From Naegleria gruberi (lineage: Eukaryota): 64,000 bases of DNA. This document shows positions 1-64,000 of this stretch, one piece after another. Numbering within the stretch: the stretch's first letter is position 1; every line of letters starts with the position of its first letter. Both the position numbers and the translations under genes were made by a program. The stretch lies in the NCBI GenBank assembly GCA_000004985.1, contig GG738884.1. One strand, given 5' to 3'. The notes beneath the pieces are model-generated. The model saw nothing but the letters and a program-made list of their open reading frames with translations, did not search any database and had not been told where the DNA came from.

Positions 1-10895: not shown

Positions 10896-12100
10896 ATGAG
10901 CAGCGAAAAGTTTGTTGCCTTTGTGGATCCATCCAAGTTGGAATTTAAAATCATTAATGATGATGATTTATCGTCGAGTACAATGTTAGAATCGATGGAT
11001 TCATCATCCGCAATGTTATCGTCATCATCATCATACGGATCGATGGAAGAGGGATTTTCTTCCGAATCTATTTTGGAACAATATTTGACTTTGTCTAATC
11101 CGTATGATAGTGTATTGAGTTTTAAAATTGAATGTAATAAGCCTGCACACTATTCTTTGAAAATACCAGCAGGAAGTATTGAACCGAAAACGGAATTTAA
11201 AATGTACGTTTTATTATTAAAACAAAATAATAATTGTCGATCGGAAATAGTAAATTAAAGATGAAACCTGCTTTTTTAAATGATATTCGTAAGCGGGGAA
11301 GAAAGAATCAAGCCATGGTTGAGGAAGTTGAACAATATGAAGATGCATTTCAAGTTAAATTTATTAGAACAAGTGATTCGAAAGAAACTTCTAAAATCAT
11401 CAAATCAAATATTAAGGTTATTTATAAACCGACTCCAATTGTATCAACACCATCACCATTACTGGAATCGACTAATTCTCTCCTAGACAGTACGATTGAA
11501 ATTGTTAAACCAGTTGAGGAAAAGGTTGAATCTCCAGCCAAAACAAAAATTGTAATTGTAGAAGATCACTTCCAAACATCTTTACTGAAAGATGTTGACT
11601 CTAAACAAGTTGAACTACCACCAACTATTAGTATTAGTACTCCACCTTATACACCTCCACCTACTCCAAATGTGCGAGATTCGAGAATGATTGTTGAAGA
11701 AATGTTTGAGGATAAATTTGCCGAGTCCAACAATGATTTGATTACAACTGAGGAAAATTTAAATGTTAGAACTGAATCACCAATGACATCTGATTCAGTA
11801 ACATCTGATGAATATCTTCAATTAAGCAAAAAGAAAAGTTCTAGCACAATTGATGACGGTGAAAAGTCATCTGATAAGAAGAAGCTCAAATCAATCTTGA
11901 AGAAGACTCCTCCACCTCCAAAGGAAAAATCCTTGAAGGATATGATAACAGATTTATTCCCACTCTTGGCTGGATTGATAATTCTTGTAATATTTGCCAA
12001 GTTCAACAGAGTTGATTATGATACAGTTGTGAATATGTTTACATCCTATCTGCTTGGTGTTTGTGCCATGTATGTTCAAATGAAGTTTAATGAGGAATAG
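10896..12100 (+). CDS. MSP-domain (VAP-like) tail-anchored membrane protein; exons 10896..11203, 11251..12100
   Basis: MSP motifs: VAFVDPSKLEFKI, then after a Ser-rich insert NPYDSVLSFKIECNKPAHYSLKIPAGSIEPKTEFKI (compare VAP [23 protein letters not shown]). Ser/Pro-rich linker, then C-terminal TM helix LFPLLAGLIILVIFAKF near the end. A 47-nt intron (GTACGT..aaatAG) joins in phase 2. Confidence 0.6.
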
Positions 12101-12300
12101 TTATTTAAAAATCATAAGGATATTGTGAATAAACAAATAATTGTGAAATGTATAAATTATCAGAACCTTTGGGTTCATATTTATTGATCCTTTTGGTTCT
12201 TGACTATACAATAGTATGCAATAATCCTAAATCTCTGAAGCTCTTAATCAAAACCCAACATTACAATCAAAATAAGATTGTGTTCAAAAAAGTGTCCTGA

Positions 12301-13734
12301 TTATTGAATATTACTGGTTCCAGAAGAATTATCTGAACTTGGATTGAGTAAAAAGCTATGGGCAGCAACTGGCTCGAGAAGAAGAAGATTTTGAAGAGCA
12401 AGTTCGGAGGCCTTCTTGTTAGCATCTTGACCTAGTTGTTTCTTAATTGCAAGTATTGCTTCCAATTTGCTATTGAAGAGTTGCATATTTTGGGATGGTT
12501 GAGAAACATTCATTACAACTTCAGGAATACTAACATCCATTTGAGCATCTTCATTGTTACGATTCTGTTTCTTGGTTTGTCTTCTTGTTTTCTTCTTGAC
12601 TGGCTCCTCTTGTGCAGGTTGAGCTGGATTGGTAGCAGAAGATGCTGTTGCTGCAGATGAGCTTTCTGCAGCTGGTACATCTTGAACAGAAGAACCATCC
12701 TCATCTGGATCAGTTGATTTACGTTTCTTTTTGGATGGTTTTGGTTTGGTAGGTTGAAGTGTTTCAGTTTGATTTTCATTGGTTGGTTTTCTAGCAAATA
12801 CATTGAATGGAGGAGCAATAAGGGAAAAGAGTGGTTTATCCAAGTTGGCAGGATTATAATAGTGAATAATAAATCCAAAATGACCTTTTTCATGATGGTA
12901 GCTTACATCTGTGAACTGAACTTTCATTAATCCCTTTACAACTTCCTCTACTTGAATAACCGTATTTGACTTCTTTGAAGAAACATTAGATTTAGTCAGA
13001 GCTGTTTCCATAGTTCCCATAAGACATAACTTGTTGGTATTCTTTGAGTTTCTCAATTCCTCTCTATTTGCTGGATTAATTACATGAATTTTAGAAACAA
13101 TGAGTGGATACTTTTCTACCAAAGTCTTGCCAGAAATTTCATGCATGACCACATACTTGTGGGAACTGTACAATTTGTCTGGTACATAGTTTTTAGCTTC
13201 CTCTCCTCTAATTTTCATAGTTACTCTCACAGTCACATCATTCAATTCATTAGGGGTGCTTGTTTCGAATATCCAATAACGACCTTGTTGATTACTTGGT
13301 ACTTCATCCATAGGACAAGCAGAACGTTGATTTGGTAGTAATTTCAAATGTGAAAGTGTACTATCCTCCACTGATCCTTCTTCGGAAACTTCCTCATCAT
13401 CTGCATCATCATTCTTTTTCTTCTTTGGTTTAGGTGTAGAGGCAGTCGAATTTCTTCTTGTTGTAGTTGTTGTTGAAGCTGATGATGATGCTCTCTTTCG
13501 TCGTGTACTTGTTTGCACAGGAATTGTTGTGCTACTGCTACCACCAGTACTATCTTCATTGGATCGGTTGTCATTGATGAGCACTGGTTGTTGATGTGTA
13601 GCCATTTGTTGTTGATTTGAATTCATTGAAGGTGTACCTTCCATCATCAGATTATCAACATCAAATAAACTACCCGAATCTAGAATTGCTTCACCTTCAT
13701 CCATTATTGTTGAGGCGTTATTTTGTTCAGTCAT
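12301..13734 (-). CDS. Nuclear-type protein with basic NLS clusters and a central beta-rich domain (possible DNA-binding/transcription factor)
   Basis: 477-aa ORF from ATG 13734. Basic clusters: KPKKKKN, PSKKKRKS, KKKTRRQTKKQNR. Poly-S/T/Q flanks around an ordered core (YWIFETSTPNELNDVTVRVTMKIRGEE...). Family not confidently identified. Confidence 0.55.
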   Translation of the reverse strand: MTEQNNASTIMDEGEAILDSGSLFDVDNLMMEGTPSMNSNQQQMATHQQPVLINDNRSNEDSTGGSSSTTIPVQTSTRRKRASSSASTTTTTRRNSTASTPKPKKKKNDDADDEEVSEEGSVEDSTLSHLKLLPNQRSACPMDEVPSNQQGRYWIFETSTPNELNDVTVRVTMKIRGEEAKNYVPDKLYSSHKYVVMHEISGKTLVEKYPLIVSKIHVINPANREELRNSKNTNKLCLMGTMETALTKSNVSSKKSNTVIQVEEVVKGLMKVQFTDVSYHHEKGHFGFIIHYYNPANLDKPLFSLIAPPFNVFARKPTNENQTETLQPTKPKPSKKKRKSTDPDEDGSSVQDVPAAESSSAATASSATNPAQPAQEEPVKKKTRRQTKKQNRNNEDAQMDVSIPEVVMNVSQPSQNMQLFNSKLEAILAIKKQLGQDANKKASELALQNLLLLEPVAAHSFLLNPSSDNSSGTSNIQ

Positions 13735-14118
13735 TCCGAAATTTAGTTTTTATTCTCTCTCTATATGTACACAGTTTCTCTCTTCTTTAATGTATTATTT
13801 ACAAAGTGCAACTTTTGTTGTTGGATTAAATTTTTTCTTGTTGTTTTTTGATCTTCCACACTCAAAAATAAGCGCGATGAAGAGTTTGATGTTGTTGTCT
13901 TTTTTTCTATTCTAAATATAAGTAATTTACAATTCTTGAGATTACCATATTTCAAATCAGTTAAATAAGAAAGGTTGGATCATGAGCTTTTTACGTTAAT
14001 TTTGTTTCATCACAATACTGAAGAAGAAGATTTTAATTGTTTTAACGATAGAAAACTCCGATCCTCATCTTCTAATCACGATCAAACTCATCATTAAATA
14101 TTTTAATTTTAAAAAAAA

Positions 14119-15030
14119 ATGTCGCAACAACAAACAGGAACAAAGGGATCAACATCATTCCGTGCCTTTTCTCTCTTTAAAAACTTTGCTGAATACTTTA
14201 TTGATGTTCCAAAGGAATCTCACTTTTATGAGAGAGGTGTTTTAACACCAGAAGAATTTGAAAAGGCTGGTGATTTATTGGTTTCAAAATGTCCAACTTG
14301 GTCTTGGTCTGCAGGAGAACCATCAAAGAGAAAGGATTATCTTCCTGCCGACAAGCAATTCCTCATCACTCGTAACGTTCCTTGTTTGAAACGTTGCAGT
14401 GAATTGATCGAAATGGCCAAGGACGAAGAACCAGTTGAAGATGGCGAATGGATTGCTACTCATATTAATCACACAAAGGAAAAGGAAAAGGAAGAAATTG
14501 GAGATATTACTGGAGGAGTTGATGATCTTGTTATTCACAGCGCTGAGGATGATGAGGAAGATGATGGTGAAGCCATTGATATTGATAATTATTCTGATTC
14601 TGAACTTGAGGATACAATTAAAGACAAGGGAGCCCTTGAAGCCAATAACGGTGACAGCATTCTTCAAACCAGAACTTATGATTTTAGTATTACTTATGAT
14701 AAGTATTATCAAACTCCAAGAGTTTGGCTTTTTGGCTATGATGAACGTGGTGCTAAATTGGAATCTGAAAAAATTCTTGAAGACATTCATGCTGATTATG
14801 GTAATAAGACTGTCACTATTGAACAACATCCACATTTAAATACTCAATGGGCCAGTATTCACCCTTGCAGACATGCTGAAGTCATGAAGAAGATGGTTGA
14901 TCGTTTAGTTGGAGGTGGTTCAGGCGAAAAGCAATTCGTTAGAGTTGATCTTTATTTGTTCCTCTTCTTGAAGTTTATTTCATCTGTAATACCAACCATT
15001 GAATATGACTTTACCACTCAAGTCGATTAA
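14119..15030 (+). CDS. atg3: Autophagy E2-like enzyme Atg3
   Basis: Near full-length match to Atg3. N-term VLTPEEFEKAGDLLVSKCPTWSWS. ILQTRTYDFSITYDKYYQTPRVWLFGYDE. Catalytic HPCRHAEVMKKM (HPC motif). C-terminal YLFLFLKFISSVIPTIEYDFT. Single exon with aaaaaaaATG start. Confidence 0.85.
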   Translation: MSQQQTGTKGSTSFRAFSLFKNFAEYFIDVPKESHFYERGVLTPEEFEKAGDLLVSKCPTWSWSAGEPSKRKDYLPADKQFLITRNVPCLKRCSELIEMAKDEEPVEDGEWIATHINHTKEKEKEEIGDITGGVDDLVIHSAEDDEEDDGEAIDIDNYSDSELEDTIKDKGALEANNGDSILQTRTYDFSITYDKYYQTPRVWLFGYDERGAKLESEKILEDIHADYGNKTVTIEQHPHLNTQWASIHPCRHAEVMKKMVDRLVGGGSGEKQFVRVDLYLFLFLKFISSVIPTIEYDFTTQVD

Positions 15031-15090
15031 ATTATTGTAAAATAGTAAAAATATTTTTTGTCTTTATTTTGTCGGAAGGAATGGGAGATG

Positions 15091-18000
15091 TTACTCTACA
15101 ACATCTTGCCACATTTCCTCAATTTCATAAATGGCTTCAAGAATTTCTGAAAAGTCAGGTCTGATATTTTCATCAGTTGCCCAACATGTCTTCATCAATT
15201 CTGTGTACTTATCAACAAGTGGGATCAATAGATTGGAACTGGTCAATTCTACTCTATTCTTTTGCTTATTACAGAATAAATACCATTCACATTTTAGGGT
15301 ATCTTCGTCTTGCTCGAATTCGGACGAGTCGTTTTGAATTTGGAGTGCATTGTTTCTTACTGAGCTTATTTCCCATGGAATGACTGGTCTTCTGCCCTGA
15401 ATAACTTCACTACCAATAGAGAAGATACTCATCATATCAGAGCCTATAAATGTAGTATGACCTGATGTGTCAGAGCTTGTCAAATCAGAAATTTGTGAAC
15501 CACTATTAGATTCAGTACTAATTCCAATACTAGACCTTTCCTTCTTGGTGAGGGGAGATTTTGGAAGTTCTGTATATGGTTGTACCATGAAGAATAATTC
15601 ATACATGAGGATGGCAAAACTGAAAACATCACATTTGACTGTATATCTTCTAGATTGCTTGAGGATTTCTGGACTTGTGTATTGGATAGTACCATAACAA
15701 ACACCAGTCATTGTGAGTGAAGACAATGGCTTTGACACACCAAAGTCACAAACCTTACAATTGCCAGCTTCATCTATGAGAACATTTTGAGGTTTCTATT
15801 ACAAAAAATTAATTAAGAGTATTCAATTTGAATACTTACCAAATCTCTGTGAATGATAGGTGGTTTAGTGTTATGTAAATAAATCAAAGCTCTACAAATA
15901 TCCTTCAATATTTCAAGTTTTCTTCCAAATGTAATAATTTCATTTCTAGCCTTCCTCTTCTTAGGATAGATGATCTTGTCCAAACTTCCACCTTTTACAA
16001 ACTCAGTTACGATATACTTGTTATCCTCGTCCACACTGACACCAATAAGTAAGACAACATTAGGGTGTCTCAATCCTGTTAAAATATTAGCTTCATGTTC
16101 AAAGTTTTCATCATCATCACAACCAAATTGGTTAGATTTGATTCTCTTGACAGCAACTTCAGTACCTTTCCAAGAAGCTCTGAAAATAACACCTCCAGCA
16201 CCTTCTGAAACTCTCTCCTTGAATTCCAAATCTTCAATTGGAATCAAATGGGCAGATGTATTTGTAGAGTCCATTGAAGAATAGAAACTTGATTTAGTGT
16301 TGTGCTCGAGAAGTTTAGATAACATTTCATCTTCTGCCTTCTTCTTTCTCTTGAGAGTTTGTGATTGTCTTCTAAACATGAAAGCAAATATACCCAATGG
16401 TATAGCAACCACAAGAATTATCAAAATACCAGCTACAATTAGAATTGGAACAATAACACAAGCAGCATATGAAGTGTTTCCATTCGTGAATGTTGGTAAA
16501 CCCAGTGGACAAGAAGTACATTTGACAGCACCTTTCAAATCAGAGTAAGTAGAAAATGGACAAATTTCACATTGTAAATCTCCATTAAGGAAGAAACCCT
16601 CCTTACAGTATACGCAAATAGATAAATTCTTAGAACCAGCACTTTCTGTAGTCATACCTGTTGGACAAGAATAACAAACAGGAGAACCAGTAGAGTTTGA
16701 ATAAGTTCCAATTGGGCACAATTTACAATCTCCTTCTGATTCGGATCCACTATTTGGTTGGAATGTTCCAGCAACACAAGCTGTACATTCCTTTTGACCC
16801 ATAGTATTAGCATAAGTACCAGGAAGGCAAGGAACACAACTGGTAGAGTTGGATGAACCCTCATTTGGATTAAAGGTTCCAAGTGTGCATTTTGAGCAAA
16901 TAGAGGCACCCTCCTTTTCAGAGTATGATCCAGCTGAGCAAGGTTTACAATCTGATGCTTGATAACTGTTCATATTAGAGTTTGCTGTACCTGCTGCACA
17001 CTTGGTACAATGAGGAGCTCCAGGATTTGCGCTAAAAGTACCAGTCGAGCATGGCAAACATGACATTGAACTATTTTGACCAAATAGTGGTTGATAGGTA
17101 CCTTTTTCACAGAGTGTACATTGATATTGTTGCATTAGATCTGCGTATTGACCTGTAGGGCAAGGAAGACATTTCTTTAAACCAGTCACAGGTGCAAATG
17201 TACCAATTGGACAAGCTGTACAATTTAAAACTTGTCCAGTAGTATTTGAAAAAGATCCTTTTGGACATGAGTCGCACAATCTCTGTCCAATTGTTTTTCC
17301 AAAAGTACCAGGTTCACATGGAATACATGAAGAAGGATAAATAGAACCCATTACAGGATTGTGGGTTGAAATAGGACATGGAATACATGAAGAAGCTCCT
17401 ACATAAGGATTGTATTGTCCATAAGGACAAGGTGTACAGGTTTCATTTGAGAAGGCAGAAAGCTCATCACTTGCTGTACCTGCAGGACAATGATAACATT
17501 GTTCATCCTTAAACATAATTGTATAAATTGTTGGTAAACTTGGAAGGGTTCTATTGTAGAATGAAACAACATAGGCCTTATTTGATTCGCTGTATGCCGA
17601 ATAAATAGCTCCATAAACTGTATCTTTGGATTTTTCAATAATAGTTTCCTTATACCATCTTTCTCTATTTCTAACACAATACTTGGAAGCGAAAAATCTA
17701 GATCTGACTTCATTGGGATTACCAACATTACTACCACCTGGTCGAATAACTCCAGATACGTAGGTGAAACCACTTGAATCTACATCAAATGTTGTATTGT
17801 AAACGTTTTGGAAAGTAAGCATTGATTGCAAGAAACCATTTGAATCAGTTTTAGCAAGGAAAAAATTTCTATCAAAAGAGCTGGTTACATTTTGCCCTTG
17901 GAATGATACATAACTACCAAACTCGCCAGAAAAGAGAATATTTCTATTTGGATCAAACTTGAGAAGACTGCTGAACTCTGAAGTGAAGAATTGGTCAGAA

Positions 18001-21000
18001 GTGATCATATTGTCATCCTTACTACTGTTAGTAGTAATTGTTTGCATCCATAATATCTTTCTGTTACCGGTTGTTTGGTCTAGTGGACCAAACTTGAGTA
18101 AATAGTAAGAGAGTACTTCTGAATTGTGATTGATTATTTGCAAATCCTCAAACCTGACTGCACTCTTGAAAACACCAGAAATTACAACATTTCCTACAGA
18201 ATCTGGTAATACAGAGAACCCTTTAGACATACCCTCACTAGTGGCTATCCACAAACAAACCATATTAAAAGGCTCAATTTCAAATACTATAGTGTTAACA
18301 AGAGAAGAAGAAGTTGTAGTACAGCTAGGATCAATTTCAACGCTTCCTCTATATCCTCCAGTGATTAAAATTGATAAATCTTCAGTTATTCTAATAGATT
18401 CAGGGATTACGTTGATAAACTCCTTTCTTACTTGAATTCTTCCTTCATTGATTTTTAACATTACACCTGTGAATTGTGTAGCTCCATAATTTTGTTTGGC
18501 TTTCCATCCAACAACCCAAGTGTTATCAAACCTGTCAGTAGCAACACTGGTTACAGTAATTCCATCTGTAGAATTGGTTTGATCTGAGAGAGTAGCAAAG
18601 TAGTTGAAGCTTTCAGCATCCAAAACCGATGAAAACCTGACAGAAATTCCATTCAAAGGACCTCTTGGACTTGTAGAAATACCAAAGCCTGTATATGAAA
18701 TACTACCATGTCTACCAAAAGAAATGTAGAGTGAAGGAACTGTTCCATATAAAAAGATTGGACTCACAATTTTGTCTGCATCTGTTTGATTTACCAAATA
18801 CGAGCCGACTCCACAACTAGTAAATCCTTGCACAATTTCAGAGCCACAATTTTCACCAGTATAGTTAGTATAACACTTGCAAACATCTTTAGCAACACAA
18901 GCTCCGTGAGAAGCACATACAGACATATTGGTTGCGTCAACCCCAAAGCAATTAGCAATTTCGCAATTCTTTCCTGTGTAATTCTCATTACAAATACAAT
19001 AGTCAGGAAAAGCACATCGTCCATTGCCTGAACAGGTCTGCACATCATTTTGTGGAATGTCAAAGCATACAGGATACTGACATGACTCACCAGCAAATGT
19101 TCCCAAGCTACAAGAACAAGAATTTGGTCTAACACATTTTCCTCTTCCTGTACATGCTCTTGTATCATCTTGAGAGTAAAATCCACATAAAGGAATAGTA
19201 CAAAGTATATCACTACACTTATTACAACCCTCTGTAACAGTTGAAACTAGTGTATTAATGAAGCCTACAGGGCTAACAACAGTACTTGGATCTCCAATTA
19301 CTTGCACATTACCACTGAAAGAAGCAGACACATAGAACTGTCTTGGAGTCCTTGCATCGGTCGATAACATTAATGGTTGAGTGGCTATCAAGGATCCCTT
19401 AATGAAAGAGTGAATGTAGGTTTGTTTGAGTTGTACATTTGTACTATCGCCAGTGTTAACAAATTTTTGGGCAAAGAGAGTGATTGAGCTTTGAACACCA
19501 AAGGTTATAAAACTATCCCAATCAATATTAGAGTAGACATTACCATTCTTTCCGATAACTACAAGCTCATTGTAATTGTTTGCTCGAATTTTAACACCAA
19601 AATATGGATTATCATATTGAACTAGATGAGCTATAAGACTTCCATCGTCTATTGATACTTGGGAAATGATACTACTAAAATTCGAAAGTTGAACATTAAT
19701 TAGCATAACATCACCCAAAAATGTTATATCTTCCACAGATTTTGCTCCATCAATTTCAATAATTTGTGACCAAATTTCTTGATCGGTAGTCTTGAAAGCA
19801 TCGTAGCAAACAATATAAACTTGGTGAACTGTTCCAACATCTGTCAACATGGTTTCCATGGTACCTGCAATGAAAACTCTGTCCTTCTTAGGAGATAAGG
19901 TAATCAAATGAGCTGAAGAAGAACCATAAAGATAGGATGGTAAAGGATCTACTTTAGTGGCATAAATTACCTTTCCAGTTGTGTTGGAGAGGGCACCATA
20001 GAATACAGAGCTTTGTTTTCTAGATTCTAAAACAACTCCAACATCCACAAAAGTTAATTTGGCATTAAATACTCCTGTAAAATATAGTGTTCCATCTTGG
20101 CCGTAAGTAACATCCTTAACTATGTTCATAGCCACACTACCCATAATTGTATTTGGCATAATAATGGCAGGTGGAGGGAAAATGGGTTGAGGGAGCTCAG
20201 CTTCCTTATTAATTGCTGGTTGATCCAAAATATTATCCAGATCAAATTGGAATAACATTAGTGTTGATTTAGATTCGTATTGGGTTTTTGCAATTTCCAA
20301 ATATTGAGGCAATTCACCTCCCAATGCTACTCTCCTTTTCCCATTATGATCAAGCTTAGCCATCGTGTATAAATAGTATTTGGTGTTTCTTGTAACTATT
20401 CCAACTTTGAAAAGTCTAAACATGTTACTATTTTCATAAATTACCCAATACCCTTGAGTAACACCAGCTGAAATCTCTGCTACGACCTCATCAGCCACTG
20501 CCACATCAGACCCTGAAAAGTGCCCGATTGTATAAATTCGATTCTCATCACTCACCAATTTTCTTTGATCTACCTGCAAAGTAGACAGGAAATCAAATCT
20601 GGCTCCTTTCTCTTCAGGCGATGCACCTCGAATAAAACTCATTCTAGTTGATGTAATAGTTCTGTTTCTAATAATCATTGGATGAAGAAAATCTTTACTG
20701 CAGTCAACCACATGGTTTGGATTTTCGCTATCTGGATCCAGAGATACATACGAATTATAGAATAATCTCTTGTCAATGATACCATTCTCGGTTGATGCAC
20801 AACTCGCAAGACTAAATAAATAATTATGTAATATAAGTATTATACATAGAACAATAATGATTTTTCCAATTCCTCGATTATTATTATTATTATGATTTAC
20901 AACATTTAACCCTTCCAATTTTGATAATCCAATAATATTTGTTGTTCTTTCTCGATTATGATAATGATTGAACCAGGTTGATGAAAATTTATTTTTCTTC

Positions 21001-21134
21001 TTATCCTGTTGTTCTTGTTCTTGTTGTATCTGATGATGGTGCGATATTGATGATGAACAAGGAGTTTCATCATCAGAAGAGAAAAGTAACAGCGGTGATA
21101 GTAGTGTTTCGCCTCCAAGTAGAAGCAGAGACAT
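15091..21134 (-). CDS. Receptor-like protein kinase (TKL-type) with large Cys-rich ectodomain; exons complement(15840..21134, 15091..15795), intron 15796..15839
   Basis: About 16 CxxCPxGT(F/Y) repeats (GCC2/GCC3 / ephrin-receptor-like Cys-rich) plus EGF/laminin-type repeats (CTGRGKCVRPNSCSCSLGTFAGESCQ...). TM helix VIVPILIVAGILIILVVAIPLGIFAFMF. Kinase motifs: GAGGVIFRASW, VAVK, HRDL|KPQN split by a 44-nt GTAAGT..AG intron, DFG (CDFGVS), SPE. Long insert in the kinase C-lobe. About 1999 aa in total. Confidence 0.8.
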
Positions 21135-21534
21135 TTTTGAGCTGAAGATTTTCTAACCGTAATGCGCGAGAAGCAAGGGATTTTTATTGTTGTGTCTTTT
21201 GGTGAGTTGGAAGCTTAGTTGGCCATGCTAATATCTTTGTGGTAGGAAGATTTCTTCTTTCTGTGTTACTTTCGGAAGGATGGTGTTCGAAAAGAAACTT
21301 GAAAGCCTTTTGATTAGTCTATCGGAAATCTATGGAATCATGTAAAATACAAGATCATCGTGAAGGATAGGAAAGACTTCAAGGATCAACCTCACAATGT
21401 ACAATCAATTCTTCAACTTGGGTTGGGAATTCATCACAATAGCTATTTAATCATCTGACTCGCTTTGATGGAAAATATATTTTTATCTTCATTCAAAAGA
21501 AACAATTAATTGCTTCAACTTAGAACACATACTA

Positions 21535-23487
21535 ATGGTCTTCTCTGCCAATACTTCTGATCAAAAACAACCCATCATCAATAATACTAATATGAATAAT
21601 AACTTTCAATCCTTCTTTTATCAAGCTCATCTTTCTGCTGGGGGGAGCAATACTAACAATCATCATCAACAACCACCACTACTAGCCAATCAATCTAAAA
21701 GTCCAGCGAATAATTACTTGCCAGGCACTGCCAATGGACAAATTAATAATAATCTACATGATTATCTGTATCAACTTCAACAACAGAAGCAATCACCTCA
21801 ACAACCATTGTTGCCCTTGTCGAATTCATCTTCCGAAGAGGAATTATCAGACCCAACTAATGATTTCATCAATACTTACCATCATCCCTCCACCGAATCA
21901 CTTTATGGCAGCTCATTGTATGAAGGTGATGAACAGGAGGAATTTATGGATGAGAGTAAAATATTGCAAATGAATGGAATTTCCATCATCAATAATAGTA
22001 ATAACGAAATAGATCATCAACAATCTAAGCACGTATTGAATGGAGCACAATCATCACCATCCTCCTCCTCAGCCTCTGTAAATATTCTCAATCAAATTAA
22101 TCACCAACATCATCACAATACTACCACCACAACTGCTGATAAACAAGTTGGTTCTTCTTCCATCAATTATAATGGTGGATTGTATCAACAACAACAGCCA
22201 CTATTGATTACTGCATCACAATTGCAACAATTCTTCCCTGTGAAACAAAAGATTAAGAAGGCAATCTTGTATATTGATCTGGATAATTTCCCAATTTCTA
22301 GACCTTCTGAATATTTGGAAATGTTAGCCAAGATTAAATCCAAATACTCTATTGATGTGACAGCAAAGAAGATATTTGGAGATTTGAATCAATTTGAAAA
22401 ACTTCCAGTTGACTTTCAATTCTCACATCAATTAATCATTTGTCCAAAGGTTTCATCAAGAAAGAATACGACAGATATTGCATTGACCATTGAGGTCATT
22501 AAGGATTTGGAGAGAAAGAAACCATTCGATGTGTTTATTATTGCCTCGTCTGATTCGGATTTTGTTCCGGTCGTTAAGGCCATCAGAGATGAGGGCAAGG
22601 AATGTTGGATTTTGCCATCTCACAATTATCCTCACCAAACTTTGATGAGCATTTGTAATGGCATTCTTGATTTCAACTCACAACAAAATGTGAGTAATCC
22701 TCTTCAAGAGTTGAACATTCCATCCAAGCCATCTCAAGTGGCCAACAAGACGAGTCCAAACACATCTCCAAGAAAGAAGGAAGTACTTCCTGTTCCAAAG
22801 GTTCATGTCAAGACGAATCATATTCCTCCTTCTCAAAACAAGTTATCTATTGTTGAGGTTAAATCAATGATTACAAAGATTATTAGAAAATTAGAGTTTA
22901 GTGGTGTGAAAATTTTCAACCTGTCATGTATTCATGAACAATTGAGAGACAAATCCATTATTTATCACCACTATGGATATCCAACATTCAGAGCTCTATT
23001 CGAAGAATGGAGTCAAGAGAATCCAAAATACAAATTCGAAAGAAATGAAAAGGATGGTCAATTATCATTTGCTCAAGAGGTACACCCAAATATCTTACAT
23101 AGACCACCACAAACAGTCCCTCAAACAGCCTCCACTAACCTTACCTATTCCAATGTAAAAATACTCCCAAAACCAACTAGCAGCACAAGCCTCTCTTCAA
23201 GTAATGAAAGTCCTGAACCATCTTTTAAACCAAAGGGAAGTAGGAAAGCTTTGAAGAATGCCATTACCCAAATTCTCAAAAATCTCCACCAAGCCAATCC
23301 AAAGGGAAGTTTTAACATGTCCTTTGTAAATGAGAGAATGAGAGAAAGAAGTCTCAAATACAAGGAACATGGCTATGATTCCATGAAAACTCTTTTCACT
23401 GAATGGAAACAAGAACATCCAACAGCATTTCTTGGTGTTCGTGAAAAGAGTGGCGAATTATACTTTTTGCCAACCTTCTCTCTTTAA
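21535..23487 (+). CDS. NYN-domain + tandem OST-HTH/LOTUS domain protein (MARF1/limkain-b1-like)
   Basis: NYN/PIN-like core: ILYIDLDNFPIS...TDIALTIEVIKDLERKKPFDVFIIASSDSDFVPVVKAIRDEG. Two LOTUS-like modules: KIIRKLEFSGVKIFNLSCIHEQLRDKSIIYHHYGYPTFRALFEEW and ITQILKNLHQANPKGSFNMSFVNERMRERSLKYKEHGYDSMKTLFTEW. Poly-N/Q N-terminus. Confidence 0.65.
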   Translation: MVFSANTSDQKQPIINNTNMNNNFQSFFYQAHLSAGGSNTNNHHQQPPLLANQSKSPANNYLPGTANGQINNNLHDYLYQLQQQKQSPQQPLLPLSNSSSEEELSDPTNDFINTYHHPSTESLYGSSLYEGDEQEEFMDESKILQMNGISIINNSNNEIDHQQSKHVLNGAQSSPSSSSASVNILNQINHQHHHNTTTTTADKQVGSSSINYNGGLYQQQQPLLITASQLQQFFPVKQKIKKAILYIDLDNFPISRPSEYLEMLAKIKSKYSIDVTAKKIFGDLNQFEKLPVDFQFSHQLIICPKVSSRKNTTDIALTIEVIKDLERKKPFDVFIIASSDSDFVPVVKAIRDEGKECWILPSHNYPHQTLMSICNGILDFNSQQNVSNPLQELNIPSKPSQVANKTSPNTSPRKKEVLPVPKVHVKTNHIPPSQNKLSIVEVKSMITKIIRKLEFSGVKIFNLSCIHEQLRDKSIIYHHYGYPTFRALFEEWSQENPKYKFERNEKDGQLSFAQEVHPNILHRPPQTVPQTASTNLTYSNVKILPKPTSSTSLSSSNESPEPSFKPKGSRKALKNAITQILKNLHQANPKGSFNMSFVNERMRERSLKYKEHGYDSMKTLFTEWKQEHPTAFLGVREKSGELYFLPTFSL

Positions 23488-23641
23488 GCTCAAGTTATGA
23501 TACCTTTTTTTGAGCTCTTTTGTAAATATTCTACTCTAGGTTTTTCTCTTGTAAATATAGGTCAATATGATTACTAGACTAAACATTTTGTAAACTTTTT
23601 TAAATATTATTAAATATTAATTAAATATAAAATTAAAAAAA

Positions 23642-24910
23642 ATGAGCAATATCCTACAAGGTTTCGAACCATGCAAACTCACCACAGCTGGCCGACCTCT
23701 CTATTCAAGTCCCAAAGAGTTGGAACAAATGATCGTGATTGGAATTGCCATCTACGACAACTCTGCAAAGGAATTGAAGGATTTTAATCACGTCTACTTG
23801 ACCACTCACAGAATTTACATCATGTTTCATAGTGACAATACATCATCATCAATACAATCGGATCATGGAATTTCCTGTCCACTCTCATCAATAGAAAAGG
23901 TTGAGAAGGAGAGTGGAGGCTTCTTCCGATCACCGAAAATTAAATTCACCATCAAATCATCAAACTTTTCGATATCATTTAGAAAGGGAAAGAGGGATGA
24001 GTTTTATGATCATCTTCAAGATCAATTAAAGAAGAAAAAGTGGACGGAAGATGTAAATAATGCAATGCAAATATCAACATCAATGGATTCGATATCATCT
24101 CTAACAACAGACTCCAGCAATAATAATAATAAGAATGTAAAGAAGGATTTCACTACAAGTACAGCTGGTGTTGCTGGTATTATGAAGAGAATTGATCAGG
24201 AAAATTTGGAGGAACGAAAGGAAATGGATGATGCCTTCTCGGATTTGAAAAAGTTGATGGAAAAAGCTGAGGATATGGTTAATATGGCAGAAAATTATAA
24301 GAACAAAATTGTACAAAGGATGAAAAACGACACTGAAGCCACATCAGAGGAAACTGAAGAAGAAAAACAAATTTTGGACTTTTTATTGAATTTGGGTTTA
24401 GCTTCTCCTGTTACCAAACAATCTACTGGAGCACTTTATCATCAACAATTAGCCAGGCAACTTATTGACTTTCTAGACAAGATTGTACAGGAAAGATATG
24501 GTGGTGTTATTACATTGAGTGATGCATATTGTTTGTATAATAGAGCGAGAGGTACAGATCTGATCTCACCAGAAGATATGGAAAAAGCTTGCTCTCTTTT
24601 TGAAAAATTGAAACTTCCAATGAAACTCAAAGTATTCGATAGTGGCGTAATTGTTATTCAATCCTCCCAATATTCTGATAGAATGATGGCTGAAAAGATT
24701 GCAGAATTCATTAGAGATGGGCATGAGTGTGATGTAATGACATACAAGTTTATTACAGCTGTGCGGTTAGCTCAATTACTGAATGTCAGCATTGTTCTTG
24801 CAAAAGAATTATTACTTACTGCTGAACATAACAGAACACTTTGTAGAGATGAAAATGAGGAAGGTATCAGATTTTATTTAGTATCTGATGTGTTTGACAA
24901 ATTTATTTAA
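23642..24910 (+). CDS. vps36: ESCRT-II subunit Vps36/EAP45
   Basis: N-terminal GLUE-like region, then C-terminal winged-helix tandem with the conserved block GGVITLSDAYCLYNRARGTDLISPEDMEKACSLFEKLKLPMKLKVFDSGVIVIQ characteristic of Vps36. Confidence 0.8.
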   Translation: MSNILQGFEPCKLTTAGRPLYSSPKELEQMIVIGIAIYDNSAKELKDFNHVYLTTHRIYIMFHSDNTSSSIQSDHGISCPLSSIEKVEKESGGFFRSPKIKFTIKSSNFSISFRKGKRDEFYDHLQDQLKKKKWTEDVNNAMQISTSMDSISSLTTDSSNNNNKNVKKDFTTSTAGVAGIMKRIDQENLEERKEMDDAFSDLKKLMEKAEDMVNMAENYKNKIVQRMKNDTEATSEETEEEKQILDFLLNLGLASPVTKQSTGALYHQQLARQLIDFLDKIVQERYGGVITLSDAYCLYNRARGTDLISPEDMEKACSLFEKLKLPMKLKVFDSGVIVIQSSQYSDRMMAEKIAEFIRDGHECDVMTYKFITAVRLAQLLNVSIVLAKELLLTAEHNRTLCRDENEEGIRFYLVSDVFDKFI

Positions 24911-24957
24911 TTGTAAAAGTTATTGAAATTTAATCTGATTCTCAAATCATCCACTAT

Positions 24958-27859
24958 TTAATTCAATATTAGAATAATATTAGAATGAAAATATCGAATC
25001 GAAAACTTACAGTGATCGTGAATTCCTCTTGTGGCTAAAATACTATTAATGATTGTTAGGAGCATCTTGAAACTCTTTCTAAATTCAGTTTCCATCTCTT
25101 CAAGCTCTGGGATAAAAATATCTTCTCTTTGAGTTTCTTTAAAATTGGCCAATTTGGTTCTCAAAGTTATACACATTTGCACAACTTTGAAAATGTGATT
25201 CTTTACGAATAGAGCTTTCTTTAACAGGAATCTGTCCTTAATCTTATTGAGATAGTCCAAGTGGAAGCTGCGAAGATCATCCATATTTTTTGCTGATAAA
25301 ATATTTTCACACAATTCATTCCACAGAGTATGTAATATTCTATTCATCATGTAGTACTGTACAGTTCCAATAAAATGTTTCAATTGGTTAAGGAGAGAAT
25401 AAAACTTGAGATAGGCATTACTTTTGTGTGTAAATGCATCAGTCTTGAGACTCATCTTGTCCAATACTAGTGTTTAAAGTTGTATTGTCAATTTAAAATA
25501 TTAAAAACGAACCTTGTTTAGCTTGTTTTAGTTTGAGATTGAAAACTAAAACCTCATTATAGCTCTGTATGTGTTGAGCTGAAATAATCAGATTTAAAGG
25601 CCACTCTAATTCATAATTAAAAGTGACTGCATCAAAAAAGTTATTTTCCTCATGCTTGATACTTCCATCATCAAAGTGAACCGAAATTATTTCATCCAAT
25701 TTCAGAGAAGTGAAAATATCAGTAGTGTAGACAGAGGTTGAGTTTTCGGTAGCAAAAGAATACCTCCTTGGAAATTCCATTCCTAAACGAAGTGCATCTT
25801 TGAGAATAACCTGAAGATCAAATGTTGTAATTCCTCTAAAATCAAATTGGAAAAATCTATCAGATAAATTAAATAATTTGGTGGCAAAATAGTCCATAAT
25901 GTCACCAGCCTCCATCAAGTAGAATGCTCTTATTGCTGTCAGATGGTCCAGTAACTTGCATCTATTGACCAATAAATCACAAAGATAGGGAGATACTCTA
26001 TGATATTGCTCCTCTATGTGGCTTGATAGTCCAACGTTAAATATTATTTCCAATGGTAGAGTTTGTAATTTTTGACTATTCTCTGATGAAAATTCAAGTA
26101 CATCCATGAGACTCTTCTTCTTGAAAATTGAGGTTAGCTTGTCTTGATTTGTTATTTTGTGCTCCTTAGAAAAGTCAAAGAACAAGAGTTCTTGTTGATT
26201 GGTGCTATTGTCAGCTGGAAGTGCATTACTGTACAAGTCTTCCTTTTCTAAAAGTGATATCATTCGTTTTTTCTTTGGTGGTGATCTCAGAGAGTGTAAA
26301 GATCCAATGGGAGCAAGTGTGGTTTGTCTGATGTTGTTTGAAGAAGAGCCTGCAGATTGATTTTCTCTCTTCTTTGAGGATGATGGCGAGGACCTAAAGG
26401 AATTGAGAGGTTTCAGTGGAGAAATGATTATTGACTCGTCATCATCAAAGGGTGAGTGATGTTCATCATTCTCTAAACCCATCGAAGAAGAAAGTAGATT
26501 AAAGAGTGAGGGTTTCTCCTTTTCTAGTAGATAATCACCAATAGAACTGTTATTGGCAGCAATTTCATACTTTTGCTCAATATCCCGCACAATAATGATG
26601 GATTTACCTGTTGCACTAATCTTGTCCTTAATTTTTGAGAGCAGGGAACAGACCTTAGATTCAGTAAATCCCTCACTCCAGAAGAGAGGTGTTCCAATAT
26701 CCACCAACTCATTCCTCTTGAGAAGAAATTCATTGTGTTGGTCCTGCAAGGTCCCTTCGAATATCCAGCTGTCTGTAATGGAAAGGTATGGCTTTAGAAT
26801 AGCCATCAATATTTGCAATGAATAATCATACTCATCATTGTTGCTCTCCATGGAAATATATTGTCTCGTGAGAACTTTTTCATAAAAGTGAGAAATTAAA
26901 TCTGACATTAAATTACTCTGTGAATCCTCTCTATCTAAGATTTCCTCAATTTCTTCATCCAGTTTTCTGAGTGTATGAATTTTTTGTTCAAAAACAAAAA
27001 GATTTGTCCTAAGGGAGAGGAGAGAAAGATTGTGTGTATCTCCAAATCTCTTTCCCATTTGATTACTCTTCTCCATTTCCGATAAATCGTCTCTGATTTT
27101 CTCTATTATTTGTAATATTGATGAGTAGCAAGATTGAATAATTGTGCTTTTTACAAGGCGTATCGATCTTGTTGCAGTCGAATGCATTTTCCTCAGCTTG
27201 TTACCTATCTTAATAAAATAATTTAAGGAATTATGTAGAGCTGTCCTAGAGAGGAAAGAAACAGAAAGCTCCCTATCAGAAAGCTCAAAATTATCATTCA
27301 CAATTTTAAATATAGTTCCCTGAAATCCTCTCAACATGTTGAATATTTCGCGTATCAGATCATTTTGTCTAATAACTTTTGTACAAGGTGTAATTACCCT
27401 AATATTTCCAATAGGAGGAGTTTGTGTAATTTTAAAGAGAGTATAATGCTCAAATAAATGTCCATGAGGAAAGTGAGTAAATGGTAAATGGCAAGTGATG
27501 AGTTTGTTTGGATCAAAATTGATAGTATAGAATAAATCTTCCGATTTTTCATTGGTTGTATTGAAATCATCATTCATAAAATCATCGTCGTCATCAAACA
27601 TTCCATGATCATCATTGTGTAATATTTGATGACGATCTTCCATTCTATTATTACTACTAAAGATATCTGTAATATTACACATCGTATCCATATGAAACAC
27701 TACATTATCATCAAGAATATCATTATTATTGGTGGTTTTGGTTTTTCTTGCTTGTTTCGAATCCAATTCCTCATCATCGGACCAATCACTTAAATCATCA
27801 TCATCCGAGCCATACTCTGCAAAATTTCGTTTATATTCCTCCAAATCTAATAAATTCAT
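24958..27859 (-). CDS. Gamma-tubulin complex component (GCP/Spc97-Spc98 family); exons complement(25513..27859, 24958..25466), intron 25467..25512
   Basis: GRIP-type conserved blocks: LQILMAILKPYLSITDSWIFEGTL, VSPYLCDLLVNRCKLLDHLTAIRAFYLMEAGDIMDYFATKLF, NYELEWPLNLIISAQHIQSYNEVLVFNLKLKQAKQ. Typical GCP C-terminus in exon 2 (HTLWNELCENI...FHLDYLNKIKDRF). The 46-nt intron joins in phase 1. First in-frame ATG is 27859 (track start 27916 is TTG); a further 5' exon is not excluded. Confidence 0.7.
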
Positions 27860-28148
27860 ATGAATTACTGCTTCCGATTCCAAGTAGAGTGCACACCCAA
27901 CAGTTACGTTGTTCAATTATTTTTTTTGTTGAATTATTTAATAATTTTGGCGGGAAGAGAAAGTAATCTTTTATACACAATATATTACCAATCATTACAA
28001 ACTGCAAGTATTAATTATTAAGCATACACCATTTGAATTGATTTAACAACTTCGTATGACACTTCCTTATATAGTAACCCATAAAAACTAATTAGCTCGT
28101 ACGCACAAATTGACCGCAGGATATCCAAAACAACTCATATACCTCCTG

Positions 28149-28156
28149 TATAAAAA
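28149..28156 (+). promoter_or_regulatory. TATA-like element upstream of SDR gene
   Basis: tataaaaa lies about 72 bp upstream of the ATG at 28228, in an unusually C-rich leader. Confidence 0.3.
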
Positions 28157-28227
28157 CCACACAACTATCCCCAATTCAAGAGTTCAATAACAAAAAAACA
28201 ATTCAATCTTCAAACTAAATCATAAAC

Positions 28228-28965
28228 ATGATCAAGACAGTTCTTATTACTGGTGCTACTACTGGAATTGGTAAGGCAACTGCTGTTGCATTTGCAAAGA
28301 AGGGGTTCAATCTGGTTGTAACTGGAAGAAAGATTGAAAAGGAGCAAGAATTGGTTGAGCAAGTTAAGAAAGCAGGTGCTAATGATGTTTCTTTCTTTCA
28401 ACTCGATGTCGCTCAAGAAACTGCTTTCGAACAAGTTGTTAAGAAAGTTGTGGAAAAGTATGGAAAGTTGGACGTGCTTGTTAATAATGCAGGCATCTCC
28501 ATTAGCATTGATTTGTTGGCCGACTCCAAAACTGAAGATTTCAAGCAAATGATTGATACAAATGTTTTGGGAGTTTACTATGGAATGAAATATGCCATTC
28601 AAGCCATGTTGCAAACTGAAACCAAAGGAGCAATAGTCAATCTTGCCTCCATTGCAGGACACAATGGTTTGCTCTATACTTCACAATACTGTGCCACTAA
28701 ACATGCAGTGGTTGGATTGACAAAGGGAGCTGCAACTGATTATGCCACTAAGGGAATTGCACCAGGAGCAATTAAGACTGAAATTTTACAAAATGCAATT
28801 GATTGTGGTGCCTATTCTGAGGAGGGCATTGCTGCCATGCATCCAATGAATAGAATGGGAACAGTTGAGGATATTGCTAATGGAATTGTCTTTTTGGCAA
28901 GTGATGACTGTTTGTTCATGACTGGAACTACCTTATTCGTTGATGGAGGATACAATTGCAAATAA
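28228..28965 (+). CDS. Short-chain dehydrogenase/reductase (classical SDR, FabG-like)
   Basis: TGATTGIGKA Rossmann motif, NNAG, catalytic S...YCATKHAV (YxxxK), PGAIKTE. 245 aa, intronless, bacterial-type sequence. Confidence 0.85.
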   Translation: MIKTVLITGATTGIGKATAVAFAKKGFNLVVTGRKIEKEQELVEQVKKAGANDVSFFQLDVAQETAFEQVVKKVVEKYGKLDVLVNNAGISISIDLLADSKTEDFKQMIDTNVLGVYYGMKYAIQAMLQTETKGAIVNLASIAGHNGLLYTSQYCATKHAVVGLTKGAATDYATKGIAPGAIKTEILQNAIDCGAYSEEGIAAMHPMNRMGTVEDIANGIVFLASDDCLFMTGTTLFVDGGYNCK

Positions 28966-29118
28966 TACTTGTTTGATTAATGAGATTTCAATAAACAATG
29001 TTTTTAAGTTGCGAAATCATGGAAAGGTTCTTTCATTAATACCATTTGAACAAACTTTTAACACAAGTTTACAATCATAATAGTTTAAGCAAGCCACAGG
29101 TTGCATTGAAATAGTAGT

Positions 29119-29844
29119 TTACTTTTTACAAATGAAATATTCGAAATTTGTTCCCTTCACTTTTCCTCTTTCAGTAATTTGAAATTTTGATTTTCCAATT
29201 TCCTTATCAGTTTCTCTAACCATCGATGCACCAACCAATGGATAAGTAATCAATGTGACCATTGACAGGAAAACATCAGTCCAGAAATTATAAGTCTTGA
29301 AATGTTCCACAAAGAAAGCAGTTCCACCAGTTTTCAATACTCTATATGCCTCATCAAAGGTCTTTTTCTGATCATCCACACTACACAACACATCAATACT
29401 CAATACAGTGTCAAAAGTCTCATTCTGAAATGGCAAACTCTCACAAGGTGCTTCCATCAATTCAAATTTACTCAAATTATCTTTCATTTCTGTTCTGACC
29501 TTTTCTCTTGCCTTATTGAGCATTCCACTCGATAAATCAATCATGGTAATACTCTCAATCCTATCCATCGGATAGTATTCAATATTGGGACCAGTGCCAA
29601 CGGCAAGGTCCAATACCTTACCCTCAACCATCGGGACAAATCTTGTTCTGCATTTTGAGAGTGTGTTCTTTTCAAGGTACTGCATGATCCAATCATAGAT
29701 CGGAGCAAGAAGATCAAATTTTTGAATGCCAAACCATCCGAGTGGTGAAATCATTTTTTTTAATGTTGTTTTTCTGGTGTGATTCTTTTTTGGACAAATT
29801 TGGAAGATTGACATAAAGAGGCGAATTGCCACTCTGTCAACCAT
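29119..29844 (-). CDS. Class I SAM-dependent methyltransferase (Methyltransf_11-like)
   Basis: Motif I VLDLAVGTGPN, motif post-I SITMIDLS, motif II/III FDTVLSIDVLCSV...LKTGGTAFFVEH. Alternative start is the in-frame aaaaaaaATG at 29754 (MISPLGWF...). Confidence 0.7.
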   Translation of the reverse strand: MVDRVAIRLFMSIFQICPKKNHTRKTTLKKMISPLGWFGIQKFDLLAPIYDWIMQYLEKNTLSKCRTRFVPMVEGKVLDLAVGTGPNIEYYPMDRIESITMIDLSSGMLNKAREKVRTEMKDNLSKFELMEAPCESLPFQNETFDTVLSIDVLCSVDDQKKTFDEAYRVLKTGGTAFFVEHFKTYNFWTDVFLSMVTLITYPLVGASMVRETDKEIGKSKFQITERGKVKGTNFEYFICKK

Positions 29845-29928
29845 GTTTTACCCACTATATTTATTTTAATAGTATTTGTGTAAATTGATTATTGAACTGG
29901 TACAGGCAAAGGATGATTTTAAAAGTTA

Positions 29929-32829
29929 TTATTCAGAAACGTTTATTACAAAAGTGTCACTAATGTCTGCTTCTTCGACATACTTGCTGTCAAGATATTC
30001 ACCATTGGCGTACAATGTACCCATATTGTCGTAATTCTTAGCAAAGATATTACCATCATTGCCAGTTGGAAGAATGAGTTTGTCTCTGTGGAGAGCATTG
30101 TTGAAAGTGAGAATTTGGCGATAGACTGGTCCTTCGTTGGTTTGATAATTTTCGTCCACATTATTCAAAAGAACTGTTTCAGTACCTCCCTCAGTTTTGA
30201 GAATAATTTCTGAAAGACAGCCAATAATTGGCGTATCCTTGCCTGCAATGTGATAGATTGGAGTTGCATGAATAGTTCCCCATGTTGGGATTTCACCATA
30301 TTGATTATAGAAAGTATCGACCATCAAGACAAACTTGGCAATGGCATAATCAGTACAGGTGGAATATCCTTGATTGATACATGCCTGATCATTGTTTCTC
30401 AGCATGGCATCCTTGTAATAGTACCATAAGGCAAGTCTATAGTTAGCAGCTTCGGCTCCTTCCATTTCCTTAGAAGCAAGTGTACCGAAATATCTCAAAA
30501 ATCCTTCAAATAAAGAAGCTTCCTTTGAAGTCTTCTTCATATAACCATCCCAATTAATCAAACTGGTCAACAAGTCAGAGTATTTAGAACCCTTCTTGGC
30601 CATTCCACTTGTCATGTTAACAAACATGAATTTGTAATCTCTATAAACCACGCTGAAAGTATCCAATTGAATATTAATCATATCTTGCATGGTCAATTTA
30701 CTTCCAGTCTCTGCATTTTGCTTCATTAATACTGCAAAAAGTTCTTGAATTCTTTGCTGTCTGTAATCGAAAAAGTAATCAGCACTGACTGTGTATGGAT
30801 ATCCTGGAGGAACAACACGATTATTAGCAGATGAAACATATCCTCTCTTTGGATTGTAAACTTCTGGTGCCTTGTCCACAGGTACATATCCATCATAATC
30901 CCATGTCATTGTATCTCCTCTAACAGCATATCGTCCAGTATGGCCCTCCCTACGCATTGGAATTCTTCCAGAAAGCTTGTAACCAATATTACCATTTACA
31001 TCCATGAAGGCATAGTTGAATACAATAGACTTAATTCCATTCACATAGGTACGGAACTCATTCCAATTCTTACTCAAAATCAATGCGTAGTAATTATTTA
31101 CGCTAGTGTCATTTTCAACTTGAGCAATCCATCTGAGAGCTGGAAGTTCTGTCTTGCTCTCGGATAACACTGGACCAAAGATTGACTCTCTGACCTTGAT
31201 GGTGACTGGATCAGCTCCAGAAATTTTGATTGTTTCACTATAAATAGTGAATGGTTTGGAGACTCCATCGACGAGATAATTATTCTCATTTGATGGATCT
31301 GGTGTCAAAATGTAGAGATCCTGAACATCAGTATATCCCAATGTTACACCCCAACCAATATATTCATTTCTTCCAATACCAATACCAGGAACTCCACTAA
31401 AAGCAGCTCCAGAGAAATTCCTAGGAGCTGAAGAGTCACTAGAAGTTCTATAATTCATTTGAACAAGATAAAATTGATCAGGAGCTTGGAATTCCAAGTG
31501 AGGATCATTGGCCAAATATCCTGTAGGACTATCAGTGAATGCCTTATTGACAGCCCAATTATTAGAGCCAATGGCCTTCTTGGTATTTCTTACCATTTCC
31601 TTGACAGTTTTAGAAATGAAGGAATATCTTCCACTGGAACTTTTACCCAATTTTCTACTTCCAGATTTTGGAATATAGGCACCTGTATTATTTCTGTTTT
31701 GCTTCCACTCCATAGCGAGTTCTTCTTGATGGGTCAAGTTGAGTCCTAAATCCTCACGAGTCACAATGGTGGCTGCATCAAACGGAACTGGTGGATCAAG
31801 GACCTCCATTCTGCTCAATGTAACTCCATACTTTGTCATTGCATTGTATCTTCTTTCTTCATCCAAATAATTCACAGACATGATAAACTCGATATACTTT
31901 ACAACACAGAGAGAATCAAAAATGGACCAAGGTTCAATATCATATCCCAATAGAATGGCTTCTGCAGGAGCTGCATTTCCACTTTGTAAATAAGCATTAA
32001 CACCATCTGTGTAAGCTTGAAGTGCACTCTTGGCTTGATTATTCAACAAGAGCATTTCCTTCTTGGCAGCTCTGGCATAACCAATAAATCTTGACAATTT
32101 ATCATCTTCCAAAGTGGAACTGTCAGCAATTTCACTCAACCTACCCTGGGACACTCTTCTAATAAGATCCATTTGGAAGAGTCTTTCTTGGGCAGTTGCA
32201 AACCCTTGACCAAATATCATGTCTAACTCTTTTTCTCCATCCACATAAATAATTCCATTCACATCTCTCCTTATATTAATTTTTGTGTTTGGTGTTAAAT
32301 AGGAAGGATATGATTTTAAATAAGTGTTTGTTTCCAATACAATTGATTTTACATTGAGTGTGCCACTCTTATTCACAATAGAAGAAAGAGGAATGGCCAT
32401 AAATACTACGTATACAATTAGAAAAACTGCAAACAAAATTGCACTCACAACACAACTCGTTACAAACAAGCAATAAATTGTTCCCTTCACAACACCTCTC
32501 AAAGAGTGAGCTTTCCATATCAAAAACAGTGCAAAAGCAATACACACTCCCATTGATGCACAAGCCACCAATGACAATGTCAAAATTATAGCCAATTCGG
32601 CTCTTTCACACTTTACACATTGTTTAGGAAACACACCGTATAAACTAAATGAAAGTGCCAAGGTAACAATGATGAAGAATATCGACAAGCCAACAGCCGA
32701 AAGTGATATTATAGATGAAGGTGTTTTCAATTGATGATCACTATGTAAATGATCACCAGTGCTAGTAGAATTAGAATTGGACCGTACTTCTCTTGTAGTC
32801 AATCCATCTTCGTGATAATTGGTAGCCAT
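29929..32829 (-). CDS. Penicillin amidase/acylase family (peptidase S45, Ntn-hydrolase) protein with N-terminal multi-TM anchor
   Basis: N-terminal nucleophile motif GSNNWAVN and ANDPHL. Other conserved acylase blocks: YxxPGIGIGRNEYIGWGVT, MDVNGNIGY. Three hydrophobic helices in the first ~170 aa. Intronless, 966 aa. Confidence 0.8.
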   Translation of the reverse strand: MATNYHEDGLTTREVRSNSNSTSTGDHLHSDHQLKTPSSIISLSAVGLSIFFIIVTLALSFSLYGVFPKQCVKCERAELAIILTLSLVACASMGVCIAFALFLIWKAHSLRGVVKGTIYCLFVTSCVVSAILFAVFLIVYVVFMAIPLSSIVNKSGTLNVKSIVLETNTYLKSYPSYLTPNTKINIRRDVNGIIYVDGEKELDMIFGQGFATAQERLFQMDLIRRVSQGRLSEIADSSTLEDDKLSRFIGYARAAKKEMLLLNNQAKSALQAYTDGVNAYLQSGNAAPAEAILLGYDIEPWSIFDSLCVVKYIEFIMSVNYLDEERRYNAMTKYGVTLSRMEVLDPPVPFDAATIVTREDLGLNLTHQEELAMEWKQNRNNTGAYIPKSGSRKLGKSSSGRYSFISKTVKEMVRNTKKAIGSNNWAVNKAFTDSPTGYLANDPHLEFQAPDQFYLVQMNYRTSSDSSAPRNFSGAAFSGVPGIGIGRNEYIGWGVTLGYTDVQDLYILTPDPSNENNYLVDGVSKPFTIYSETIKISGADPVTIKVRESIFGPVLSESKTELPALRWIAQVENDTSVNNYYALILSKNWNEFRTYVNGIKSIVFNYAFMDVNGNIGYKLSGRIPMRREGHTGRYAVRGDTMTWDYDGYVPVDKAPEVYNPKRGYVSSANNRVVPPGYPYTVSADYFFDYRQQRIQELFAVLMKQNAETGSKLTMQDMINIQLDTFSVVYRDYKFMFVNMTSGMAKKGSKYSDLLTSLINWDGYMKKTSKEASLFEGFLRYFGTLASKEMEGAEAANYRLALWYYYKDAMLRNNDQACINQGYSTCTDYAIAKFVLMVDTFYNQYGEIPTWGTIHATPIYHIAGKDTPIIGCLSEIILKTEGGTETVLLNNVDENYQTNEGPVYRQILTFNNALHRDKLILPTGNDGNIFAKNYDNMGTLYANGEYLDSKYVEEADISDTFVINVSE

Positions 32830-33768
32830 TTAGAAAATAATATTATTATTATAATTATAAATTATAATGTCTTGAGTGATGCATAACTTTGCAGTAATTT
32901 TCGGTATTATTCAAAATCACCAGTGATGCACTTTCTTTTTGTTTTTTTCAAGTTGTAAAGACCTAATATCGCCATTTGGAAGAAGATAGTTTCAATCTCC
33001 AACAACAACAAATTGCAGTTAGAACCTTACATTGTACAGAGTGTGTTGTCTCTTCTCAAACAAACAAGGAGTATGTCTTGGTTAGACGAGCGACATGACA
33101 GAGAAGGACTATTAAGCGGACCTATTGATCCGTTCTACAAGTTTTCCAGTTTCGCTGGGTTTGCAAGAGCGGAAAATGTTTAAGAATTGGTCAATAAGGT
33201 ATTTAAATTACGGTATCAATTTGGGTAGTGGTAATACCCTATATCTCAAAACCAGGTAAGATCTATTTTAGCAATAAATTCTCTATCAAAATTTCTCGTT
33301 CATGTAAGCATCTAGTGAATTCTTAATTACCTCTAACGATATGTTTCTATTCCTTTTGCAATCCAATTTAGGCTATACCTGAGTGAACATTCATTTTGTT
33401 TACCAGCCTCCATTACAATAGAAAAATCATTTCTCAAATCCTTTTTACTGTGGTGAAAACTACTTCTCTATCGATTATTTTTCAAGCAATTATTAAGCAA
33501 AAATTGGCATTATTCACTCTATGAATTATTTATCTCGTTATTTACAAAATGAACAGACTCCTCAGGCATCACCGAGTAACTCTAATATGGTCTTCAAATA
33601 TCTTTAACAGCCTAATTTTCCTCATAAACAATTCACACAATCCAAATAAATTTTCAAAATGTTGTTCGCATCTTCCGATTGGTATTTTCTCTTCTTGTTT
33701 GCTTTCGGAAGAAAGTTAGTTTAAAGATCTTTGTAATGGTAGTAGGAAAGAGATTGCACATTGGACTA

Positions 33769-34587
33769 TTAATTTAATAATTCTTTTATTGAAATTGAAG
33801 TTCTGACTCTTCTAGGTTGTGAGAGATTGTGTAGTAGTTGTTGTTGTGTTTGTGAGAAATGGGATGAGGAAAATGGAGCAGTTGAAACACTTCCAATTTG
33901 TTGTGTTGGATAGGTTGTAATTGTTTGTGGATTTTTCTCTCCAATGTATTGTGAAATTTCATGAAGGGTTGACTCGAATTTTGCATCAGAATTCAATCCT
34001 GTTGAATTTGCACTGCTGCTACTACTACAACTGTTGCTGCTGTTGCTCGATTGATGATCTGATTGACCATTTGAACCGTTTGAAACTCCTGTCATGGTGA
34101 AGGAAATTACATTTTCATAAGGTTGCACTTGATCACATCTCTTTGTTCTCTTTCTCTTTTTCATGGTATAATCAAAGAATTTGAATGAATCTCTAGCTTT
34201 GTATGGTTTGGTAATTTTGTGAGTTGGGGAATGGATAATTGGATTTGAAAGTGTTTGGTAAAAAACATGTTGGTCAATTGGTGGATTTTCGAATAGATGT
34301 TGTGGATGGGTATTAGGATAGGATGAAGTACTTGATGTAGAGGAAGAAACAGAAGGTGAACGCTGTTCACACATGGATGACCATGAATAATTATTAGAAA
34401 GTGATGGAGAAACATGACCACCAAGAGAATATTTAACAGGTGTTGTACCATCCAAAGTGGTGTGTAATTTATCTTGATGCCAACGAAACACCTTTCCACT
34501 CTTATGTTTAATCATCTTGGAAAGATTTGATGAGTGCTGACACACTTCAGATGGTGTTACAATAGTAAATGATGCTGCTTGACTCAT
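33769..34587 (-). CDS. Hypothetical Ser/Gln-rich protein
   Basis: ORF with first ATG at 34587 (track start 34593 is TTG). Low-complexity S/N/Q-rich sequence with a KKRKRTKR basic cluster. No recognised domain. Confidence 0.4.
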   Translation of the reverse strand: MSQAASFTIVTPSEVCQHSSNLSKMIKHKSGKVFRWHQDKLHTTLDGTTPVKYSLGGHVSPSLSNNYSWSSMCEQRSPSVSSSTSSTSSYPNTHPQHLFENPPIDQHVFYQTLSNPIIHSPTHKITKPYKARDSFKFFDYTMKKRKRTKRCDQVQPYENVISFTMTGVSNGSNGQSDHQSSNSSNSCSSSSSANSTGLNSDAKFESTLHEISQYIGEKNPQTITTYPTQQIGSVSTAPFSSSHFSQTQQQLLHNLSQPRRVRTSISIKELLN

Positions 34588-36201
34588 TTCCAATAAGAAG
34601 ACTCACTAAAGATTAATACCTATAGCTATGCAGTTAGTGTGACCACTTGTTTAAATTAGTTTATACTATTGTTTCCAATAGAAGCGGTATAATAAATTGT
34701 TTTTTTTTCTGAAAGAAGTCTAACAGTAACTGAGCATGCGACCTTTATTCCATCAACAACATGTTTTGCAATACACTTTGAGAATTAAATACAAGTTTGG
34801 TACTTCGATCACAAAGTATGCACAAGTCAATTGTTGCATGAAGAGTTTCATGTGAGATGCAGCGCAAAAAAAGTAGCGGTTGTAATACAAGATCCAATTG
34901 TACAATTATATCGAAATTGATCTTGATAATGGTAATTTTTGTTGCCCAAGTGAATTTGTTTTTGGCAAGGAAAAACACATTTTTGGAGAATAAAATTGAA
35001 ATTGTTCATGATACCATTTATATTCATTACCAGTTATGATGATTGAGAACGGAAATGTAATTTTAAAAAAAAAGTTGGTAAGCAAATCACATGACATTGT
35101 TAAAATCGTGAAATTAGTTTGCTAAAAAGATAAGAAGGACTTTGTTGAAAATGAACTTATTTGTGTCAAAATCTATTCGAAAGGAAAGCAACAACTTTAG
35201 GAATTAGTCTTTACTTTTATGTATTTGAAGAGTTAAAAAGAGGGAAAGGGTCTCTACAAGGTGTTTGATTAAATAGGTTTCGTATAAGTTGGCTCTTTAA
35301 AAATGGCTTTTTATTGGAAAGTGAAGAGAATCATGACATTAACATTTATCAAGTGTTAATATCTCTTGATGATTTCTTTTCTTTATTAATTAAAAATTCT
35401 CATTGTAATCCTATTGTAATGTTAATACATTATCCGAAATTGGTAATGATAAATACTCAACATCTGTTGTATCAAAGTTTCTAATTCGAATAGATAATTT
35501 TTTCAACGTTGAACCCCTTATTGGAAAATGAATTAATCAAAATATTCGATACAATGCGACATGATCACCACAACATCTAGGTTCCAATTCTAATGATTTA
35601 CAAATTGGAGTTTTTACAGTTTTTGTTAAATGAATAACATTCAGGGATGATTGTTTAAGAAGGAAAAAATCGAATAAATTCTTTCGGATAGTATCGAATA
35701 GAATACATGAAATTTGGGTGATACTTTTCAATTTGGTCAATTTACACGTTAATAAAACGGTTCTCACTAAAGTTTATGAGATTGCTACACTTATTGTCCT
35801 CACGCAATCAATTATTTTAGTTTATTTCCTTGATTAACAACCAAAACAACAAAATTGTAATGATTCATGAAAGTAGTTTCAAAGTTTGGAATATAATGGA
35901 ACATCTTCTCTCCAATTATCCTTCTTGAAATACTTCTTAGCCATTATCAGACAAGTCAATGCTCTTTGCCTTGGATTTTGGGATCCCAAAACAAGTCCAT
36001 TTGCATTGGCTGGATCATAATTAGAAATATGCACATTGAATGAAAACCACTGTGGTTCCTTATTGATTTAAGATGAATGGTTTCAAGTTACAATAAAAGA
36101 AATATGATAAAATAACAATATGAAACCTTCATTCCAAAGGTGTGATGACTTCATTGACCACAAGTTCTAAGACATATAGAAAATTTTCATCATGAATGTA
36201 A

Positions 36202-36275
36202 GCAGCGATAGATCAGTTGGTTAGATCGTAAGCCTAACACGCTTAAGGTCGCGGGTTCAAGCCCCGCTCGCTGTA
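36202..36275 (+). tRNA. tRNA-Val (anticodon AAC)
   Basis: Cloverleaf by inspection. Acceptor GCAGCGA/TCGCTGT (G1-U72 wobble). D-stem GATC/GATC. Anticodon stem TAAGC/GCTTA with loop CTAACAC. Variable loop AGGTC. T-stem GCGGG/CCCGC with T-loop TTCAAGC (B-box GGTTCAAGCCC). Discriminator A. Confidence 0.85.
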
Positions 36276-36278
36276 ACC

Positions 36279-36282
36279 TTTT
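36279..36282 (+). terminator. Pol III terminator T-run downstream of tRNA-Val
   Basis: TTTT starts 4 nt after the tRNA 3' end. Confidence 0.5.
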
Positions 36283-36338
36283 AACCAGTTTTTAACCATA
36301 ATTTAATCAACATTTTTACAACTTCAACAATTTTCTGA

Positions 36339-37706
36339 ATGTTCAAAACAACAACAATACCTAAATTAATCACAAAAAAAATGCCAAAACACAACAAATC
36401 TCTCACCACATCCAAATCAATTCCATCATCGGAAGAACACTCGGGAATTAAAAAAAAGCAAAATACACAAACTGTCTTGGTTAATTCCATCAGAAAGAAA
36501 AAAATAGAAAGAGCCATCAAGAATGATTATGAAACTGAGAAGGCTAAAAAGGAAGAAGATAAGAATGATTTTCTCTCCAAGATGAGTGAAGACTATAATC
36601 CAACATCAACGGAAGGTCAATTCGAAATGATGAGAGGCTTGATGAAAAAGACAACTAAAAAATCAGGTCTTGATATCTTTGATGATGATGAGGAAATGGA
36701 AGAATCTAAAAAGAAGGATGAGGAACCAATTGATGAAAATCATCTTGTAAAAACTAGTGAACAACAAGTTTCAATTTTGGAAAAAGTCTTGTCGAAAAAG
36801 AAGAAATCCGAAGAACTCAAGAAAAAGTATGAAAAGAAGGAAGCTATGGAAAAGATTGCTTTGGAACAATTACCATTCTCAAAGAGTACTACCAAGTCAA
36901 CAACCACTCCATCATCAACATCAGCAACAACAACATCAAGTGTGAAATCAACAACAACAACAACAACAACAGACTTTATTCCACTTGCTGTTCCACAAAC
37001 AGAAGTTAAATCCATTGATAAGGATTTACCTTTCGTGAAGGCACCAATCTCTAAAACTATTTGCTTGCATTGTGAAAGAGAAAGAACCATCAGGGGTTTA
37101 ATGATCAAATATGTTATTGTCACCAACGATCAAGATGAAGTTATTTATCATGCTGCTTCAGAAGATACACTCCGAGCCATTGCTGAAGATAAAGAAGCAG
37201 TAGCCTCATCAACACAGGCAAATATTTCTCTGGGAGAGGTCACTTACTCACTCCTCACTATTCGTGAACATTTGAGTAAGATTTTCAGAAAAACTTTTGT
37301 AATTGTTGGTTACACAATTTACAATGACATGATTGGTATTTTTGGTCCAAGAAATATTCGTGAATTCCAAAGTAAATTGAGAGATGTCGGTATTGTGGAT
37401 CCAAACACAGAACAACCACTCGATAGATCCATGCTTACCAATGTATCCGTACTCTTGAGCAAATTGCTTGGTCTCAACAATACCAAAAAGATGACTCGTA
37501 TCGAAAACACAACCAATATCTATAAGGCTTACAAATTGCATTCCAAGATTTTTGACAAGTATTCAAAACAATCTTCACTCGATTTATTAGGATTTGAGGA
37601 AAGACAATTAATCAAGAAGGAAAAGAAAGTTCAATACCAACAAAAATACATGACTGCAATCAATGGCAGTATTGACAATATTCTCTCTCAAATGAAGAAT
37701 AAATAA
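36339..37706 (+). CDS. Hypothetical protein with degenerate DEDDh (REX4/ISG20-like) exonuclease-like core
   Basis: Lys/Glu-rich N-terminus and poly-Thr linker. Core ICLHCERERT (ExoI-like, Asp->His), MIKYVIVTNDQDEVIYHAASED, FVIVGYTIYNDMIGIF (ExoII-like, His->Tyr). Resemblance is weak. Confidence 0.5.
   Translation: MFKTTTIPKLITKKMPKHNKSLTTSKSIPSSEEHSGIKKKQNTQTVLVNSIRKKKIERAIKNDYETEKAKKEEDKNDFLSKMSEDYNPTSTEGQFEMMRGLMKKTTKKSGLDIFDDDEEMEESKKKDEEPIDENHLVKTSEQQVSILEKVLSKKKKSEELKKKYEKKEAMEKIALEQLPFSKSTTKSTTTPSSTSATTTSSVKSTTTTTTTDFIPLAVPQTEVKSIDKDLPFVKAPISKTICLHCERERTIRGLMIKYVIVTNDQDEVIYHAASEDTLRAIAEDKEAVASSTQANISLGEVTYSLLTIREHLSKIFRKTFVIVGYTIYNDMIGIFGPRNIREFQSKLRDVGIVDPNTEQPLDRSMLTNVSVLLSKLLGLNNTKKMTRIENTTNIYKAYKLHSKIFDKYSKQSSLDLLGFEERQLIKKEKKVQYQQKYMTAINGSIDNILSQMKNK
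36951..36971 (+). repeat. (ACA)7 simple repeat within CDS
   Basis: acaacaacaacaacaacaaca encodes a poly-Thr run. Confidence 0.6.
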
Positions 37707-37993
37707 GATGAAATTTCTAATGAGGACTCTGATGATTTCAAAACAAAGTCGTAACCAATTTGGTCCCAGACAGCAATTGCCCCGAGAGTGATTAACAAAC
37801 TTGCACCCTCATCCGGAGTTTCAGCAAAGATTGAGGAAGCTTTTCTCCCATCTTCTTACCGTTAGAATTTTATCTATTAAAAAATACGTCACCACGTTTG
37901 CTTGTTGGATTCTTTTTTAGCGTCATCAAGAAAGATTTTTTCTAAAGAACAAACTCTGTGAATATATATTACTTTTATAATAACAACATCAAA

Positions 37994-38942
37994 AATGTCC
38001 AATACAGGAGGAGAAGTGCAGGAATACTTGTATAAGATTCTAGTAGTTGGCGATATAGGTACCGGAAAGACTAGTATTATTAAACGATATGTACATAATA
38101 TTTTCTCTAATACATACAAATCAACTGTAAGTTTATTTGGATACTTGATGGATTAATGATTGTGAATGTATTTAATTCATGGTGTTATGTTGATAAACTG
38201 ACTTTTAGATTGGTGTTGATTTTGCTCTCAAAGTTTTAAACTGGGACGACAACATCATAATTAGACTTCAATTATGGGATATTGCCGGTCAGGTAAGCAT
38301 TGTTTTAGATTAAATCATACTAATTATTTACTTTATTAATATCTAATGAAAATAATACACTATCAATTACTAATGATGATATTAACAAATACTTTACTAA
38401 TAATTTTACATCAAATGATGAACATTTACGATTAACAATCATCACGTTTTGCTAATTTTAATCAATTATTAATAATGATTGACAATTAATAGGAAAGATT
38501 CGGTTCCATGACAAGAGTTTACTACAAGGAGGCTGTTGGTGCTTTTGTTGTGTATGATATTACTCGTCCTCCAACATTTGAAGCTGTACAAAAGTGGAAG
38601 AGTGATATTGAACACAAAGTTTTCCTTCCTGATGAACGTCCAATTCCTTGTGTATTACTTGCCAACAAGTGCGATCTTCCAAGTGCTGTTTCCAAATCAA
38701 AGGAAGAAATGGATCAATATTGTCAAGAAAATGGATTTATTGGTTGGTTTGAAACAAGTGCAAAGGACGATAAGAATATCAACGAAGCTGCCAACTTTTT
38801 AGTGAAAAAGATCTTGGAAAATCATGCAGAAATGAACAAACAACAAGGTGAAGAACAACCACGTGATGATGTTGTTCAATTCAGTGAAAAACCTCAATCA
38901 CAAAATCCAAAACCATCATCTTCAGGTGGATGTCAATGTTAA
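37994..38942 (+). CDS. Rab32/Rab38-family small GTPase; exons 37994..38126, 38209..38292, 38493..38942
   Basis: P-loop GDIGTGKTS. Switch II WDIAGQERF (Ile in place of Thr is diagnostic of the Rab32/38/29 group). NKCD, ETSAK, C-terminal GGCQC prenylation motif. Introns GTAAGT..ttttAG and GTAAGC..attaatAG, both phase 0. Confidence 0.8.
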
Positions 38943-39157
38943 ATTATTTTCAATTTGGATTACTTTGGAACTGACCGAATGTCAGTTTAGTAGTCATTTT
39001 TTGTGACACTTTTCAAATAACTGTACATAGAGAGCTTGATGCATCTCACACAAGTAAATATATTGTTGTTTAATCATATCAAGTTGTCAGTATCCTCTTT
39101 TCTACCAAGTATTAAAACATTTTTCAGACAAAAACGAAGATTGTACAATTTAATTTT

Positions 39158-40864
39158 TTAATCAAAAGATACTTTCCTTCTTTCTTCACTAGTTTTTGGT
39201 TTTTCCTCATTATTTGATTCTTCCAAGTCTATTGGTTCAGTAATTATCTTGGAATTACGATTCTTGTTGAAAGCAGCTTCGAGTGAGGACTGGTATTCAT
39301 TACATCCCGTCTCAGGTGTGTGCCTATTTTGAAAACGTCTTTCCATAAATCTTCCACCAATCTGTTTGACCCCTGTTGAAACTGTTGGGGAGGTACTCTT
39401 GTGTAATATTGAGGAATGTGGTTTGCTTTCTGAAACGGATGGTAAATCTGATGAAGGGGATGGAGAATGACTAGTTTCATCATTTTCAGTCTTTTTATCA
39501 GATTTGGCGATCATTTTCTCCTTCTTTTCTGAAAGATGGGAGAATTTAGAATCTATTATTTCCTCCTCCTCGTCATCGTCATTGGTTTTCTTGATCTTAA
39601 TTTCCTCATCATCCTTTTCCCAGTCACTGTCATCACTTTCATCATTATCATCTATAACGACTGGTTTCTTAACTGTCACAATTGGTTGCTTGGCAGTTGT
39701 ATTTCTAATGGATACAGCTAAGCGTGGAGATTCACTTGTTTCAATACTTGGTGTGACATTTACTTCTGTTGGTGAATTTGGTGATTGAATATCCTTATTG
39801 GAAGGAACATTTTGGGTGGTTTCTTTCTGTGAAACAATAGGTTGCTGTTGTTGTGGAATGTTAGTGATTCCATGGTTGATAATTTCCAAATTTGAATCAA
39901 TGCTAGTCAATTTGAGCATTGCTTGAAGAGGAGAAACTAAACATGTGGAAAATTCTCTTTCAATAAACTCTCTTAGGCCAACAATTTCATCTCTTCCTCT
40001 AAAATTAACATTCAAACCAAAGATTACATCTCTAATAAAATACAAGGTAATAGTAGTGAAAAGTAAGAGGGATAATAATTGTGGAAGAATGGAACTAGTT
40101 TCCAATTGTTTCTTAATAAATGGAATTGATGTGTTAAATGCTAATTTTTCACCTCCCCAACTTATATCAGTACTTTCCAAAATACTAGGAATGAAACTAA
40201 TCCAATCGAAACTAGCTTGTTTTAACGAAACTACTACATTTGATAGGAAAAGAGACAAGATACAAAACCAATAAACCATCATTCTACTCTCTCTCACATA
40301 AGACTTATTCACAATCAAAGAAATATATGGCAACACAACCAATGGAATGTGAATCAACCATTGCAACATGAAAATCAACTTGGTTGCCGAAAGATTTACA
40401 TTCGTAACAAGTCTCTTCTCATGTTCAAATCCCACAGAGAAGGAAACCACAAAATGATCAGATGCCGACCCAATATTCTCACTACTACCTACTACAGATG
40501 ATGGCTGCTTTTCCAGAAAGGATGACAACACCAAAGGTAACAAGACTGGACATATCAACTGACTCACCACCACCAAAAACAATGAATAATTAATTAGACT
40601 TTGAATGGTAGTAACAGGATTGAACCAAGATGATGATGATGATGTTTTGGAGAATTTACTAATGGTATGATCTGATGACAATGATTTTTGATTAAATTCA
40701 TCAACAATAATATTATCAACTAGTTGACGATTATTATAAGAATTAATAGCTATCATGGAAGGAGAAGGTAAATTAATTTTACCTCTTGTTGTTGTTGTTG
40801 TATCAAATGATGATGATGATAAGGGAGGACGGGAAACACCAGTCGAAGAAGAAGCACCAATCAT
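39158..40864 (-). CDS. Hypothetical multi-pass membrane protein with acidic C-terminal tail
   Basis: 568-aa ORF from ATG 40864. Several hydrophobic helices in the N-terminal half (LFLVVVSQLICPVLLPLVL, LIHIPLVVLPYISLIV, VYWFCILSLFLSNVVV, LLSLLLFTTITLYF). D/E-rich C-terminal third. Confidence 0.55.
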   Translation of the reverse strand: MIGASSSTGVSRPPLSSSSFDTTTTTRGKINLPSPSMIAINSYNNRQLVDNIIVDEFNQKSLSSDHTISKFSKTSSSSSWFNPVTTIQSLINYSLFLVVVSQLICPVLLPLVLSSFLEKQPSSVVGSSENIGSASDHFVVSFSVGFEHEKRLVTNVNLSATKLIFMLQWLIHIPLVVLPYISLIVNKSYVRESRMMVYWFCILSLFLSNVVVSLKQASFDWISFIPSILESTDISWGGEKLAFNTSIPFIKKQLETSSILPQLLSLLLFTTITLYFIRDVIFGLNVNFRGRDEIVGLREFIEREFSTCLVSPLQAMLKLTSIDSNLEIINHGITNIPQQQQPIVSQKETTQNVPSNKDIQSPNSPTEVNVTPSIETSESPRLAVSIRNTTAKQPIVTVKKPVVIDDNDESDDSDWEKDDEEIKIKKTNDDDEEEEIIDSKFSHLSEKKEKMIAKSDKKTENDETSHSPSPSSDLPSVSESKPHSSILHKSTSPTVSTGVKQIGGRFMERRFQNRHTPETGCNEYQSSLEAAFNKNRNSKIITEPIDLEESNNEEKPKTSEERRKVSFD

Positions 40865-41375
40865 CTTTGAATTAGTTTTCTCTTAGTTTGCGCGGCAGTT
40901 ACGTTTTTTTGTAATTTTTTTAATGATGTTGGTTATTTTGAATAAATTTGTTCCAGATCCAACTTTGGAAAATATATTAATCGGATAATGAAAGGTTTAT
41001 GATACTTTCGTCTAGTTTCTACTACTGAAAAGGTGTTTGGAGTTGTGTGTTAGAGGAGTTAGATATTCTTTTTTAAAAAAGTTTATTTAAAATATTCAAT
41101 TTTCAGTGTGATTCAAAATTGTAACAAAAATGAATCTCTTTTTCGAATCTTGAAAAACTAATTCATGATGATTAAACTGTACATTGTAAAGTTCTTTCAA
41201 AAATTGATTGAATTTAAACTTGCATTCCACATCCTTTGGTTAGCTACTATCCAAAATGAAATCTATTAGATTCTTGATGGAACACAATTCTCCATTAATG
41301 AAACTCTACGCTCAATGATCGCGCTCAAAGGATCCGCTTCTTTCAAGCCTCAGCAAAATACAAAATCCAAAAAAA

Positions 41376-43114
41376 ATGCTTAACTTGATCGCTTCTTTCA
41401 TGGGCACGATGGGGGAGGATTCGATGCGAGATGATCCTTCTTCTTCATCATCATGGTCCTTGTTGAGGGTTTTAATGATGATCGGGATGAGTTTGTTGGT
41501 AATTGTTGCTTCGTGGTTTGTGGTTGGATTGTTCAAGTTGATGAAGAATATGGCAAAGGTCTCTCATATTCCTGGTACTTTCCAATTTATGTTTTCTCCT
41601 ATTAGGATTCCATTGTTGGCTCCATTGTTTTACATGGGTAATTGGGAAGAAATCTATCAAGCCATTGATAAGTATGGAGATAAGAAGGGAAGTTTAAGAG
41701 TTTCTTATCAAGCTGGTAATACATTCACAACTTGTAATAAGGATATTTTGAAAGAAATTTTCATTACAAAAGCATCAGCTTTTGACAAGCCAGAGTTCTT
41801 GTATGATATGTTTAATTTGATAGATGTGAATATTTTGAGTGCATTGACTACAAGTGATTGGAAAAAACATCACAAAGTGGTAAGCCCTGCATTTTCAAAG
41901 GACAATTTGGAATATGTGTGTGAGGAAGCAGTAAATTGTACTGATTTGATGATGAAATTATTTTGGGAGAAGAGATTGAAGAAGGATGGAAAATTGACAT
42001 TGAGTGACGATGATTTCTGTTCCATCACATTGGAAGTTCTTGGTAGGGCTGGATTTGGACTTTCATTTGGCGTATTTGATGAAAAAGATGAAACTGGCAA
42101 ACAATTTAGAGATGCAGTTGAGAAGGTTATTAATATTGGTATAATGGTTAAAAGATTTGCACCAAACACCTTCCTCTATCATTTGATCCTCAAGTTAACT
42201 GGCATCGAGAAGGCTATCACTTTTGTGAATAATATTTTGGATAAGCATATTGAGGAGAGAAAGAAGGAAGCTGATGAAAACTTTGATAATTTCTCTAAGA
42301 GAGATATTTTGAGTTTATTAGTTAAAGGAAATACAATTGAGAAAGTATTGACTAATTCGGAGCTCAAGAGTAATTCTCTGCTGATTACTCTTGCTGGGGA
42401 TGAAACTACATCAACTACTTTAAGGTATGTCAAAAATTATTCAAACCATTTGATTCAAATATTACAAACTTGTAGTTGGATAATTTACCATTTGTCAAAG
42501 AATAAGGATGTCCAAGAAAAGGCTAGAGAAGAAGTTAACAAATTACTTCCAAATCAAGAAAAACCAAGTGCTGAAACTTTCGAAAAACTTGAATATATCA
42601 ATGCTATTGTTATGGAAACTTTAAGGTAAGTGGAATGGGTACTCATGTTTTTACTCATTCTTGAATTTTAGAGTAAATCCTGCTGTATTGGGTGTTCTTA
42701 AGGTTGCTAATAAGGATGTTCAATTAGGTGAATACAAGATTCCAAAAGGAACATTTATTGAAGGCAACATTTATGCAACTCATAAAGATTGGCCAGAGGC
42801 TAAGGTATTTAAACCAGAGAGATTTATGGATCCTGAGTTGAGAGCGAAATCTCAACATGATTTTTCATATCTTCCATTCTCATCTGGTATTAGAAAATGC
42901 ATTGTAAGTATTTGAATGTGTTTTAAATATTCACAAATTACAGGGATATAAATTTGCTAGTATGGAAGCATGTATGGTTACTGCAAGATTATTGCAATTT
43001 TACAAATTTGATTTGTTGAATGATGAAAAGAATGGAGATGTTATTATTCCATCAAGCGGTATTACAGTGAGGCCACTCAATCTCAAAGTTAGAATCACCC
43101 CATTGAATTGTTAA
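41376..43114 (+). CDS. Cytochrome P450; exons 41376..42424, 42476..42625, 42672..42903, 42944..43114
   Basis: N-terminal membrane anchor. I-helix AGDETTSTTLSW. K-helix ETLR. PERF-like FKPERF. Heme-binding FSSGIRKCIG with the Cys ligand, spanning exons 3/4. Introns GTATGT..tgtAG, GTAAGT..tttAG, GTAAGT..tacAG restore the frame. Confidence 0.85.
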
Positions 43115-43691
43115 CAAATAAAACACTTTGGTACCAAATCTTTGTATTAAGACATCTATTGATAATATTTCAACTTTGTTTGGTTAACATACTTCATCAA
43201 GGAAGTTAGACAACATGGTCATTTCGTCTTGGCTAATTTTTGGTACGAAAACTGTTGGTTGTTGAATTTCTGTGATTAAGGTTTTATCAAATCTGTCAAG
43301 CTTTTCTGGAATAAACTATTGCCATCAAATCCCTTCTTCTTAATTAGGTTCTCTCTTTCCACTTCTGTGGAAGAATTCCAAATTTTATCTGGTTGAAGAG
43401 CTGGAAGTGGGTAATGATTTAATTTTGACTCGGTGCTTTCCTGAAAGCTTTGTTGTTGCTTTTTTTTTAATATTTTTGGTGGTGAAGTGATTTGGCTTTA
43501 AAAGTGCACTGTTGCAACAAATTTTGCAAACATATCACATTGTAAAACATTCCAAATTCAATCAAGTAACCATTTTTAACATTATTTCAATATTCATGCT
43601 CCACCGAAATGGTGAAACTCAACATTTTTCTTGCTTCATATTAAACTTACAAAAAGTTCGACCATTTACAAGAATCAAATAAATTAAAAAA

Positions 43692-44486
43692 ATGTCGCAA
43701 CATCAATCTTCTCACTCATCACTTCTCCTCAATTTTGATCAAACCACAACAAGCATCTCTCATTGCTATAGTGGAGGTTGTGAAGGCACTGATTTTGAAT
43801 GGACAAAAGCTTTCGGAAAGAAGAGCATTGTCTATTCCTTTGCTGGACATCATCAGAGAGTATTGCCAAATGTTGGAGAACAAGTAATAACTCTGGACAA
43901 GAAAGAATTGGCGTTTGCTGATAAGAAATTGAGTGAAGCAAATAAGTATCTAAAGAGAAGGAATACCAAGTTCAATTTGCTGAGACGAAACTATTATATT
44001 ATCAGTAAGGCAGCTTCATGTTATGCCATTATTGAAGAGTTTGAGAATAAAACAGCAAGTAATAAGAGTTCGGTGAGAATAAGAGGAGGAACAGCTTGGG
44101 GATGTCAAATGTTTCTATTGAAATACATTTCGGAAAATCAAATACAAGATAAGAAGAATGTTCAACCCCATTTATATGCATTTTGTCAAGAAGCTGGTAA
44201 TTGTAAATGGTTTGGAATTTCTATGGATGTACAAGGAGGTGAAATTGTTAATACTGATTGGTCAGATATGAATCCAAAGAAATTGAGTGGAAAATTTGCA
44301 GGAATTGGTGTGAGAGCAATCAACGATAGTGGAAAACAAGCCATTCAAAGGTTAGCTAAGGAAGCCTCTATTGTGACTTTGAAAATAGATAGACCACAAA
44401 GTAGAAAGGATCCATATCCAGTTGTTTCAAAATCTCAGATCAATGAAATTATCTCAATTGAAGATGATTCAGAAGATGATGAATAA
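43692..44486 (+). CDS. Hypothetical protein
   Basis: 264-aa ORF with aaaaaaATG start. Cys-containing N-terminus (CYSGGCEGTDFEW), acidic C-terminus. No family recognised. Confidence 0.45.
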   Translation: MSQHQSSHSSLLLNFDQTTTSISHCYSGGCEGTDFEWTKAFGKKSIVYSFAGHHQRVLPNVGEQVITLDKKELAFADKKLSEANKYLKRRNTKFNLLRRNYYIISKAASCYAIIEEFENKTASNKSSVRIRGGTAWGCQMFLLKYISENQIQDKKNVQPHLYAFCQEAGNCKWFGISMDVQGGEIVNTDWSDMNPKKLSGKFAGIGVRAINDSGKQAIQRLAKEASIVTLKIDRPQSRKDPYPVVSKSQINEIISIEDDSEDDE

Positions 44487-44671
44487 ATCAAAAGAAAAGG
44501 AATGCATTTTTATCTCCCTCCTGACTTGGGAATTGTTTGCTGTGGGAGAAAATGGTAAACTATATCAACAACTTTTGAATAGGACAATTTTTGTCAGTTA
44601 TCATTAATGTTTCGAATATTTGAAGAACTGTTTCCTTGATCACGCCAAATCTTTCTCAAACATAAAAAAAT

Positions 44672-45025
44672 ATGAATAAGCAAAACGTTAAGCGAACAGC
44701 AACTGTTCACCAATACTATTCGATTCTTGCAAGCAGAGATTCTACAGGTTTCAGTTTCTCAAATCCCACAACCTTTGTTGAACCAGAAGCCACAACAAGA
44801 TGCACAACACGTTGTGATCAACAAATTCAAACAACCCAATCCTCTTCACCAACACTGCTAACCCACACCATACCACTCACTCATCATAATCGTTTCTATT
44901 CGAAATCAACAACAAACACCACAGGAATGAGTCAAGATGAAATTCGAAAGCTCTATGATAAGGCATGGGAATGGTTCAAAGAGCCAATTTCAATCCAACC
45001 CAATCAAAATACAATCAAAAAGTGA
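44672..45025 (+). CDS. Small hypothetical protein
   Basis: 117-aa ORF with aaaaaaatATG context. Thr-rich. Weak support. Confidence 0.3.
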   Translation: MNKQNVKRTATVHQYYSILASRDSTGFSFSNPTTFVEPEATTRCTTRCDQQIQTTQSSSPTLLTHTIPLTHHNRFYSKSTTNTTGMSQDEIRKLYDKAWEWFKEPISIQPNQNTIKK

Positions 45026-45630
45026 TTCTCTAGATTGGTTTCAATCAAAATCGTACCAATAAAATAAACGAGAATGTTGTCAATGTACATATTTGGAGTG
45101 TTTGACTTGTCGTTAAACAAGTTTTTCCACATTATTTGCCCAACAACACTGACAACCCATTACATGTTGGCTAGTTGTGATTACATTAGTGTGCCATGTA
45201 AAATCAATAGATAAAAAAATTTATCACTACAGGTTTATTACTCAGTTTACAACGAATCTATTCACTATCCTCTCTTCAATCCAGTTTGCTTCAATTACCA
45301 TGGTCTTATGAGTCCTATTGACGAACAAGTGAGAGGTCCCTCCAACCTGGTTCTTGTACAACAATGAATTACAGAATCGACGATAGTGAGCATCCATTTA
45401 CCTTACTCTCCACTCCCAATTTATAACCCAGGACAGTTACCACTGCCTGGTATAGATAAAAAAATGTAAATTTTAGGAAACAATATCAATTCAGGTTGAG
45501 AAAGTACCTGTTAGGATTATTGAACTCAATTGAAGAATATTTCTGCTAGACATTGCAATATTGTAATATTATTACAGCTGTGTTCTGTAATGGAATGGCA
45601 GTATTTCATAAAATCAAAATTTAAAAAAAA

Positions 45631-46329
45631 ATGGAAAAACCACTCAAAGCAACCTTCGCCTTCTTGCGACGTTTCTTCTGGGGATTGGAAGATTTTATCA
45701 ATTCACAAACAAAGATTTCCTTCCTCTCGATCAGTTCAAGTAGTACCACAATGATACTTACAAAGGGAACAAGTTTTCAAACCTATCTTGCCTATGCCAT
45801 TCTTGTTGATTGTTTGAGACGTTCATTCGGACTTGATTCATGTCCAATAGAGGTTGATTATTCGAGAGCAGAGTGCAAGGATTTTCTCATCAAAGTTACT
45901 GGATATCATCCCAGTTTTGTCACCTATGACTATTATATTAAACGATTTGATGGATTTATAATGAATTTGGATCAGACAAAATTATCTACTCAAGTACAGA
46001 GTTCATTGGAGTATTTATTGAATTTTCTACAGGTGGATGATAGTCGATATTTTGATGATGTTGAGGAGGCCAAGGGAAGTTATCATCGACCAATTCTATT
46101 TGTTTACTTGATGAAGAATGGAAAGAGATACCCCAAAGTTGAAGAATTAACAAAGCAAGTGGAAGAATTGATTGAAAAAACAAAATTTGATCCGAATCAA
46201 TTTCATATTACCTTTCTGTATGAAACAGTTTTTGTTGGGGAGGAGCAAGCAGAGAAATTAAGCAAACAAAATGATGCAGAATTCTATTCGGCAATTGAGT
46301 GGTTATTTAGTAAGTGTGCTATGAAATAA
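45631..46329 (+). CDS. Hypothetical protein
   Basis: 232-aa ORF with aaaaaaaaATG start. No recognised domain. Confidence 0.45.
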   Translation: MEKPLKATFAFLRRFFWGLEDFINSQTKISFLSISSSSTTMILTKGTSFQTYLAYAILVDCLRRSFGLDSCPIEVDYSRAECKDFLIKVTGYHPSFVTYDYYIKRFDGFIMNLDQTKLSTQVQSSLEYLLNFLQVDDSRYFDDVEEAKGSYHRPILFVYLMKNGKRYPKVEELTKQVEELIEKTKFDPNQFHITFLYETVFVGEEQAEKLSKQNDAEFYSAIEWLFSKCAMK

Positions 46330-47008
46330 TGATCTCTTTTATATCGTCTTGCACTTTACTGGCTCGATTCGTATTTTCGAGGCCAGCAAATATTAACCTT
46401 CTTTCCATAAGCTCTGTTGGTGAATCAGTTAAGCCAATCACATTTTGTAAAATAGTGGACATTGGAAGTTGGACAAAGAATAATTGCATCCATTCCCACC
46501 TTTCCATGACAACCAATCTTGTAGTCATTAGTGTTTGTATTGTGGTTGTATTTTTTCTACCACACTCAATTAGGACAATTCCATAGCCAAGATTTAACAC
46601 TTTTAAGGAGTTGAATTCAATATGGCAGAAAGGATTACCTACAATGTAACCTTACACTTAAAAAGAGTGAATTACAGCAAATCAGAGGAGCTAACATTTT
46701 GGCAAGAAAATAATAAAATTTAAAACATTTATGCAAGGAATACATGTAAGATGGTTCAATTTTGTGGTATTAAGAAGGGATAATGTCAATGATCTTTATG
46801 ACAAATAAATTTAGAAAGAAATAGGAGTCGTGTAAATCTTTGGGTACTTTAAGTTTCCACAATTTAAACAGGTTACTCTCAAAACGCCATTTTTCTCATT
46901 CCCAAATTCCTAAATGTAAAAGGGAGTTTTCTTAACTCCTGATACTCCGGAGAACCATTTTAAAAGGGCTTGCTTATCTCATTGAATATTGAAACTAATA
47001 CTGAAAAA

Positions 47009-48664
47009 ATGGCTATTACCCTTGTTAAGGATTTCAATTCAAGCATGTGCAAACTATTAGTTGTGGCAATTATGATTCTAAGCTTTTGTTACACATGTTA
47101 TGGACAACAAACACCAATCATCTCTGCTGAGCCAGAGGTTTCCTACTGGATAAACAATACCAATAGTAAGGAAGATCCAACCACACATGTCTATACTTCA
47201 CAACTGTATCAATATGATAGCTTGTTGGGAAGTCCACCAATGGATTTTGATAACACTCAATTATTCTTTGAGTATGAAAAGGCAGATGGCAATTATTTCT
47301 TCAAAGTGAATGTTATTTCTACTGAAGTCGACTCTATCCAAAAGACGGTATTTGGTATTCTTGAACTATCTGTTCAAAGTGATAAAGGCGTTCCTGATAG
47401 AGCTGTTTTTAGATTTAATGCCCCAAATGGTATCATGAATGTTGATTTACTTAGACATACTAGAGCAACATTCATTGCTCCATCTTCATATTCAATTGAG
47501 TTGAGTCCAGTTGGTGATAAGTATGGTATCATTAGAAGATATTGCAACATGTTTGAAGTAGAGGTTAACTTGAAATTTGTTACTGAATCTTTGGGAAAGA
47601 GTACTTTCCAACTTTCTATCTGGACAGAAGATAGCCCAAATGATCCAACTCCACTCGTTGATTATAGATGGCTTGAAGTTCCTTATCCTGCCTCATTCAT
47701 GATGAAATTGGAATCTGAACCTGCCTTTACTAGATACTTTGGTGTTGGTTTCTTTGGTCAATCACCTGTTAATTATTTGCAAGCTGCTCCTCCAAAGTTC
47801 ATGTTAACTGAAGTCAACAATGTCAAAATTCAAGATATTAAGGATGATAGATTGAATACTGGAACATTCACTGTCATGAAAAGTTATTCCTTCCAATCAG
47901 ATAATCTTAATACAAAGGGTTCTTTCATGCAATACAATTATGCATACACTGACTTGAAAGATATTTATGGAAATGAAGTTGAAATTAAGTTTGACGAAGT
48001 GTATTGTGGAACATCCAATGGTGTTGCATATCAACCTGGTGTTCCAATCTATCCAGTCACTGCTTCCTATGAAAGTTATGGTTCAGTCATGTGTCCAGAA
48101 AGTGTCATGGTTCCAAATAGTGTTGTTATCATCTATGCTAAAGTTGTCATGATTAAGAGACCACAAGTTGATGTTTTGACCGACAGTGAAAAGGTTTCTG
48201 GTGAAGTTTCCAACGGATTCGGCAAACTCATGAGAACTGGCCAAATTGACCAAGATACATGTGTCCTTTTCAAAGGATCTGTTGCCAAAAGCAAACTCTC
48301 CATCTACATGTTACAACAAAAACTCGAAACTTACAATATCAATCCAAGTCCAAAACAATACACTGAACTCCAAACATTAGAAATTGGTTCTGATCTCACC
48401 GCCAAATTCTGTTCCACAAAGGAAAAATTCGATAAGGTTGGAGCATTCCAACAAGAAATGGCCTTCTTGTTACTTTCATCCGAAACTAGTATGGTTAGTG
48501 ACTTTAAACTTGTGGCCTCTGTTGGAGAACCATCTGTGGCTGGAACTGTTGTTGGTATCTTGTTCGCTGTTGGCATTGTTGGTTTGCTCATTGTTGCTTC
48601 CATTATTGGAGGAATCATGTATTGGCGAAGAAGAAAGTCTGCTGCTTATGACTCTATCAATTAA
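47009..48664 (+). CDS. Type I membrane glycoprotein (signal peptide, ~500-aa ectodomain, single C-terminal TM, short basic tail)
   Basis: aaaaaATG start. Signal-like CKLLVVAIMILSFCYTCYGQQ. Many N-x-S/T sites. TM VAGTVVGILFAVGIVGLLIVASIIGGIMYW followed by RRRK. Track start 46970 is TTG. Confidence 0.6.
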   Translation: MAITLVKDFNSSMCKLLVVAIMILSFCYTCYGQQTPIISAEPEVSYWINNTNSKEDPTTHVYTSQLYQYDSLLGSPPMDFDNTQLFFEYEKADGNYFFKVNVISTEVDSIQKTVFGILELSVQSDKGVPDRAVFRFNAPNGIMNVDLLRHTRATFIAPSSYSIELSPVGDKYGIIRRYCNMFEVEVNLKFVTESLGKSTFQLSIWTEDSPNDPTPLVDYRWLEVPYPASFMMKLESEPAFTRYFGVGFFGQSPVNYLQAAPPKFMLTEVNNVKIQDIKDDRLNTGTFTVMKSYSFQSDNLNTKGSFMQYNYAYTDLKDIYGNEVEIKFDEVYCGTSNGVAYQPGVPIYPVTASYESYGSVMCPESVMVPNSVVIIYAKVVMIKRPQVDVLTDSEKVSGEVSNGFGKLMRTGQIDQDTCVLFKGSVAKSKLSIYMLQQKLETYNINPSPKQYTELQTLEIGSDLTAKFCSTKEKFDKVGAFQQEMAFLLLSSETSMVSDFKLVASVGEPSVAGTVVGILFAVGIVGLLIVASIIGGIMYWRRRKSAAYDSIN

Positions 48665-48794
48665 TAAATTACCTGTCCTTCTTTCTCTTTATTGTTTCCA
48701 CAGAATACCTGAATATGTTGCAGTGTAACAAAATGTGTGACATCTCCGTCCATTGGATGGTTGTGAGTAAGAATAATTTCACAACTTGAAAAAA

Positions 48795-51140
48795 ATGTTT
48801 GGACTATTGCAATCGATGGTTAGAATGGAGACCGAAGCTGAGTGTATCACTTTGGCACAACCTAGTGTTGGTATTCATCAAGTTAAACCATTGTTTTTTG
48901 TCAAAAGAAAGGAAAATGATTCGGAAGAATCAACATCCATTGTTGAAATTATTACATCAGCAAAATTAGTAGAATACAATGATGATGATAACAATTCAGA
49001 AAGGAATTGGCAATTTTTGTTCAATAGAAAGACTTTATTTAATAATTCGAGTGGTGGCAATACTACTTTTCAAAAGGAAACTCCTCTCGGGGTAGGATCT
49101 AGTTTGATTGTGGATTGGGAGAGTCAGTTTTTGAATAGTGTTTCCAAGGAGGGAGAATCAAAGAAGGTGAGAGCTTGTTGCTCTTTTAATGTAAGAATAT
49201 GGAGCTCTGCTGATACTCCAAAATATGATCAAGGACTGCCTTGTCTCATTAAGGATTGGAATTTTGATACATTATCGAATGAGAGTTTTCAAATTTTCAA
49301 ATCAAATGATGGAAGTGAAGATGCATGCAGATGTATTGGATTTATTGATGGGAAATTGGTCAGACACTTGTGTCATATGGGACAGAATGCATTGTATATT
49401 GAGGAGAGAGATGGTACAATTGAAGGTATGGAAAAGATTGATGTTCCTAATTGGAATTCTCATTCCTCTTTCATGATTCCTCTTCCTTGTGAAAATTATG
49501 AAGAGAGAAAATATTCACTGAATGCTCTGGTTGGAAATAATAACGCAATCTACAAGTTTAATCTCAAAGAAAAACAATTCGAAAGTGTTGTTCTGAAAGA
49601 TATGACATTCCTCTCTGATTTTGATCTTTCAATGGTTAATTCTCAAGTTATTATTAAGGAAGGTAATAGACTCAGAGTATTCTTAAATATTTCTAATAGT
49701 CTTTTTGAATTGAGATGGAATGAGAAAGAACTAGTTGTTGTAGATCATCTTGTTTGGCTTAGAAATGAAATCAATAATATTGTAAGAGTAGGAAATTCTC
49801 TCCTCATCTTGAGTTCCAAAGGAGACTTTGTTTATACTCCTTCATTATATGATGCTGATGCAAAGACAGGAACTTTGGCGCCAGTCAATATTCCAGAGAA
49901 TACAGCCCACAAATTGCTATGGGATGATGAAACCATGTCCTTAATTAATGGAATCGATTTGTTAAAGGGTGAATCAAATTGCACAATTTTGACAAGTGAA
50001 ACTATCTCACAACTGGAAACAAAGCCAATCTCTGAACGCTATTCTGAGAAGGATTTGTTGAATCAATATCTATTCAAGAACTATGTACCACCAAAAATTA
50101 CAGATGCACTCTCAGTCACAGAACGCCAACCAGGAGATCATTCATTCAGAGGAGATGTTTACTACGAGTGTAAAAAAGGTCGATACAATGATATGGAAAT
50201 TATTGCTGGAATTAAATGTAGAGAGAATGAAAAATTGAAATTTGCAATCTCTCCACAATATGTTGAATTGAATCCACAAGATTTGGCAGATTACTTGGGA
50301 GCTCCTGTGATGGTTCCTAATTTTAATGGTGAAACTTTTGCTGTAGGTCACATTCATGATATGGATGGGAAGAAAAGAGATTCTGACTCTGTTATAATTC
50401 ATCGTGGATTTTTTAGCAACTTTAATTTGAAAGGAAATGACTTTCTTGCCATTCTCTCTCCAAAAGATGAAACCTCGGCCACCCCAGAAGAAATTTCAAA
50501 TAGTGGAAATCAAGAATGGAAAGAGCTAGCAACAAGAAAGCAGTTAAGAGTTGACTCAAATCAAATAAGAGTGGCTGACTTTACAAACAGGGGTTATGTT
50601 GAAATTGATAATGTGGAGAGTGGTATTTGGTCGTATAATCAAAAACTTGAAGATGATCTTCCAGGTCAATTAATTGCCTTTAATCAAAATTACAAAGATT
50701 CAATCAATACGAATATTGAACAAGATTGGAATGTTCCAGATGAAACTTTTTCTGAGGAATTACACAATTCATATAGTATTTCTGAATTGACATCAAAAAC
50801 AAGACCATTAAGTAATGATTGGCAAGTGTCAGCATGTGGAATTTGTGTAGATGGTGGCAATGTTGGAATTTTTGATGCAATCCATTACCAAGATGACACT
50901 GTATTCGGTATGGAAGCAAAAGGATTTGACAAATATTTCAAATCATATGACTCTGGTTGGACTGGTCAATTGAACAGCATGTTGAGGGAACAAAGCTATC
51001 CACTATTGATGAATATTCCATTTGGTATCATTTCAAGAGATGCTGACACAGGCGATGGAAGATTTGCCTGTTTATCCAAAGTGTACAATGGAAAAGTTGT
51101 AGCCGTTAAGGTGATTATTCAACATTCTGCCTATGAATAA
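48795..51140 (+). CDS. Hypothetical large protein
   Basis: 781-aa single ORF from the first ATG (track start 48786 is TTG). No recognised family. Confidence 0.5.
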   Translation: MFGLLQSMVRMETEAECITLAQPSVGIHQVKPLFFVKRKENDSEESTSIVEIITSAKLVEYNDDDNNSERNWQFLFNRKTLFNNSSGGNTTFQKETPLGVGSSLIVDWESQFLNSVSKEGESKKVRACCSFNVRIWSSADTPKYDQGLPCLIKDWNFDTLSNESFQIFKSNDGSEDACRCIGFIDGKLVRHLCHMGQNALYIEERDGTIEGMEKIDVPNWNSHSSFMIPLPCENYEERKYSLNALVGNNNAIYKFNLKEKQFESVVLKDMTFLSDFDLSMVNSQVIIKEGNRLRVFLNISNSLFELRWNEKELVVVDHLVWLRNEINNIVRVGNSLLILSSKGDFVYTPSLYDADAKTGTLAPVNIPENTAHKLLWDDETMSLINGIDLLKGESNCTILTSETISQLETKPISERYSEKDLLNQYLFKNYVPPKITDALSVTERQPGDHSFRGDVYYECKKGRYNDMEIIAGIKCRENEKLKFAISPQYVELNPQDLADYLGAPVMVPNFNGETFAVGHIHDMDGKKRDSDSVIIHRGFFSNFNLKGNDFLAILSPKDETSATPEEISNSGNQEWKELATRKQLRVDSNQIRVADFTNRGYVEIDNVESGIWSYNQKLEDDLPGQLIAFNQNYKDSINTNIEQDWNVPDETFSEELHNSYSISELTSKTRPLSNDWQVSACGICVDGGNVGIFDAIHYQDDTVFGMEAKGFDKYFKSYDSGWTGQLNSMLREQSYPLLMNIPFGIISRDADTGDGRFACLSKVYNGKVVAVKVIIQHSAYE

Positions 51141-51442
51141 TAAGTAACGCAACTAATTATTGTAGAGTTTGAATATCTATTGTAAAATATTATGAACCAT
51201 TTATTTCTCATTTAAAAGCACTCAATGCTCCCTTAAAGCACTATTGAATACATACAATTCAGGTTGAAAATCTGCGATTTTGAAGCCTTCTTTTTGATTA
51301 CATCACATGAAAGAGGTGTTACAATAAAGATTCAACTCAAATGGACATTAAACACAGTATCGTTCAACAACAAACGAAAAAAAATACATCAACTGTTATT
51401 GTGGAGAGTATTTTCAGTTTTTGTTAGTTGGAAAAAAAGCGT

Positions 51443-53270
51443 ATGATGATGATGGTCGGAGATACGTTCAATAGAAAGATTTTAATAGCCTCCGTTGTGA
51501 TGGCAATGCTGATCTTTGTGATGACAATGGTGGAGAGTAGAAGAATAATATCACCATTCAAGACAAATACTGATAATGTAGATACATTTAAAGTGTTTCC
51601 ACTTCCTGATCAATATTCAACAGGATCAATTGTTGGTATAATCCCTGATTGGAAGAATTTCAATATTGCTTTTCAACAAAATCCAGAATCACCTGGAGAT
51701 TTTGATATTATTTCTGATGCATTCGAGAGATATGGTGGAATGATTTTCTATAATCAAGCTGTTGATTCATCTGCAACTTGTCCTACATTGAATGGTACAA
51801 AAGTTTATTGTATGAATAGAGCTGTTTTGACTATTCTTAAAGGAAGTACTGATTTAATTCCAAAACCATTCCTTGGTATGGATGAAAGTTATGCTATTAC
51901 TGTCAATCCAAGTGATGGATTTATTCAAATGACAGCTAATACTGTTTGGGGAGGTCTCAGAGCTTTGGAATCAATTTCACAACTTATTGTGCCAACTGAC
52001 AATATGAATGGAGTTGATTTTGGAAAGGTTTATTATTCATTCGCTGAATATTTACCTATTCTAATTAAGGATCAACCAAGATTTTCTTGGAGAGGATTTC
52101 TTGTAGACACCAGTAGACATTATTACTCTGTTAAGAAGATTTTGCAAATCATTGATTCTCTTGCCTATTTAAAGATGAACGTTTTCCATTGGCATATTGT
52201 TGATGCTCAAAGCTTCCCTCTTGTCGTCGATGCCTATCCAAACCTCAGTGGAAAGGGTGCCTATCAAAAGAAGGCTGTTTACTCTGCTGAAGATATTCTT
52301 GCCATTACTGAATATGGTAGAAGAAGAGGTGTCAGAGTTATTCCAGAAATTGATATTCCAGGTCATGCTGGATCTTGGGGATTTGGTTATCCTGAAATTA
52401 CTGCCAACTGTCCAAGTTACAAGCACAACATCAATAATATTCCACTCAATATTGCTGAACCAAAGACTTACCAAGTGTTAGGAGCTATCATCAAGCAATT
52501 AGTTCAAAATGGATTTTCTGATCAGTACTACCACTTTGGTGGAGATGAACTCGTCATGGGTTGTTGGCTCCAAGATCCAAGTATTCTATCATTCATGAAG
52601 CAAAAGGGATTCACACAACCAGTCCAATTGTTGCACTACTTTGAAGATAATTTGAGAACCTTGTACAAACCATACAATAAGACTATGATTTGTTGGGAAG
52701 AACTCGCTTTGGAATACGGATACAATTTGCCAAAGGATACTATTGTTCATGTTTGGAAGGAAAGACACACTCTTATTGACGTTGTCAAGATGGGTTACCA
52801 AACCTTGTTGAGTGGTGGTTGGTATTTGGATCAACAAATTCCAAACCATAATCAAACTTTCTATGGTATGTTTCTTCTAAATTTCTCAAATATTAATTCT
52901 AATAATTTCAAATTAATCGATTACTGAATTGTGAATGTTTTCTTAAACAGAATGGGTTGATACTTGGATTAATTTTTATCAAAATGACCCAACTGAAGGA
53001 TTTGGTATGACTGATAGTCAAAAGAAATTAGTTTTGGGTGGTGAAGGAGCCATGTGGAGTGAACAAGTCGATGATGCCAACTTTGACTCTCGTGTCTTCC
53101 CTCGTACTCTTGCTATTGCTGAAAGATTGTGGAGTAGTAGTTCTGTTACTGACCTCACTAGTGCCAGAATCAGAATGGAATACAGCAGATGTAACGTCTT
53201 GGTTCGTAGAGGTGTCAATGCTGGTCCAGTAATGCCAGGTTATTGTCAAGCTACTTATGATAACTTCTAA
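51443..53270 (+). CDS. Beta-hexosaminidase (glycoside hydrolase family 20); exons 51443..52865, 52951..53270
   Basis: Signal peptide. GH20 catalytic-region blocks: RGFLVDTSRHYYSV, NVFHWHIVDAQSFPL, IPEIDIPGHAGSW, HFGGDEL. C-terminal WYLD..GGEGAMWSEQVD...ERLWS. Intron GTATGT..aaacAG is phase 1. First ATG is 51443 (track start 51428 is TTG). Confidence 0.85.
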
Positions 53271-53746
53271 ACTAAGCAAAACTGAAACCTATTATTTATT
53301 AAAATTATTTATTAACATAATTCTTAACATTTTCAATTTGGCGCACCTCAAAACAAGTCTTTCTTATTGAGAGTTGTTCGAAGACCTTTAATCAACAATA
53401 AATAGAAATCATTCACCTCATCCTTTATTGAGGAAAGTTCAGTCTGTTTTTGATGAAATAATGGCCCAACCTTTTGATAGTTCGTTAGAATTAGATAGCT
53501 TAATGGGATGCTGTAAGAAATTATTAAGAGCAAAAGAAAGTGTAAATGATTTTCGATATTAGAACATGTTAAGTTCACTTGAAGAGTTAAAACAACAACT
53601 TACATCCTCTTTTTAATAAAACAATTCTTTGAAAATTAAATCAACAATTGTATTCACACCTTAAACTCTTCATTGTTCATCACAGCATCCAGACAATGTA
53701 ATTGACAAAAAAGAAACAGTCCAAATTCTGTACATACCATTATCTG

Positions 53747-56700
53747 ATGACTGAATTGGAACAATCCATAAAGCAGGCACACAGTATTCAATTCCTTCTC
53801 TCTCTAACGTGTTATGGTAGACTATTTTTAGGTTTTGACAACAAAAAATACAGGCAACACAATAACCTCACCACAACCACGTCGACGAATAGGGCAATGA
53901 GTAATAATAATAATTATGTGGTGAGGCCTTTGAATGGCACTAACAATAGCAATTCGGGCCGATCTGCATCAAATACAACAACTAGTATTCCATCGGCTCC
54001 TCCACTAGAATCTTCATCTCCAACCACACAAAAACAACCTTCATCCATTGTACATAATATCTATCCACCTGTAAATAATTTTGGTGCAGCAACAGCTTTT
54101 CCAAATAATAATACATCTTCAGCAGCATCAACTATTTATCCAAAATTACCTGATCAGCAATTATCTGTAAATCAACACTTGTACAATATTCAAAAACAAC
54201 ATCAACGACCAAGTAATAGTAACAACAACTCTACTAACAATGGTTCATCACAACAACCAATGAGTAAATCATCAGTTCCGAATACTAGTACCAAAAAGAC
54301 TTCTAAAAAGAACGAACCATCCTCTGCCAAAATATTATATGATTCATCTTCACAATTAATTTCAGGTATTTCCTCCTATGTAAAGAGTATTCCGTGGACA
54401 AATATTGCAAAACAATTCAATGAAAACGTTATTCAGCCATATAGTACCTATGTATCATCAGCTATTGGTTCTGGAATTTCAATTACTAATAATACATCTG
54501 GTGGTGATATGAGTCAATGCAACTCGGATACAAATATTTATACCTCTCATTTAGGACGATTGATATGGTCTGACTTAAGGTTTTTACCAGTTACCGATTC
54601 GAATTCAACCGATGAACGTTTATTCATGATTTTGGCCTTTACTAATGGTTTTCAAATTTTTGACATTAATGATCCTAATAACGTTAGAGAAATTATAACC
54701 TCAAGTTCTGATGAGTGGGAATTGAATAAGGAATCAATTAGTGAAATTATTGGTAGAACAATGAATGTAGTATCATCAGCAAATAATACTGACAATGCTC
54801 CTACTACAAATGGTAGCATTAGTAATGCAGTTCCTGAAAACAATTTTGAACAAACTGAGCAGGAGGAAAATTCTATTGAAAATTCTGGTCCAATTACCGT
54901 CATGAATTCAGATTTAGATAGAAATCAGGACCACTCTTCTTTTTTCAACCTGGACTATGTTGACCATGATTATGAGGAAATAAGCAGTGCTCAACCAACC
55001 AACCCCCCTAAATCAACACTAAATATTGATGATTGGTACAATAGAATGCTAGACGATTCAGATTATGAGGAAGAGTATTCACTGGATCAAACCAGAAGAG
55101 AACCAACAAAACCTGCCTCAACCGCCACTACCACAACACCTCTCTATACTCCCGAAAAAGTTAAGGAAACCAAGGATGAAGTCAAAAAGCAACCTGAGTC
55201 AGTCACCCCTTCTACTTCTCAACAACCACCTGAAACAGAAGAACCTACAAATAGGGAAATTTATTATCCTGAAATGAATGTTCCAGACACTCTTGGCCCT
55301 ATTAAAATGGCAACTCTCCTCTCCAGACCTTCCAAGAAGGCTATCAAAAGAAGTGAAAAACGTGCCTTCGACCAACCTTCATACCTCAATTATTATCCCC
55401 TTGTTGCTGTTGTTACTGAAACTGAGCCAAATATTGTGCATCTCTACTCATTGAAATATCAATGCTTCTTGGATGATAGCGTTAAAATCTATTGTCATAA
55501 TCCTAATACTGAAAAAGTTACTGTTTTTCAGACTGTTTCTTCAGAAGATTCCTTCATTGTTTCAGACTCTTCAGGTCAAATTTTCTTTTTAGATCCTTGT
55601 ACATTTAATTTATTATCACAAGGAGTTTGTTTCCCTTCTCCTGATAATTTTACAAAGAATTACTCAAGCGAAAACGACTCTAAAAAGAAAAGGAAAAATC
55701 AAAAGAAGAGAATTGATCCAAAAGCATATGGAGGTATCATAGCATGCAGAAATCGATTTGCTGCTTTTGCAAGTGGAACTGAAGTTTTAAATGCCAAATT
55801 AGATTTTACTACAAGAATTAATTCCACTCTAACTGAGAGATCTTGGGAAGTTGCAAAGAAAGCAGCCACTGGTATTTACATGTTGGGAGATTTAGGCCTC
55901 AAGAAGGTTTCCAAATATTGGTTTGAGGATGGAAAGAAAAAGAGTTCTGACAGTGAATCTGGTAGTGATGGATCTAACGATAATAGTGAAGATGAGGGAT
56001 TAAATGATGAAGAAGCATCATTCTCTTCTCTTTGGAACGGTGATATTCCTCAAGAATTACTATCCTATCAACAGACTGTTGGTACTGTAGAAATTAGAGA
56101 TTTGAAAACTAACAGAGTTTTAATGCATTTTAGAGCCCATAATGAACCTATTGCTGCCATGGCATTTGATAGAACAGGTACTCTGCTTTGTACAGCTCCA
56201 ATTTCTGGAAAGTATTTGAATGTTTTCCAAATATTACCAAACTGTTACGGTGCTAATGGTGATTCTATAGCAAGCGAGAAAAATGTAAAATTATTGTACA
56301 GATTGTACAGAGGTTTAACTTCTGCACACATTCAAGATATTCACTTCAGTGTAAATAGCAAATGGGTAGCAGCATGCTCTGCTAGAGGAACTATCCATCT
56401 TTATGCCATCAATCCAACAGGTGGACCAATTGATCCTAGATTCCACTTTAATGGAGAACAAGAAAATCAGTCAGCTAATTCAAATGAACCAATAGTTCTC
56501 AATGTTATTGCCCGTATTCATGATCCAACTGCTGGTAAGAGAACAAATTCATTAGGACAACCACTCACTCAAACAAGATCTGTTTTCCAACTCTATGCTC
56601 TTCCAGAAATCAAATCTCAAAGTACCATCGAAGCATCAGAAAAGTTTTCAACAGAAGAAGATTTATATTGGGAACGTCAAAATGCAACCATCAATAATGA

Positions 56701-58075
56701 AAACATTCTAGTAACTCTGAATTGTGGCATGTTGAGTTATTACTTGCTAAAACCACAACTAAAGAAGAGGGATAGAGCAGCTTCTGCTGAAAATCTTAGT
56801 AGAACAACTGTGGGAACAGCTTCTTCTGGTATTTCTATGGTTGCTATTAGCTCTGATAGACCTGTGTACTCACCTGAAGATTTTGAACTCTCTCTCAATG
56901 TTGAATTGTTGGCCAGGTTTGACACTTTCCAACCACAATTTACTCCTCAAGAACTTGCTTACGATGCTCTTACTGGACAACCAACAAGAAACGAGGAAGA
57001 AACCGTCATGGAGATACAAAGAAAAAAGAAGCTACACAGTATTACATGGAACCAACTCTTGGGTAAAGTCAATGAAATGGATACCACCTATCAAGCAAGA
57101 TATGTAGATGAGACCCAGGACATGTTGTCAAAATGGATTTCGAACGTCGAGCTAGAAACTCACTCTTATCCAACCAATCCTTTGTGGGCTACTGGACATT
57201 TCAAATTTAAGACCATCAAGTCCAATTCAGATATCCTTGAGAATGCGAATGATAATACTATTTTCAAAATTGGAGATAATGATTATGATCAAATTAGTGA
57301 TATTAGCAAGAGTCTTTATATTAAGGTTTCTAATCCTATTCCTCTGAATCATGCAGAAAACTTTTTGCAAGATGATCCTAAACCTGAAACTGTAAAGAGT
57401 GATGTCATTATCAAAGCAATTACTACACCAATCTCTCAACCACCAACAAAAATTACTGTACCACTGTCAAAAATAGCTGTTCCTGATTCTAAAAAGCCAA
57501 CTATTATTCCTCAACCAATACTTAATACTGGAAGAAATAAGTCCCCAGTTAAACAATTCCAACCACAAGTGAAAATTGTAGAGGAAAAGAAGACGATTAT
57601 TGATAGCATTGTTGATGGAGAAGTCTCCTCGGAAGAAGATGAGGAAGTTTCAACTGTTCAACAACAAACCGATGTTCCATATGTTGGAAAGAGTTTCTTT
57701 GGAGATATTCAGCCACAACAACAACCAACAGTTCAATATACCAAACCAAAAGATCTCAAAGAAGACAATTTGCTTTTCTTCTCCCATATGGAAAATTATT
57801 TTGACAAGTCAGAAAGGGAACAAAATGGTGAAACAGATACCACTGTGAGAAATGGTTCAGAATCTCCTGAAACTAAACCAACACTCATTCCAAACCATTT
57901 CAGTCTGTCTTCATCCATTCACCAAGATTATTTTAACGATGAAGAAGATGCTCATTCTGAATTGGAGAGAAGAGAACAATTTTTAAACACCAGTCTATTG
58001 AAGGAGTCTATAATGATTAATCACTTAGAAGATGACGATGATGATGAGGAAAAGTTAGACGAATACTTTAATTAA
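53747..58075 (+). CDS. PROPPIN-family WD40 beta-propeller protein (BCAS3/WIPI-like) with long low-complexity inserts
   Basis: Blades matching the PROPPIN pattern: LIWSDLRFLPV...ERLFMILAFTNGFQIFDINDPNNV, FRAHNEPIAAMAFDRTGTLLCTAPISGKYLNVFQI (compare WIPI [33 protein letters not shown]), LYRLYRGLTSAHIQDIHFSVNSKWVAACSARGTIHLYAI (FRRG-like position). Start is uncertain: first ATG is 53747, a later ATG is at 53897. Track start is TTG. Confidence 0.55.
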   Translation: MTELEQSIKQAHSIQFLLSLTCYGRLFLGFDNKKYRQHNNLTTTTSTNRAMSNNNNYVVRPLNGTNNSNSGRSASNTTTSIPSAPPLESSSPTTQKQPSSIVHNIYPPVNNFGAATAFPNNNTSSAASTIYPKLPDQQLSVNQHLYNIQKQHQRPSNSNNNSTNNGSSQQPMSKSSVPNTSTKKTSKKNEPSSAKILYDSSSQLISGISSYVKSIPWTNIAKQFNENVIQPYSTYVSSAIGSGISITNNTSGGDMSQCNSDTNIYTSHLGRLIWSDLRFLPVTDSNSTDERLFMILAFTNGFQIFDINDPNNVREIITSSSDEWELNKESISEIIGRTMNVVSSANNTDNAPTTNGSISNAVPENNFEQTEQEENSIENSGPITVMNSDLDRNQDHSSFFNLDYVDHDYEEISSAQPTNPPKSTLNIDDWYNRMLDDSDYEEEYSLDQTRREPTKPASTATTTTPLYTPEKVKETKDEVKKQPESVTPSTSQQPPETEEPTNREIYYPEMNVPDTLGPIKMATLLSRPSKKAIKRSEKRAFDQPSYLNYYPLVAVVTETEPNIVHLYSLKYQCFLDDSVKIYCHNPNTEKVTVFQTVSSEDSFIVSDSSGQIFFLDPCTFNLLSQGVCFPSPDNFTKNYSSENDSKKKRKNQKKRIDPKAYGGIIACRNRFAAFASGTEVLNAKLDFTTRINSTLTERSWEVAKKAATGIYMLGDLGLKKVSKYWFEDGKKKSSDSESGSDGSNDNSEDEGLNDEEASFSSLWNGDIPQELLSYQQTVGTVEIRDLKTNRVLMHFRAHNEPIAAMAFDRTGTLLCTAPISGKYLNVFQILPNCYGANGDSIASEKNVKLLYRLYRGLTSAHIQDIHFSVNSKWVAACSARGTIHLYAINPTGGPIDPRFHFNGEQENQSANSNEPIVLNVIARIHDPTAGKRTNSLGQPLTQTRSVFQLYALPEIKSQSTIEASEKFSTEEDLYWERQNATINNENILVTLNCGMLSYYLLKPQLKKRDRAASAENLSRTTVGTASSGISMVAISSDRPVYSPEDFELSLNVELLARFDTFQPQFTPQELAYDALTGQPTRNEEETVMEIQRKKKLHSITWNQLLGKVNEMDTTYQARYVDETQDMLSKWISNVELETHSYPTNPLWATGHFKFKTIKSNSDILENANDNTIFKIGDNDYDQISDISKSLYIKVSNPIPLNHAENFLQDDPKPETVKSDVIIKAITTPISQPPTKITVPLSKIAVPDSKKPTIIPQPILNTGRNKSPVKQFQPQVKIVEEKKTIIDSIVDGEVSSEEDEEVSTVQQQTDVPYVGKSFFGDIQPQQQPTVQYTKPKDLKEDNLLFFSHMENYFDKSEREQNGETDTTVRNGSESPETKPTLIPNHFSLSSSIHQDYFNDEEDAHSELERREQFLNTSLLKESIMINHLEDDDDDEEKLDEYFN

Positions 58076-58239
58076 TAAAGATATTTCCCCTAATTTCGAC
58101 ACAATTGACACGGTAAAAGCAGATTATTAATCTTTCCAACTTGAATCAAAATTCAGAATTGAAAAGATTAATACTCAACAACCAAGATTACAATAGAAAA
58201 AGCGATGAATATTTAATTAAAAAATTATTTTTAAAAAAA

Positions 58240-64000: not shown

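Follow-up and report, generated by a model that had tools for sequence, protein, structure and literature searches.

The window analysed here is a stretch of 64,000 nucleotides from contig GG738884.1 of Naegleria gruberi (assembly GCA_000004985.1). Within it three enzyme genes lie side by side, and they were matched through the deposited proteins to NAEGRDRAFT_70478, 70479 and 70480. The first is a short-chain dehydrogenase/reductase (SDR) on the plus strand (28228..28965, 245 aa), followed on the minus strand by a methyltransferase (open reading frame of 241 aa at 29119..29844) and a penicillin-amidase-family protein (29929..32829, 966 aa). An earlier note, made from the DNA alone, had assumed an amoebozoan host, which is wrong; N. 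gruberi belongs to the Heterolobosea. The note had located all three reading frames exactly and named their families correctly (Pfam adh_short_C2/adh_short, Methyltransf_11 and Penicil_amidase), although the methyltransferase coding sequence is shorter than its frame. For the SDR and the amidase, the deposited N. gruberi proteins match the reading frames exactly, bearing out a single exon for both genes. The single-exon state had been described as uncommon in this window, but it is not distinctive. Introns split the Pfam domains of the receptor kinase, gamma-tubulin-complex (GCP), P450 and PARP genes, and several other genes are complete in one open reading frame, including Atg3, Vps36, NYN, BTB-BACK and BCAS3 (1457 aa).

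The SDR belongs to the classical short-chain dehydrogenases/reductases and, within them, to the bacterial ElxO-like family. It matches the Pfam family (PF00106/PF13561) with an E-value of 1.9e-56, far over the cut-off, and contains the cofactor motif TGxxxGxG (as TGATTGIGKA) and VNNAG, both in invariant columns. The Asn-Ser-Tyr-Lys catalytic tetrad is present as N112, S141, Y154 and K158, invariant in an alignment of 67 sequences. The best solved structure for the protein is ElxO (PDB 4qec; E 2.5e-72, 246 bits vs. 159 for the next best), an NADPH-dependent SDR encoded in the epilancin 15X lanthipeptide cluster of Staphylococcus epidermidis. The two proteins align from end to end, with the TGxxxGIG, NNAG and S-Y-K motifs common to both, and by homology the N. 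gruberi enzyme would be an NAD(P)H-dependent carbonyl reductase. ElxO reduces the N-terminal pyruvyl group of the lanthipeptide to a lactyl group (PMC10652874). A role as a lanthipeptide pyruvyl reductase of this type was considered for the N. gruberi SDR and rejected on genomic location despite the strong sequence similarity; ElxO sits in a lanthipeptide cluster, whereas no lanthipeptide genes were found in the window or at the closest bacterial SDR loci. The GCP gene and the SDR are divergent, and the intergenic region that separates them (27917..28227) holds the SDR leader, previously described as unusually C-rich with a TATA-like box. The box is there (TATAAAAA at 28149..28156), and at 0.27 over 150 nt the C fraction exceeds that of the other 14 upstream regions compared, but the P450 leader comes close at 0.25. 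All 15 leaders are G-poor, that of the SDR being A/C-rich.

Between codons I177 and A178 the reference SDR allele has lost 15 bp, AGAATTAATGCAATT, which code for RINAI. The in-frame deletion site (28756..28761, plus strand), identified from alignments and an environmental contig, is flanked by AATT microhomology, and the microhomology-mediated deletion removes beta-strand F, a core strand of the fold. The central beta-sheet of the window allele is accordingly incomplete, the RxNAx segment that precedes PG being gone. RxNAx occupies this position in 66 of 66 bacterial relatives and also in ElxO, which has the five-residue strand F that the reference N. gruberi allele is without. The environmental contig, L115, is of N. 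gruberi type and was assembled independently; its SDR is intact at the site, where the window reads TKGIAPGA. A wild N. gruberi-type relative thus retains the intact gene, both alleles are visible, and the SDR is polymorphic for the deletion. An AlphaFold model of the window protein has a mean pLDDT of 72, with residues 142-181 and 232-245 below 50, compared with a mean of 91 and no residue below 50 for a control bacterial protein modelled with the same alignment (P0122), in which strand F is modelled with high confidence at residues 175-182. On the strength of these models, the deletion allele probably cripples the enzyme.

The SDR is best read, from its sequence relationships, as a gene that the N. 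gruberi lineage acquired from bacteria. All 119 non-self matches listed are bacterial or metagenomic, with BLASTP identities of 56-68% (up to 70% in MAFFT alignments) and no eukaryote among them; the named genomes include Algoriphagus, Prevotella and Selenomonadaceae. Neither JGI metagenomes nor viral contigs yielded a eukaryotic or closer copy. Identity this high to bacterial proteins, with no other eukaryote among the matches listed, could also arise from bacterial contamination or an assembly chimera, an explanation whose probability is close to negligible. On a 363-kb scaffold the gene is embedded with the gamma-tubulin-complex gene on one side and the methyltransferase on the other, and these junctions recur on L115, which is 98.6% identical in nucleotide sequence. 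Similarity with loci of bacteria is restricted to 28221..28980 and stops at the ends of the SDR reading frame, and none was found by tblastx or blastn outside it, flanks included. The gene is, moreover, kept under purifying selection within the N. gruberi lineage: between the window and L115 the SDR coding sequence differs by one synonymous change in 372 nt, and the spacer by 13 changes in 327 nt (Fisher p = 5e-4).

Alternatively, the SDR could be an old eukaryotic or heterolobosean gene that looks bacterial through slow evolution and through searches blind to its eukaryotic orthologues. The family is highly conserved (63-73% identity across bacterial phyla), relatives have demonstrably been missed by word-indexed search, and bootstrap support for the position of the SDR in its tree is weak. 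We nevertheless regard this origin as unlikely. Among the non-self matches listed, 0 of 119 come from a eukaryote-specific source such as EukProt or MMETSP, although the N. gruberi protein's own entry does, and the matches to the methyltransferase show that the N. lovaniensis and W. magna proteomes were in the database searched. The JGI metagenome scan returned only 248-aa copies of bacterial type. In addition, the N. gruberi protein is 68-70% identical to some bacterial members that are themselves only 63-68% identical to other bacteria. Acquisition of a bacterial gene, which we therefore prefer, may have taken place earlier and been followed by loss in other lineages, since absence from other heteroloboseans rests on a word-indexed search, of a kind that missed amidase relatives of 46-64% identity, and the follow-up scans used exact peptide patterns that detect close relatives only. 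The closest relatives among the matches listed are Bacteroidota such as Algoriphagus, and the tree does not fix the donor, a clade of N. gruberi with Algoriphagus-type sequences having only 13.5% neighbor-joining (NJ) bootstrap. Nor does codon usage date the transfer, because the closest bacterial SDR locus is the same in composition (GC 0.356 for the locus; GC3 0.337 for its gene and 0.321 for the SDR of N. gruberi). The gene would have passed from a bacterium to the N. gruberi lineage as a single open reading frame, now lying behind a Naegleria-type leader.

The methyltransferase has a different history. It matches Methyltransf_11 (E 6e-21) and contains motif I, (D/E)xGxGxG, of the class I SAM-dependent methyltransferases, read in the sequence as VLDLAVGTGPN. 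The deposited protein has 211 aa, encoded by 29119..29754 on the minus strand, and the start Met of the N. lovaniensis orthologue aligns with an internal Met of the window reading frame. The upstream extension of that frame (29755..29844) differs between the window and L115 by indels of 13 nt and 1 nt, which are incompatible with a coding role, and it is most likely 5' untranslated sequence; comparison of the sequences makes 29119..29754 the most likely true coding sequence. Within the latter, the window and L115 differ by five substitutions, two of which change an amino acid. Orthologues are found in N. lovaniensis (63% identity) and Willaertia magna (52%), and the N. lovaniensis gene has two introns. 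A reading as a horizontal acquisition fails because of these heterolobosean orthologues, one of them with introns, and the gene encodes an ordinary class I SAM-dependent enzyme, vertically inherited in Heterolobosea. Assignment to the UbiE/MenG quinone methyltransferases (TIGR01934) was tried and rejected, the score being 70.2 bits against a cut-off of 158.35. Among solved structures, phospholipid or phosphoethanolamine N-methyltransferases match best, with E-values of only about 1e-10.

The third gene encodes a full-length member of the penicillin amidase family (PF01804; E 1.8e-159, profile positions 2-671 of 675). Its bacterial comparators are S45 Ntn-hydrolases, including penicillin G acylase, cephalosporin acylase and D-succinylase (PDB 7ea4, 7rep and 1gk9), with which it shares the alpha-spacer-beta layout, a Ser at beta-subunit position 1 in GSNNW, NDPH at beta 20-23, and ANN. 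In alignment A3, S422, NDPH at 441-444 (with H444) and ANN at 668-670 (N669/N670) are invariant. Ser422 (codon at 31564..31566, minus strand, located in the GSNNW motif by alignment and checked translation) aligns with residue 1 of the beta subunit of solved penicillin G acylases and is predicted to serve as the N-terminal nucleophile of that subunit; H444 and N669/N670 we take to be the equivalents of beta-His23 and beta-Asn244 in cephalosporin acylase. Ahead of Ser422 lies a variable spacer, about 50 residues long, that would be consistent with autoproteolytic alpha/beta maturation. The enzyme would presumably cleave itself at Ser422 and then hydrolyze an N-acyl amide. An identity as the acyl-homoserine-lactone acylase PvdQ (NCBIfam equivalog NF051460) was rejected, with 50.8 bits against a cut-off of 950.

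Compared with the bacterial S45 enzymes, the N. gruberi amidase is only about 30% identical and carries some 155 extra N-terminal residues. These include a membrane anchor (residues 36-155; 32365..32724, minus strand), delimited by hydropathy and alignment, with three hydrophobic stretches and a conserved CxKC motif. The anchor is common to the eukaryote-type relatives and absent from the named bacterial homologues aligned. Exhaustive HMMER searches recovered relatives from W. magna, N. lovaniensis and metagenomes; homologues are also present in Balamuthia and an MMETSP transcript, N. gruberi has a second paralogue, and a GT-AG intron interrupts the copy on one metagenomic relative (L068). The heterolobosean clade has 96-100% NJ bootstrap support, with 99% for its split from the named bacteria. 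Because of this supported clade, the eukaryote-specific anchor and the relative with an intron, the amidase is at best an ancient bacterial acquisition and a member of a heterolobosean clade. It probably came from bacteria long ago and is now an Ntn-hydrolase tethered by its N-terminal multi-pass anchor, with the catalytic domain, as we infer, facing the lumen or the outside. A penicillin amidase homologue of N. fowleri has been detected both in its extracellular vesicles and within an immunogenic band of 100 kDa (PMC9312180, PMC7350353), and the gene of W. magna is transcribed at a low level (PMC7285305). These homologues belong to the same family and come from the same group of amoebae, the N. 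fowleri fragment (Q25548) being likened at family level only.

Having named bacterial versus eukaryotic neighbors in BLASTP and phylogeny as the test of old horizontal acquisition, the earlier note finds its suggestion upheld for the SDR and not for the methyltransferase, with the amidase at best an ancient case. By the note's own standard, recent import from bacteria is refuted for two of the three genes. Scattered orthologues, which the note had named as counting against it, are also what is observed: the genes lie apart in N. lovaniensis, W. magna and the metagenomic relative L068, and partner genes were not found at the relatives' loci (L001, L002, L066, L067 and L068). Arrival of the trio as one block of bacterial DNA might be suspected from the adjacency of the genes, their lack of introns in N. 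gruberi and the abundance of all three families in bacteria, yet it is extremely improbable. A shared foreign origin is lacking, the SDR being bacterial-like and the methyltransferase and amidase having heterolobosean orthologues, which lie elsewhere in their genomes and in some cases contain introns. The best bacterial identities are very unequal (68% for the SDR, about 35-40% over half the length for the methyltransferase and about 30% for the amidase), bacterial similarity stops at the SDR borders, and the trio occurs in no bacterial locus examined. The proposed codon-usage comparison does not set the genes apart from their neighbors either, GC, GC3 (0.32, 0.36 and 0.32; window 0.23-0.36) and codon adaptation (0.79, 0.70 and 0.73; window 0.65-0.79) all falling within the neighbors' range; for the SDR this test is weak, the nearest bacterial locus being no different in composition.

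The idea of an island for detoxification or secondary metabolites is unsupported, there being neither shared origin nor conserved clustering. A functional processing module might nonetheless have formed if the transferred SDR was recruited beside native genes in the N. gruberi lineage, the anchored acylase deacylating a compound of bacterial origin, whose products the methyltransferase and reductase would modify. The genes are tightly packed (153 bp and about 174 bp apart), the catalytic motifs of all three are intact, their order recurs in L115, and ElxO, the closest characterized relative of the SDR, tailors a peptide antibiotic (PMC10652874). Such a module is very unlikely. L115 is the only other place where the order was seen, and at 98.6% identity it says nothing on selection for linkage; none of the relatives' loci keeps the trio together. 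The closest bacterial relatives of the SDR lie downstream of sigma-54 activators and among other dehydrogenases, with no amidase (acylase) or methyltransferase near them in the bacterial genomes examined. The SDR runs convergently to its two neighbors, all genes of the window are equally close-spaced, and the reference SDR allele is probably defective. There is a correspondingly slim chance that the trio jointly processes some acylated metabolite of bacteria (for example a lipopeptide, an acyl-homoserine lactone or a beta-lactam-like compound) as a small eukaryotic metabolic cluster nucleated by horizontal transfer; were this true, the reference deletion allele would reflect relaxed selection in axenic culture. 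By our own estimate, made without a formal test, adjacency of three enzyme genes in so compact a genome is within chance. The three genes are most likely chance neighbors, the SDR a bacterial acquisition and the methyltransferase and amidase heterolobosean, and form no unit.

About 2.7% of N. gruberi genes are reported to be bacterial-like (PMC9928731), and 1253 supported transfers have been reported in Acrasis kona (PMC11589745). The SDR agrees with what has been published on bacterivorous amoebae, in which metabolic genes of bacterial origin recur, and differs from published cases in Naegleria and Heterolobosea in that an intact allele can be seen alongside one with the deletion. No published mention of the gene was found under any of its identifiers. 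The locus also counsels caution, in that adjacency, lack of introns and a "bacterial-type" family are insufficient grounds for a horizontally acquired island, and eukaryotic orthologues can stay hidden from word-indexed homology searches. Beyond annotation the import of the SDR is small, as one more well-documented transfer from a bacterium to Naegleria, but the example is useful in that an independent environmental contig confirms its integration and reveals both alleles. The published work on N. fowleri and W. magna cast penicillin amidase as a curiosity related to antibiotic biosynthesis or virulence (PMC9312180, PMC7350353, PMC7285305). In Naegleria and Willaertia, the proteins of this family, among them the reported vesicle and antigen component of N. 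fowleri, appear to constitute an old, membrane-anchored eukaryotic clade rather than recent bacterial imports.

The three open reading frames (ORFs) singled out in the earlier note lie next to one another exactly where it placed them, but its interpretation of the trio as a detoxification or secondary-metabolite island is not supported: each gene has a history of its own, the adjacency is not conserved, and composition gives no signal. The proposed enzyme families are borne out by Pfam. The SDR (28228..28965, + strand, 245 aa) matches adh_short_C2 (E 1.9e-56), the methyltransferase (- strand) matches Methyltransf_11 (E 6e-21), and the amidase (29929..32829, - strand, 966 aa) matches Penicil_amidase over its full length (E 1.8e-159). 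Their products correspond to the deposited N. gruberi proteins NAEGRDRAFT_70478, 70479 and 70480, encoded on a scaffold of 363 kb; because of this identity the host is a heterolobosean, and not an amoebozoan as had been assumed. All three proteins stay below every NCBIfam equivalog cut-off, and thus no specific substrate can be assigned to them. Neither the gene identifiers nor the metagenome project are mentioned in any paper found, and the accession numbers are absent from the pangenome supplements.

As the ORFs of the SDR and the amidase equal the deposited proteins, both genes are single-exon, as proposed. The methyltransferase had been assigned to 29119..29844, but its coding sequence is most likely 29119..29754 (211 aa), judging from three features: the deposited protein begins at an internal Met of the longer ORF, the start Met of the Naegleria lovaniensis protein aligns with this residue, and the extra 90 nt contain a 13-nt and a 1-nt indel relative to L115, an environmental N. 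gruberi-type contig. The intronless state, described as uncommon for this window, is not distinctive, with other window genes of up to 1457 aa also complete in one ORF. Introns are indicated by split Pfam domains in the kinase, GCP, P450 and PARP genes of the window. A very large receptor-like kinase (15091-21134, - strand) with seven ephrin-receptor-like repeats and EGF/TNFR-like modules has a kinase domain that spans two ORFs; the ~74 nt separating them are presumably an intron. Of the trio, the methyltransferase and the amidase also have relatives that contain introns. The upstream neighbor of the trio is a gamma-tubulin-complex gene, identified by Pfam, and elsewhere the window encodes typical eukaryotic genes, including Atg3, Vps36, Vps35, the receptor kinase, a P450 and BCAS3, at a flat GC content of ~0.35.

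The amidase belongs, by its relatives, to a heterolobosean family and is not a recent bacterial acquisition. A word-indexed search had suggested a gene found only in N. gruberi with bacterial relatives at ~30% identity, a picture overturned by exhaustive HMMER, which ranked at the top eukaryotic relatives of 46–64% identity that the first search had missed. The search recovered two proteins of Willaertia magna (46% and 40%) and one of N. lovaniensis (38%), a metagenomic pair (60–64%), a second N. gruberi paralog, and homologs in Balamuthia and an MMETSP transcript; an exact look-up of the protein in assemblies found no record. In a neighbor-joining (NJ) tree (789 columns, 200 replicates) the window protein groups with the metagenomic copy L068 and a 978-aa W. 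magna protein (bootstrap 100%), and the metagenomic copy L003 groups with the N. lovaniensis protein (100%). These five sequences form one group (100%), joined by the second W. magna amidase at 96%, and a split with 99% bootstrap separates the named bacterial amidases from the rest. At its N-terminus the window protein has three hydrophobic stretches, together with a CxKC motif; these features are shared with the eukaryote-type relative P0002 and absent from the named bacterial amidases in the alignment. The predicted nucleophile Ser422 (GSNNW) is conserved, as are NDPH (441–444) and ANN (668–670). Among solved structures, D-succinylase and penicillin G acylases come closest. In N. fowleri, proteomics detected a "penicillin amidase homolog" both in vesicles and in an antigen band of 100 kDa (PMC9312180, PMC7350353), which would be consistent with an expressed, membrane-associated protein.

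The L068 amidase, which shares 55% identity with the window protein across ~1000 aa (tblastn), contains a 39-nt GTATGT...TTTTAG intron (1596-1634) directly after NDPHLELQAPDQ. Because this intron holds an in-frame stop codon, gene calling yielded two separate proteins, P0259 and P0258; N. gruberi has no intron at this position. L003 and L068 are paralogous long-form amidase genes (GC ~0.39) from a single ENA sample, ERZ27315067, of which one clusters beside the window gene and one beside the 1350-aa N. lovaniensis paralog. This pattern suggests that the sample contains an unsequenced Naegleria-like amoeba with both copies, and that the duplication predates the divergence of Naegleria and Willaertia. 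About 8 kb from the N. lovaniensis paralog, at 21713-23704 of locus L066, there is a piggyBac-like DDE_Tnp_1_7 transposase gene.

The methyltransferase is likewise a heterolobosean gene, and horizontal acquisition is contradicted by orthologs in N. lovaniensis (63%) and W. magna (52%), with three further metagenomic relatives at 49–61%; bacterial matches reach only 35–41% over about half the length, and relatives among solved structures are weak. The N. lovaniensis gene contains two short introns with the 5' ends GTACGT and GTAAGT.

Adjacency was assessed by searching relatives' loci for partner genes over 10 kb, or as far as the contig reached. No partner genes were found within these limits at the methyltransferase loci of N. 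lovaniensis and W. magna, the amidase paralog locus of N. lovaniensis, the amidase ortholog locus of W. magna, or the metagenomic locus L068; the scattered ortholog positions that the earlier note had named as evidence against its own interpretation are thus seen for these two genes. Around the methyltransferase genes of N. lovaniensis and W. magna, 10 kb of flanking sequence has no gene in common with the window at ~25-35 kb. Since only a distant Vps35 block (window 58-64 kb) matches these flanks, no empty site could be defined when collinearity was used to look for a clean insertion of the SDR or the amidase. Window positions 58117-64000 are collinear with 1-4733 of the N. lovaniensis locus L001, comprising an aldo-keto-reductase-like gene, a 480-aa gene and Vps35 (74% identity). 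The block lies 6 kb from the methyltransferase in N. lovaniensis; in N. gruberi the methyltransferase is ~30 kb from it and in opposite orientation, an arrangement that indicates a loose linkage kept within a rearranged segment. The suggested comparison of codon usage with flanking genes gave no signal for any of the three genes; for the SDR (GC3 0.32, codon adaptation 0.79, both Naegleria-like) this test is without power, the nearest bacterial locus having the same composition.

Only for the SDR does the proposal of horizontal acquisition hold, and by its relatives this gene appears to be a genuine, ordinary bacterial acquisition. All 119 of the listed non-self matches are bacterial or metagenomic (56–68% BLASTP identity), an absence of eukaryotic matches that comes from the same word-indexed search that missed the eukaryotic amidases. 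Named relatives among these matches include Algoriphagus (68%), Flavobacterium, Bacteroidales and Synergistaceae, and a scan in which each prokaryotic species was represented by a single genome adds Prevotella and Selenomonadaceae (62–63%). Identities rise to 70% in MAFFT alignments; a scan of JGI metagenomes yielded nothing closer than 68–71%, the matches being of the 248-aa bacterial form. Similarity between the window and bacterial loci is limited to 28221..28980 at 65–69% nucleotide identity, so only the SDR ORF would be foreign and the transfer not very recent. A virus-mediated route was considered, and a search of viral contigs found no relative. The family is unusually conserved, with 63–73% identity between members of different bacterial phyla. 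The NJ tree places the SDR beside an Algoriphagus-type clade with a bootstrap of only 13.5%, and for this reason no donor is named. Bacterial acquisitions reportedly account for about 2.7% of the genes in N. gruberi (PMC9928731) and are described as abundant in Heterolobosea (PMC11589745).

The closest solved structure to the SDR is ElxO (E 2.5e-72), with generic FabG and glucose dehydrogenase structures matching far less well; ElxO is a lanthipeptide pyruvyl-to-lactyl reductase (PMC10652874). In the two nearest bacterial genomes, which are Algoriphagus-type, the SDR gene lies amid other dehydrogenases, with no amidase or methyltransferase nearby. At these loci (L062 4158-8747, L064 4387-8747) it is found ~150 bp downstream of a 1157–1230-aa protein with GAF and sigma-54-activator domains, with further SDRs and an aldehyde dehydrogenase close by, neighbors that suggest that the bacterial enzyme has a regulated role in catabolism rather than in peptide tailoring. 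In rumen Prevotella and Selenomonadaceae MAGs (L004-L041) members of the family from Bacteroidota and from Firmicutes share 71% identity, and many of the Prevotella copies are on very short contigs (2–4 kb), hinting at repeated or mobile contexts and transfer between bacteria.

Contamination or chimeric assembly is excluded because L115 (1388 bp, ENA ERZ929261; 98.6% identical to window 28600-29967) reproduces the arrangement of the amidase 3' end, methyltransferase and convergent SDR. Between the two sequences there are 13 substitutions in 327 nt of the two spacers, five in 636 nt of methyltransferase coding sequence (two amino-acid changes), and one, synonymous, in 372 nt of SDR coding sequence. 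The amidase-methyltransferase spacer (29755-29928) is the most variable part, with seven substitutions and three indels in 174 nt. The SDR carries fewer substitutions than the spacers (Fisher p = 5e-4), and purifying selection has acted on it.

A 15-bp stretch (AGAATTAATGCAATT) bordered by AATT is missing from the window SDR. It encodes RINAI, beta-strand F ahead of the APG motif, a strand present in L115, in ElxO and in 66 of 66 bacterial relatives. The window protein differs at eight of 91 near-invariant columns; three of these fall within the deletion and the others are conservative. AlphaFold runs on the same 67-sequence alignment gave a mean pLDDT of 91, with no residue below 50, for the bacterial homolog P0122, and of 72 for the window SDR, with values below 50 at residues 142–181 (the catalytic Tyr/Lys helix and deletion site) and 232–245 (the C-terminal end). 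Comparison and model together suggest that an intact, selected SDR was hit recently by a deletion in the reference sequence, and that this deletion is probably inactivating; it might be confined to a single haplotype or peculiar to the laboratory strain.
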